Assembly (NCBI RefSeq): GCF_011745625.1
Contig: NW_027191469.1
Span: forward strand, 434,001-498,000
Source: Cladosporium halotolerans
Lineage: Eukaryota
Reading direction: 5' to 3'
DNA length: 64,000 bases
Both the position numbers and the translations under genes were made by a program. Below are positions 1 to 64,000 of the stretch, piece after piece. The notes beneath the pieces are model-generated. The model ran no database searches and was not told the DNA's origin. It was given only the letters and a program-made list of their open reading frames with translations. Position 1 is the stretch's first letter; the number at the start of each line of letters is the position of its first letter.

Positions 1-1575
1 TTGCCAGAGGTCTGTGCATCACCGTTAAGACTCCTGGCATCGTCGTCCATGGGAGTGTTTGTGCCACTCTCATCGGCTGGCGCGTGTGGGTTCTGGTAGT
101 CCATGATACCGCGGCGTTTCCGGCGGCCGGGCTGGACTTTGACGCCATTCGCCTCCGCCATCTCTTCGTCTTCAGACTCGCTCAATTCATCCTCGCGCTC
201 GGTCTTCTTGTCCCAGGCACGTTGCGTGTAACGGCGGTCTTTGTTCGTCTCGTCGTCGGCATCTTCATCGTCAAGGCGAGCTTCCTCTTCGTCAAGGGTC
301 TCGTCCATGCCGACATCTCCGCGAGGTACTTCTTGCATCTGAACGGAAGGCACGGCTTGAGTTCTTCGAAGATTCTCCAGGACAGTCTGCTTGATCTTCT
401 CCAGATATTCAGGGCTGTTCGCGTTGTCCATATTGCTGGGCTTTACGTCGAGCTCGAAGTCCGGTGCGTAGTACTCATAGTAGTCGGTGAAGGGAAGATC
501 GGAACGCATATCCTGTCCAACGAGCTGGCCAGTCTCAAAGGCCCAGGTACGGGCGACGTTGCGCATGGTGTATCCACCGCCGCCGAGGACCAAAGTTGGC
601 AACCCAAAAGACTTGACGAAGTTGACACAGTTTGCATGACCACGCATGGACAAGTTGAAGCAACCCAACCTGTCGCCCGAAAGGGAGTCACCACCGCACT
701 GAAGCACGACTGCAGTCGGCTTGTAGTATTCCATGACGCCATTGATCACAGGTTCAAAGATGCTCTTGTAACTGGTGTCGTTGATGCCGTCACGGAGCGG
801 GAAGTTGACAGCGTGATGCTTTCCGTTGCTAACGCCGATGTCCCTAAGTTCGCCAGTGCCAGGGAAGTACTCTCCGTATTTGTGGAAGGAAACGGTCATG
901 ACGCGATCGGTGCTGTAGAAGGCTTCTTCCACACCATCACCATGGTGCACATCGATGTCAATGTAGAGCACACGCGGGTGAAAACGAAGAAGCTCGATGA
1001 TGCCTAGAACAATATCTGATAAATGTTAGCCAATGACCGACAGAAATCGCAATGAAGCTCAGCAACATACCGTTGATGTAACAGAAGCCGCTCGCTTCGC
1101 TCTTTTTAGCGTGATGCAGGCCGCCAGCCCAGTTGACAGCGATGTCGCATTTGCCGCGGTTCAACCTTGCAGCGCCCTCCATGCTTCCACCCGCGCTGAT
1201 GCCACAGAATTCAAATAAACCGTCGAACACCGGACAATCATCACCGACGTTGTATTTGCCTTGCTCCTTGCCGAAGTTATCCATGTTGTCAGGTGTGACG
1301 CGCTGCAAGAAGTCGACGTACTCGTCGGTGTGGAACTGTGTCATCTCGTACTTGGAGGCTGGTTTGGCGCGATAGATCTCGAGGTTCTTGTACAGCCCGT
1401 AGTTCATGATAAGCGAGTGGGCCATTCGTATGCGATGAGGCTTCATGGGGTGGCCGGCATTGTAAGCATAGTTGCCGACATCGCTGTCGTAGAAGTAGGC
1501 GACCTTCTTTGGCTGCGAAGATGCAGCGTTGATGCCAGCACCAGGTGCATCCAAGGGCGCAAGAGAGTTGGCCAT
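1..1575 (-). CDS. RPD3: Class I histone deacetylase Rpd3; 3' end runs off the window. Exons 1575-1071 and 1015-<1, intron 1016-1070
   Basis: Motifs [21 protein letters not shown] and [26 protein letters not shown]...GCTAAC...CAG intron restores YIN-D-IVLG, and the frame stays open to position 1. Confidence 0.96.
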
Positions 1576-2180
1576 GATTGTGAAATAATCTGAGGAATCA
1601 AAATCCGTGCTGGACTAGCTGTCGTCTTCAAGAGGACGTGAAGCTGTCACAGAGCTCGTTGTCGCGTCAATGCAGTTGAAAGTCGATGTTGTAAGATTGA
1701 CAGAGGCAGGAGGAGATTATTTGCTGTAGTCCCCTCACATGCCCGAAACGTAAGAGATCAATGCGTCCTCAGCGACTGAGAATGGTTCTGGGTATGCGAT
1801 CGTGGGTGTGGTTAAAGTGTGCGATGGAAGCGGTTTGAGACGGATTGATCGCGGCGCAGATGTCCAGAGCTGGGGCGCGGAGAGCGATGGTAGGGAAGCT
1901 CTGCCGAGCAAAGTGCGGAACAGGCCCGGCGGAGCTTTGACGCAGACCGGAGGTCGCGTTGTCTCTAAGCACATGGGCATCATCATCATCAAGCACGACT
2001 GCCATCGAGACCGCTGCATTTCACGTCAACTCTACCTTTCCTCGCCATCCAACCCACCTAATCTCGTTATACACCCTCGAAAAGATCCTTACGTCCTCCC
2101 GCACTGTCCTCGAACCCGGAAGTCCCGCAATTCACCCAGACACTGTGCTCGCCGCAGACGCTCGCTTCACATAATTTACT

Positions 2181-4308
2181 ATGGATCGGTTAACGAGAAT
2201 GCTGGCTGCCGCTCAAGGCATGGGTGGCGGCGGTGGAGGTCCTCAGCAGGTAAGCCTGAGTTACTGACTTTCCAGTGCGACCATGGTTCTTGCGCGCCTA
2301 TACGAGTGATCGACCATTTGACCTACTATTATCGCTCTTCACACTAGAGCAAGAAAAGGTGGTGGTGGTAATCGGACATAAACTCAAAGGAGAAGCCAGG
2401 ATGTGCATTGCGACTGGCGAGAAAGAGATGGGCGTCAGGCGATGCGTGATTGCCTGGACGTTGCTGCGCTCCTGCTCGAGCATCTCGGACGCAGTGGCAA
2501 CGAACCTCGAGCGCTCCGCTTTGGACACTCTTCCAACCCACATAAGCGCATCGGGAGTATTTCAAAACATTAGTTCAGTCGTCGTGATGGAAAGGCGCCG
2601 GGAAGATCATCCAAATGAAGAAGATCGGCACGAAGAGCGGGCACCGACGACGTCCAGCCCGCCCAGTGAAGATGAGAGGAATCGGTCAGCGTCCGCTGAA
2701 TCACCGTTGCCGCGCAGCTCTGAGTCGTCCAACTCTGGCTCCAATTCGGTTTCCGACAGAACCTACGAGTATCCTTCAGAAGGCAACTCACCTCCTGCAC
2801 GGCCTACAACTCCCACGTCACCCGCCAATCAGGTTTATCCACTGAACTATACGCGCCCTACAACGTCATCTCGGCGTCGACGTCGACGCCGACGCCGGCG
2901 TCGTCAGTCGGTCGAAAATATCGGTCCTCCACGGAATCTCGATCAAAATGAGCCAGAAGCACTTGCTCCCCGTGGCCCTGTGACCGGCACATGGCGACTG
3001 TCTCGATCTCGCAGGAACCGAACCGACACGTTTGATCGAGCTCAGCGAGTCATGAACCAGGTGATATCGGAGGCACCAAATGAAGATTTGAGGCGGCAAT
3101 ATGAACACATGAATCAGATGGGCTACGTGGCCGACCATTCGACCTACTTTTACATGTTTGGGCCAAACACTACGCCTGAGAGTGAATACCAACCGTAGAG
3201 CGGTCGGGACGTGCTCCGACTATACAACGATGCAAGAACCATGGCGCATGCTAACCACGACTTGGAGGACGTTTTCGCTTACGAAATGCTATTTACAGGA
3301 TTCGAACATTGTCGACAACGCCGAAACCGTGTACATCTCTTCTCTCGCACTACTGAAGATGCTTAGACATGGAAGAGCAGGTGTACCTATGGAAGTTATG
3401 GGACTGATGCTCGGAGAGTTTGTGGACGACTACACCGTCCGCGTTGTGGACGTCTTTGCCATGCCTCAGTCAGGTACCGGTGTCTCGGTTGAGGCAGTGG
3501 ATCCAGTGTTCCAGACCAAGATGATGGATATGCTTCGCCAGACTGGACGGTAAGTGTATCTGTTGCAAGGGATTGTTGACCATCTCTGACAATTCGCAGC
3601 CCTGAAACCGTTGTTGGCTGGTATCACTCACATCCCGGTTTCGGCTGCTGGCTTTCCAGCGTCGATATCAACACTCAGCAATCTTTCGAGCAACTGACAC
3701 CACGCGCCGTTGCTGTTGTCATCGATCCTATTCAATCCGTGAAAGGCAAGGTCGTCATCGATGCCTTCCGCCTTATCAACCCTCAGACTCTCATGCTTGG
3801 TCAAGAGCCGCGGCAAACTACGTCTAACGTTGGGCACCTCAACAAACCCTCGATTCAAGCCCTCATCCACGGCCTCAACAGGCATTACTACTCGATCGGC
3901 ATCGGCTACCGCAAGACCGCACTGGAAGAGAACATGCTCATGAACCTTCACAAGACTGTCTGGACCGAGGCTCTGACCATGCCTGATTTCGCACAGGAAG
4001 GCGAGCACAACCACGCGAACCTGTCCAAGCTCGTTTCTCTGGCAGAGGGCTACCTCAAGCGCGTGCAAGAAGAGACCGAGCTCTCGAAAGAGCAGCTGCG
4101 CACACGCTACGTTGGCAAGGTCGATCCGAAGAAGCACATCGAGGCGGTCGGCCAAGAGCTCATCGAGGACAACATTGTCGCTGTCAGCAGGCAGATGATC
4201 GACAAGGAGGCTTCTGTGCCCACGCTTGGTCAAGGCAACGCCTCGGCCAACGGCGCAAATGGCCATGCACGTGGCGAAGGCATGGAGGTCGACGGCGAGG
4301 ATGACTAG
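2181..4308 (+). CDS. RPN11: 26S proteasome lid deubiquitinase Rpn11. Exons 2181-2249, 3299-3549, 3600-4308
   Basis: Exon 1 [23 protein letters not shown] ends at GTAAGC and joins in phase 0 to [36 protein letters not shown]. After intron 3550-3599 comes the JAMM motif [16 protein letters not shown]. Confidence 0.95.
2587..3198 (+). CDS. Putative nested ORF inside RPN11 intron 1 (~203 aa from ATG 2587; frame open from 2275), disordered with an Arg run
   Basis: Uninterrupted frame of over 900 nt with protein-like S/P/E/R composition; no recognisable domain. Confidence 0.4.
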
Positions 4309-5191
4309 GAGATTGTTCCTCGCTGGACCAGCACTTTGCCTTTCATCCACTAATGACGCTTTGGGCGCAGTTGATCGCGCTCTTGCACGCGAAATGGAAG
4401 ATATGCCCTGCATGCATAGAAAGCTAAGGCGCATGGCGCTTACAGAGGGAACCGGGAAGCCTGCCGTGGCTCTTAATGCTTCTGCACTGTGGAAATCAGG
4501 CACCTTGGCTGTTTAGATATGACAATAACAATTGCAATTGCCTCCTAATAAAACGTTCGCTTCATCCCATACCCAGATCAGCTAACCCCTCCGTGCTGCC
4601 ACACCAGCCCAGTGAAAATGGCAGATGTCCACGAACGGCGCTCCCTCTGAAACCCCCATCACCGATTCCCCGTCCACCCTGTTCACCTTCAAAACGCATC
4701 ATCAACCCATCATGCACCACGACGCTAGATTGAAGGATTCGAAGCTTGATCCGCTTAGAATGTATGCTTAGGATAACTAAACTGTTATGCTTGACACAAC
4801 CGCTAGCGGCCGCGCGCCAGCGGCCAATGGCGTCGCTGCCCGGCGCGGCTCAGACACTTCAGGGTCGGGCCAGCGTTTGAGCCTAAGTGCGGGCTTTATC
4901 ACTTTAAATGTTGCGCGTTACTACTGGGGTGATGATCTTCGCGATGGAGGGCTGGTTGCGAAGTGGGAGGGAAATAGTCGCGCGACATGTTGTGAGACGT
5001 GAATTATTCTGGGACGCGGTATTTTGCTGAACGCAATCTCTGAGAGGTTTTCTTGAAGAGAGGTTTGAGAAGATCTGAATGAGGAAAACTAATCATTCAA
5101 TTTTGTACGCGAGTATGCGAGGATGTCCTGTATACCATCGAAAGAAGAGGGGAGCAGATCGATATTACTTTCCAACATTCGTTCAACCACT

Positions 5192-6442
5192 TCAGTTGCG
5201 AGTCAACATTCCCGTGCCGAAAACCTCCATCTTGATCCTCTCCGCCCCAACACCCAAGTCGATCAGCTGCTTCTCCATCGCTGACATGAAACCTTCTGGG
5301 CCGCAAATGAAGTACTGAGTCTTCTTGTCGTCGAGGCACAGCTCTTTGCTGTTGTCTAGAGACTTGAGGCTCACACGACCGGTGTGCTGGTAATGCAAGC
5401 CTTGGACGTCCTTCTGCTTGTCAGGATTCCCGATAAAGAACGAAGCAGTGACATTGTCGTTTTGCTTGGCCGCATCCCTCACTTCATTGCCAAACGCTTG
5501 AACTGAAGTATTCCTCGCGCCGTGGATAAACTTGATGGGGCGTTTTGAGTCGCTGTCGACAAGAGTGTTCATGATAGAGACCATCGGGGTCAGACCGACG
5601 CCGGCGGACAGGAGAACGACTGGGGAGTCATGGTCGACATCAGCATCGAAGAAGAAGTCTCCAGCGGGGTGCGAGACGGAAATAACATCGCCTTCCTTCC
5701 TCTCGTCATGCAGGACATTAGAGATGTAGCCAGGATGCGTCACCGCCTCAGGCTTGTCCGCGGGCACACCGGCCTCCCGCTTGACGCTGATCCTGTAGTG
5801 ATCCGGACTGGGCTTGTCGCTGAGGGAATATTGACGCGGCTGCATCAAGTTGAGCTTCGGCACAGAAGTCATGACTGAGATATACTGGCCAGGCTTGTAT
5901 GAAGGAAGCTTCTTGCCGTCGACCGGCTCGAGGTAGAAAGATGTGATCTCGTCCGACTCTTTGACTTTACGGGCGATGCGGAACTCCCGCCAATCGTTCC
6001 AGCCACCAGTCTGAGCCGTGATTTCGCCTTCCTTCGCGATCATGATGTTTGCCAGCTGCCAGTATGCCGCCTCCCATGCGCTCAAGATCTCCGGCGTCAG
6101 AGCAGAACCCAGCACGTCTCCCATGGCGCGCAGCAGGTAGTCACCGACGATCTTGTAGTGCTCTGGCTGGACGTACAGGCTGGCGTGTTTCTGACATATC
6201 TTCTCCAAAGCCGGGGCCAGGTTGCCAAGGTCGTCGATGTTGGCTGCGTAGGCGTAGAGCGAGCCGGCGAGCGCGCGGGGTTGGAAGCCGTTGGCCTGGT
6301 TGGCTACGTTGAAGACATTGTTGAGTTCAGGGATCTCTGTCAATAGATTCTTGTAGAAGAGTGTTGTAATGTCGTTGCCGTGTGCCTGGAGGACCGGCAC
6401 GGTAGAGCGGACGATTTGGACTTGTTCGGATGTTAGAGGCAT
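5192..6442 (-). CDS. YHB1: Flavohemoglobin (nitric oxide dioxygenase)
   Basis: Globin N-terminus (MPLTSEQVQIVRSTVPVL...ICQKHASL), FAD-binding PRQYSLSD, NAD-binding SAGVGLTP and ICGPEGFM; intronless. Confidence 0.95.
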   Translation of the reverse strand: MPLTSEQVQIVRSTVPVLQAHGNDITTLFYKNLLTEIPELNNVFNVANQANGFQPRALAGSLYAYAANIDDLGNLAPALEKICQKHASLYVQPEHYKIVGDYLLRAMGDVLGSALTPEILSAWEAAYWQLANIMIAKEGEITAQTGGWNDWREFRIARKVKESDEITSFYLEPVDGKKLPSYKPGQYISVMTSVPKLNLMQPRQYSLSDKPSPDHYRISVKREAGVPADKPEAVTHPGYISNVLHDERKEGDVISVSHPAGDFFFDADVDHDSPVVLLSAGVGLTPMVSIMNTLVDSDSKRPIKFIHGARNTSVQAFGNEVRDAAKQNDNVTASFFIGNPDKQKDVQGLHYQHTGRVSLKSLDNSKELCLDDKKTQYFICGPEGFMSAMEKQLIDLGVGAERIKMEVFGTGMLTRN

Positions 6443-6562
6443 GCTTGTCTGTATGTGTATGGTTCTATGCTTCTGAATATTTCGCTGGGGATCACATACT
6501 TCCACTTGCGCGTCCATTGCGTTCTTATATGGGTGGGTCAGGGTTGAGTACAAGGTTGTGTA

Positions 6563-6570
6563 CCGCGGAG
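6563..6570 (-). promoter_or_regulatory. NirA-type binding site CTCCGCGG upstream of the flavohemoglobin gene
   Basis: Exact match to the CTCCGHGG consensus ~120 nt upstream of the ATG and just upstream of a TATAAG element at ~6524-6529. Confidence 0.5.
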
Positions 6571-7215
6571 ATGCCTGCACATGGATTAAGGCGGAGGTAA
6601 GACGGGACCCAGAAGAGGCCAGGGTATTCTAAGAAACGACATTCCTGTGACCAACGCTCGCTGGATTTGAGCGCATTCTGTCTTAGTTTGCTGACAAGTG
6701 GCTACTGCGAACATGCAAATGTCCGAAGACTTGATACAGAATTCTGTGTTGTAGCTGAATTGTGCATGCCATGCGCTGGAGATGGCGTTGCAGATCTGAC
6801 GACGTCAGAGTCTGGCATGGACTCCGACGCGCCCAATTGGCGCAAATTCATTAGTCGGGGTACCTAGGCGGCACGTCAAAATACGCAATTATTCAATAAG
6901 GTAACGCACGTGGTGCATGGGAACTCAATGAGCTATTTTCAGGGACCGCTATTGCCACGATGAAAACCGTGGTCATCGTTTAGGGCTTACCGGGAAAGCC
7001 ACTTCCGCATAAAATATTGAAACTTCGGACATTTCAGGATCGGAGGTGCCCGACTTTGATCCATATCTAGAGTCGACGAACATGCGTCCAACGTTGCAAT
7101 CACCGATGCATCATGAAAGAGGAACTGAGAGTATTATGCAGTGCACCGCAGTCTGCAAACACGCTGTAAATTACTATCGTACAATCGTTACGGCCGAGAT
7201 GTCGTCTCACGCCGC

Positions 7216-8766
7216 TTACGCAGGCTTCCACTCAAAACTGTACTTGCCAGTCACGGCTGCACCTGATGGGTCATCTCCCTTCTTGTCGTACATGTGGTTG
7301 CCAAAGTAATCGAGCTGCGCCTCGTAGAAGCTTGTGGGCAGATCGACGCTCGTCAGAATCTTCAGCCATTCAAGGGTAGCGCTGAGCGCAGGGATGTTGT
7401 GGTCGCCCTCCATGGCCTTCAAGCAAACCTTCTTCAGGTCCGAGAAACCCCTCTTGAATTCGTCTGCGACGGCGGTCTCGTAGAGCGGATTGATCGAGTC
7501 CTTCGATTTGTAGTCCTTGTAGATCGGGTGCAGGAGTTTCTCGCTGATGTAGTCGGCCTGGATGATACAGCCGCCAGACCAGATCTGCAAAACGTCGTTG
7601 TAGTTGATGTTGAAGTGCTTCTCTTTGTCGGCGCGGTCGATGATGATCATGCCTTGCACGTAAGACGCCAGGCAGCCGAGATAGGTGGCCAGGCGGAGGC
7701 TCTCGAGAAATTCCTTCTTCTGAACGCCTTCAAGCGTCTGCGGTGGTGCGTTGCCACCGAAAGTCTTGTTGATACGGCGGCGCTGAGCCAGGTCCGAGGA
7801 CGCCAGACGCAGGTAGTGCGCAACAGTCATTGTGGGAGCAGGAATGTGCTCCGCAACAGCTTCTGTGTTTGACCAAACGCCAGTTCCCTCCTCGCCGGTG
7901 ACGTCCTGCACGACCTTGTCTTCGACAGTGTCCAATACTCTTTCACCCGTCTTGGGATCTTTAGTGCGGCAAATCTTCGCACTGATATCTACCAGGAATG
8001 TGTTCCTCAGCTCTCCGTTCTCGTTCCAGCGCTGGAATTCGTCACTGATCTCGTCGTTGCTCATTCCGAGACCTTTGATCATGATTCCCCATGCTTCCGA
8101 GATCGCACTCATCATGCCGTGCTCGATTCCGTTGTGAATCATCTTCACGTAGTGTCCGGCACCGCCAGTACCGGCCCTGCCGACACAGGGTTTGCCATTC
8201 GATCCTTTCGCGGCAACCTTTTCAAGGAGCGGGAGGACCATGTCCAATGTTTCATCGTCTGCAGCAGGGCACATTGAAGGGCCACGTCGCCTGTGATTAT
8301 GTTAGCTCTTCGCTCGCTAGACAAAATTGGGAGTATCGTACGCAGCCTGGTACCCTCCACTAACGCCCATGCCTACGTATCGGATGCCTTTCGTGACGCA
8401 AACACCCATACGCCTTTCGGAGTTTTCCCAGTGCTCATTCGCGGCATCGATGATGATGTCGCCCTTGCTCAGGTACGGCATAAGGCCCTCCAGAACCTTG
8501 TCGCCGACAAATCCATGAGGCAAGCTCCAGACGAAGACTCTGGGGTTGTCCAACCAAGCGCACAAGCTCTTGTAGTCGTCGAAGCGTTTCAGTTCGTTTG
8601 GAACGCCGTCTTTTTGAGCGCGCTGGATCAATTGATCCATTGCATCGGTCGAGGGATCCTGGAGGCCGACCGACATTCCTTGCTCGGCGAAGAGCTGGGC
8701 CATGCCGCCGCCCATGGAGCCGCAGCCGATCATGGCGATCTTTTTAACGTCCAGTGCGGGAGCCAT
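7216..8766 (-). CDS. 6-phosphogluconate dehydrogenase (decarboxylating), divergent paralogue. Intron 8291-8341
   Basis: IGCGSMG Rossmann motif, GMGVSGG...ARRGPSM across the splice, GAGHYVKMIHNGIEHGMM and AQLDYFGNH. Confidence 0.92.
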
Positions 8767-9055
8767 GTTGGTGGTCAAATCCAGACTGTCTGTGAAACAA
8801 ATGTGTTGGCTAGATGGTGGGTCGTTCAGAGGAAAGTCGGCAACAAAAGCCTCGCGTAGAAGAGCCAAATCCTAGACTGACCGGATGACGGTTGACCTCA
8901 CAGCACGATCATGCCGCGTTCATGCCGCGGGCGCATCATTCTTTGGTGTGGGGTCAGTGTGACGTTCTTTGGTCCCTTGAAGCTTCGGTCCGAAAGCTTG
9001 AACTGCGACCGTGAACCGAGCGAAAGCACATCGAGATGGGTTCGGTGGGCAGCTC

Positions 9056-10495
9056 TTATTCTTCGAAGCGGTCAAATCGTTCACCTAGTCTGCTCCAGTC
9101 GGCTTCGTCGTCGACTTCTTCGACAGGCATCGGGTCGACAGCTGACAAAGGCGTCTCGTCGTTCATTTCGTTCGCCGAATCAACTCGCTCATTCCCAAAG
9201 TCCTCAGCAAACGCCACACTCTTTCTTCGTGATGGCTTTTCGGGGTCCTCTCCGTGGCTTGACCTGGTCAATGTTGGTGAAAGCACGTCTCCGTTCCACG
9301 GCCTGCAAGCTTTCACTGCCGTCTCTCCACAGCGCAAGCACGTGAAACCCTCGCCTTCCTCTGCTTCGATGCGCTGCGCCAGGCAGACAAAACAGTAGAT
9401 ACAGCCGCACGGTATCGCTTCGTATGGGTTCGTAATGTCCGTCGCTGCGCTGCCGATAATGCCGCTGTTCGCTCCCGCACTGATGACTTCCTGCTCACTT
9501 TGTCCTCCAGCCGGATTCTGATCCTGATAGCAGATCGCGCAGGTCCTCTCTGGCAAGAAGGCGAGCTCTCCCTTGTGCAAGTCGTCCTCGTCTTCCCCTT
9601 TTGAGTTGCCATACACGAGGTTAGAAGTAGTTTGTCCGAACTTCTTCCACGCTTTCGCAAGCCACCTCTTCCATCTGCTTATTCCAACCAGAGGCAGCAA
9701 GAAGAGCAGGAACTCAGTGAAGGCATGCCAGACAAGCTGTCGGTTCAGGTACTCAAAGCTGACCTCTCTGTTGGTCTGGTTGGTCGAAGGTACGAGACGC
9801 AGTCGAAGAATGCGGTCCGTCAATGTCCGGTATCTGCCGTTGTAAAGGAATATGAGGAAGGAGAAGAAGGCCGCGATATTGTGGGTGTTGGTAGCCAGTG
9901 TTGTAAGGTGGCTCAAGCGTTGTATCATTCGTGATGGCTCATCGTATCCGTTTTCCAAGCCCGATAAGAAGCCTTCCCACCGCGACCACCCATATCTGCC
10001 CCCGACTGTGATGAGTCCATACGCCGCCCGCTGCCACTTGGTCGCTTCCTTTATCGCGTTATCTTCCGACCGCGCATCAATATATCTCAGTCCTTGCAAG
10101 GAAGCACCATAGCTGGCTCCGTGATCCCAGATTGAGAGCTTCCACAGCGCAGCTCTGAGCGCAGCACCAATTTCCGCAGCCCAGTCGTCTTTCAAATGCG
10201 CTCCCAGAAGCTTGAGTCCTTCGCCGGCCTGGTTCTTCAACAAATCAACAAGCTCCTCGTCCAGAAGTTCTGCGTCGACTTGCCCAACACGAAAAGCAGG
10301 TCGGGTTCCGAAAGGTGATTTGATCAAGTCCCATACACCAGTCGCGCTGAACGCGGCTGTCCTTAAAGAAGGTGGGAGGCGGTGCAAACGCTGGTTGCGT
10401 TCATGTTCCTGTTGCAGGGCGAGAGAGCGCTGGTGAGCAGCGGACGCAGCGCGTCGAGCGAGTATTCGCTGCTGCGCGGCGGCAAAATCGGTCAT
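9056..10495 (-). CDS. PEX2: Peroxisomal RING peroxin Pex2
   Basis: FRVGQVDAELLDEEL, REVSFEYLNRQLVWHAFTEFLLFLLP and a C-terminal RING (CAIC...CGCIYCFVC...CLRC). Start at MTDFAAAQQR is inferred. Confidence 0.93.
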   Translation of the reverse strand: MTDFAAAQQRILARRAASAAHQRSLALQQEHERNQRLHRLPPSLRTAAFSATGVWDLIKSPFGTRPAFRVGQVDAELLDEELVDLLKNQAGEGLKLLGAHLKDDWAAEIGAALRAALWKLSIWDHGASYGASLQGLRYIDARSEDNAIKEATKWQRAAYGLITVGGRYGWSRWEGFLSGLENGYDEPSRMIQRLSHLTTLATNTHNIAAFFSFLIFLYNGRYRTLTDRILRLRLVPSTNQTNREVSFEYLNRQLVWHAFTEFLLFLLPLVGISRWKRWLAKAWKKFGQTTSNLVYGNSKGEDEDDLHKGELAFLPERTCAICYQDQNPAGGQSEQEVISAGANSGIIGSAATDITNPYEAIPCGCIYCFVCLAQRIEAEEGEGFTCLRCGETAVKACRPWNGDVLSPTLTRSSHGEDPEKPSRRKSVAFAEDFGNERVDSANEMNDETPLSAVDPMPVEEVDDEADWSRLGERFDRFEE

Positions 10496-11002
10496 GACCG
10501 TCGCATCCCAGAACTCCGAGTAGGTCTCTGTTAAAGAGAGGGGGAGCGCGAAGGAGTACGTGGAAAGGGACGCGACCGACTGAATGTGAGCGTTTGGGCT
10601 GCCTCGGCCCAGCGCGCAGTCCATCCGAGGCCGCCAAGCGGACTCGGAATCGCCTTCCAAGCCGGGGTTGCGTTCACCAGCCACCAGCGAAGGCCGACCA
10701 GAACGGACCCGTCAATCCATCGGCATCAGACCGCTGGTGGCACAGACCGCCGACGTATGGCCACTTCGCCCATAAACCATTGACCACCATATCGAGGCAT
10801 TGCTGCAGCCTGAGTCATTCTTCAGCTGCTTGGTCGACTCGGTACGCCACACCGGTGTCTCGATCTGTGCCATCTGCATTGCAGGAATTAGGCAGACGCG
10901 ACGGTCATCGTCATCACAACAAAACCATCGCCAGCAAGTAAAATGCTGCAATGCTTCTATTGAAACCCGACTCATTGACTTGGAATATCTGTCGCCATCA
11001 AC

Positions 11003-14000
11003 ATGGCCCAGATCGCCTTTGGAGGGGCACCTTTTGGCCCACATGAGAACATCACTCTTTCGCATATTGCGCCCATTGACCAAACAAAGGTCTGTTGGAA
11101 CGATCCTTGGGACACCAGAGGAGCCAAATTTCAACCATGCTTCGTACCAGTCATCGCAGCTTTGCCTGCGCTCGTCGCTGCCATCGTACTATTCTGGAAG
11201 GCGTTGCGGATGGCGATTCCCTGGAGACCTAAGTGGACTCTACCTTTCATTGACGAGAGCCCCGACATGTATCTCGACGAGCTACTGCTTGCCGCAATCA
11301 GCAAGACTAGCGGATACCTCATCATACTCTGGGGTCTGACGGGCGCTGGGTGCGTCGTCTCTTTCGCCAAAGCGACCGTTGCATGGCCTGCTGTGGAAGG
11401 GTTGTTCCAATGTGCACCTTGGTTTCTGGTCATTGGAATGCTCATAACACAGAGACCGCGGACGACTCCGGTGTCTGTTCTCGTCATTTTAGTATCGTAC
11501 ATCCTCTGCCAAAGCGTGGTATTAGCAAGCCACAACCACGCGTCCAGGACACAGCTCGGCCTCGATGGCACATCGTTGTCACTGAGTGTACTTTCCGTCT
11601 TCATTATACTCATGATGCCTCTGAGGGATCCCTCTCTGCCATCACATTCGATTGCTAAGCCTTTCACTGAGGCTACTTCAGGTTTACGCAGCCCAGAGGA
11701 CAACATGACCCTTTGGCAGTTCATGACCGTCTCGTGGATGACTCCCCTGATCCGCGTAGGATGTCAGCGGCAGCTACACGACGAAGATGTCTGGCAATTG
11801 GGGCTCGAGTTTCAACACCGAGGCCTTCACGAAAAATTCAGGCGCCTCAAAGGCACCGTCATGCAGAGATTGCTTCGCGCGAACGGCATCGACCTGGTCA
11901 TCATTACATTGCTGGGCATACTCGAAACGGTCTTGGGATTCACCATTCCCGTCTTGCTCCAAAAGATTTTGAGCTCCATGCAAGACGTTACCGCGCCGAA
12001 ATCAGCGGCACTCACATACGCAGCCATTTCTCTGGGCGTTCAGCTTGTCAAGTGCCAGTCCGGTGTATTCTCGCTCTGGTTTGGGCGGAGATGCTACGAA
12101 CGCTCGAGAGGTGAAATGATCACTATGCTGTACGAGAAGACCTTGGGGCGAAAGATCAGCTTCAATCCGCCGAAGATCAAGTCCGAAGGCGACGAGCAAG
12201 CGGGAAACGGCGCTGAGGCGAATGGAAACGGTCACGCGAAAATCGAAAGGACGTGGACGTCTTGGTTGGGCAGGCTTTTTGCTGTTTTCAAGCGCGGTAA
12301 GAAGGTTGAGGATACCAAGGAACCTGCCTCGATGGGCAAGATTCTTAACTTGATGCGCAACGACGTTTACGAGGTTGCGCAACGCTTTTGGGAATTTCAA
12401 AGCTTGGTCACAAAACCGCTAAGTGTTATCTTCTCTCTGACGCTGGTCGTCAATTTCCTCGGCTGGCCGGCAATGCTGGCTGTAATCTTGATGATTACTG
12501 CACAGGTCACGAATCTGATCCTCGTTCGGTTTCTGGTCGCCTTTGAGACACACCGCAGGAAAGCTACCGATGGCAAGCTCCAGATTGTGTCACAGTTCGT
12601 GGAGGCGATCCGCCATCTGAGATGGTACGGTTGGCAGGATGCATGGTTGAACCAAATCATGAGCGCCCGTCAAAAGGAGCTGAACTGGCGCATTGTGACA
12701 GGTCTCTGGGGCTTGTTGATCAGCTTTGTGAACTCCCTAGCTCTCGACTTATCGCCATCCGTCGGTTTCTTCGCTTACACCGTCATCGGCAAGAAGCCTC
12801 TCACAGTCGACATTGCTTTCCCGGCTCTGACACTCTTCAACCTGCTCACCAACAGCTTGCAAGATCTCCCTGGGCTCATCACAGTCCTTTTGAATGCCTA
12901 CGTGGCCGTCGGTCGCATCGAAGATTTCATGGCAGAGCCGGACAAAGACGAGATGAACACCGTTGCACACGAAGGCGATAGTCTCACCTTGGAAAACGCG
13001 ACATTCGCATGGCCAGGCACGCCTAAGCCCGTCCTCCGCGACATTAACCTCGCATTCCCCGAAGGCCTCAGCGTCATCTGCGGCGAGGTTGCAGCTGGCA
13101 AGACTGCACTGCTTCAGGCATTGCTCGGAGAGTTGGACATGCTGGATGGCAAGCTTACAGGCCCGAGCGAAGCTGTCGGATACTGCGCGCAAACGCCTTG
13201 GTTGCAGAGTATGAGCATCCGCGAAAACATTCTCTTCTCTGCGGAGTACGAAGACGAGCGGTACAGAGATGTTCTGGACGCTTGCGCGCTTACGCCGGAC
13301 CTGCTGGAGTTTACGGCGGGCGATTTGTCGTTCATTGGTGAGAACGGCATTGGACTGTCGGGTGGGCAGAAAGCGAGAGTCGCTCTGGCACGTGCTGCTT
13401 ACAGCCGGTCGAAGATTTTGTTCTTGGACGATCCTCTTTCAGCCCTTGATCAGCAGACAGCAGAGTCGATTGTGCAGAAGCTGTTCGCTGGACCGCTGAT
13501 GAAGGGTCGCACAATCGTGCTTGTCACTCATCGTGTTGATCTTGTGATGGGCATTGCAACACAACTAGTGGAAGTTGAGAATGGAAGGGCTATTGTGCTG
13601 GATAACGATGCACCACCGCCTGACTTCTTGCAGCGTACGGTATCGAATGTCTCTCACGACGAGGCGGATCAGAAGCAAGCAAAACAACGAAAAGAAGCTG
13701 CGGTCCCCGCAAAGTTCATCGAAGACGAGCACAGAGCAACAGGCGGCGTCAAAGCCTACGTGTATTGGGAGTATATCAAGGCTGGCAAATTGAGCTGGTG
13801 GGCTTTGCTTGTTCTCGCTAACATCGCGTATCGCCTGGTTGCTCTCGCAGGAGCTTGGCTGCTCAAGTCGTGGGGCGAGGGCTACCAGACAGAATCTTTC
13901 ACTTTGAGCGCTCTCAAGGAGACTCTTGTCAATGCCCGTGGATCCGGGGTCTTCGACTGGCTACCGCCTCCCAATGAGAACATCAACCCGTGGGTTCTAA

Positions 14001-15511
14001 CCTTCTTCATCATTGGACTTGGCCGCACAACAGTCTTCATCCTCATCCGTGGCATCATGATCCTCATCATCTACACGGCGGGCAAGACAATGTTCCACGA
14101 CATCATGGTCAAAGTCAGCCATGCCAACTTCCGCTTCTACGATGTCACGCCTGTCGGACGACTCATGAACAGAATGACCTCCGACATCAACGTCATTGAT
14201 GGCAATATCAGTGAGCAGTTCAGCGCTGTCACATGGCTCTCCATGTCCTGGATCTCTGCCGTGGCGGTCATTGCGACGGTCACGCCGACTTTCTTGCTTT
14301 TCTCAGTCGCTTTGACGGCAACTTTCATCCTCATTTTCCGACGTTTCTTACCGACTTCGCAAAGTCTGCGACGTCTGGAGATGGTGTCGCTCACGCCGTT
14401 GATGTCCAACTTCGGCGAGCTCCTCAATGGACTGGTAACCGTGCGTGCCTTCAGAGCGCAGGATCGCTTCCAAGACCGAGTCATCCGGGTTGTAGACACA
14501 TTCCAGAAGATGGATCACTTTTATTGGTCATTGCAAGCGTGGCTCATGTACCGCTACGATGCGCTCTCGGCCATCTCGACGTTCCTACTCACGGCCCTTG
14601 CTTTGGTCACAGGCATTTCGCCAGGTCTGACTGCTTTCTTGCTGAACTCAGCCCAGAAGTTCGTGAGCAGCACGCACTACTTGTGCAAGCAGTACGGCCA
14701 GCTACAAATGGAGTTCGTTTCCGTCGAGCGTGTAGTCGAGCTCCTACATATCGAACAAGAACCAGAAGGCAAGATTCACCCGCCAGCGTGGTGGCCTTCA
14801 TTTAGCGGCGACATCGTCTTCGACAACGTCACGATCAAATACGCACCGCATCTCGACCCGGCCCTCGCCGGCGTCTCGTTCACCATACAAGGCGGCTCCA
14901 AAACCGCCGTCATCGGCCGCACCGGCTCCGGCAAAAGCACGCTCGCGCTCACCATGCTCGCCACAATCCTCCCCTCAGACGGCAGCATCGTCGTCGACAA
15001 CGTCGACCTCGCCGCCGTCGACAAGCAGATCCTGCGCACGCGCATCACCTTCCTCGCGCAAGATCCAGTCCTCTTTCCCGGCAGCATGCGGCAGAACCTC
15101 GACCCGCTCGAGGAGCACTCGGACGAGGCCTGCGCGGGCGTGCTGCAGCGCGTCTGCGAGCGCCAGGGCTGGTCCCTCGACACACCAATCGACGGCGGCG
15201 GGCGCAACCTGAGCCAGGGCCAGAGGCAGCTCGTGGGGCTTGCGCGGGCTGTTCTGCGCCGGAGCGCGATTATTATTCTGGACGAGGCGACGGCGAGCAT
15301 TGATGTGGAGACTGCGATGCAGATCCAGCAGGTGTTGCATGAGGAGATGAAGGAGAGTACGGTGATAACCATTGCTCACAGGCTGGAGGCGGTCAGAGGT
15401 GCGGATTATTGCCTTGTGTTGGGCAAGGGCAAGGTTTTGGAGCAAGGGCCGGCGGAGCAGATGTTGAGGGAGAAGCGTGAGAGGTTGGAGAGGGAGGCTG
15501 ATGAGGATTGA
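11003..15511 (+). CDS. Full-length ABCC/MRP-type ABC transporter (1502 aa, intronless)
   Basis: Extra N-terminal membrane segments and two TMD-NBD units. NBD1 has GEVAAGKT, LSGGQ and ILFLDD; NBD2 has GRTGSGKS, LSQGQ and IILDEATAS. Confidence 0.95.
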   Translation: MAQIAFGGAPFGPHENITLSHIAPIDQTKVCWNDPWDTRGAKFQPCFVPVIAALPALVAAIVLFWKALRMAIPWRPKWTLPFIDESPDMYLDELLLAAISKTSGYLIILWGLTGAGCVVSFAKATVAWPAVEGLFQCAPWFLVIGMLITQRPRTTPVSVLVILVSYILCQSVVLASHNHASRTQLGLDGTSLSLSVLSVFIILMMPLRDPSLPSHSIAKPFTEATSGLRSPEDNMTLWQFMTVSWMTPLIRVGCQRQLHDEDVWQLGLEFQHRGLHEKFRRLKGTVMQRLLRANGIDLVIITLLGILETVLGFTIPVLLQKILSSMQDVTAPKSAALTYAAISLGVQLVKCQSGVFSLWFGRRCYERSRGEMITMLYEKTLGRKISFNPPKIKSEGDEQAGNGAEANGNGHAKIERTWTSWLGRLFAVFKRGKKVEDTKEPASMGKILNLMRNDVYEVAQRFWEFQSLVTKPLSVIFSLTLVVNFLGWPAMLAVILMITAQVTNLILVRFLVAFETHRRKATDGKLQIVSQFVEAIRHLRWYGWQDAWLNQIMSARQKELNWRIVTGLWGLLISFVNSLALDLSPSVGFFAYTVIGKKPLTVDIAFPALTLFNLLTNSLQDLPGLITVLLNAYVAVGRIEDFMAEPDKDEMNTVAHEGDSLTLENATFAWPGTPKPVLRDINLAFPEGLSVICGEVAAGKTALLQALLGELDMLDGKLTGPSEAVGYCAQTPWLQSMSIRENILFSAEYEDERYRDVLDACALTPDLLEFTAGDLSFIGENGIGLSGGQKARVALARAAYSRSKILFLDDPLSALDQQTAESIVQKLFAGPLMKGRTIVLVTHRVDLVMGIATQLVEVENGRAIVLDNDAPPPDFLQRTVSNVSHDEADQKQAKQRKEAAVPAKFIEDEHRATGGVKAYVYWEYIKAGKLSWWALLVLANIAYRLVALAGAWLLKSWGEGYQTESFTLSALKETLVNARGSGVFDWLPPPNENINPWVLTFFIIGLGRTTVFILIRGIMILIIYTAGKTMFHDIMVKVSHANFRFYDVTPVGRLMNRMTSDINVIDGNISEQFSAVTWLSMSWISAVAVIATVTPTFLLFSVALTATFILIFRRFLPTSQSLRRLEMVSLTPLMSNFGELLNGLVTVRAFRAQDRFQDRVIRVVDTFQKMDHFYWSLQAWLMYRYDALSAISTFLLTALALVTGISPGLTAFLLNSAQKFVSSTHYLCKQYGQLQMEFVSVERVVELLHIEQEPEGKIHPPAWWPSFSGDIVFDNVTIKYAPHLDPALAGVSFTIQGGSKTAVIGRTGSGKSTLALTMLATILPSDGSIVVDNVDLAAVDKQILRTRITFLAQDPVLFPGSMRQNLDPLEEHSDEACAGVLQRVCERQGWSLDTPIDGGGRNLSQGQRQLVGLARAVLRRSAIIILDEATASIDVETAMQIQQVLHEEMKESTVITIAHRLEAVRGADYCLVLGKGKVLEQGPAEQMLREKRERLEREADED

Positions 15512-15816
15512 TTGCGAGGGAAGGAAGATACATTACGAAAAGCCGACGGATAGACCAGGTCAATCAAAAGTAGGCCGTTCATGACCTCAATCAAAAGAAT
15601 GCTCAGATCAATAACCGATACATACCTGCCCGAGACGTGTTGATGTCCGTGACTTTAATTCGTTGGGTGACGAACGCCAAGCGGCCTCCTCCGCTCTGCT
15701 CCGCAAAGTCGAAGCTCGTGAAAGTGTTCGAGCGAGCCATCCTCCGCCAAAAGGGTCACGGATGCGACTGCGCGACCCGCCAGCATCCCTAATCCTGTCG
15801 CTACATCACCGCCAGC

Positions 15817-17505
15817 ATGTTCACGAGAGCTGCTCTGCGTGCCGCCCGGCCATCATTTTCCAACGCCTCGCGCGCCTACGCACAGTCATCACGGCCATCA
15901 AGACCGCCTCCTCCACCCAGAACATCGAAGCCGCCGCCTGCGCCTAGGCCCGCGCCTGGCAAGAAGGGCGCAGCCGCCGCCGGTGCCGCAAAAGCAGCTC
16001 CCAAGGCGCCGGCTCAGCAGCCCGAGGCGCAGAAGAAGGACATCGACGAGCCTCCCGCGGACAATGTGAGGAGCCAGGCACAGGAGGCGCAGGCGAGCGC
16101 CGAGAACAGCACACAACCAGACCCCAATGCGCCTTCAGAGGCCGAGACGCCCAAGGGCCCTCTGCCCGATCTGAGGCACGGCATTCCCAGCACCTTCGAC
16201 TTCGAGTTCGGCGGCGCGAAGAAGGACCCCAAGGTGGCTGAGACGGAGAAAGAGCAGAACGCGGCAAACGACATGGCGCAGATGGAGGCCGAGGCCGCTG
16301 AGGCTGCCGGTGGACGTGGGAAGAAGGGCGGCGATGAGAAGGAATACTCGCGATCAGATTACGAGACCTCGCTGGACCGCAGACGAGCCCAGACTTTCAA
16401 CTACATGTTCCTGGCTGCTCTGGCCGCGGGTGCTGCGGGCGGCGCATACTTCACTCGTCCTTTCGGCGCTGATGAGGAGGTGCCTCCTGGTCTTGAGCCT
16501 GAGGTCGCCACCGGCTGGGGACCCAGCAAGATGTACGCACGTGTGCGCGCGCGTATGGGCAACCAACTCGGCTACTACACCGAACCTTCGTTCCCTAAGC
16601 TGCTCCCTACCGTGCCTGAGAACCAGCGCCAGCCTTTCACTCTCGTTCTCTCTCTTGAGGACCTGATGATCCACACCACATGGGACCGCAAGAACGGCTA
16701 CCGCACTGCGAAGCGCCCCGGCATCGACTACTTCATCCGCTACCTCTCGCAGTACTACGAGCTCGTCCTCTTCACCTCCGTCCCGATTGCCATGGCCGAC
16801 CCGGTCATCAAGAAGCTCGACCCCTTCCACTTCATCATGTGGCCGCTCGGCCGTGAGGCCACCAAGTACGAGAACGGCGAGTACATCAAGGACCTGGAAT
16901 ACCTCAACCGCGACCTGAGCAAGACGATCATCATCGACACTCACGCCCCGCACGTCAAGAACCAGCCGACCAACGCCATCGTGCTCCCCAAGTGGAAGGG
17001 CGACCCCAAGGACCCGCACACTAAGGACCTCGTCGGCCTGATCCCCTTCCTCGAGTACGTCGCGACGATGGGTATCGACGACGTGCGCCCCGTCATCAAG
17101 TCCTTCGAAGGCAAGGACGTGCCCGAGGAGTTCATGCGCCGCGAGAACGAGGCGCGCAAGCGCTTTCACGAGCAGCTCGAGCAGCAGAAGTCCAAGGCGC
17201 CCAAGTTCTCGCTGGGCGGCATGCTGGGTGCCAACCTAGGCATTAAGGGCGACAAGATGGGCGGCGGCATGGTTCTCGCTGATGGGCAGAGCGTGGCCGA
17301 GGGCCTGGCGCAGGGCAAGATGCTCAGCGACCAGATCCGCGAGCAGGGCCAGAAGCAGTACGAGCATCTGGAGAAGCAGATTCGCGAGCACGGCGCGCAG
17401 TGGCTGAAGGAGGAGGAAGAGGAGACAAAGAAGATGATGGATGCGCAGGTTAAGGAGATGAAGGGAAGTGCGTTCTCTTGGTTTGGCGGCAGCAAAAAGG
17501 AGTAA
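15817..17505 (+). CDS. TIM50: Mitochondrial import translocase subunit Tim50
   Basis: Arg/Ala-rich presequence, one membrane segment and an FCP1-like domain (TLVLSLEDLMIH, AKRPGIDYFIRYLSQYYELVLFTS, KDLEYLNRDLSK). Confidence 0.95.
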   Translation: MFTRAALRAARPSFSNASRAYAQSSRPSRPPPPPRTSKPPPAPRPAPGKKGAAAAGAAKAAPKAPAQQPEAQKKDIDEPPADNVRSQAQEAQASAENSTQPDPNAPSEAETPKGPLPDLRHGIPSTFDFEFGGAKKDPKVAETEKEQNAANDMAQMEAEAAEAAGGRGKKGGDEKEYSRSDYETSLDRRRAQTFNYMFLAALAAGAAGGAYFTRPFGADEEVPPGLEPEVATGWGPSKMYARVRARMGNQLGYYTEPSFPKLLPTVPENQRQPFTLVLSLEDLMIHTTWDRKNGYRTAKRPGIDYFIRYLSQYYELVLFTSVPIAMADPVIKKLDPFHFIMWPLGREATKYENGEYIKDLEYLNRDLSKTIIIDTHAPHVKNQPTNAIVLPKWKGDPKDPHTKDLVGLIPFLEYVATMGIDDVRPVIKSFEGKDVPEEFMRRENEARKRFHEQLEQQKSKAPKFSLGGMLGANLGIKGDKMGGGMVLADGQSVAEGLAQGKMLSDQIREQGQKQYEHLEKQIREHGAQWLKEEEEETKKMMDAQVKEMKGSAFSWFGGSKKE

Positions 17506-17801
17506 GAGCGTTTGTGTGGAAGAGGCTTTCGGCAGGATATATGAAGACTAGGGATTCTTCACTCCTATTGAGATGGTTTTACGGACGGCTGGATGCATGG
17601 GTGCATTGAGCGTTTCTCGGCGGTGTTTTATGGACGCTGTATTGCTACCTTCTTTTTCATCTTGGCCCGAGTCACGAAGAAGCGTGGGACAAGGCGCATG
17701 TCCGTTGTAAGATAAGGCAAAGAAAAATGTACATCACGGTTTCCATTCCACTCGAGGCGCCTTCTATGCCTCTCCCGCCATATCAAGACACCAGCGATCG
17801 C

Positions 17802-18542
17802 TCATAGCGCCAACATGACCCCCGCAACGCCCACCATCGCCCACCCAACACCTCCCACTCTCGCACCCACCGCTCCAGCACCCACGGCTCCAGAACCATT
17901 ATCAAGCCCACTGAAACACTCCCCACCATCCTCCCTCTCCCCGTCCTCCACCGCCCTAACCTCAAAACTCCCCACCCCAATCCCCAACCCCAGACACTCC
18001 CCCTCAACCCCACTCACACACCTCATCCCCCTCACCTCATCCGCGCCCCGCGCACAATCCGGCTCCGCGAAAACGCTCAAGCCGCGCACCGCCAGCTCGC
18101 CGACCTCGCCGAACCCGCTGTCCACGTTGCCGTCGTTCGGCTGCTGATAGCGGACGTTGGTGTAAGATTCGCTGGGGTCGAACGACTGGAGGCCGGAGAG
18201 GGAGTAGGTGAAGGGCGGGACGGTGTGGCCGGGGCGGGAGGCGTTGAGGAGGCCGGCGGTGGAGTTGGCGGTGAAGAGGTTGGCGAGGTTGAAGCAGGTT
18301 GGCGCGAGGGGCGTGGAGCGCGTTGTGAATGTGAGGGCTGTGGAGAAGTCGGTGGTAGAGTTGCAGGGCGATGGGAGGAAGGTGAGGGTTAGGTTCGTGC
18401 TGTTTGAGGAGCGGTCAGTGGGTTGGTTGAGCGGGCGGTTGGGTGGGAGGGTGAGGTACCTTTGCTGGGCGTGCGCGAGGGGAGTTGAGAGGAGGAGGGA
18501 GGCGAGGAGGGTGCTTTTTAGGGTGTGTAGATGGTGATGCAT
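17802..18542 (-). CDS. Putative secreted, possibly GPI-anchored, Cys-containing protein (246 aa)
   Basis: Signal-peptide-like N-terminus (LLASLLLSTPLAHA), six Cys, N-glycosylation sequons and a hydrophobic C-terminus. Confidence 0.7.
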   Translation of the reverse strand: MHHHLHTLKSTLLASLLLSTPLAHAQQRYLTLPPNRPLNQPTDRSSNSTNLTLTFLPSPCNSTTDFSTALTFTTRSTPLAPTCFNLANLFTANSTAGLLNASRPGHTVPPFTYSLSGLQSFDPSESYTNVRYQQPNDGNVDSGFGEVGELAVRGLSVFAEPDCARGADEVRGMRCVSGVEGECLGLGIGVGSFEVRAVEDGEREDGGECFSGLDNGSGAVGAGAVGARVGGVGWAMVGVAGVMLAL

Positions 18543-19248
18543 TATTATGGAATGAATTTGGCGTGGGTGTGTGCTTGTGAATATCGATCAAACGCAACGA
18601 TTTTGGCTCAGTTATTTGAATAATATCGCCAATGAGCCTGAAGTATGTATAGCGAACCCATGGCATTTACAGGAGATGGCGGTGTTCTAATACTCGCTCC
18701 TCATGCACCTCCACGACATGGCACCCAGCGCAACACGAGACGACAAGACGTCCGTGCAGTACATATGGCATTGCTCGAATCCTGCATCAAGACATCCGTC
18801 AAGATCATTTGTCGTTCGTCTTGAGGGAGTCGCGCTTGCAAAGGCCGAGCAGACCAGGAACGTCAGCCAAGCTATTGGGGATCCACATTCGGCATGCTTT
18901 CTACCTCGCGAAGGATCGCGAACCTTGGTATCTCTGTCCTGTCTGATAGTTGTATACCCTGTCGTGCATTCAGCTTTGCTGTCATACTTGAGATTGGGAC
19001 TGTGGGTATATCTGCTTGGAATTTGGACGAGCCGATGAGGGTTTCGTATAGAGAGCCTTGGGGGTACAGGGAGATGCACTTGGATAGTTCCCATACTCTT
19101 GAGGCCGCGGGAGGTCCTGTCGCGATTGTTACCAGGTCAAGGCGAAAGGTTTCAGACGATTTCCTGACACGAGGAGACATATCTGCCCCGCAAACGAACG
19201 TCGTTACAATCATTGACAGAAGACTCTATCCACCATTTCTGACTTAGC

Positions 19249-20391
19249 CTAGTTGCCACTACCAGTACCAGGCGTGTCCTCAATCTTGAAGATATACTTC
19301 ACAGCACTGGCAGTGCCATCCTTCAAGTTACTAAGACCCTTCTCCACACCTCCCAGACCACCCCGAATGACTTCCTGCGGCTGCGCCCTGAACCACCCCT
19401 CCTCCAGGCCCTTGGTCAAAAACCTGCTGTGCACGTACCCAAAGTCCTTCAGCGGCCCATGGACATCGCCAACCGTGGTCGTCGAAAGCTCCACGCCCTG
19501 CTCAAAACCAGAATGCTCCTTACCCGGCAGCACAAACGTCACCGCGCCCTTCGGATCAATCACCTTCGCCAGGTTCTCGACCGACCCCTTCTCCGAGACC
19601 GCGTCGAACGCATGCAGCAGCTTCTGACCCTGCAGCGCGTCCTTGAGTCCTTGCACGACGGCTTCGTCGCCGGAGCGGTAGTCGACGATCGTGTCGCCTT
19701 TGCTGCGGTCGATGAGCTTCTCGACGTGCGCTTGCGCGCGGCCCGCAACGGTGATCAGCGGGTGGATGTTGGATTTCAGCGCGAGCTGGAGAGCGTAGTA
19801 GCCGACGGCGGAGGAGGCGCCGTAGATCACCAGGGGGGTCTTGGTGCCTTCGGCGGCGGGGAGCCAGGGTTCGGGGAGGCGCAGGCGCGCGTAAAGGCCG
19901 AGTGCGGCGGTCAGGGCGGCGAGGGGGACGGCGGCGCCCTCTGGTGGGAGGTGTTAGTTCATGTTCGCGTGTGACGATTTGTGGGATATTTACGCTCAAA
20001 GCTGATGTTCTTGGGCAGGAAGAAGGTGGTGTGCTTCCAAGAGACGGCGTATTCGGCGTAGCTGCCTCCAGGCTTCATCATTTCGTGGAAGGCAGCGACT
20101 CTGTCGCCCTTCTTGAACTCGACAACATTCTCGCCAACTTCGTGGACGATGCCTGAGATGTCGTCGCCTTGGTTCGTGTTTTCGGCGTTAGGGAGCAAGC
20201 CTGATCCGTACTTGTTAGCACAGTGGCGATTTTGAGGGGTTCACAGGACGAATAGTACCGGGCAGTTTCCAGTCCTTGGGGTTGCTTCCAGAGTAGATGA
20301 CCTTGGTGATGACCTGGTCGGGGCCGGGCTTGGGGATGGGCGAGTCAACGATGTTGACCTTAGGGCCAGAAGAAACGAGAGCCTCCTTCAT
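19249..20391 (-). CDS. MDR-family NADPH-dependent enoyl/quinone reductase. Introns 20201-20258 and 19941-19993
   Basis: Spliced product MKEALVSSGPKV...SGSNPKDWK...GDDISG...GSYAEY...AAVPLAALTA...IYGASSAVG; both introns are canonical. Confidence 0.9.
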
Positions 20392-21243
20392 GGTGATATA
20401 TTGGATGTAGAGTTTGCGTGATGTAGCTGTAACTTTACTGTTGTAAGAGATTTGGAGAGGAGTAATTCTTCAAAGGTTGATTCTGTGAGATATTCGAGAG
20501 AACCGTGAAGGTGGGTACAAGTACCGTCCAGATGGATAGTCTCCCCAATGCCTTCACCTATCTTATTTCTAAGCAGCGTTGTCGATGCTCGCTCATTGCG
20601 TCATCCTATCGATTGCCGCGGTCCTCCGTCCCCGCTCCGAGTTATGCATGGGGCGATCGTCGTTATCCTTCAAGTCGCAGATGTTTGTGCTCACCAACGG
20701 CTGCCAAAGGACGGTTGCGCAAGCGGCAGACGCGGTTCGCCATGCATTGCGCAGAATCCAGCCAATCGTTCGTCCCAGGTATGCCCTCGGCCCGTGACAG
20801 ACCCGCAGGTGTTTCAGCTCCGTTGCATCCATAGTGCGCGCTGTAGCAGCAGCATGTCCGCGACCATGCCGTAGGTATAGGTCACGAGGAATCAGTCCAT
20901 GACTGCTAAGAGAATCTATCAGATGTGGCATCCTTCGCGAATCAATCCTCGTCAGCCTCAGCCGCTGGATCGGCCTGCTGCAGCGGCGTTGCTGGGGCTA
21001 CCGGCGGGGCCCGCTTTGTGGACGCCTTGGCGATGTTTCTACCCAAGCGACTAGCTGTTGCAGGCAAGTCACGGCTACTGATGACGGAGAGCTAGAGCAA
21101 GAAACGACCGCCAACACACTCGTTTGCACACTGCTGCGCCGACGCGAACATCCTCGACATTCCCTCCCCATCGATCGCCTTGCAGCACATCCTCCACTAA
21201 CCTCCCGGCTGGCTGGGAGTGAAATCACGACCATCCAGCAAAC

Positions 21244-24200
21244 ATGGCCGCTGGAGCAGACGGCGCGTCCAGCATCCAGGTCACTGTCCGCGTGCGACCT
21301 TTCACCATCCGTGAAGCTGCTCAGCTCGCGCGCACCGAAGATGGTCCTCTTTTTCTCGGCGATGGCTCTCTTGCAGCCGCGCCTACAGTTCCAGCTCCAC
21401 ACCTGAAGCAGAAAGGCATCAGGCCTGTGCTGAAGGTCGTGGATGAGAAGTGCCTGTGAGTCGTGCTGGATCACCTACATGTTGGTCGTTTTGCTGATAG
21501 TCTTCCCAGCATCTTCGACCCTCCAGAGAACAACCCGGTTCAGCGATTCAGCCGGTCTGTTGTGCCCTCGGGAAAGCGCGTGAAGGACCAGACATTCGGC
21601 TTTGACCGAGTCTTCGATGAGAACACCACACAAGGCGATGTGTACGAAGCGACTACGAAGAACCTGCTTGATTCGGTCCTGGACGGCTACAATGCGACGG
21701 TCTTCGCGTACGGAGCCACTGGCTGCGGAAAAACACACACAATCACAGGCACTGCTCAGCAACCTGGCATAATCTTTCTCACCATGCAAGAACTGTTTGA
21801 AAAGGTGGAAGAGCTCAGGTCGGAGAAGGAGTCGGAGATTACCCTTTCATACCTCGAGATCTACAACGAGACCATTCGGGACTTGCTCAACCCTAACCTC
21901 GGCAACAAGCAGGGCCTCATGCTGCGCGAGGATGCCAACCAGGCTGTGTCAGTAGCTGGACTATCTTCGCACAACCCTCAAAATGTCCAGGAGGTCATGG
22001 ACATGGTCATCACTGGCAACGGCAACCGCACCCAGTCTCCTACCGAGGCGAACGCGACTTCATCCCGTTCGCACGCCGTGTTGCAGGTCAATGTCTCTTC
22101 GAAATCCCGCGATGCTTCCGTCCAGGAACCCGTCACAATGGCAACACTCAGTATCATCGACTTGGCTGGCTCTGAGCGAGCCTCAGCCACGAAGAACCGT
22201 GGCGAACGCCTGATGGAGGGAGCCAACATCAACAAGTCCCTCCTCGCGCTCGGAAGCTGCATCAACGCCCTCTGCGACCCGCGCAAGAAGAACCACGTCC
22301 CCTACCGCAACTCAAAACTTACTCGCCTCCTGAAATTCTCCCTCGGTGGCAACTGCCGCACCGTCATGATCGTCTGCGTGTCGCCCTCGAGCCAGCACTT
22401 CGACGAGACGCAGAACACGCTGCGCTACGCGAACCGCGCGAAGAACATCCAGACCAAGAGCGTGCGCAACGTCTACAACGTCGACCGCCACGTCAAGGAC
22501 TACCTCAAGAAAATCGACGAGCAGATGGCCCGCATCAACGAGCTCACGGCGCAGCAGAAGCAGTACGAAGAGATGGCGTTCGTCAAGTTCCGCAAGGCCG
22601 AGGCGAAGAGAGGTGATGTCGCGCGCGACGGCATTCAGAGGATCAGGGCTGCGTACGATCATTCTGCGGGCGAGAGGCAGGAGCGCCTCAACAATATGCG
22701 TCGCTTGAGGCAGGTGGAGCGCCGCGTTGGAGCTATCAGTGGCTGGATTGGGGCTTTCGACCAGGTGTGCGACAACCGTGAGGACGAAGAGCCGCCTAAG
22801 TCTATGGTGGCTATGCGCAAGACGGCGCAGGGGATCTTAGTGGAGCTGGAAGGCAGCAGGCAGCACTTCCACCAGCGTCTCGCGAAGAGCAACTGGTCGC
22901 GAGCAATTGATACCGCGCTACAGGATGGCTTGCGGCAACTGCAGGCGCTGGGTAATGCGGCGATGGACAATATCGAAGAAGCGTCGCTGCACAGAGAAGT
23001 CGAGGCACTGAAGGCAAAGGCCGACATTGAAGCGCATCTTGCAGTATTGGACCAGGAGAAGCTGTCGGAACAGGGCTTGATGCAAGTCATGCTGACAGCG
23101 CACTTCGAGACTATCGCCATCCTTAACCAGATCCTGCAGATGAGCGAGGAGGAGGCTATGGAGGCAGCACGTGAAGTGCTGGGCAAGCTTCTGGAGAGCT
23201 GCGCCGAGTCGGTTGGGCAGGTCATCAAGCCAGACGGTGGCCTCCAGATCACAGAAGCCATTCCCCCAAGCAAGGCCGGCACGCCCAGAAAGAGGAAACA
23301 GATGCCTCTCACTGGGCCCAGTCCCATCAAGTCCAAAGTCCGGTCTTCGATCGGCGGACAGGCGTCTGCTCTCCCACCACACATGGCTCCGCATATGGAC
23401 TCCTCCTTCACTGGATCAAGCCCCGTGTCCAGTCAAGCGGCGGCGTCGCCTAAACGGCGTGTCAAGCTTGGTGGTGCTCGCAGAGGTGTAGTCATGACCA
23501 ACACTCCGAAGAAGAAGTCGCCGGTCAAGAAGCGAGCTGTTCGCTGGCGAGACGAGAAGGACGATGGCGAGGGCGCTCTTCCTTTGGCGGAGTTTCAGGC
23601 TACTCCCAAGTTCCAGGGAAGTAGCCCTGCTTTGCCTCAGGAGGTCCTCAGTCAATCAGCCTCTGCAGTCCCTGAAAATGGCGCGGAAGCTTCTGAGAAC
23701 TCAGAACCAGCCTCAAGCCCTGTGCCCGCAGCACCAGTCCCCAGCTCTGACCTCAGGAAATCAGGGGGCGGCCGTTTCGCAACCGGCTTCCTGACCAAGA
23801 AAACCGACGGCTCTCCTCCGCCACCCAGCCTCAACCTCGCCGCCTTCGCCAGCGAAGACGAAAGCAGCCCACTCCGCGAGATGGCAGCAAACAGCGCTCC
23901 CCGCCTCTCCTCTACCAACTCCCCCGCCCGCCACGCAACCCCCGACGACGAAGCCTCCTCCAGCTCCGACCTCGAGCGCTCCCTCGCAACCGACAAAGAA
24001 GCTGCCGGCGCCATCCGCTCCGCCATGAAGCTCAAGCGCACCTCCTCCCTCACCGGCCGCGGCTCCGGCGCGCACGCCTCCCGCCCACGCGACAGAGATT
24101 CCATCCACCGCCGCCGCTCGCCCACCGCGACCTCCCCGCCGCCGCCGTCCGCTGACGGCCACGGCATCTTCTCCGCCAGCCATGCGCGCCGCATGGTGAA

Positions 24201-24414
24201 GAGCGATCGAGAGGATGGCGCGTCCGGGCGCAATGTGCTCAGCCCACGCTCGGCGCCTGTCGTGAAGGGTTCGGGCCCGATGGCTGTTAGGAAGAGCTTG
24301 ATGGTCGAGGGCACGCCGCGGGATGGTGCTCACAGGCCGCCGGTTAGGGTCAGTTCGGTCATGCCGGGGAGCGGGCAGAGGAGCGTGAGTGGGACGAAGG
24401 CGGCGTGGCGGTGA
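21244..24414 (+). CDS. KIP3: Kinesin-8 (Kip3/KipB-like). Intron 21456-21509
   Basis: SIQVTVRVRP, P-loop FAYGATGCGKT, SSRSHAVLQ, IIDLAGSERASATKNRG and HVPYRNSKLTRLLK. Confidence 0.93.
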
Positions 24415-25083
24415 GGTTCCTTGCTTTTCCGTTCTTTGTTTGAACACGTCTTTCCGTTTGGTTCATTTTTCGTAGACTCTGGGATATGGGATGGCTCACG
24501 GCGTTGGCTGTTGTTGATAACGGTACGGCACCGTTCGGAGACTCTTCAGGGCGTTTTTGTTTGGGTACGATATTGCGATTGGGACAATGTTCATGGGCGT
24601 GGCATTGATGGCAGCATGCATAGACTCGCTGGTATAGCATGTTCGAAGAATTGTACTTTATGTGGACTTCTGTCTCTTCGTGTGGTCCCTACACGAGTTC
24701 CACATTCCTTGAGGTTGGGGAGCAGGTGTCGGATCTCTTCCTTCCAGAGAAGGCTTCTGGGTGCAATTCCAGCATGTTTTCTTCATCTGCAAAGGCTGCT
24801 ACGTGTTTTTGCTGGTGGAGATGAAATGGATCTGTTGAGAATGTCTACTTTAGCAGTGATATTGATCTCGTTCAGCGGTAGACCACCGGGTGTGGTGAAC
24901 ACGGTAGCGAGGTTGTCCTTGCCTAATATCCAACGAGTAACAACATCTCTATTCTCCTTCAATTTCTTCATCAAAGTTGTATTGGTTCTCCTTCATTTGC
25001 AAATAAAAAGATATCGAATTATCAGGCCACAAGAAAGGCGCCCGGGGTATCTCGGAATTCGGACTTGCGCCATCTGTCCAGCC

Positions 25084-25221
25084 CACATACCTCTCCCTTG
25101 CCCAAACTTTTCGCCCGTCTCCAGCCTGCATATTCAAGGGTGTCATGGAATTTGCATTTGCGCCCTCCGTTCCACGCACATCCTCCTCCCTCGCCCAAAC
25201 TATTCCCCTTACCCAGCCTGC
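25084..25221. repeat. Imperfect ~45-bp direct repeat (25084-25129 and 25177-25221); the second copy spans the stop codon of the neighbouring ORF
   Basis: cacat..tccct.gcccaaact.ttc.ccc....ccagcctgc occurs twice, ~93 nt apart. Confidence 0.6.
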
Positions 25222-26546
25222 GTCAACTCCAACTCCTCTTCAACGAAACTCTCCAGCTGCGTCAAGGTGAACCCGCAAGTCGCAGACTCGCCGCCCGGGC
25301 GCTCCCACAGACCGGGAGAGGGTGGACACTGAGACTCGACAGACTCATATGGCTTAGTGTCTGCCGCCACATATCCCGGTCTGGACCCTCCACTAACTCC
25401 ATAGGTATCCTTCAGATTGCTCCGAGTAGTGTTATTCTCTCGTCTACTAGGGATCACATCCTTCCCATCCGCCTTAGTCATTGGATAGATAGATAGACGA
25501 GGTGATAACTGGAATTTTTCGTCGGGCTTGTCGACTGGCACCTGGGCCTTACAGCTCGGAGTGGGATCGAGTTGCTCGATGTCGTCTTCCGTGAGTTCGA
25601 AGGAACCTGAGCTAAATGAGCTTTTCCTAGAAGGCTCTTTGAGCGCAGTCGCGGGAGCTTTGGGAGGTGCGCGCGGTGTATTGGGTCCTGTGATGAGGCT
25701 AGACTCGGTGTTAAGGTCGCGGGCTATTTGGGAGCTGGAGTCGAGGAAGTCGTGCCATTCGAGGTCAGGCGAGGATTTGTGATTAGCTAGTGGTACGAAG
25801 GTGGGCCCGTGGGAGGGCTTGGAAGTTACAGAGGTGGCGCTAGAGTCGAGCAAGTTGTGCAATTCGGTGTCGGGCGAGGATTTGTTAGTAGCTGGTGGTA
25901 CACAGGCCAGCCTGTGGGCGGGCTCGGGAGGTACGTGGGCGAAGCTGGACTTGATATTGGGTGGTCGGGGAGGAGGAGGCATGCTTATGGCGGCCTGTGA
26001 CATTTCGTCTTTCGTACTAGGGTTGCCAGTGGGCGAAGGAATTCTCTCAGACGGTTGCAATGCTTCGAGCAGGCTGTCGTCGTCCAGGTCCTCGAACTCA
26101 TCCTCGTTAAGGTCCATTGCCTCGTCGGCTCGTGTGTCCTTCGTCTCTTTCCGTTCGTCCGCCGACTCTCTCGCGTCCGCAATCACTGGCCCTCCAGCAC
26201 CCTCCCCAGCATCCTTCCCCTCCATCTCATCGGCCCTCTCCGCCACCGGCACCGCCGGCTTGCGAAAGAAAGCCCCCAAATGGCACTGACTGCTCGCGAA
26301 GCCAAACTTGTCGCATCGCCTCTGCGTGCCCAGCCGCGCCTGCTCCTCCCTCTGCGCCTTCTCCTGCGCCGCGCGCTTCTTGGCGGTGTCCAGGCGCGTT
26401 GTCTTCTCGCGCTCGCGCAGCGCCCATGCTCTGCGGTCAAGCTGCAGCGATCGCTCTAACTGTTTCTGCTCGCGCTCCGTGAGGGGCTGCTCGCTGCGGG
26501 TTTTGTAGGCGGCTTTGGCTTGCTTGAGCGTTTTAGCTTGGGGCAT
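25209..26546 (-). CDS. Hypothetical protein (445 aa) with a basic coiled-coil N-terminus and a disordered remainder
   Basis: Long ORF with a CAAGATG start context and an internal repeat NKSSPDTELHNLLDSS / HKSSPDLEWHDFLDSS. Confidence 0.7.
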   Translation of the reverse strand: MPQAKTLKQAKAAYKTRSEQPLTEREQKQLERSLQLDRRAWALREREKTTRLDTAKKRAAQEKAQREEQARLGTQRRCDKFGFASSQCHLGAFFRKPAVPVAERADEMEGKDAGEGAGGPVIADARESADERKETKDTRADEAMDLNEDEFEDLDDDSLLEALQPSERIPSPTGNPSTKDEMSQAAISMPPPPRPPNIKSSFAHVPPEPAHRLACVPPATNKSSPDTELHNLLDSSATSVTSKPSHGPTFVPLANHKSSPDLEWHDFLDSSSQIARDLNTESSLITGPNTPRAPPKAPATALKEPSRKSSFSSGSFELTEDDIEQLDPTPSCKAQVPVDKPDEKFQLSPRLSIYPMTKADGKDVIPSRRENNTTRSNLKDTYGVSGGSRPGYVAADTKPYESVESQCPPSPGLWERPGGESATCGFTLTQLESFVEEELELTQAG

Positions 26547-28116
26547 CTTGCGGCGTTTGAGTGGCTAGTAAGGTCGGTTGCGGGGGCATTGTTGGGTTGC
26601 GATGAGCACGCGTGCTCGAGTGCGTGAGGTATGTTGGTGGATTGGAGATGGTGGAAGGAGGAGCTTGCAAGTTTGTTGGCTTGGTTATTTGACGTTGTTG
26701 CCTGCCCGCTGGCTGGCTCGCGGGGGCCGTTTGACTGATGCAACCACCGACTTTGGACCCACAAGGCATGGTCTGTTGACACAATGCTTGACTTCTTTGA
26801 AATGTTTGATAGGTTCCATGGATTATCCGTTTTCTCCCACTCAGCAAAATATCCCTAAACTTCCTCATATTCAGCTGCACGGGGTAGCTCACCGGGCGCT
26901 GGGGAGTGATTTAATTGTACCCAGCTCTCACTCGTATGTGAAGGCAGTGACTGACAGTACTTCATCAAAATTGACTGCAATACATTGCCACAGATATCAT
27001 TGGATTGCCTTTCATTGAGCGTCAAAGTGATCCCCGAACTCGAATCGATCAGTTCTCCCTGCGACATCTTGCCTGCGTATCTACTGTGGCGATACCTCGT
27101 CATTCACTTCCGGGTTGGCGAAACCAGCTGACCCAGCCAATTTTCACACGGCTTGCGATAGTCCCTGTACTTCAACCTTCAGTTGATCTCCTCAGTCCAA
27201 TGACTGCTGAGGCCCCCTATCGTAACTTCTTGGCCCAAATTTCGGAAGTGCTGGCTGATAGGCTGCATCTTGATTGAGCTTGATGCAGAGGGGAGAGAGA
27301 TGCTCTTGGTAGAAATGCAGACGTCGGCAGAGGCTCTCCAATCTTCAAATACGAAATGACGTGCTACCATCCCCCATGGACCGTCCAGATCTGATACTTC
27401 CACGGAGAAGGACGTGAAAGTGACTGCCTCAGATATGAAAACAGACCGTTGCGAGGTGGTGGAATTAGTGCACAAGGTGCGGCGAAAATGGCACTGCTCT
27501 TGCTTTCTTCGAGGAAAATCGATCTGTTTGTCGATAAAGAGTATCTGAAATATCACACGGCCATCGAGCAAGCAGCTGACTCATAGATCTACACATTGCA
27601 GTGAATATTTTCCGCCAGTCAGCCACGTGGGCCTTCTAGCGGATGTGATTGTCATGGGCGATGATAGAGGCTGAGGAAACGGGAGCAGGGCCGTGAGTGA
27701 TCAAGAGCCATTTTGGTGTAGATTGACTTGACCATGATGAAGAATAGTCTACCAATAAGCATCAGTGTCATGAGAAACATTATACCTACGGTCTATCATG
27801 AGGTGTTGGAGGTGAAAAGACGCTGTTCTGTCATTTCAAGTGCTCGCAGTGTCAGTCAAGCATGGTCCTTCGCTCCTGCGCCAACACTCCACAGTTCGAA
27901 CCGCCCAAAATCACTGCCTCAAGAGACTCTTGATAGAAGGATAGCAAAATAAGTTGACTTAACCATCAGATAAGGTGTAATTACCATGCATTGCGGCGAC
28001 GATCATGATATGGTGACAAAGACCAAGGAGCAAACGAACGTAGTGTTCGAGAGCTGAGTGAAAGTCAGCATTGCGCTGCTACAAAATGGGACGTCAAAGT
28101 CGCATTTCCTGACGCG

Positions 28117-28270
28117 GGATTCGAACGCAAAAAAATATCTGATTGTTCAGGGAACAATTCTCGTGTTTGTTTGGTATGGAGGGTGGAGGGGTTGAACTGT
28201 CTCTTTTGGCGTTAGCAACCTCACGAATTGAACGCGTTAACCATTGCGACACGACGCAGCAGCAAGTGGC
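28117..28270 (-). ncRNA. Candidate RNA polymerase III unit that is not a tRNA
   Basis: A-box-like TGTCGCAATGG (28251-28241), T7 run (28135-28129) and B-box GTTCGAATCC (28126-28117); no cloverleaf could be folded. Confidence 0.35.
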
Positions 28271-29220
28271 AGGCAGGCAGGGAGGCGAGACGGAATAGGA
28301 AGTCCGACACGCCTCCCTGACGTAAAAGGGACAATACAACATTATATATCGATTGGCACAGCTAGGGGCCCTGATGAGCTGGTTTGCACGCGCAAGTGAT
28401 CCCGTTGGTATTGCATCGAAGGCATTGCGCACCTCGCAAACTGTCGCCCTTGAGGAGACACTGAGCATTCAGAGCATGCATATTTTCCCGTTCTTGTCTT
28501 GAAGCAGGCGCATTGCCTGAATGTCACCACAGTTTGGTGGTCGATGGCCGGGGGCTGGATTCATTGACCTACCTACAAACACGCCAGTGCTGCCTCCATT
28601 CGCCGCGCAACTTCACATATCACTGCATGCTGCTGCTATAGTGCAAAGTATCGAGCTTTGCAACTCGTTCCCTGCATTAACGTGCCACTGAGCCTTCTGC
28701 AGAGGCATGCAATCCAATCCTCGCAAGGCAAACGAGAGCTGGTGAGAGATAGAGAGTAGCTGCGAACCTTCTACAGGCCGCACCAAACCTAGCATAGCAT
28801 GATCCTCTTCGGAAAGATGTGTTTACTCACGCCTCCTGCTTTTGAGTGCGGGAGGAACGTATTATCCTCCGAATATCTGTCTTCTGAAAGGTTACAAGGC
28901 AGGAGTAAGAGCCAAACGCTGCACTGCATGAGTACCCTCAAGGAGTGCACTTTACTCCGAAAAAAGAAAAACCGCACCAAAAGAACGAGAACAACAAACA
29001 TAATCCATCACCTTCATCAGCATGCCTTGACGTGAAGTCTGGATCTACCATGCTGGACCATTCTTGGCGCATCCTTCGGCTAGCCTTCCGCCAGAAAATA
29101 CCCCGCGCAAAAGCGACGAGTCATCCGTTAACGGCGATCTTCCTTGCCTTCTATCTCCCCGACCTCGCAGCTGTCAAGCCCGAGCGACATCGGGACGCAG
29201 CACGCCTCGGAACGGTCAAG

Positions 29221-31602
29221 ATGTCGTGGCATTCCGGCACCCCGTTTGACGGCTCCATCGACCCGAATCAGCCGCTCGTCGGGGGTAGTGTACAGTCGCC
29301 GCACCACGGTCTGTCTGCTATCTCGCCGACGCTGCAGCAATATCCGTCGTCGTCACGCCAAGGCTCTGCAGCTGAAGATCTTCCAGGCAGGAAGAGAAAG
29401 AGAAGCTACAATGGCGAAGATGGCCCGGAGAACAACGTGGACGACAGTCTGATGCAAGACTCGCCCTCCAGCGCGTCCAAAGGAAAGCATCAACCAGGCG
29501 TTAAGCGCGCATGCAACGATTGCCGACAACAGAAGGTAGGTGAAAATTCGCGTGATGAGTCGCACGCGTCCTGGTCGCTGACTTGCCTTCTAGTTACGAT
29601 GCAACGTTCAAGCAGGTGGTCCTGGCGAGTTCAAGCCTTGTTCGCGATGCGTCAAGCACAATCTGAACTGTTCGATCGACAATGACTTCAAAAGACTTGG
29701 GAAGAGGGCACAACATGAAGAGATGGCGAAGGAGCTGGAGGCGTGCAAGCAGAAGCTCGCAGAATACGAGGCTATGGGGTTGATCCCAAGTCAAGCAAAG
29801 CCTGGATCGGCTTTGAACAACAACGCCTTCCCCCAACAGCAGCCAGGCGGACCTGTCACAAACATGTCGAATGCGCCTTTCCTGGGCCCAAGCGAGGCTG
29901 CCGCGTCGCGAAGCCTACTGGACCTCAGTCAAGGATACCGCGAATTGCCACCCTCAGCCATGCCCTCAATTACACCAGGAACCACCATCATGACACTTGG
30001 TGGTGTCACCATCACGGAGGAGCACCTCAAGCAGCTGTTTGACATCTACTTCCAGCACTACCATCCATTCTTGCCAATACTGAGCCCAGACCTTATGATG
30101 AAGGAGATGAGGCTGGACGCATACTACAACCTCCACCCGTTGATCCACTGGACTGTAATTGCGACTGCTGCTCGCCGTTTCAATCCGCGCCCAGGTCTTC
30201 TAGTTGAGATCCAAGGCCATCTGACAGACATGCTTTGGACGACGCTATCGCAAGTACCACAGACGTACCACGTTTGCAAGGCCCTCGCGCTGCTATGCTC
30301 CTGGCCGCTTCCAAACTCATCAACTTCGCAAGAGCCTACGATGATGCTTGCAGGCGTCATGTTCCAGCTCGCCATGCAGTACGGTCTTCACCGTCCTAGT
30401 CATGCGCAAGACTTCAGCCGTTTCCGCATTGATTTGCGTGAGGAGGACATTGCGGATCGCCTGAACACGTGGGCATCTGTGAATGTTGTTGCACAGAATG
30501 TGGCGACTGGTCAGGGACAGCCACCTCTGGCTAGGTGGGCTTGGTACACATACGGTCTACATCTTGATCGCATGAAGCGCGAGCTCGATACGCGGTGCCG
30601 TATTGAGAAGTTCATCGACACGGTCACCAGGACACTCTTCACAATGCAACGAGACCACATTGTAGAGGTCGATCAAGCACAGCGGGGCCTGTCTATCGAT
30701 ATGTACTCCAGGGAGCTGGGAGAGCTTGAGACGACATTACTTTCCGCAGGAGCTTCACGTATGTTCCCAAAGATTGCCAGGAATTGGAACAATACACATG
30801 CTAACTTGCAACAGACGTTGAGCTACTGTACCTGAAAGCAGCAGGCTTGCACCTTCACTTGTCGGCGTTCTTCGACAAGCCCACGCAGCCTAATTACCTT
30901 GCCGAATTGCGGCATGTCTACATCGCCGCCACGAGCATGCTTACTGCTGTGATCGATCTGCCACCAGACACGCTGCTTTACGTGCCACGCTACATCGAAC
31001 AAATGATCCTTGCTGGAGCTGTCACTCTTCTGAAGCTTCTCAACTCGTCATTCGAATCGCACGTCGATGTCCCTGCTGGCCGAACGCTCTTCTCTCGCTC
31101 CGTCAACACGCTTCGACAACTCAGTGTTCGCAGCAACGATCTTCCACAGCGTCTTGCTGAGGTCATGGCGCAGCTATGGCACACATCCAGTGCGAGCGAT
31201 CAACGCATGTTCAACGGCGAAGATGGCGCTAGCAGCTTGAAAGATGACGGGTTACAACTCAAGGTCCGCTGCCGCTCATCGCTTTCCGTGCTCTTTGATG
31301 CCATCTGGCGCTGGCGACAACAGGTCGGCCAAACGGGGCGAGAAGGCCTTGCACAGGCAGTCGAACACCCGACATCTGTTCCTGCCGATAGCCACGGTCC
31401 AAACAGCCCCAACGCAGGAGTATCAGGCGATACGGCTCACGGACTCACTGGGTTCGACAGCAGCTTGACCGGCGAGATCGATCCTCTGTCTTGGGAAGGC
31501 AGCTACGGCAGCAATGCCGTGTTCGATCCGTTGAGCTGGGCTCTGGATGGCAACTTGCAGTTTTCTTCGACCTTCGGCGGAGCGGATGGTCTGGGATTTT
31601 AG
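29221..31602 (+). CDS. Zn(II)2Cys6 transcription factor, Leu3/LeuB-like. Introns 29536-29593 and 30759-30814
   Basis: VKRACNDCRQQK|LRC...PCSRCVKHNLNC zinc cluster across intron 1 and a fungal TF middle region (YFQHYHPFLPIL, LAMQYGLHRP). Confidence 0.88.
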
Positions 31603-32153
31603 AATGGTTCCAATGCATCTCACAGCCGGTTTTCTTACGATGGGCAGAGCTCTATTTTTCGTTTGAATCGTTCCACGCTGCGATGGCTGTGCGACACGCC
31701 GATTCCCTACAGATGAACGGTTTGCAGAAGTGTGGCCCGCTTCAGAGAGCTGTACCTTAGTACATACATAATGAGACTTCACGACGTGCCTGAGATGGTG
31801 AGCCTGACGTGATCTTCGTGCAAGCTTGACCTGAAATGCCTTGTCCTTTACCTGTAGCACCCATTTGTCTTCTTTCATCGACCACTGCCCGCCTGGTTTT
31901 GTGGGGACCCGAGGCACGGAGGCTGGGAACCCTGCTTTTCTGGGGGCCCACACGTTATCGGTCTCCGCCCAAGCTTCCCCCACGTTTGATCTCGTTACCT
32001 TATCAATGCCGTGGGCCGAGAGCTTACCTCTCAGCCGAGTGTAGGCGTGGTCGGTCAGTCATGTCAAGCACTCCTGTCATTTCGTTCTTGTCTCCTGCTC
32101 TGACAGAAACATTCCACTTGAGCGGCTGAGTGCTGCTGCAAAGCACACCCGAA

Positions 32154-34067
32154 ATGTTACCTCCGTTCGATTACTTTGAGCACAGGGCAGCTTGGTGAGT
32201 GAGCTCCATCTTCCACCTGACAGATTGGACGATCTCGACACGCGCATCCCACGCGACACCCACGAGGATGGCTTGATTCCGGAGCTTAGACTCTGCAGTG
32301 CATTGCACTTTGATCTCATTGCACATGTTGAATCCCTGCTAATTCGCCCTCTTTTCGAACAGCAATCGCAAGCAATCCGAACGCGCCGCCCGACTTGCGA
32401 GCCTGCCGTCGCCCTACCACGAATCTCTCACCGCCAATGACAAAACGATCCTGAACGAGCCCATTGACAAGCTGGTGCAAGATGTGCAAGAGAAACGCAA
32501 AACGGCGATCGATGTGCTGCGGGCTTACGGCAAGGTCGCTTCCAAGGCGCAGGACAAGACTAATTGCCTTACTGAGGTGATGATCAAAGAGGCAGAGGGC
32601 TGGCTACAAGACGGTTCGATCAACCTGCAAGGTCCGCTGGCTGGCATCCCGGTCAGTCTGAAAGACAGCATTGCGGTCGGTGGCTTCGATGTCAGTGTTG
32701 GCTACAGTGTGAACACGGGCAAGCCGTACCCAGTCGATGGAAGCCTCGTCCGTCTGCTCAAAGCAGCTGGAGCGGTACCGTTTGTCAAGACAGCTCTCCC
32801 TATTACTCTTTTGAGCTTTGAATCTTTCAACGATGTTTGGGGCCGGTGTCTCAACCCGCACAACACCAAGTACTCGCCGGGTGGCAGCACTGGAGGCGAA
32901 GGTGCCCTGCTTGCTTACGGTGGCAGTAGAATCGGCATTGGATCCGACGTAGCAGGCTCCGTCCGCGCTCCAGCTCACTTTTCAGGATGCTACAGTATTC
33001 GCTGCTCCACAGGCCGATGGCCCAAGCAAGGCGTCAACACGTCCATGCCCGGCCAAGAAGGCATTCCCTCCGTCTTTTCTCCCATGACCCGGACTCTGCT
33101 CGATCTCACCTACTTCACTCGCTCCTTCATCCAACTAGAGCCCTGGAAGTTCGACCACTCCGTCCACCCAATCCCCTGGCGCAACGACATCTACCAGCAC
33201 TACGCAACCGAGAAGAAACGCCTCCGCATCGGCGTCCTCCGCACCGACAACGTCGTCGACCCCTCCCCCGCCTGCTCCCGCGCTCTCTCAACCGCCGTCA
33301 ACGCCCTGCAATCCGCGGGTCACGAAATCGTCCCCATCGACCCACCCTCTCCCTACCGCGCCCTCGTCATCGCCTCCAACCTCCTCAACTCCGACGGCAC
33401 GCAGACCTTCCGCTCCTACTTCCGCACCGGCGAGTCCGACGACCCGGGCGCCGCCGCCTTCGGCGCCTACATGCGGCTGCCCCGCGTCTTCAAGTGGTTC
33501 TACTGGGCCTGGACGAAGTACGTCCGGCGCGACGAAGTCTACGCCGGCCTGCTCGAGCACTGGCACGGCAAGAGCGCCGCGCAGCAGTGGAGCTGGGTCG
33601 CGAAGCGCGAGGCGTACAAGGCCGAGTGGCACGACTGGTGGAACGCGTTCGCGCACCCGGACACGCCGGGCGTGCAGGACGGGGCCGGGCTGGATGTGAT
33701 TCTGGCGCCGCCGAATGCGCTGCCGGCGACGCCGCACGGGGCCATGAAAACCGCGGCCGCGGCGTGCGGGTACACGTTCATGTTCAATCTGCTGGATTAT
33801 GCCGTTGGTGTGCTGCCGGTGACGCATGTGGATCCCGCGGTGGATATGACGACGCCGACGGAGGCGAGGGCGGCGATGGGGAAGAATGCGGTTGCGAGGG
33901 GGATTTGGAAGTACTATGATGCGGTTAAGATGGCTGGGTTGCCGGTGGGCGTGCAGGTTATTGGGCGTAGGTTGGAGGAGGAGAAGGTGCTGGGTGTTAT
34001 GGAGAGGTTGGAGGCTGCGTTAGAGAGCAGGGGGGAGAAGTATAAGTTGTTGGAGGGGTATGAGTGA
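32154..34067 (+). CDS. Amidase-signature enzyme (acetamidase/FAAH-like). Intron 32195-32362
   Basis: GIPVSLKD, PGGSTGGEGAL and GIGSDVAGSVRAPAHF. Exon 1 (MLPPFDYFEHRAA) splices in frame to CNRKQSER. Confidence 0.92.
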
Positions 34068-34571
34068 GATGGAGGTGCTTAGTCGAGCGGAGGTATTGCT
34101 TTAATGAATTCTACAATGATCTTAAAGCAATTGCCACTCTTTCTGTTCTTTGGAACGGCTTGCTTCCCAGAAACTATTCAAACGACCTCTCACGATCCAA
34201 AGCCCAATCAACTCTCCAGAGATCATCACATCTCACGTGCGATCGCCGCACCATGGTTCTGTCTCAGATATATCGACCCGCGCTAGCCCAGTGACGACAG
34301 CGTCCCACGACCAGTCCATTGGTACACCATCAGGACGCTATTGGCTGCATTCCACGCGCCGCTAACAAATGACCAGATTCTCCACCGACAACGCGGTTTC
34401 TGGGATCAATTGGCGCCAACTGATCCGTCCTGATTCGCGGTTGGCCCAGCTTCACGACCGACGCGCTGGAATCGTCGCCGTGGCATTGGGAATGCAGGGC
34501 GGTGGGAAGTCAAGTTGGCAGAACCAAAGTTGGAGACAAGACTAATGTTCGTGGCGGAAAGAACAACTTCT

Positions 34572-34868
34572 TCAGTCTAAACACCTCCCCGCCCCCTCGA
34601 CCCTCCTCACTCTTATCGGCCCCCTCACGTCCCCTTCAGCTGCCATCACCACTTCGCCCTTCTGCAACACCTCGCACTCCCCAGCATCTCTCAGCTCGAA
34701 AGCCATCGACCGCAGCCCAGGCATCGCATCCCGCCAGCTCTCGAACCCCAGCTGCCGGATCTCGTCCGCCGACAGCGTGCGAGCCACTTCGGAAGGGCAG
34801 AAGGTCTTTGGCGGCTGGCGGGTGCTGAGGAAGTGTGCGAAGCGCGTGGAGAGCGGTGAGGGGGCCAT
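34572..34868 (-). CDS. DUF3253-family small protein (98 aa)
   Basis: KTFCPSEVAR...WRDAMP...EVLQKG...RGPIRVR motif pattern. Confidence 0.8.
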   Translation of the reverse strand: MAPSPLSTRFAHFLSTRQPPKTFCPSEVARTLSADEIRQLGFESWRDAMPGLRSMAFELRDAGECEVLQKGEVVMAAEGDVRGPIRVRRVEGAGRCLD

Positions 34869-35142
34869 GTGAACTGATGGATTGTGTTGTTTTCCGAGAG
34901 TGAGCAAGTTGCGGTCGGGGAGGTTCGCTTCGTTGGCGGTGTGACGGCGGGAGGGACGGCTTTGACGTGTCCCGGGTGGAGAGGCGGGCTTGAGCGGCTG
35001 TGGTTGTGGAGCGGGGCGGGGCGTTGGAGCTGCTGGCTGCAGTGCCAGCTCAGCATGCAGGCGAGACGCGCTGATGCGCATGGGAGAGAAGCAGAGCGTG
35101 AATCATTTACGTATGTAGCTTGGTAATCAGCATAAGCAAGCG

Positions 35143-35766
35143 CTACGGATCCAACATCTCCACGCGCACGTCGGGATCAAGCTCGTCGAACCGCCAGCCT
35201 TTGAACTTGCTTTCCAACAACGCCCGTTGCTGCTCCCACGCCTGGTGAACATTGAGCATTTTGAGTGATTTGATGGATACCTCTCCGTTCTCGATCCTGA
35301 AGCCCCATTCGAAGCCCAGAATCGGCCGCACCGCCTTCGTCATCAGCGAGTCTTCGGCGTAAGCCAGAAAGCTCCAAGCCGTCCAATCGATATCTTTCCT
35401 TTCCAGCCTTGACGGAGCGTCGAAGAGCTGCGGTTCAGGTCCAAACCATGCAAACGGCGTGTTAAGAGTGGAAGCTAAGGGTATCGGATCCATCTCCCAT
35501 TCTCCAGGCACTGTTGCTGAAGGACGTTCGCGCGTGAACTGGATCCATCCGTAGGTCGCCGCGTAGCCGGTGTCGTGGGATGCGTGGATTTTTGCGCTGC
35601 AGACCGGGAAGCCGAGAAAAGCTGAGAGAGGTGCATCAGGGAAAATGAGATGGTAGCCAGTTTTTGCAGGGTCGTCGTTGGGGCGCAGTTGGATTTGGAG
35701 GAGGGTTGAGTTTCGGCGGGGGACTTTGAAGGAGAGTGAGAGGGCTTGGGTGTTGGAACAAAGCAT
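35143..35766 (-). CDS. Conserved-looking hypothetical protein (~207 aa, intronless)
   Basis: Globular, aromatic-rich ORF with motifs GFPVCSA, GYAATYGWIQF, PQLFDAPSR and LGFEWGF. Confidence 0.7.
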   Translation of the reverse strand: MLCSNTQALSLSFKVPRRNSTLLQIQLRPNDDPAKTGYHLIFPDAPLSAFLGFPVCSAKIHASHDTGYAATYGWIQFTRERPSATVPGEWEMDPIPLASTLNTPFAWFGPEPQLFDAPSRLERKDIDWTAWSFLAYAEDSLMTKAVRPILGFEWGFRIENGEVSIKSLKMLNVHQAWEQQRALLESKFKGWRFDELDPDVRVEMLDP

Positions 35767-36856
35767 GATCTCAAAGAGCTTCAATATTGTCTGATACCGT
35801 GTGAGTGATTGATCAAACAGTACACGAGCAGAATACTATGAGATTGCTCCAGAGGGGATAGGTCAGCGGTTTGGTCAAGTTTGATTGCCGAAGATAATGG
35901 GGCGGAGCAGGCAACTATTTAATGATCGTGAGTCAGCCGTGTTCATAGCTCGTTTGTAGTCCAGAGTTGCAAGGCAGACGCATTGTGATCGCAGGCAACG
36001 ATAACAGGCATTGACACGAGAACGGACATCTGTCAAAGCTGACAACCACGCTCCCACGACTTTCCACAGGCGGGATGGTGAAACGACGACCCTGCAGATG
36101 ACTTGCAGATTCTGGCTCCACAAGCCCGGCTTGTTATCCCCGATTCAGGCCTGACGATGCTACGACCGTTGAAGGCTGGCGGCGCAACTGCCAGATGACG
36201 TGGGAGGAAGTGAGGTGTCGAGACGAAGGCACGGAAGCTTGTCAGACAAAGGCAAACGCGACAGACGAACGTGAAACGCGGTCGATCTGACTCTACCGGC
36301 GGGCTGTCACTCCCAATAAAGTACAGCAGTCGGCGGGCATCCACCACTCGGGCTGCTCCGCTCGGGCAGCCTCTGACCAACGCCCGGCGCAGGTCTGAAA
36401 CACTGGCCTTGCCGCGAATCCACCGCGTCCCCGGCGCGAAGTCGTCTAAGTGCTCCAGTGGCTCCCTCGCCTGCGCCGCCTAAAAATAACACTGCCATCG
36501 CTGCCCACACCACCTGCTGCTGAGTGCTCACAGTCCGCGTGCTGTGAACCTCGCCGACCTCACTTCCCCCTCCCCTCCGCGCCCTCGCCTGCACGTGCAC
36601 ACACCACCCACCGCGGTCCCGCGCCGCTGCCCCCCGCCGCACTGCGACTCTGCCCCGCCGCGCGCGAGAGCCCGCCGCCTGTTGTTGACGCACCCTTCGA
36701 TCCCAGTCGCGCCTTCCTCACCTGCGCTCTTGCCCTCCGGCGCAACCTCAGCGCGCCGGCTTGGCCCCACGAAAGAATATCCCGCCGTCGCTCTCTTCCT
36801 CCGCTTCCTCCTCCTCCTCCTCCACAACCACGATCACGACCACGACACCGGCCACC

Positions 36857-38278
36857 ATGGCCGACGTCGTCCCCCTCACCACCTCCCCCGAGGAGATCTC
36901 CGGCGGCCTCGCCCAGCGTCCCCGGCGCGAGCGCCTCCCCAGCTTCGACCGCGGCCGCATGTCCACGCAGTCGCAGCAGAGGCTCAGCTCGCGCCCGCAG
37001 AGCACCGTCTTCCCGGCCTTCCACTCCAGCCTCACCTATGCGCTGGTCCGCGACTTCGCCTACCCCGACTTCCACCCAATGCACTATGGCCCGCCGCCAG
37101 AGGCCCCGTCGGGCAGCACGACCCCAGGCTCCGAGTTCAGCCAGAGCCGCCGCCTCTCAGAACCGCTAGATAATGCCTTCAGCAGCAGCGGGCGCGCAGG
37201 CCCTTGGGGCGGGGACGGCTACCTGTACCCCGAGAGCGACGACGTGGAGGCCCTGCCGAGCACAAGCTTCGGCGACGAGGACGAGGACGTCGAGATGCGG
37301 CGGAGCGGGCACCGCAGGAGCCGGAGCTACAACAACATCGCGGAATGGGATCGTGGGCGCCGTCGCGAGAGCCGCGAAGGGGGCACAGGAGCCAACGACT
37401 CGATGTTCCACTTCACGACCTCACAACTCGATCCGGCAGGCAGCCAGAGCCTGCGTCATAGCCGCGGTTTTACGTCGAGCAGCTCCAACCCGAACCGCAA
37501 CTCACACTTCGCCGTCCCCCCATCCGCAGCTACCCTCTCCGCGCGCGCATTCAGGAACTCGCATCGACAGTCACGCGACGTTACCGGACGGGCATCAACA
37601 GGCGGTGACGAGGACTTCATCCCCCTCGACACGGAGGCATCGACACACGCGCAATCACCACAACGCGCAAGCATGGGCCCCGAAGACGAGCTGTTTGCAG
37701 GAGAGAGTCTGGCGCTTTACGCGTTTGAACCAGAGAACCCGAACGAGTTGCGCCTGCATGAAGGGCAGATCATTCTCGTATCGTACCGTCACGGGCAGGG
37801 ATGGTTGGTTGCAGAGGACCCGGCGACCGGAGAGCAGGGCCTAGTGCCAGAAGAGTACGTGCGCCTGGTGCGCGACATCGAAGGATGGGATGCCGAACGC
37901 GGAACGTTCATCGACTCGGGCGGCGATCTGGACCTGGAAGAGAACCAAGAGCTGGCAGATGAAACAACACAGTCCGACCTCTCGACGCCACAACAGGCCC
38001 CAAACAACGATGAGCACGAAACTACCCAATCAACCCTCCCATCCTCACAACACGCTCCACACAGCGACGGCGAGAACACGGACTCCGGCAACAGCAGCGA
38101 CGCCATCACAGAGAGGCCGAACAGAGCCATGCTCGCGGAGCCACCGGACGTAGACCATGAAGAAGGTCTGCAAATGAAGGACGTCAGCGCCAGCCCCCAG
38201 CGCATCAAGGGCGTCGAATCGAACGTCGAAAAGCAGGACGACGAGAGACGCCAGGACAGCGGGCACGCTGAGAAGTGA
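36857..38278 (+). CDS. SH3 adaptor protein, Nbp2/Skb5-like
   Basis: GCCACCATGG start context and a single SH3 domain (ALYAFEPENPNELRL...GQGWLVA...GLVPEEYV). Confidence 0.85.
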   Translation: MADVVPLTTSPEEISGGLAQRPRRERLPSFDRGRMSTQSQQRLSSRPQSTVFPAFHSSLTYALVRDFAYPDFHPMHYGPPPEAPSGSTTPGSEFSQSRRLSEPLDNAFSSSGRAGPWGGDGYLYPESDDVEALPSTSFGDEDEDVEMRRSGHRRSRSYNNIAEWDRGRRRESREGGTGANDSMFHFTTSQLDPAGSQSLRHSRGFTSSSSNPNRNSHFAVPPSAATLSARAFRNSHRQSRDVTGRASTGGDEDFIPLDTEASTHAQSPQRASMGPEDELFAGESLALYAFEPENPNELRLHEGQIILVSYRHGQGWLVAEDPATGEQGLVPEEYVRLVRDIEGWDAERGTFIDSGGDLDLEENQELADETTQSDLSTPQQAPNNDEHETTQSTLPSSQHAPHSDGENTDSGNSSDAITERPNRAMLAEPPDVDHEEGLQMKDVSASPQRIKGVESNVEKQDDERRQDSGHAEK

Positions 38279-38817
38279 TTCAAGCATTCTGCAGTTCTAA
38301 CAGCGATGGAACTGCTATCGAAACGAGTGAAACGTGTTTACGTGCATTTTCAACATCACTTTGCGACGACAAAGTGCAACAATTTCCAATTCAAGCCAAG
38401 GGGGTCATCAATGATTGTTTCTTCAGCAATGGAACAGAGTCACTCAAAGGTGCTTGATCGACCCCCAGGCATCTGAATTAATCAAGGGGGAAACGAAACG
38501 GACAGATGCAACAACGACACTTGGATGCGGATGCGGCGACCTTTGGCTATGAACTCTTCAGGAAACCAGAAAACCTGCATTTGTTCTGTATAGCGAGCGT
38601 TTTGGCGACAGGATTGAGCATTAGCATTAACCAGCAGTCTTGCCGGGCGAACCAGGAAAAGAGCGACCCATCCGCATCAAGATAACTCAGATAACTGACC
38701 CCCAAAGAAAACCCGTTCAAAGTCCATCAAGAACCATTTGTTTCTCTGCCGTCTCACTCCCACTGTGAACATCTCTCACCTTTTCAACCACTGCCTCCTC
38801 CCTGCCCAAACCACCTC

Positions 38818-39479
38818 TCACGCCTCCCCCTTCCCCCCAGCGCCCGCAGCTTTCCTCCCCTTCCACCACAGCACCGGCAAAACAACACACCCCGTCGCAT
38901 ACAACACGCAAAGCGCCACCCCCAGCCCCCACACCGCTTTCGTCTGGAAGCACTCCGCCCTCCCGCTCCCCGCCCACCCGGCGAGCCCCATCACGGCACC
39001 CTCGCGCCCGCCCGACGCTAGCGCCATCGCGAACGCCCACGCCGATTCGGCCGACGACGCGGCGCTGGCGCTGCGGATCGCGCGGCAGTCGAGGTGGCTG
39101 AGGGGGCGGCCGAGCAGAATGCTGACGGTCGTGAAGGCGAGGAGGAGCAGGGCGTCGAGCGCGGTGAGGATCAGGAGCGTTGTGGACGCGGAGGAGTAGA
39201 AGAGGGGGAGGGATAGGAGGGTGTAGAGGGCGGCGAGGGAGGCCTGGGCGTTTTTAGCGGGTTGAAGGAGGGGTTTGGGGGTGAGAGGGGGGCATGGGGA
39301 GGACGTACGATGGTGAGAGTGCCGACGATCTCGCGCGGCGGGTCGATGTTGCTGGATGTGAGCTGGGAGACGAAGTTGGCGGTCATGCCGACGATGGCTA
39401 CGATGGCGACTAGGCTGAGGCCGCGGGCGATGAGGAAGGTTTTGGCTAGGGGCGCGGAGCCGGTGCTTGCGAAGGACAT
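38818..39479 (-). CDS. Four-pass membrane protein, MARVEL-like. Intron 39244-39308
   Basis: Four hydrophobic segments after in-frame splicing (…IVGTLTI|ASLAALY…) and two loop Cys. Confidence 0.75.
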
Positions 39480-40461
39480 TTTGGGCGGGTGTCGTTCTGA
39501 GGTGGATCTGAGTTTGGTCTGGTTTCCGGCTGGCGGAAAGGCTGGATTTGATGAAGGATCTGTTGGGTGCTTGCCAGCAAGCGATTGGTGGGTTGTCTTG
39601 AAAGTAAAATAGGATTCTTCGGAGCACGGATCGTAATCCGGATGAAGGCGCTCTCGAGAAAGAAGCAAAGAGGAAAGATAATAGGTAAAGGAATTGGGCA
39701 GGTAAATATGCAGCGTCGTGGTGTAGGATGGTGGAGTAGGATTGGGACTGGGTAGCGACATGCAGAGACTGTCTTATACCTCGTGACACTTCGCGACAGC
39801 TGGAATCGTTGCATGATGCACGTAAATAGCAGAGCAAAGACTGTGTGGCCAGACGCGTTGATGTTTCAAAGCCTGTCGCTGGAAGCGCCGCTCGCAGCCA
39901 ATGCCGGACGAGGTCTGACTTGGTCGGCGGCTACAGGTCGACGAGCTCTCGCCATGCTCAAACACAATCGCAGCGCTTCTTGTACCATGGTGAGTCTCTT
40001 AAGTGGCTCAGCTCCTCAATCTGCTTCATCCTCTCTGCATTTACCGTGTCCTGGCCTGTTCCAACCATGGAGAGACCTCACGGCGGCTGCGGAGGCTCCA
40101 GCCGGTGGCAGTGTAGCTTTTCTTTGGCGCTAGCACAGAATCATAGCATCATTGGTCATCAAGACTCTCATCAGAACGTGTTTAGCGATGGACAGCAGAA
40201 ATTTGCTGAAAGGCTTGGGTCTGATCTTGCTCAAACGCGTGGTGAAGTTCAAGAGGAAGATGGTCAGGGACACGCCAAGCCGCAGACAGAAGACGGACTT
40301 CATCCGGCGCGTTGGGATGGAAGACCAGCCGTGTTATTTCTCCACTATTAGCCCATATCCTCCTTTACGACGCCGTCACTTTTCGTCCTTGATCCATAGT
40401 ATGAGTATTCGGGCTCAGATCAAGTGATGAAAGGCAGGCAGGTCGCCAGCACGGCGCCGCT

Positions 40462-43164
40462 ATGAATAATGACCCCCTCCGCCGGAGCTCATCCATGTCG
40501 GTCGGTACTCCTAGCCACATACCTAGCGCACCGCCTTTACCGGCTCCTCGACCATTCCAAAGGGCTAGAGATGCGGCAAATAGGATTTTCGGCTACACAT
40601 CTAGACCGCCAAGCCCCCATGGTGAGCAGGATCATGCTTTCAGCATCGTGAACAGGTTTGCTTCCTTGGGCGCTTCGCAAAACGCAACGGCAAGCCACAG
40701 AACCGGTCTTGAGATTAACACTGTCTCGATCAACGAGAGTGGTAGCCATGCTTTGCTTGGTGGCAAAGAGATCTTCAAGACAGTGAAGGTCGAAAATGGC
40801 GTTTGTGTCGAAGACGTCAACTTGCGGACAGCGATTCGCAGCACGCCTACCCAAGCATCAGGAAAGATCAGACAGATCTACAACATCGATATCGACGATG
40901 TTGCTTGGGCAAAAGGCAACTCCGGAGACTATGTTGCAGCTGCGACCTCCAGCGGCAAAATCATTCTATACGACCTAGGCCATGCTGGACTCCCCGCCGC
41001 TCAGCTGCATGAGCACTATCGACAAGTTCATCGGATCACATTCAATCCGCACCGTGGGAGCTTGCTGCTTTCTGGTAGCCAGGATGGTTCGGTTCGACTT
41101 TGGGACGTCAGAGACGCGCGGCGGCATGCGGGCAGCACGCAGAGAACCAGTACGCCAACAACCAGCAAAATGCAAAGCAAGAGCAAATTTGCCGGCCAGA
41201 GTGACAGCGTCCGCGATGTCAAATGGTCTCCCACCGATGGCGTCGACTTTGCATTCGGAACCGACAGCGGTTGGGTCCAGATATGGGATATGCGCAATCT
41301 GAAGCAGCCCAAGATCAAGATCCCGGCGCATGTCCAAGCGTGTACTTCAGTCGATTGGCATCCAGATGGCAAGCATGTCGTGAGTGCCGGCCTTGAGAAG
41401 TTGATCCGCGTCTGGGATGTATCGTCGAACAACAGAAAGAAGCCGGGTTGGGAGATCAAAACGCCGTACCCGGTGTCGAATGCGCGGTGGAGGCCTCCTT
41501 GCGAGTCTTCTGTCCCTGGTGAATATGGTGCTCGACAGACGACTCAGGTTGTTGCTGCGTATGATCGGGCGCATCCGGTGCTACACATCTGGGACTTCCG
41601 CCGGCCAGCGTTTCCCTTCCGCGAGATGACGCCACACCCTGAAGCGCCAACAGATCTTTTGTGGCATTCTCAAGATCTTCTTTGGACCGTTGGTCGCGAC
41701 GGAGCATTTCTGCAGAGCGACATTCAACACGCTCGTAAAGTCATGGATAACTTCAGCGTCAATGTCTGCGCGATCTCGGCAACTGGAGAGCTTACTGCCG
41801 CGACCATGCAACGCCTTCCGAAACGCATACTCAGTAAACCGCCTCCTTCTGCGCCGACATCAGCGCCTAATGAACAAGTCAGTTCGAGTCCGGATCCCGG
41901 CATCATTAGTCGAAGTTGGGCAGACGATAGTCTTGACAACACCTTCTTAAGTGCGTACACAGACGTAAGACGTGAGCGTTCATTCAGCAAAAGCAGTCGA
42001 TTGTCGGCCGCCAGCACGCCTCCCCATTCGCTCAGCAAATCTCGTGTTGCTGGTCTTGAGCAGGCGTTCGGCCCACATAAGGCGCATCGTCCTCAGCAGG
42101 ACACATGGCGCATACAGCTACCGCATCCGGCATTCCACATTGATCCTGCAGTCACAGCCTACATTGCCAGCAATGCCGACGTTGTATTTGAAGAATTAGG
42201 CGCTGAAGACAAAAGCCTGGCCAATGTTGAGGAGGTCTTCGCGCAAAATGTCAGAGTACACGCAGAGGCTGGAATGATCGACCTGGCTGAGATGTGGGAG
42301 CTAGCAGGACAAGTCACATTGATGCACTTGCGCCGGCGGGAGGAGCTTCACAAGGCTCAAACCAAATCCGCGAAGCCTGTCGCTGTCAAGGTCACCAGTC
42401 CATTAGAAACCCGCAGCACGGAGGTTTTTGCTTCGCCTCCTGACAACCTCAAAGCAAACGCTAGAATTGAAGCTGAGGAAGGCTGGATCTACGAGCTCGG
42501 TGGGTTCTTGCGAGAACTCATTCGCCTGAACACCGGCGGCGAAAGGCTGAGTCCACAGACGGCAGCTCACCTTGTCTTAGTCCTCGGCCCCTGCCTTCCA
42601 GAAACACGCCCTCTTTCTCGCAAGGCAGCAGAAGCAGCTCTGGCATCGTACACAGAAGCCTACGAAGCAGGCGGGTATGAGATAGACGAAATCCCTGATC
42701 TTGTCAGCCGCTGCCACTCCCACTTAGTCAAAAGCGGACTCCAGCCCCTACAAGTGGAGAGCATCATGTCCGCCTATCACGAGCAGCTCCTCCAAAATCG
42801 CCTCTCTGTCGAAGCCGCAGAGCTGCGCAAGCTCTGCTACCCAGCCTTTCCTGCCGTCTACGAGCAGGCGCCACGCGATACCAGCGTTTCCCTCGCCTGC
42901 GGCTCTTGCTTCAAGCCGCTGTCTGCGAACGCTCAAGGGAAGCCACGGTGCGAGTTCTGCAGCGAAAAGCCGCTCGCTTGCCCTGTGTGCTTCCAAGCTC
43001 GAAGCCCATTTGAGGATGACCCTGTTGGCGCTTCGCTGCTGGCACTGTGTTTACTGTGCAATCATGGTGGACATGCGGCCTGTCTGCGGCAAATGATGGT
43101 GGATGAAGGGCTGGAGGGGTGTCCGACGGATAATTGCTTGTGTGATTGTGCAAGGGAGTGTTGA
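40462..43164 (+). CDS. RTC1: WD40 plus C-terminal RING protein, SEACAT/GATOR2 subunit Rtc1/Sea2 (WDR24-like)
   Basis: WD repeats (LLSGSQDGSVRLWD, SVRDVKWSP, VDWHPDG) and a Cys/His-rich end (CNHGGHAAC...CPTDNCLCDC). Confidence 0.85.
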   Translation: MNNDPLRRSSSMSVGTPSHIPSAPPLPAPRPFQRARDAANRIFGYTSRPPSPHGEQDHAFSIVNRFASLGASQNATASHRTGLEINTVSINESGSHALLGGKEIFKTVKVENGVCVEDVNLRTAIRSTPTQASGKIRQIYNIDIDDVAWAKGNSGDYVAAATSSGKIILYDLGHAGLPAAQLHEHYRQVHRITFNPHRGSLLLSGSQDGSVRLWDVRDARRHAGSTQRTSTPTTSKMQSKSKFAGQSDSVRDVKWSPTDGVDFAFGTDSGWVQIWDMRNLKQPKIKIPAHVQACTSVDWHPDGKHVVSAGLEKLIRVWDVSSNNRKKPGWEIKTPYPVSNARWRPPCESSVPGEYGARQTTQVVAAYDRAHPVLHIWDFRRPAFPFREMTPHPEAPTDLLWHSQDLLWTVGRDGAFLQSDIQHARKVMDNFSVNVCAISATGELTAATMQRLPKRILSKPPPSAPTSAPNEQVSSSPDPGIISRSWADDSLDNTFLSAYTDVRRERSFSKSSRLSAASTPPHSLSKSRVAGLEQAFGPHKAHRPQQDTWRIQLPHPAFHIDPAVTAYIASNADVVFEELGAEDKSLANVEEVFAQNVRVHAEAGMIDLAEMWELAGQVTLMHLRRREELHKAQTKSAKPVAVKVTSPLETRSTEVFASPPDNLKANARIEAEEGWIYELGGFLRELIRLNTGGERLSPQTAAHLVLVLGPCLPETRPLSRKAAEAALASYTEAYEAGGYEIDEIPDLVSRCHSHLVKSGLQPLQVESIMSAYHEQLLQNRLSVEAAELRKLCYPAFPAVYEQAPRDTSVSLACGSCFKPLSANAQGKPRCEFCSEKPLACPVCFQARSPFEDDPVGASLLALCLLCNHGGHAACLRQMMVDEGLEGCPTDNCLCDCAREC

Positions 43165-43657
43165 AAGATGAAGTAATATATTTGGCTGGGGATCTTGACT
43201 GCGACCAAGAAGGACCACGCCAGTGAATGAGACTCGTTTGCTGGATATTTGCTATAATACTAGCTCTGCCTTAAGTTTCGTTTCAATGCTTTAGTAGAGC
43301 CGAATGGTAAGAAAGTCGTGTTCGTGCGCATTGATTCTGTCAAAGTACCGCTCCTTGCATCTGAACTCCACGAACAGTTCTATTGCAACCTTCTGCACCG
43401 TTTGTCACTCAAACACTTGACAGTCTTGTTTTCCAAGCACCTGAGCTGAAACACTAGCTTGATCGGCATCATGTTGGACCATCCTGCTCGGCTCGGTTGT
43501 TCTCCAGCCGTCTCCACATCCCTCCACTCCCCGCACGCGAGAGCTTCCAGCAGCCGCGGTTGTCTCACGGAGCTCCCGAAGTGCCTAGGCTCAATCGAGA
43601 GCTACAAATATCATATCGGCATCTGCGAAACACTCTCCCAAGGGACTTTTACACACA

Positions 43658-44733
43658 ATGGCGTCCCCAAAAGCTTTCACCATCTCGCGATCTGACCTCA
43701 AAGGGCCAGCCGGCAGCGTCACCCTGATCACAGGTGGCGCCGCAGGCATCGGTCTCCAAACGGCTCTGCTGCTCCACGAACTCTCACCGACCAACAAACT
43801 CATCTTGCTGGATCGCCAGAAACCCAAAGCCGACCAAGCCCCCAAGGCTTTCATTGACTCAGACCGTGTGCTCTCGTTGCAGTGTGATATCACCGACTGG
43901 GCCAGCCAACGCGACGCTTTCGAAGCTGGTGTGAAGCACTTCGGCGCTCTCGACAATGTCTTCGTCAACGCCGGTATTGGCGAGTACAAGGACCAGTTCT
44001 TCAAGGATGAGCTGGACTCCAACGGCAAGCTGAAGGAGCCCGACAGGAGGGTCTACGACGTGGATCTCTCTGCGGCCAACGACACACTCAAGCTTGCGGT
44101 GTACTACATGAGGCACAGGAAAGATGGCAAGAAGGGCGGCAATGTGGTGATGGTGGCTAGTTTGGCGGGTTACCTGGCGAGTGCTGGTGCGCCGCTGTAC
44201 AGTGCTGCTAAACATGGTATGCTCTTCCTTCTCGACTCCGTTTGTTTCTAGCCGTCCTTGTAGGCAGCTCAACCCTTCCTTGGATGCTTCTTTTGCTGTT
44301 TTCAAGGGCTGATGGCGAATACCTTGGCGTGCCGTATCCATGCTAACAGAGGCTTCCAGCCATTGTCGGCCTCATGCGAGCCCTCAAGAACGACACTGCA
44401 ACCCTCGATATCGCCGTGTCCGTCGTAGCACCAGGCATCACCCTCACAGACATCATCGCCGGCCGCGATCCCAGCGAATCGCTTGCAGACTGGGCGAAGC
44501 GGATGCGTGCTCACGGTGTCCCAATCAACGATCCTGGTGAGGTAGCAACAACAGTCGCTTGGCTGTTCAACCAAGGCATGGGCGCAAACGGGAAGGGTAT
44601 GCTCGTGCAGGCTGGCAAGGTGGCGGATCTGGAGGAGGGTATCGCGAGGAATAGGAAGGTGTGGATGGGGGCTGAGATGCTGGATCTGTTCAGAGGTGGT
44701 AGGACGGCGCCTTTGTTTCCAAATAAGCTGTAA
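43658..44733 (+). CDS. Short-chain dehydrogenase/reductase. Intron 44217-44359
   Basis: ITGGAAGIG, VNAGI and the catalytic YSAAK motif; splicing restores KH-A-IVGLMR. Confidence 0.9.
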
Positions 44734-45889
44734 ATCAGATAGTCGTGGTACGTGAGAACGTTTACTTCAATCAACTAGTCGCAGTTGAGTCTCCAAAAGC
44801 AATTGATAATCTCCGGGCCTGGAAATGAACAGTATGCGGCGCGCTTTCGCGGCCAGAGAACCCCATCATTAGGTGTTCTGCAATGACCAATTGTTGACAA
44901 CGATGGAAGACAGCCATTATAGCGCAGTCCCAGTGTCAGGTATTGCCTATGAGCGCTGTTTGTGTTCCCATCAATGGGCCGATCAAGCCAAGCCTCACGC
45001 CTTGATCAACCTCACCCCGCTGTCCATCACCAACTTCGCTTCGTCGACATCTTCACACATCGGCGCGCCACCGCCCATCAAAGTACCATCCGCATTGTAT
45101 CTCGCTGCGCCCGGGATCATCACAGTTTGGTGATCACTTCGAACATGGAGCGACTCATCGCATCACCGACAAACTATCGCTCGCGGGCCTGGCTGCCACG
45201 CCTGGTCCTCGTGGGCTCTCTTTCAAGACATGCGCCACTGAGCATGGCTCCCTACGTATGCCCACCTGGTTGAATGGGACAAACCCATCGCATGATGAAG
45301 ACAAAGCTGCCATTTAACCATCGCGGAATGCGAAAGCGCCACTGATCATCGACGCACCTCGTTGCCCATCGACGAAGAACGCCCGCCCGTCGAGCACATT
45401 CTGTGTCACAACGCGGCATGCCACCATCGCCCGAAAGGAATCTTCGACCTTGCGACCATTAAAACACTACTGATTGATCGACTGCAATTCACCACGAATG
45501 ACGGTGTGGCGTGACCAGGATATCGCACTCTGCGTTTTTCGCACTGCGCCTTGCGCTGGCTGAGCCAGAGCGACATCTTTCTACGAAGTCGCCACTGGAT
45601 AGCTGCCACCCATCCAGTAAGGTTTTTCCGGCATGAATGCAGTTGACATGGCTGGAGAGCGCCGAAGTGCTTATTCCCGCTCCCTTCGACCTCCGACATC
45701 TGCATGCTTCCAAAGCCGTAACAGTCACGTGACGCCATCTCCGTCAGCAGCATGAGTCCGCCAGTAGCGACGGCTATCTGGATAAACCATAGCGGTCGTC
45801 ATCATGAAGCACATACGCTCGAAGCACAGGAGCTCTGCATCGGCGAGCAAAATCACAAGGATGCACTTGCTCCTGAATAACTCACTAAA

Positions 45890-45938
45890 GGACTGGACCT
45901 GGACAGGGACTTGGATCTGGACCTGGACTGGATCTGGA
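45890..45938. repeat. Degenerate GGA(C/T)CT tandem repeat
   Basis: ggactggacctggacagggacttggatctggacctggactggatctgga. Confidence 0.6.
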
Positions 45939-46280
45939 AAATCAATTCATGACGCTATGACCTGCAAGGACTACCTGCTGTGAAGCTGTCCTGCAATTGC
46001 AACGCTCTGCGGCGTGGTGTAGAAAAACGCTATGCGGCTTTGGAGTAATTGGCCCGAAGGCAGCTGCTGCGCATGCGCTGGTGATTACAATCAAGAAAGG
46101 AAACAAAATCATGCCACTGGTTAGTAAGAGAGGGAGCAAGAGAGAGGGACCGGCTGTGAAGCGCAGCGCTCGACCACGCACATCCAAGCGCAAGCTATGC
46201 CAAACCAAGCATGCGCCAATTCCGGGAGACCTCCTCTTTGGTTCGTCAAGTTCGGAATGAGAGAGAGTCCTGGTACCTTC

Positions 46281-49171
46281 TCACTGCTGGGAGATCAATT
46301 CGATTCCGCCGCCAATGCGGTGAAGAGTGTTGTCGCCTTCTTTGCAGCAGTCGCAGAGACCAGCCACCGGGACGAGAGTGGGAAGACAATCGTACTTTCC
46401 CTTCCAAGCGTAATCGGGACAAGGCACCTTGGCAAACCCCATCCTCTCAGCATGCTCGCGCATCAGCTTCGGAGCCTTCGGCGGGACGGGTGATCCGGAA
46501 GTATGGGTGCGCGGGAAGCTTGCCGCCTGCATATGGAAGGTCTTGGTCTTCGTGCGATGGTTGCGGTACAAGACAGGGCTGTTGGGATCGTGCTCGGCGT
46601 CTGGGCCGTGGCCCTTGAAGCCGATCTCTAGGCCGTCTCTACCGGTCCAGAGGTATGCGCGGCGGCCTTTGCCAGTGATGGTCCAGCGTGCTGCGCCGCG
46701 CTCATGGGTCTTCATGGATCCTGGCGGAGAAGTATCTTCCGACGTGGGAGACAAAACAGGAGTCTCATCGGTCCTGCCCGCGTACACGGGTTCCCCTGCG
46801 GCGCTCTGGAATCTGGTGGCGTTCACTTGCCCGGTGTAAGGATCATATTCCTCTGGCCCCATGTAGGTCCAGCCTTTGTACACGACATGGTTATCGTCGT
46901 CAATTCCAGCGTGCGTATCGTGCCAGGCAGCGTCGCTGGGAAGGTCCTGGCCAAAGCTTGGTAGGTACCACATCAATCCGTCATGGGATACGGGTCCATG
47001 CGCCCCGCGGCCAGACATCGGCACCACGGTAGGCAAAAAGAGAGGCACAAAGTCTGTGGCCGTTGCACGCAGGGAGCTCGAACTGTACTCGGTCCTTGAC
47101 GCTGCAGTTTCCATGGCTGGAGCAGCCTCAATCGGTCCGCTGCTGAAGATGATGGCTGGGTCTTGCTCTGTGAGGACACTGCCACTTGGCTTGCGGCCCT
47201 GGTAGACGATCGCGGGATCTTGATGCTTTGGGCGAGCATTGTCGGATGGCTTTCGGCGCTCATACAGTATCGCCGGGTCCGAAGCTTGCAAAATTAGCGG
47301 GGACCTGATGACTGGCGAAGTAGGATTGCTTTGCTGTCTTGCGGACAAGGCTCTCCCGATCTCTGCAGAGCTTTGGCCACGTAGGCCAGTGATCAATCGC
47401 AACAATGGCTGATTGTCTCGATCTTGGGTCCTGGACTGTCTTCCTGAGCGAAGCCTTTCGTCGTTCATCTGAGTGGGCCCTAGCAATGGCGAAACAGCTT
47501 GGGAACCAGGTTCACTCCCTCTGTTCAAACGAGCGAAGACTGGCCTCAAGATATCGCTGCGGCTGCCTCTGCGAGATGGCGAAGAAGCCGAATCCGGTGT
47601 CGACGTACGTCTAAGCAAGTCTTCTTTCTCGAGCTTCGCTTTGATGGGGTTTAGTAAGTCCTGGCTCGGCGCACTCGGAGCTATGGTAGTGTTGGCCACC
47701 TCAGGGAGAGGCAACGGCAGCTTCATCGGAGAGCTGGCGGTCGGGCTCTGTGGTCTGGACATCCTGTTCTTAGAGTTTTGCTCTCCCCTGGACGACGCGT
47801 TGGAGCTGAGATTCGACTTCGGCGAGAGGAAGACATCATCGCTGCTTGACCTTGTGCCTGAGCTTTTGGAGCTGGGATGCGACTTGGCCGAGAGGAATGT
47901 ATCATCGCTGCTTGACTTGCCGCTTGACTTGGTGCCTGAGTGAAGTGGCGAGTTCAATGAGCGTCGGATCATCTTTGATGACGATGCCAATGCCGTGTTG
48001 ATGGTGAGGTCGCGTGCTTTGATGCGAGGCGGGCTGCGGCTTGAAGAGCCTTCACCAAGCGTGGCGACGTTGCGATGCTGGACGGCCTTGGTCGGTGACA
48101 TGTACGAGCTTGTCTTCTTGCGCAGCGGCGTGCCAGGCTGATGGCTCTGGGCTGCTGATGCTGGTACGATGTCCTCAGGAATCTCTTGTCGCCTCCTCTT
48201 CTCCACGGCTTTTTCGGCGGAGCTGATCTGCTCCGGGCTCGACATCCAGCCTTCTGGCAATGAAGTACGCTTCTGTTGGCGTTGCGCGGCACGCTTATCT
48301 GTCTCGAAGCTCGGCGCTTTCGCTTTGGTCGACTTGCCGGGTGAGGTCTCAGGGCTGGGCTTGACTGGTGGCGACTCTCTGCGAAGGGTTTCGTCGGCAC
48401 GGCGTGCTGCGGCTTGAGTTGGCTGCGCGAAGTGAGGACTCGGCTTGTCTGATTTGCCACCTGACCCTGGCAACATTGCCGCTGGCGACGAGCCTGCTCC
48501 TGGCAGGTGCTCGGCAGCGTCGTAAAGCTTGCTCAGCGAATCACTCTGGAGCATGCCTGGCGTTGCGGTGCCTGCGGACGAAACGGGTGTGGGTATCTTG
48601 CTCGCTGCAGCGCGACTGTGGCCTCGGTGGCGCCTGATTGCTTCTGCCGGCACGTCTTGCATAATGACTTCCCCGCCTTGCTGCTGACCCTGGTGCGCGG
48701 CCCTCATGTGCTGGACCTCTGCCTTGATGGTGTCAATTTCCGCTTCGATAGTATCGAAGTCGTCAGGCCTTAGCGGCTGCTCAGTGTCGCTGGTCGCGCT
48801 TGTCGAGCCCAATGAAGTCATGCGGCGGCCGTCTGTGCCAACGTGCTGGTCCTGCGTGCTACGGCTGGACTCGATGAGGTGCCGCAGTACGGCCTCGCTG
48901 TGCGGAAAAGTCAGCGACGAGAGCGAGTGAAACCTGATGAAGGGTCCGCTTACCTATCCCGGAGAGTGCCGCTCTCGTCGGTGCCGCGGATGCCTTCCTC
49001 GCGGCGACGGACGGGCGGCCTGCTCTGCTGCGGCGCGGTGGTGGCGGTCTGCGCGAACTGTCAGTCGGTGCTCGAGATGGATGTCCGACCGCGTACAAAT
49101 GGACTCACCGTTGTGCTGCCGGTCATCCATTGGCGGAAACCGCCGAATGGAGAGAGCGGCGAGCCGGTCAT
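46281..49171 (-). CDS. Large Ser/Pro-rich hypothetical protein. Introns 49049-49108 and 48898-48953; true start uncertain (possible extra exon 49307-49421)
   Basis: An 846-aa ORF extended upstream in frame by two canonical introns (GTGAGT/GTAAGC, CTGAC, CAG). It carries an LRATATDFVP PAM2-like motif. Confidence 0.7.
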
Positions 49172-50317
49172 CTCTTTGCTGTCGTCGAAGAGGGCTGGGA
49201 GCGACGACGATCTCCCTGATAAAATGTTAGTGAATCACTACCGCGCGGAAGATAACTGCACGCTTCGTAAACAGAAGAGTGAGGGCAGAGAAGAGGAAGC
49301 ACTTACGCAGGGCTGGCGAGGAGGCCGGCGCCACTGCCGGTCCTGCCTTCTCGCAGTACTCTGCCGGCACCGCAGAGGTGTGCCGGCAGGCGCTGTGGTA
49401 GGCGTAGGAGTACCGGCACATGGTACCGGCTTCCTCGCTGTCGTGTTGGGTGGAGAGAGAGGAAAGGGCAGTCAACAGTGAGCGGAAGTCACTCTTAAGC
49501 GGGCCTGCGCCAAGCCATATTCCGCATCGGGAAGGAGTCAGTGAAGGTGCTTCTGGTATGCGAGAGGCAGTGCTGCTGCCAGAGGTTCTATGATGAGGAT
49601 CTTTCTCTATCGTCACGGAGTAGTTCTCCATCCTTACGCGCTACGTGATGGGCAACAGTAGAGGCCCAGAGTTGGGCTCTCCCAAACACACTGTTGTTTG
49701 GTGAGCCGCCCGCGGCCTCGAGGCGGCGACAATACGAGGGGAATGCCCCGACGCGCCTGGACTATCTGTGGAGGCCTTTGTGAGGCTTTTCAAAGCCAGG
49801 AGGCTATCGTCGTCAGGATGCGCCGCTCGGTTTCTGATGGTCGACGGAGGCCGCCTCCTCCTCCGCCAACCCCTGAGCGCCTCAACGCCTACCGCGCTGA
49901 TCGTGTGGCATCGAGTCGCGAGAACCTTCATCAGGATGAGCCTCTACTGTTCGAGAAGGGCAAGCGAGGGGTCATACAGGTCTCCTCACCGGGTCCCTAC
50001 GCCTCCCACGACACGCCCGCGGCGCACCGAGTCACCTCGCCCTCCTCCTCCCCGCGTGCCTCGCCGCCTACCTCGCACCGCAACCGCAACCTCACGGGCA
50101 CCAACAACATGATGAGCTCTCTGAGCACGACCAGGGCAATCTCAGCATCCTCCAAGCCTCCTCGAACAATGCCTACAGCTCCCTCAACACGCCCGCGGCG
50201 CCGCAAAACCGACCGGCCGCACGACACCCCTCACAAGCAAACAACACCAACAACGCCGCCACCTCACAGCCCACACCATCACGAAATCATCACAAGAGAA
50301 CAAGACAAAGCTATCTG

Positions 50318-50640
50318 AAATGTACCACCCGTATCTGTACCGCGACCGATGAACCTCGACGATCACAACTTTTGGGGATGGCAACCTCAAGGCCAACGGC
50401 GAGCGACATCCCGAAGCACGAGGCCGCAGAACACCGCGTCGCCGGGGACCCATCACCGGAATTGCTGTTGGCCGCGTACCGCAGAACCAGACCTCGCAAA
50501 CAGCCAGCGAACGCGGTTCGTTGCCGACCCGGCGACACGCTGGTGGTGCCTGCGAGGCTGATCCCACGGAACCTTTACTCGCATGTCCCATGAGCCCTGG
50601 CGCCGGCCGTAACCGGCGAGGGCGGAACGCGAGGCCATTT
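50318..50640 (-). ncRNA. Candidate box H/ACA guide RNA (scaRNA-like) for U2 snRNA pseudouridylation
   Basis: TATATAAA at 50699-50692, closed 5' stem domain, H box ACAGCA (50468-50463), 3' hairpin with pocket AAAAG/CAGAUAC, and ACA (50323-50321) 14 nt from the pocket. Confidence 0.65.
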
Positions 50641-51302
50641 TGCGGCCGTGGTGTCAGGAGGGAGGAGAGGGTGGGCTTAGGCGACGCCTCGTTTATATAG
50701 GCGGGCGATGCGGGAGTTCCCGCGCTTGGGCTGCCTGAGGGTGGGATTTGGGCAGGGCGCTCGCGGCGTTTCATCAGCCGGCTGAGTGAGTGATTGAGAG
50801 TAAGTGGATGAACCTTGGGCGGCATGTCATCACAGGCAGTGCAGTAATCAGGAGATTGGGCTTCACCAATGCACAGAGGTATTTCAATGGGACATTTTCT
50901 TGGGGACAACGAGGTTCGGAGTCGGTAGGTATTCTTTTGTGTGGATTTGGCAGAGCTACGAGAAGATCGAACAATCGAAGTCGAGCCCCGGCGGCGCTGA
51001 GCACGCAGCCCGTAGTCATGTCCCGTCGCATCAAAACATCAGCGCCAGTCGTCTCGAAAACTCCTGGAGGCATTGATCGTCAGCCTCGAATTCGTGATCA
51101 TTCCGAATATGCGCAAAACCCCAATGGCATTGGCCTGTCCCGTCATCCTCCACACGCAACCTCCACCACCAGAGAGGGACCAGGCCATTCCAAAAACGCA
51201 GACAGCACAATTCCACATACCTCTCGCACCCCTCTCCATCTCCATCCATACCCTCCCGTTTCCTCGAACAATCTATCCCACAAAGAGCACTTTCCCAAAA
51301 AT

Positions 51303-51782
51303 CTAGTTTCCGCTCGCGTTCCAGACGTTCTTGAGGTAGCCGTCGCGCTGGGTCAGGCGGTTCATGCAGTCGTCGCTCTCGCCCATGGCGCGCACGAAGC
51401 CGCACAGCGCGTACACCTGGTTCTCGCCCGTGTAGCGGCCGTTCTCGTCGACCTTGGCGATGCTGATCTGCACGCTGCCGTGGTCCTTGGCCTTGATGAT
51501 GCGGTTGGTCGCGCTGCACTTGCGGGGGACGTACCTGTCGGCGGGAGAGGTTGGAGGTTAGCTGGGTTTGTTCTTTCGTGGTTCTTTGGGCGAATGGGCG
51601 TGGGTATTTTGGCCGGGACACTGGCGAGGCTCTTTCTCTCGAAGCGCAGACGTGCAGCGCTCGTCCTTCAATTCCTTCTCAAGAGCCTCCGCCAGGTCTG
51701 CCACGGCCGTGTGTGCGTCCCTCGGGGCTGGGATCGGGGCATGCGCTTACAGGTCGACAAGCTCGCCGCGCTCGTTCTCCAT
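51303..51782 (-). CDS. RPS21: 40S ribosomal protein S21 (eS21, 87 aa). Intron 51535-51750
   Basis: [36 protein letters not shown]...[11 protein letters not shown]. Confidence 0.96.
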
Positions 51783-52658
51783 TTTGACGGTAGTTTTGGG
51801 GGGGTTGGTGAAGAAGGTGGGTTTGGTGGGTTTGGCTTGCTCGAGGAGTGCTGATTTGTCTGTCCGTGCCGGGTTCGATCGAGGTGGTCGGCGTCGCGCA
51901 CTTCTTTTCGAACGCTCGGTGGGCTTTGCGGCGCGGAATTGGGGCCGCGCCAAGCCAAGCCTGGGAATGCGGGATTCGAGGTCACGTGCGCGGCTGACTT
52001 GAGGCCGCCAAACGTCGAGTGTTACAAGTACAATGCGTCCTAAGCACTGGATGATTGGGGCACGTCATTGATCGATATCGACGTGCGGCTTTCGAAAAGC
52101 ATTGTCGTAAACGTTTGACCGTGATATTTGAAATTCATCGAAGGCTGGACACGAAGCGTGAAGCCCAGGAAAGCTGTCACGTGCGCTGGCTCCGAGAGCT
52201 CAATGTGAGCATCGTGCTGCCACGCTGTGCACCTTGAAATGTATGCTGGGTGCTCTGGATGTCAAATGAGCCCAGAGCCTGCTCCGAATACAACTCGACT
52301 GCAGGAAATGTGCGTTTCGACATCGGCCTTGATCCCTACGAACGAGTTTTCTGCGACCATGCTGCTGAACCTCAAAAGATCCTCCTGATGGCGGACATGG
52401 ATGAATTAAATCGAAGGTGAAATTTTTGAGCATTATCTGGCCTGCCTGCGAAGACTGAAATCCGCGATATGCACACATGATACGAAAAAAAAAAAAGGCT
52501 TAGAAAGAAGTGACGGTCAGGCCCGGCTGAGACAAAAACACTGCCTCACATTGAAAAAAAATCCCCACTCCCAAAACTCCAGCGCATAATGGTTCCCCAA
52601 AGATCTCATCATTGAACCCTCCCCCCACGTCTCCTCCACATTAAACTCTTATCCGATC

Positions 52659-54118
52659 TCAAAGCATCAGCGCCGCGATGAAGAAGCCCAAGAGCGCCAC
52701 CGCGCTGCCGGCGACGACGTGGTTCGCCTGGCTGGTGCCCGCCGAGCCGCCGGAGGAGGAGGAGGAGCCGCTGTCGGAGCCCGTGCCCTGCTCGAAGGTC
52801 GTGGGCCCGTTGCCGCCCTGCACGCCGGTGTTGTCGTTGGCGCTGCCGCTCGTGTCGCCGCTGTTGCCGGCGCTGCCGCTGTCGCCGGAGGACGACGAGC
52901 CGCCGCTGTTGCCGGCGTTGCCGCCGCCGGACATGCCGGGGACGGACTGCGGGGTCGCGGTGGAGGTGCTGGTCGAGGAGCTGGTCGAGGAGCTCTTGGA
53001 GTCGCTGCTGGGCTGCGGCTTGCCCTTGTCTGGGTCGTCGCCTGTCGCCTGCATGGAGCCGATGACGGTGCTGTTGTCGCCGATCACGACGGTGTCTTCG
53101 GTGCCGGTGGTGGAGGAGTAGTAGTAGCTGTTGCCGTTCTTGTCGCCGTGCGGCGGGTCGTAGCATTCGACGGAGATGTCCTTGACGGACGCGTAGTAGT
53201 ACCCGTTCTGCATGTACTCGCTGTCCCAGTCGACGAGGCCGCCGGCCCACTCGATCGTGCCCTCGCCGTTGCTGGGCAGGCCGCCGGGCCAGAGGGAAAG
53301 CTGCACGCGCGAGGGGGTCTGGGGGTAGTTGTGCTGCTTGGTGGTGTCGTTGTAGGTGTCGTCGCGGTTGAGGGTGCGCACGGTGTTGCCGTCGATCTTC
53401 CACTGGATGGACTCGGGCTTCCAGTCGATCTCGTACTCGTGCCAGTTCTGGCGGGTGTCGGAGTCGACGTCGATGTCGTCGCCGTTGTTGTCTGTGCGTG
53501 TATGTTAGTACGAATCTCTCCACTTGGAAGATGTCGCAATCACTTACAGTTGGTGATGCCCTGGAAGTAGTAGTTCGTCTCCGCGGTCTTCATGTTCGTG
53601 CCGACGAACTCGAAATCGATCTCATCCTTCATGTCACTCATGAGAATGAACGCAGTGACAACACCAGCACCCTGACTCGTCTTGAGCGACGCCTTGATCT
53701 TGCCGTACCAGACGTAGTGCGCGCTCATGAGCAGCGTGCCGACGGTGTTGGGCGCCATCGTCAAAAGCACACTATCCTGGTACGTCACCGGCTGCCCCGA
53801 GCTGACCCAGTTGGTCTCGCTGCCGTTGCCCAGATACCTCGACTGCGACCTCACGCCCGGCGAGTCGAGCGAGTCCATGCTGAAGTCCTGGCTCTTGCAG
53901 ATGGGCGCCGGCAGGCACGACTGGAGGTCGAAGGAGTGCTTGGGGTCGCAGCCGCCCAGGCAGTACGCGCCGACACCGCACTGACCGTACTGGGAGCAGC
54001 AGGGCGCATCTTCGGGACACTGGCTGCCGTCGCCGCACTTGGGAATCGAGTCTTGGGCGAGGCCGAACGGGGCGAACGCGGCGACCAGCGCGGCCGCGTA
54101 GGTGAGGGTGTTCTTCAT
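52659..54118 (-). CDS. UTR2: GH16 chitin transglycosylase with CBM18 and GPI signal (Utr2/Crh2-like). Intron 53492-53547
   Basis: Signal peptide, Cys-rich CCSQYGQCG module, catalytic DEIDFE, YPQTPSRVQLSLW, Ser/Gly-rich tail and hydrophobic C-terminus. Confidence 0.9.
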
Positions 54119-55282
54119 GGTGTAGACGGACCGGCGGAGGTGGATCGGTCGCGTTCAGCGAGTGTGGTCCCGTAAGGCGCGTCGAACGCCAGAAGCTGGC
54201 TCGACGGTGGCGGGCGATAAATCAGGTGCTCCGAAGAGCTTCGGGTGTGTTGACGCGGCCTGGAAGATGAAACACGCCGGTTCGGAGGCGTGGAATTCGA
54301 GGGATGCGTTGGTGGTCGCGGTTGGATATGCGCAAAAACGACAGTGAGGCGTGTTCGCAAGGAAAGGAAAAGATAGCAATGCTGGGCGGCAAACGATTGG
54401 GGAAGCGCGGCGAGGGCAGGTGGTGAGGGCAGTGCTGCGCATCGAAGTCCTGAAGAGCCTCCCGCAAGACAGGGGCGGCGAGGCTCTCGGCTGCCGCGGC
54501 TGTCCTCGCGCTAGGCACCTGGCACGTCCCCGCCAGCCAATGGCCGCCGGGCGTCGGAGGTATTTCTGGAACATTTGACTCCGTCCCTGCTCGTGTCTGG
54601 CACCGGCATCCCGTCTTTCCGCGCCTGTCTTACCTGTCTGGCTGCTACCTTAGTACCTATGTCATACGCAGGCCTGCAGTTTTTGGTTTCACAGAGCTCC
54701 GAAGGCCTGTTCGATTCTTCACGGTCGTACAAGGAGACATATACCCTCCCTCACGCGGTGAACTGCAATTGCCTCGCGGCGCGAGGATGGCTGGCTGGTG
54801 CACACAGTTGACGTCGCAACCAACCCAGCCGTGTGGAGGCATTGCTTCTTGGCTATTGGTCTTTACGAAAAGTATAACTTTGGGCTTCGCGCAAGGACCG
54901 CGCCAGCCGCCACCCGCTAATCACAGGTCATGTGATGCGCATTGCCACCGACTTGAGACAAGTGTGTTCAGAAACACGCATCGTGGAATGTACAGAGATG
55001 TCTCGAACGGAACGCATCGTTGTATGCCACACGGAAAGCACGCTGGTCGTCGTGAAGGCTGATGAAGCTGTTGGGCTTGACCTCGAAGCTCGCAAGCGTG
55101 TGCTGCCTTTGAAAGCATGACGAGATCAGGTCGGCTTCTCTCTGTTGGACATGCAGCTGGAGACGGTAACCAGTAATGTGCGATATCTCATGATTGCAGC
55201 CGTGTATGTCTATAAATTCCACGAGTGCTTGTAGGTCACGTGAGCTGTAAATGAGGGCACATCCCTCAACACCGCTGCAAGA

Positions 55283-56004
55283 TCACGCACTCGTCAACAA
55301 AGGCGAAAGCAGATACCCCACCGGCAACCCAGCAGCAACAGCATTGAGCACCGCCCAATGCATCGGCGTCCGCGGCATCATCCTACAACACCAGTTCGTC
55401 AGCAACAACAGATCCCAACCTAATCCACACCAACCAAAAAGAGAAAAAAAAGAGATAAGTCAACTCACGCCGCAGCAACCCCAAACAACACCCCCGTAAA
55501 CCCCACCGCCCGCCCCTCACACCTCCTCCCCCTCAACACGCCCAGCGACGCCAGCGCCAGCGCCCCGAAACCCGGCACCTGCCACTCCAGCCCCGGGTAC
55601 CAGCCCGGCTGCTCCGGCCACTTGAGCACCATGCTGAGGAAGGCGCCGAGCGTGAAGACGGCCATCTGCGCGACGGCCAGCTCGGCGCCCAGCACGAGCG
55701 GCGCGTCGGAGCGCGACAGCGCCGTCCAGCCGGAGTAGAGCTGCGTCGCGGACAGCAGCGTCATGGAGAAGATGAGGGCGATGGGCGTGGAGAGGCGGGA
55801 GAGCGTGCTGGGAGTTTGTTTGTTAGTACTTTGGGGTTTCGTGTGGAAGGCTGAGAGATTGTTTTTTTTTTCTTTTTGGGGGTCTTACACGGCGCAGGCG
55901 AGGACTTGACAGAGGGTCTTTGCGATGTCGGTTGAGACGATGCGGTAGGCTTTGAGAGCGATGCAGGTTGTGAGGCCTGCGAGGAGGGAGGGGGCGTGGA
56001 ACAT
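55283..56004 (-). CDS. Hypothetical multi-pass membrane protein (~184 aa). Introns 55808-55888 and 55383-55468
   Basis: Three exons join in frame through canonical introns (GTAAGA/CTAAC/CAG and GTGAGT/CTGAC/TAG); hydrophobic product; only partly present in the ORF track. Confidence 0.7.
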
Positions 56005-56738
56005 CGTGGGTGGATGGATGTCGAGGTGCTCGTTGGGAGAGAGAGAAAGAGAGAGAGAGACCTTCTCGGAAATCGAATATCAGGCCTAGATTTGTATATC
56101 TGTATCGACTACTAATGTGCAAATCGACGTAGAGAACAGTGGTCTCTTTCGTGAAGCTGGCCAAGCCAGCCCAGTGTGAACTACGCTGGCTAGGATTCGC
56201 CAATGGAGCTACTAGAGGTACGTCCTTGGCAAGGTTCAGAGATTCCACGGGCACGCGACTGGGAGTGACTGGCTATCGGAATCATTTGTTGTATGCTTTT
56301 CTTTCATCGTATGCTTTTTTGCAAGATGTGACGAGTCGCTTGTTCTTTGCGCCTCGCCTGAGGGCGTGCGATGCACGTGATCACGGGCATCCGAGGTGGA
56401 CGAATAATAATCCCGACCACGTCGTCCACAAGCCGACGGTATAAGGCAGCCCACCGGCACAGTCGAGCCGTGAAGATCACAGGTGTTATGTATATCGCTC
56501 AGGACATCGGCTACGTGTTCTTCTTCGGCTTTCGATCAATGCCTATAATGCCACCGCGGCCCCAGAGTCTAGACGCGCGAGCCACCCCAACTCCCCATGC
56601 GCGAATAGCGCCACATCATGCTGTAGAGGAGACAGCACAGCAACGAGCTGCATCCCGCCCCCCGGCCTACCACGAACTCTGTCGACGGTGCCGGCGGGAC
56701 CAGACTGCATGCAGCACGCAGCAGAGCACCGCAGGCGG

Positions 56739-56781
56739 AAATGCAAATGCGAATGCAAATGCAAATGCAAATGCAAATGCA
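56739..56781. repeat. (AATGCA)n hexanucleotide microsatellite, about 7 copies
   Basis: aaatgcaaatgcgaatgcaaatgcaaatgcaaatgcaaatgca. Confidence 0.9.
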
Positions 56782-57223
56782 GTCAGCAGCTGGGCTTTTC
56801 CACCGGCATCTCGACAGATCGCGCGGGCAGGCGTGGCAGGCTGGTAGGCGGGCCTCAACGTCAGATCCACAGCGACGTGCGGTGGAGATGCGATTGTAGC
56901 ACTTTTGCACGATGACAGCCGGCTTCATCATGTTGATGGAGGACTCGCTGGGCCGAGAGCGCCGTCGCCACGCTACTTGCTGCTGCCACCGAGCAACGGC
57001 CGGCGGCGCGAAGCCTCGTGTGCCTGTTGTGCCTCTCGCGGGCGCCAGCCTGGCTGGAACCCCGCGGCATCAATGACGTTGCGCCCCATCGTGCGGCGGA
57101 TCGTGCGCGCGTGGGCAGCTGAAGCTGGCGGTGCTGCCATCTTCGTGTTTGGGCGATGGAGGGGCAGCCCGCAGCGCCTGCGAGGGCAAGGTACCTTACC
57201 GGAGCCATTGGCGAGAGGCGCCC

Positions 57224-57249
57224 GCGACCTGCGACCTGCGACCTGCGAC
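57224..57249. repeat. (GCGACCT)n heptamer tandem repeat, 3.7 copies
   Basis: gcgacctgcgacctgcgacctgcgac. Confidence 0.85.
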
Positions 57250-57680
57250 ATGCAATGCTGTCCCGCACGCTGCCGATCACAGCGCGCCGCTCTGCTTTTT
57301 TCTCACGCCCGGTGCTGACCTGATCCTTGCGTGTGCGACGGTTGAGGGCGCGGCGCCCGCAGAGCAATACCTTAGCCTTCACCTCAATTGCAACCCGTCA
57401 CATAATAACGCATCGGTCATCCGGGCCCTGCCTGCCCAGCAACCAGTGATCGCGATCAGTAAGCCCGGGCGTGGGCGTGGCCATCGTGGTGGGGCTCAAT
57501 GATGTCTGGTGATGGGATGCTTTCGCCCTGCCCGCCGCCCGCCGTGCGCTGGGACGAGGGGCACAGCTCGCCCTCGATGACCTCGATGCTCCATCAGCCG
57601 CCTGCATTCATAAACCTTTCCGTCCCCGCCCTTCCCTCTCCTCTCTCTTCTCTTCACATATACCACTCCCCGTCAACTAA

Positions 57681-58607
<927 letters not shown>

Positions 58608-59011
58608 ATCAATTCGCCTCTTGATGAGCGTGTGATGGGAATGGTTATGACCCAACAGCTGTGATGAATATACCCCGGCTGAAAGTAAAAAAAGAAAAAT
58701 AAAAAGAGTTTGTGGAATATGGGTGTTACGAGAGGTTTTTTTCTTTCTCGGAAACTACATAGCTCCATTTGAATGAAGCCAAGTGTTACGACATTCACAA
58801 AATCATCGTCTTTTACTTCCTACTCAGTCCCCCATCACGTGAACCTTCTGCACAATTATGCATTGACCTCGACAGCGCCATCCCACCCTCCAATCTCCCT
58901 CCGCCCAACGTACACATCTCCGTACTTTTCCCAGCCACACCCATCACGTGCCCTCCCGCCTACACCTCACCTCACCTCCCACCCACACCCAGCCCCAAAG
59001 ACCTCCCCACC

Positions 59012-60922
59012 CTAAAACCTCCTCCTCTTCCTCCCCCCAGCCCTAGCCTTCGCCTCCAACTCCCTCTCCAGCGCCTTCCGCTTCGCATCCGCCCGCTCCT
59101 CCGCAGCTTTCGAGCCGATTTCCGGCCTCGAGTCGGGGGGAACCTTCTTCTCCATTCGCGGTTTGCGAGCCGGGGGAGGAGGAGGAGGTGTCGGCTCCTT
59201 CGACGCAGCCCTGGAGGAAGAGCTGGCTGCGCGTTTGCCGCCGATCGTGCCGAGCTGTTTGCTTTTGGCTTTTGGCTTGGGCTTCGAGGGCGAGGGTAAG
59301 GGAGGGGAGGAAGGCGGTTCTGGAGAGGGCTGCGGCTGCGGCTGGGGCGTGGGTTTGCGGCCGCCGATCGTGCCGAGTTTGGGTTTGGGGTTTGGTTTTG
59401 GTTTGCTTGGGTTTTGGGCGGGTGCTGGTTCGGTGGGGGAGGAGGAGGTTGGGGGTTCTGCTGCTGGGGGAGCTGGGGATGTTGTGTGAGAGCGGACGCC
59501 GCCGAGGGTGTGGAGTTTCTGTTTGGGAGTAGGTGCTGGTTTGGGAGTGGGGGATTTGTGGCGGGTGGGGAGGTGGGAGGAGGAAGAGGGGTTTTGGGAG
59601 GGTTGCGAGGGTGCGTCGAGGTCGTCGCTGTCGGAGTCTGTGGCGTCTTCGTGGGTGAAGGGGCCGCGGGAGGCGCGGGGAGGAGAGGGTTTGTTGACGG
59701 GAGGTTTGGGTGGGGAGTCTTTGGGTGAAGGATCATGCGGCGGAGGGGTGGAGGGCTTTCGTTGAGGTTTTGATGGTTGGGCTGGTCCGTCAAGGTCGTC
59801 TTCGTCTTCGGTCGAGTCGTCGTCATCGTCGTTGTCTGCCTCATGATTCACTAGTGATTCAGGTTGAGGACTTGGTGAAGGTGGTTTATTGTTCGTCTTC
59901 TGCTGGGACTCATTCCTCATGGATGGAGGCTTTGGTGCATCGTCGTCTTCGCTGACATAGTTGTCGGTCTTCTCCGGTGGACGTTCATTGCGTAACCGTG
60001 GTGGAGTCGCCTGCCTCTGGAAATCGTCTTCCATTGTTATGTCTCCTTCGTGATCTTCAAGACCTTCTGGGCCAGCTTGACCGTTCCCAGTCATTTCGAC
60101 GTCTTCAGCAGGGTTCAGGTCAACATACTGCCCAGGCGGTATTTCACGCCACCAGTCTGCAGAAAAATGCTGGTTCTTAGTATCTTTCGACGGCGCAGGT
60201 AAAGAAGCAAAGATGGCATTCAGGGACTCCGATGACAATCCGTCGCCATCTTCACTTTGAGCCACCTGCGCCTTGAAGGCCGCTTCGTCGAACCTTCCCA
60301 GCCCTCTGACATGGCGGGCCAACTGTTCCTGCTGAGACTTCTTGCGCGAGAGCCGGACATTCGCAACGCCAGGAAACACGGCGGTCAAATCGTGTCCAGA
60401 AGTCTCAAGTCGGTCGGTGATCTTGGCGATGATCTTGTCTTTGGCTTGCAGTTCGGCGATCAACGCTTCCAGATTTCGGTTCAGTTGATGGGCTCGGTGC
60501 AGCAGTGGGAATATGAGGTCGTGGCCGATAGACTCATCAGCCGCTCTCTTCAAAATCAACTCCCAATCGAAGGTCGGTAATGACGCAGGAAGAGGTGCCG
60601 TTAGACTCAGTTTCAATTCGCTATTCCTGGAAGGAGAGAGACTCAGCGAAGTGCCTTGCTTCTGCTCAAGTGCCTCGACAATTTTGTCTAGGAATATCTG
60701 AAATTGCTGGTCGTCTTCTTCCGGATCGATACTACAGCTCAAACGCTTCGCTCGGGCAACGATCTCCTCCCGACCAAGCGTCTCGATCCAAATACGGGAG
60801 AGGTCTGTCAAATAGACGCTGTAGCCATCTCGGCTGAAGGAGCTTTTCACAAGCAATGATGGGAGATCGTCACTGCTGTGGTGCAGCTTACTCCAACTTC
60901 CCATGGCTAACGAGCCTCGCAT
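59012..60922 (-). CDS. NHEJ factor XLF/Cernunnos (Nej1-like); alternative start at 60904
   Basis: Head domain YSVYLTDLSRIW, coiled coil LQAKDKIIAKITDRLE, Pro-rich tail and terminal RKRRRF. Confidence 0.82.
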   Translation of the reverse strand: MRGSLAMGSWSKLHHSSDDLPSLLVKSSFSRDGYSVYLTDLSRIWIETLGREEIVARAKRLSCSIDPEEDDQQFQIFLDKIVEALEQKQGTSLSLSPSRNSELKLSLTAPLPASLPTFDWELILKRAADESIGHDLIFPLLHRAHQLNRNLEALIAELQAKDKIIAKITDRLETSGHDLTAVFPGVANVRLSRKKSQQEQLARHVRGLGRFDEAAFKAQVAQSEDGDGLSSESLNAIFASLPAPSKDTKNQHFSADWWREIPPGQYVDLNPAEDVEMTGNGQAGPEGLEDHEGDITMEDDFQRQATPPRLRNERPPEKTDNYVSEDDDAPKPPSMRNESQQKTNNKPPSPSPQPESLVNHEADNDDDDDSTEDEDDLDGPAQPSKPQRKPSTPPPHDPSPKDSPPKPPVNKPSPPRASRGPFTHEDATDSDSDDLDAPSQPSQNPSSSSHLPTRHKSPTPKPAPTPKQKLHTLGGVRSHTTSPAPPAAEPPTSSSPTEPAPAQNPSKPKPNPKPKLGTIGGRKPTPQPQPQPSPEPPSSPPLPSPSKPKPKAKSKQLGTIGGKRAASSSSRAASKEPTPPPPPPARKPRMEKKVPPDSRPEIGSKAAEERADAKRKALERELEAKARAGGRKRRRF

Positions 60923-61228
60923 ATGCTAGTCAGACTCTCTGATTGTTGTTCGGTAAACTGCTGTCTTGTCCAAGTTGATGTAGGCAGCGATCTGACTTCA
61001 CGGTCCGGCACTTGAAGCGGAGACGCGCCGAGCCGCCCGCTTGGGGCGCCGTTGCCGACAGCCGACTTGTTTGCTCGCCTCGAGTTCCATCTTCCATCTT
61101 ATAAACTATAGCCGAGAGCCTTCACTTGCGAAAATCGCCAGGGCGACCACGGATATCCCTCGAGCGTGGCGACCCTAAGTTTCACAGCACTAGACCTCCG
61201 CCATCCGACTGCTCCGCGCACAGCAGCT

Positions 61229-62839
61229 ATGCCGCCGCCGCGCCCAACGATTCCAGCCAAGCGCCCTGCGGCCGAAGCGCAAGAGGCAGCCTGGGTCGCT
61301 GATGAGGACCGCTTCGTGCTACAGCAAGCTAAGAAGAAGGCTGCCATACGTGCGAAGAGTGGGCGCGCACAGCCGATCGATTGGCTTGCTGTGACTCTTG
61401 CGCTGGTGGACCCGGATGGAAATCCACTGGACGACGAGCTGGAGGATGGGGACGTCGACTCGCTGGATCCGGAGGGTGTTTTTGAGGGTTTGGATGAGGA
61501 GCAGCTGGCTGAGCTTGAGAAGGGCGTCGACACCTACATTACGCTGGAGGGGAGCAGGAGCAATCTTGATTATTGGAATGTAAGGCCGAACTCGCGTCCC
61601 CGTGTGCTGTCGTCCACTAATGCTGACAGGCGATTAGATGATGAAAACGATTTGCCAAGAGCGTCGGAAGCACTACAAGTCGGCGCAATCCTCCGCCCGC
61701 GGCGTTTCCTCCGTGGCTGGTAACATAGACAAGCTTCTGGCGCCCAAGACTTTGCCGGAGCTACAGAAGCTGGAGGGTCAGATTCGGTCGAAGCTGTCGT
61801 CTAACGAGCCAATCGATACCGACTATTGGGAGCACTTGCTCCAAAGCTTGCTCATCTACAAGGCGAAGGCCAACCTTCGCAAGATAACGCAATCGATATT
61901 GCAGTCTCGCCTGGGCGGTTTACGCAAGCAGCAAGCAGCAGAAGCTGATGCGCTGAAAACACGATTAGACGCTAAGTTGCGTATTGGTCTGCAAGCGAGC
62001 GACCAACTCACCACATCGGTCCAATCAGGCGTGGCAAATGCGGATGACCACGAGAGACATTCTTTGGATCCCGAGCCGCTTTTGCGTTTGCGCCCGGAAG
62101 ACAAGTCTCTTGAATCTGTCACCGCCAAAGAATTCTCGCAGCGACTTGTCGACGACCGGCGGAAGGTGTTGAGCCTCGGGTATGTTCCTGGTCGCAAGCG
62201 AGGGCATGGTTCAGAAAACACCGAGCCATCTTCGAAGCGTCAACGCACCGGAGAGCCACTGGATACGAAGACTTCCGCCATCTTTGACCGTGAAGTCGCC
62301 CGTGGCCTTAGCGACAATGAGGAGCTACTCACTACCGAAGTTCCCGTCGAGACTAAAAACAAGCACACTTGGCCGGCAGACGTACGCGCCCGCAAACCAC
62401 AATACTTCAATCGCAGCATTCTTGGCTACGAATGGAACAAATACAACCAAACGCATTACGACCATGACAATCCTCCGCCGAAAGTTGTCCAGGGCTACAA
62501 ATTCAACATCCTCTACCCTGACCTTGTGGACAAGACGCGCGCGCCAACCTACAAAATCGAGAGAGAGGGCGGTAGAAGGCGAGGAGAAGTCATGGCGAAG
62601 GCTGGCGAAGATGACACTTGCGTCATTCGCTTTGTGGCGGGCGCCCCGTACGAAGATGTTGCTTTCAGGATTGTCGACCGCGAATGGGACTACAGCGCCA
62701 AAAGGGAGAGAGGATTTAGAAGCAGCTTTGACAAGGGAATTCTTCAACTGCATTTTCAGTTCAAGAAGGTGGGTGCCATTGTGTGCGAGTATGACGTTAT
62801 CTTTGCTAACGGATGTTGCAGATCTACTATCGGAAGTAA
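61229..62839 (+). CDS. Cactin splicing factor. Introns 61580-61637 and 62769-62821
   Basis: EDRFVLQQAKKKAAIR...AQPIDWL and C-terminal RKPQYFNR..GYEWNKYNQTHYDHDNPPPKVVQGYKFNI; last exon IYYRK-stop. Confidence 0.93.
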
Positions 62840-64000
62840 CAAGGCGAGGCTACGGCCTACTCTATGTTCTGGGGAGATAATCAATACCAGCAGGCAGCAT
62901 AAGATGCTCTATTCCCGGATGGTGAAGCGTTGCAAGGGTCTTCAATGACGCCTTCGTGTAGGACTCCAATCCTATGCACAGCACGTCAGTATGTATGAAT
63001 AGAACTGACTGAGTCGGCGCGATGCTTATATATTCCAAGCCCATTTTTTCCTGGTACGAAATAGTGATTGCTTTTCACTGCGGTAGCTCCTTGAGTGCGG
63101 TCTTCTTGCAAGCTCAATGGGGTTTGAGCAACCAATGGAGTGAATGCATGTCACCGCTGCGTGGAAATGACAGGCGACACCGCATGTTTCAATCTTAGTA
63201 CGAAGCTCGGTCGTACCTCTCATCCACGTTGCCCAATACATGGATACCTAGACTATTCTTGCGCACACCCGAGCTGTCAAACTGCCTTTGCAATACCACA
63301 CTGCAGTAGACAATAGCACGGCTGTTACGCCGTGCCTCTGCTGTGAACCCAAGACTCTCGATATCCGAAACGCCCGCAGTGAGACCAGTATGGCCTCCGA
63401 CTGGCATCCCTCGTCGATCTCTTGCTGTCGCGTGCATGCTACACAGGGCCGCCAGACCTCGGATACCTGCAGACAACCGAGTGCCGCTGTCGACGGCTAG
63501 CCGCTGGTGTGGCGCAACATTATACTCTGCGATGGCAAGACGATGATGGACATTGAGGAGAGTGCGCGCAAGTACTATCACCAACGCGGCCCCACTTTAA
63601 TCCTCCATGAGAAGAATCTTGCTTGCATATGCTGACAATCGCCATAGCAAACCCACAAGCGCCGGCATCTGTCCCCGTGCGAACCTCACTCTGCAGGGAC
63701 GTATGCGACAAGAATGCCGAACGAAAAGACCAAACGAGCAAGCATACATCGGACTCTGAGAGAGCCCTGGAATCTACAAGGCTATGACAAGCGGTGCGGT
63801 GTGCCGCCAGCCGTCGGAGCTGCAACCGTCCGCAAACTGGCTGCGGCCCTGTATCCCAGAGGTGCAGAGCGCACTTGCCGCGCATACATTGCTATGTTGA
63901 AGTCACCGGGTGGCTATCGTGCCACTGCTTCCCGCACGCGCGTGCTGCGATGAGTCTAAGAACTCCCGTGAGCGTGTGTCCGTCGGTCACCTCGTTCCGT

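Follow-up and report, generated by a model that had tools for sequence, protein, structure and literature searches.

A probable box H/ACA guide RNA for U2 snRNA encoded downstream of RPS21 in Cladosporium halotolerans

Abstract

A minus-strand noncoding RNA gene downstream of RPS21 in Cladosporium halotolerans most likely directs the pseudouridylation of U2 snRNA at one or two uridines beside the branch-point-binding site. It lies in a 64,000-nucleotide stretch of contig NW_027191469.1 (positions 434,001–498,000), here called the window, whose numbering is used throughout. The locus is very probably a box H/ACA guide RNA gene, the filamentous-fungus counterpart of Schizosaccharomyces pombe pugU2-43/44 and of the 3′ hairpin of animal SCARNA8/U92. 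A first-pass annotation of the DNA had presented the system as little described. This overstated its novelty: since 2017 fission yeast has been known to possess a guide for precisely these positions, which works alongside Pus1. U2 guides of this kind have already been described in fission yeast and animals, and the window RNA is a well-supported additional case, not a new kind.

Locus and class

All features of the RNA are on the minus strand. The inferred mature box H/ACA RNA is ~335 nt long and occupies 50652–50318, as placed from RNA contigs, a strand of the closing helix P1, and the ACA box plus 3 nt; each end is uncertain by ~15 nt. Its 5′ limit was set from the P1 strand kept in relatives. 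Its 3′ limit was set from the rule of the class, in which ACA stands exactly 3 nt from the mature 3′ end. The hairpin-hinge-hairpin-tail architecture of H/ACA RNAs is present in folds of the window RNA, together with one extra hinge hairpin. The elements proposed in the first pass (TATA-like box, H box, hairpins, pocket, and ACA) were all located at their minus-strand places.

A 328-nt RNA from the locus folds at −155.2 kcal/mol, compared with −140.1 ± 5.3 kcal/mol for shuffled sequences (z −2.87; no shuffle out of 100 folds as well). In the window the composite pocket/ACA pattern is found a single time, where 0.00 occurrences are expected (0/100 shuffles). Chance is thus excluded as the origin of the H/ACA elements. 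A protein-coding reading was rejected: the overlapping ORFs (241 aa on the minus, 206 aa on the plus, and 134 aa on the minus strand) have no Pfam match, and the RNA contigs cover only 306 nt of a 726-nt ORF.

At the gathering threshold, Rfam gave no match in the 64-kb window and none in 12 homologous loci. With E values up to 10, the interval 49900–51100 gave only five weak, unrelated matches (mir-7964, sn3060, MBII-202, mir-2772, and SMCR2_1). No Rfam family matches the RNA, so its initial description as unannotated holds for Rfam 15. The family may be listed, under a different name, in supplementary data to the fungal snoRNAome paper or to Gao et al. 2021.

Expression and transcription

Metatranscriptomes from three studies each contain one contig at the locus (3/3; 313, 307, and 282 nt), all confined to 50330–50636. 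The contigs span 50331–50636 (plus four unaligned letters), 50330–50633, and 50353–50631. RNA depth is 0 in the flanks 49900–50301 and 50637–50971, and a DNA run covers everything. The contig sequence is that of a close relative and not of the window strain, with 7–8 substitutions and a 3-nt insertion (97–98% identity). Discrete accumulation of the RNA is seen as contigs for this 97–98% identical relative, and contigs cannot exclude DNA carry-over, though the flanks are uncovered.

Comparison of the window with the close relative X6 shows no differences in the 136 nt of the 3′ part (50303–50438). The RNA as a whole carries 9 substitutions in ~335 nt; the 218 nt downstream carry 14 substitutions and 6 indels. 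Substitutions in X6 at paired sites keep pairing in five of five cases.

The upstream neighbour is RPS21 (51855–51030, minus strand), which was delimited from ORFs and an RNA contig and is not part of the RNA. Its spliced RNA contig runs 51855–51748, 51531–51220, and from 51062 downwards, and is separate from the H/ACA RNA contigs. In 10 homologous loci, too, the last coding exon of RPS21 precedes the RNA on the same strand; synteny was taken from the 300–700 nt flanks of metagenome loci.

A candidate TATA box, TATATAAA (50699–50692), is found ~40–47 nt upstream of the inferred 5′ end, within a 125-nt stretch (50670–50794) that has no listed difference from X6. Independent transcription is plausible given this box and the lack of RNA cover between RPS21 and the RNA. 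A discrete, stable RNA of ~335 nt would be produced from the locus, probably driven by its own TATA promoter downstream of RPS21.

Alternatively, a genuine H/ACA RNA could be cut from read-through or 3′-extended RPS21 transcripts, with its level coupled to RPS21 and its guide function unchanged. Such processing is possible, if rather unlikely. It would fit the position of RPS21 in the 10 homologous loci and the short gap in group 1 homologues (297 to 606 in L066, from the end of the RPS21 exon to the start of the RNA). Homologues do not consistently carry a TATA-like motif upstream, which points the same way. In S. pombe the guide adjoins a housekeeping gene and, according to PMC5473140, was expressed in Saccharomyces cerevisiae from a fragment that contains most of this gene but no promoter. 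Against processing stand the presence of TATATAAA ~45 nt upstream in the window, within the 125 nt that match the relative, and the fact that 0 of 3 RNA runs cover 50637–50971, from the last RPS21 exon to the RNA, but contigs drop rare precursors.

Guide hairpin

Whatever its route of synthesis, the RNA would assemble with Cbf5, Nhp2, Nop10, and Gar1, as expected of its class, and its 3′ hairpin would be the working part. The lower stem of this hairpin pairs GCCAUCC (50382–50376) with GGGUGGU (50330–50324) and covaries in the family. The 5′ strand of the pocket is CCAAAAG (50375–50369), in which AAAAG is complementary to CUUUU of U2. The 3′ strand is U-ACAGAUAC (50339–50331), in which CAGAUAC is complementary to GUAUCUG of U2 and the A before it can form a pair with the following U. 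ACAGAUACGG is read at 50338–50329, comprising the pocket strand ACAGAUAC and then GG of the lower stem. CAGAUAC is present only once within the RNA. As a literature query, the 8-mer (ACAGATAC/ACAGAUAC) returned unrelated papers only.

In the fold, the upper stem has 9 bp, of which 4 are G-U (50368–50360 with 50348–50340). The upper stem and the apical loop UCGAGGUUCAU together occupy 50368–50340, as placed by the fold and by comparison with the family. The ACA box (50323–50321) directly follows the lower stem, and UUU comes next (50320–50318). The distance to ACA is 14 nt when counted from C 50337 to U 50324, or 15 nt when A 50338 is counted too, and the hairpin holds the open pocket of the class, with the predicted target U 14–16 nt from the box. 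Of all pockets in the family, that of the window pairs least well with the U2 motif (7+5 or 8+4 pairs, versus 7+7 in group 2). None of the RNA contigs reaches the ACA: they break off at 50330, 50331, and 50353, and contigs cannot show ends. Conservation in relatives ceases after the ACA, in line with an RNA that ends at this point.

Predicted target site in U2

Psi43/44 of U2 adjoins the branch-point recognition sequence. In the proposed pairing, CAGAUAC would bind GUAUCUG and AAAAG would bind CUUUU, and UU would stay unpaired under the upper stem, 14 nt from the ACA, so that the uridine isomerised would be U44 in S. cerevisiae numbering, which is 43 in that of S. pombe and vertebrates. If instead, in a second register, the A that precedes CAGAUAC paired with U44, the target would be U45, at 15 nt. 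Two such registers would match the dual guiding that experiments have demonstrated for the S. pombe and human guides. The predicted U2 site is GUAUCUGUUCUUUU for nt 37–50 and GUAUCUGUUCUUUUCA for nt 37–52. It rests on the U2 motif of the first-pass annotation and on the conservation in two yeasts that is implied by parts of PMC5473140. Prokaryote assemblies scanned with the U2 18-mer motif gave 16 stretches, approximately the chance number, and none is a U2 gene by Rfam.

Homologues and covariation

Homologous loci account for 28 of 118 metagenome stretches retrieved by pattern. The pattern fixed the pocket AAAAG, GG, ACAGAUACGG, and the ACA distance, so the conservation of these letters follows from the construction of the search. 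At least 6 of 7 pairs form in both guide-hairpin stems in 27/28 homologues versus 0/90 other stretches. The other 90 were set aside as chance matches, as judged by the two-stem test only.

Across 23 sequences of the guide hairpin, 9 of 14 pairs are changed on both sides (4/7 in the lower and 5/7 in the upper stem), a score that 0/500 shuffles reach. In the same sequences, 91.6% of cells are paired, versus 33–39% when slid. The group 1 consensus fold has 38 pairs, 12 of them compensatory. In all, covariation extends across four helices. The environmental homologues show covarying stems and a retained 5′ domain, and the aligned relatives among them have an H box at the same position.

The 5′ strand of the pocket varies within the family. 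UGAAAAG is found in 6/8 group 2 sequences, where it makes 7 contiguous pairs to CUUUUCA, and its UG lies outside the search pattern. Group 1 has YGAAAAAG and L044 has ACGAAAG; the natural GAAAG variant retains pairing through G-U.

The RNA could be a genuine H/ACA RNA with another physiological target, in rRNA or another snRNA, and its U2 complementarity incidental. Many H/ACA pockets have several predicted targets, as noted in PMC5824354. This is nevertheless very improbable: 12–14 nt of complementarity to one U2 site are kept across two divergent groups, pairing to U2 is improved by unforced letters (UG in group 2), and the same guide element has been tied experimentally to U2 in S. pombe, Xenopus, and human. 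The first-pass core reading, an H/ACA RNA whose 3′ pocket faces U44/U45 of U2 at 14–15 nt from the ACA, is supported by the contigs, the covarying family, the pocket complementarity, the match to the S. pombe motif, and the lack of any Rfam match.

H box, hinge, and 5′ domain

The H box, ACAGCA(A) (50468–50462; ACAGCA at 50468–50463), conforms to ANANNA and lies 1 nt past the closing stem. All aligned relatives have A-N-A-N-N-N-A at this place (AGAGUGA, AGAUCAA, AGAUUGA, and similar), and many depart from strict ANANNA, such as AGAGUGA and AGAUUGA. Downstream, an extra hinge hairpin of ~60 nt (50451–50390), earlier described as a middle domain, was placed by the fold and is a lineage-specific expansion. 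An insert of ~70–90 nt is found at its place in L028, L042, L054, and L104 (L115 duplicates L104). The hinge hairpin is absent in L036, L011, L076, L044, and every group 1 RNA.

The 5′ domain (−106.1 kcal/mol) is closed in the fold by P1, which pairs GGCCGC (50647–50642) with GCGGCC (50475–50470). A homologous GGCY/RGCC closure is found in group 1 and group 2 relatives. This closure, backed by the relatives, would place the 5′ end near 50652 and give an RNA of ~335 nt. The first pass had put its length at ~320 nt.

A 13-bp closing stem first drawn for the 5′ domain, UGGCC..GCGU.CCGC with GCGG.ACGC.GGCCA, survives in part. Its outer pairs, UGGCC (50637–50633) with GGCCA (50473–50469), are a possible alternative closure and show one compensatory U-A to C-G change in X6. 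Its inner 8 pairs were rejected: they conflict with the covarying CUCGC/GCGAG, GUUCC/GGGAC hairpin, and the 13-bp closure is 4.5 kcal/mol worse than the unconstrained fold.

That hairpin, HP-a (50633–50578), consists of CUCGC/GCGAG, GUUCC/GGGAC, and an apical GC-rich stem and was placed by a consensus fold. The consensus of the window and 7 relatives has 19 pairs, 10 of which are changed on both sides. A model built from the 7 relatives without the window gave a single match in the 64-kb window, at 50568–50649 (16.5 bits, E 0.031). The junction that follows, UAAAGGUUC (50577–50569), is by alignment the counterpart of the invariant AAAGGC of relatives, and a U to C change at 50571 in X6 turns it into AAAGGC.

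HP-b (50568–50477) was placed by the fold and is greatly expanded in the window lineage; it is much shorter in relatives. It holds the internal stem CCUCGCAGG/UUUGCGAGG (50557–50549 with 50500–50492) recognised in the first pass. X6 has changes at 50557 and 50500 that preserve HP-b pairs and a 3-nt insertion behind 50553. Like the extra hinge hairpin, the large HP-b is an expansion specific to this lineage.

In the 5′ domain of the window RNA and of relatives, no pocket is found at 14–16 nt from the H box, and those positions are paired inside HP-b and P1. The role of this domain, a conserved three-way junction of P1, HP-a, and HP-b, is therefore most likely in the assembly and stability of the RNP and not in guiding.

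A reading of the locus as a cis-acting structure in the RPS21 3′ region, or as a chance GC-rich fold without a trans-acting role, is already disfavoured and extremely unlikely: the region is GC-rich, so shuffles fold strongly too (mean −140 kcal/mol), and RPS21 is a constant neighbour (10 loci), but the RNA contigs are discrete and apart from those of RPS21 mRNA, the H/ACA box and pocket geometry is complete, four helices covary, the pattern is found in 0/100 shuffles, and the overlapping ORFs match no protein family.

Relation to known U2 guides

The S. pombe U2-Psi43/44 guide was discovered with ggACAGATACgg, TGAAAA, and ACA and was validated experimentally (Deryusheva and Gall 2017, PMC5473140). 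Extracts of the same paper report that it makes U2 Psi44 and Psi45 in S. cerevisiae and term ggACAGATACgg a "highly conserved" motif. ACAGAUACgg has been described as conserved in SCARNA8-type guides.

Like the window RNA, pugU2-43/44 (SPNCRNA.1709, BK009173) is a fungal box H/ACA RNA with its working pocket in the 3′-terminal hairpin and ACA downstream. The 3′ strand ACAGAUACGG is present in both, and ggACAGATACgg matches apart from an extra U in the window. The 5′ strand of the pocket is A-rich throughout: TGAAAA in the S. pombe guide, CCAAAAG in the window, and UGAAAAG in relatives, the window strand lacking the UG that extends pairing. Both RNAs have two registers for two adjacent U2 uridines, predicted in the window case, and carry one additional nucleotide at the foot of the upper stem. 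Each is encoded directly downstream of a housekeeping gene, RPC10 in S. pombe and RPS21 in the window and 10 relatives. The S. pombe guide acts alongside Pus1, and the same is likely in the window organism. Unlike the S. pombe guide, the window RNA has a 5′ domain built as a large three-way junction, and an additional hairpin in the hinge. The likeness is known from the pocket and the published description; function has been shown in S. pombe and is predicted for the window.

SCARNA8 is intron-encoded, and its 5′ hairpin guides U2 Psi34. The 5′ domain of the window RNA has no complementarity to that site. No SCARNA8-type 5′ pocket for U2 Psi34/35 was found in the window or in relatives, whose junction sequences differ from one another. 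The 3′ hairpin of human SCARNA8 makes U2 Psi43 and Psi44 through alternative pairing, as stated in a section of PMC8763049. An oligonucleotide against the Xenopus guide was complementary to ...ACAGAUAC (PMC3884663). Animal SCARNA8/U92/pugU2-34/44 (scaRNA:PsiU2-35.45 in Drosophila) shares ACAGAUAC with the window RNA in its 3′ hairpin pocket. In the window RNA and its relatives the apical loop of this hairpin keeps an AG (22/23 sequences; UGAG in 8/8 of group 2), which resembles the CAB box of scaRNAs.

In S. cerevisiae the same Psi44 in the same U2 region is made by the protein Pus1. snR81, which guides U2 Psi42 with its 5′ hairpin, is an example of a yeast H/ACA RNP acting on U2. The window RNA differs from snR81 in target (predicted U44/U45 versus U42) and in the hairpin used (3′ versus 5′). 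Portions of PMC5473140 describe Pus1 as the sole activity for U2 Psi44 in S. cerevisiae, with no guide. In a 2009 survey of Neurospora crassa, no snRNA had a predicted H/ACA guide (PMC2780460). The H/ACA supplement for N. crassa, where motifs split by line breaks would be missed, has ACAGAUAC only in Nc ACA13, where CAGC and not GG follows and no ACA lies at the right distance. A combined literature query on fungal H/ACA guides of U2 gave no match.

Taken with its 28 environmental homologues, the locus indicates that an RNA-guided route to U2 modification has been kept in fungi beyond fission yeast, probably in filamentous ascomycetes. This suggests an ancestral U2 guide that the budding-yeast lineage has lost. 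The locus also makes the redundancy of the Pus1 and guide routes testable in filamentous fungi. For fungal genome annotation, an unannotated noncoding RNA family that is invisible to Rfam models now has a landmark downstream of RPS21 and a defined consensus.

The RNA might be more than a plain guide, with the loop AG/UGAG acting as a fungal CAB-box-like signal and the 5′ junctions CAUGAAAG and GGAAAGGC, together with the deeply conserved RPS21 linkage, reflecting a second, non-guide role; this extension is improbable. If true, a CAB-box-like loop would mean that filamentous ascomycetes have a scaRNA-type pathway for sorting or assembly; to our knowledge, none has been described in them. A second role could, for example, couple ribosomal-protein expression to U2 modification. 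A literature query on the CAB box or TCAB1 in fungi returned telomerase reviews only. The loop AG is near-invariant, and the 5′ junctions CAUGAAAG and GGAAAGGC are invariant and purine-rich.

The transcript candidate downstream of RPS21 (minus strand, ~50652–50318) is a genuine box H/ACA RNA, both expressed and conserved. It is very probably a guide for U2 Psi44/45, as predicted from its pocket, and its H/ACA identity is firmer still. All elements described in the first-pass annotation were found on the minus strand: a TATA box (TATATAAA, 50699–50692), a long structured 5′ domain upstream of the H box, the H box ACAGCA (50468–50463), a hairpin in the hinge between the 5′ domain and the 3′ guide hairpin (50451–50390), and the guide hairpin. 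The last has a lower stem GCCAUCC/GGGUGGU (50382–50376 with 50330–50324), pocket strands CCAAAAG (5′, 50375–50369) and U-ACAGAUAC (3′, 50339–50331), and a 9-bp upper stem including four G-U pairs, and is followed by the ACA box (50323–50321) and UUU. A 328-nt stretch folds at -155.2 kcal/mol versus -140.1 ± 5.3 for dinucleotide shuffles (z -2.87), better than all 100 shuffles. The 64-kb window has one place where both pocket strands occur with an ACA at the right distance; 0 of 100 shuffles have any.

The RNA had been called unannotated, and Rfam 15 has no match at gathering score in the window. A permissive Rfam scan of 49900–51100 returned just five weak hits, all unrelated, and no Pfam family matches the ORFs overlapping the region. 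At 49957–50007 (minus strand), the mir-7964 model aligns weakly over its full length (24.2 bits versus a gathering score of 80; E 0.035 in a 1.2-kb search), most likely on a GC-rich hairpin that arose by chance.

Twenty-four public sequencing runs were indexed with part of 50250–50750; three contained half or more of the sampled words, and six were recorded as RNA. A DNA run from a close relative (X6) and metatranscriptomes X19, X20, and X23, from three different studies, were aligned to 49900–51900 at 80% likeness. Each metatranscriptome has one contig on the RNA: 313 nt on 50331–50636 with 4 more letters unaligned, 307 nt on 50330–50633, and 282 nt on 50353–50631. These contigs carry the relative's sequence (7–8 substitutions and a 3-nt insertion relative to the window). 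Depth is 0 over 49900–50301 and 50637–50971 in all three RNA runs, upstream RPS21 is found as separate, spliced contigs, and the X6 DNA contig is continuous through the RNA and its flanks. Three independent assemblies with the RNA body alone are the pattern that a discrete stable RNA of ~310–335 nt would give. Since the runs are assembled contigs, the true ends, strand, and level of the RNA are unobtainable from them; the ~10–15 nt missing at both contig ends would be expected from random-primed libraries.

Metagenomes were scanned with the pattern AAAAG N13-43 GG N0-1 ACAGATACGG N5 ACA, which matched at least 118 stretches; 28 of the 118 listed are H/ACA hairpins. One identical 60-nt match recurs on gut-type metagenome contigs (L002, L013, L018, L024, L031, L032, and ~20 more loci) and is evidently a conserved bacterial gene fitting the pattern by chance. 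The pattern alone is thus unspecific and a two-stem test was needed, requiring 6 or more of the 7 possible pairs in both the pocket-flanking lower stem and the upper stem. Both stems were present in 27 of the 28 H/ACA loci versus 0 of the 90 remaining listed stretches, which are recurrent bacterial-looking sequences and were taken as chance matches. L076 is the sole H/ACA locus below this threshold; its 5′ domain and RPS21 link it to the family. The 28 listed homologues comprise group 1 (19 loci, RNAs of ~150 nt) and group 2 (9 loci, RNAs of ~200–285 nt); no Rfam match was found in the 12 homologous loci tested.

Guide hairpins of the window and 22 of the 28 homologues were aligned, dropping L029, L065, L086, L093, L115, and L118, whose hairpins are identical to retained rows. 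In the 14-pair structure, 91.6% of cells pair versus 33–39% with the 3′ partners slid by 1–3 columns. Nine of the 14 pairs changed on both sides, and the covariation score was reached by 0 of 500 shuffles; the window's 5′ strand is one column off in this test, which lowers the figures. The stems of the guide hairpin therefore covary in relatives, a check proposed with the original prediction. Neither the stems, the remaining RNA, nor the neighborhood was preset by the search pattern; AAAAG, GG, ACAGAUACGG, and the ACA distance were, so their conservation is by construction. Group 2 pockets go two pairs beyond the pattern, with a 5′ strand UGAAAAG, the full complement of CUUUUCA, in six of eight aligned sequences. 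L044 was matched via an unrelated upstream AAAAG, and its own pocket, ACGAAAG, keeps G-U pairing to U.

In its apical loop (50349–50359, minus strand; alignment columns 31–32), the guide hairpin keeps AG in 22 of 23 family sequences, and the positions beside it vary. All eight group 2 sequences have UGAG there; the window has CGAG, and group 1 mostly has NAAG. This AG resembles the CAB box of animal scaRNAs. We know of no fungal counterpart of the CAB box/WDR79 pathway. WDR79 binding is cited in PMC3884663.

The 5′ domain is organized alike in group 2 and the window: closing stem P1 (GGCY/RGCC), A-rich junction, hairpin HP-a, AAAGGYUUC, hairpin HP-b, and H box. HP-a covaries (CUCGC/GCGAG in the window versus CUUCU/AGGAG in relatives), with 10 of 19 predicted pairs changed on both sides across eight sequences. 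A covariance model was built from seven group 2 5′ domains, leaving out the window and the pattern letters. Across the full 64 kb it has a single match at E ≤ 10, which lies end to end at 50568–50649 (minus strand; 16.5 bits, E 0.031 by rough calibration). Group 1 follows this plan on a smaller scale, with a consensus fold of 38 pairs, 12 with compensatory changes. In every aligned member, P1 is directly followed by A-N-A-N-N-N-A, which reads ACAGCAA in the window, AGAGUGA in group 2, and either AGAUCAA or AGAUUGA in group 1. The window and part of the relatives conform to strict ANANNA; AGAGUGA, AGAUUGA, and AGAUGGA are among the sequences departing from it. The family H box (window 50462–50468) is better described as A-N-A-N-N-N-A with an invariant seventh A.

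A 13-bp closure of the 5′ domain had been proposed, of which only the outer part may hold. The inner pairs compete with the covarying HP-a; the outer UGGCC/GGCCA, where a U-A pair (50637, 50469) is C-G in X6, may form as an alternative. Folding with the 13-bp closure costs 4.5 kcal/mol relative to leaving that sequence unconstrained (-94.0 versus -98.5). A closure of GGCCGC (50647–50642) with GCGGCC (50475–50470) is backed by relatives and gives a fold of -106.1 kcal/mol. HP-b (50568–50477), which holds the CCUCGCA/UGCGAGG stem reported earlier, is several times the length of its counterparts in relatives. At the site of the window's hinge hairpin, L028, L042, L054, and L104 (duplicated as L115) have inserts of ~70–90 nt, not found in L036, L011, L076, L044, or any group 1 RNA. 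The supposed middle domain (50451–50390) is an additional hairpin within the hinge, an expansion. Because no family member has an open pocket 14–16 nt before the H box and junction sequences differ between subgroups, the 5′ domain is likely a non-guide hairpin, presumably needed for RNP assembly.

Between X6 and the window, no differences are listed over 50303–50438 (136 nt; hinge hairpin, guide hairpin, and ACA). The whole RNA has nine listed substitutions in ~335 nt and one 3-nt insertion. Differences listed include 14 substitutions and 6 indels in the 218 nt downstream (50100–50317) and at least 9 substitutions in 50653–50808. All five substitutions at paired sites of the minimum-energy fold keep the pair, each by a one-sided G-U/G-C/A-U change. 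The 125 nt at 50670–50794, upstream of the RNA and including the TATA box, have no listed difference, and the neighboring stretches both differ; this is consistent with a conserved promoter.

The U2 target used is the fungal motif GUAGUAUCUGUUCUUUUC from the first-pass annotation, not C. halotolerans U2; a motif scan of prokaryote assemblies gave 16 chance matches and no U2. CAGAUAC of the pocket would pair with U2 GUAUCUG and AAAAG with CUUUU. This would leave UU unpaired at the pocket top, 14 nt from the ACA, with the first U being U44 in budding-yeast numbering. In an alternative register, the A before CAGAUAC would pair with U44, presenting U45 at 15 nt. The predicted pairing thus agrees with the geometry claimed earlier, U44 at 14 nt or U45 at 15 nt. 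The two registers give 7+5 or 8+4 pairs in the window and 7+7 or 8+6 in group 2. By analogy with the H/ACA class, Cbf5, Nhp2, Nop10, and Gar1 would bind the RNA and the isomerization chemistry would be the same.

Sections of Deryusheva and Gall (PMC5473140) describe the S. pombe guide pugU2-43/44, found by a search for ggACAGATACgg, termed "highly conserved across species," and next for an upstream TGAAAA and a downstream ACA, and confirmed by RACE and northern blot. As described there, it makes Psi45 in S. cerevisiae U2, and also Psi44 in a pus1 deletion, and an extra uridine at the upper-stem base governs register choice. The window also has a U at the upper-stem base (50339). A section of Jady et al. 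(PMC8763049) reports that the human SCARNA8 3′ hairpin makes U2 Psi43 and Psi44 by alternative pairing. The mechanism proposed here would match these known guides.

The system had been considered little described, which seems true of the family and is not true of the kind. Fission yeast and vertebrates are known to have an H/ACA guide for precisely these positions in U2, working beside Pus1. The family described here, which occurs in other fungi that are probably filamentous ascomycetes, seems new, as do the RPS21 linkage, the three-way-junction 5′ domain, and the expansions. That the family seems undescribed has a limited basis, namely that Rfam 15 detects none of it and the following literature negatives. 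For snRNAs, the N. crassa survey (PMC2780460) predicted not a single H/ACA guide, and ACAGAUAC appears one time in its H/ACA sequence supplement, within Nc ACA13 and in other surroundings. The fungal snoRNAome main text mentions U2 only for snR81, and that of Gao et al. 2021 has neither U2 snRNA nor RPS21; either supplement may list the family under another name. A search on fungal H/ACA guides of U2 found no paper, and the seven papers naming the S. pombe or Xenopus guides include none on filamentous fungi by title or abstract. The RNA is a solid annotation and an evolutionary link; its mechanism holds no surprise.

The 118 listed loci were searched by tblastn for the final coding exon of RPS21, with 55 aa from the window as query. 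This exon was matched in 10, all family members (47–87% identity), and lies upstream of the RNA on the same strand in each; the other 18 family loci have too little upstream DNA to judge. This conserved position close behind RPS21 (~310 nt in L066) would suit processing from RPS21 read-through transcripts, an origin less likely than independent transcription, which the TATA box and the zero RNA cover between RPS21 and the RNA favor.

RPS21 (51030–51855, minus strand) has a coding intron (51532–51747) and a second intron (51063–51219), recognized from a joint in one relative's RNA contig. The latter lies in the 3′ UTR, ~83 nt past the stop codon (51303–51305), and could make RPS21 mRNA a nonsense-mediated decay target. 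Among group 1, a ~60-nt block (…GATGGCGTC…CATTGTCTC…ACTGGCA…GTGATCAC…) is conserved ~100–200 nt upstream of the RNA (L045, L092, L004, L029, L039, L066, L075, L086, L089, L090, L091, and L101); nothing similar was seen in the window. Sitting between the RPS21 stop and the RNA, this block could belong to the RPS21 3′ UTR or act as a promoter element for the RNA.
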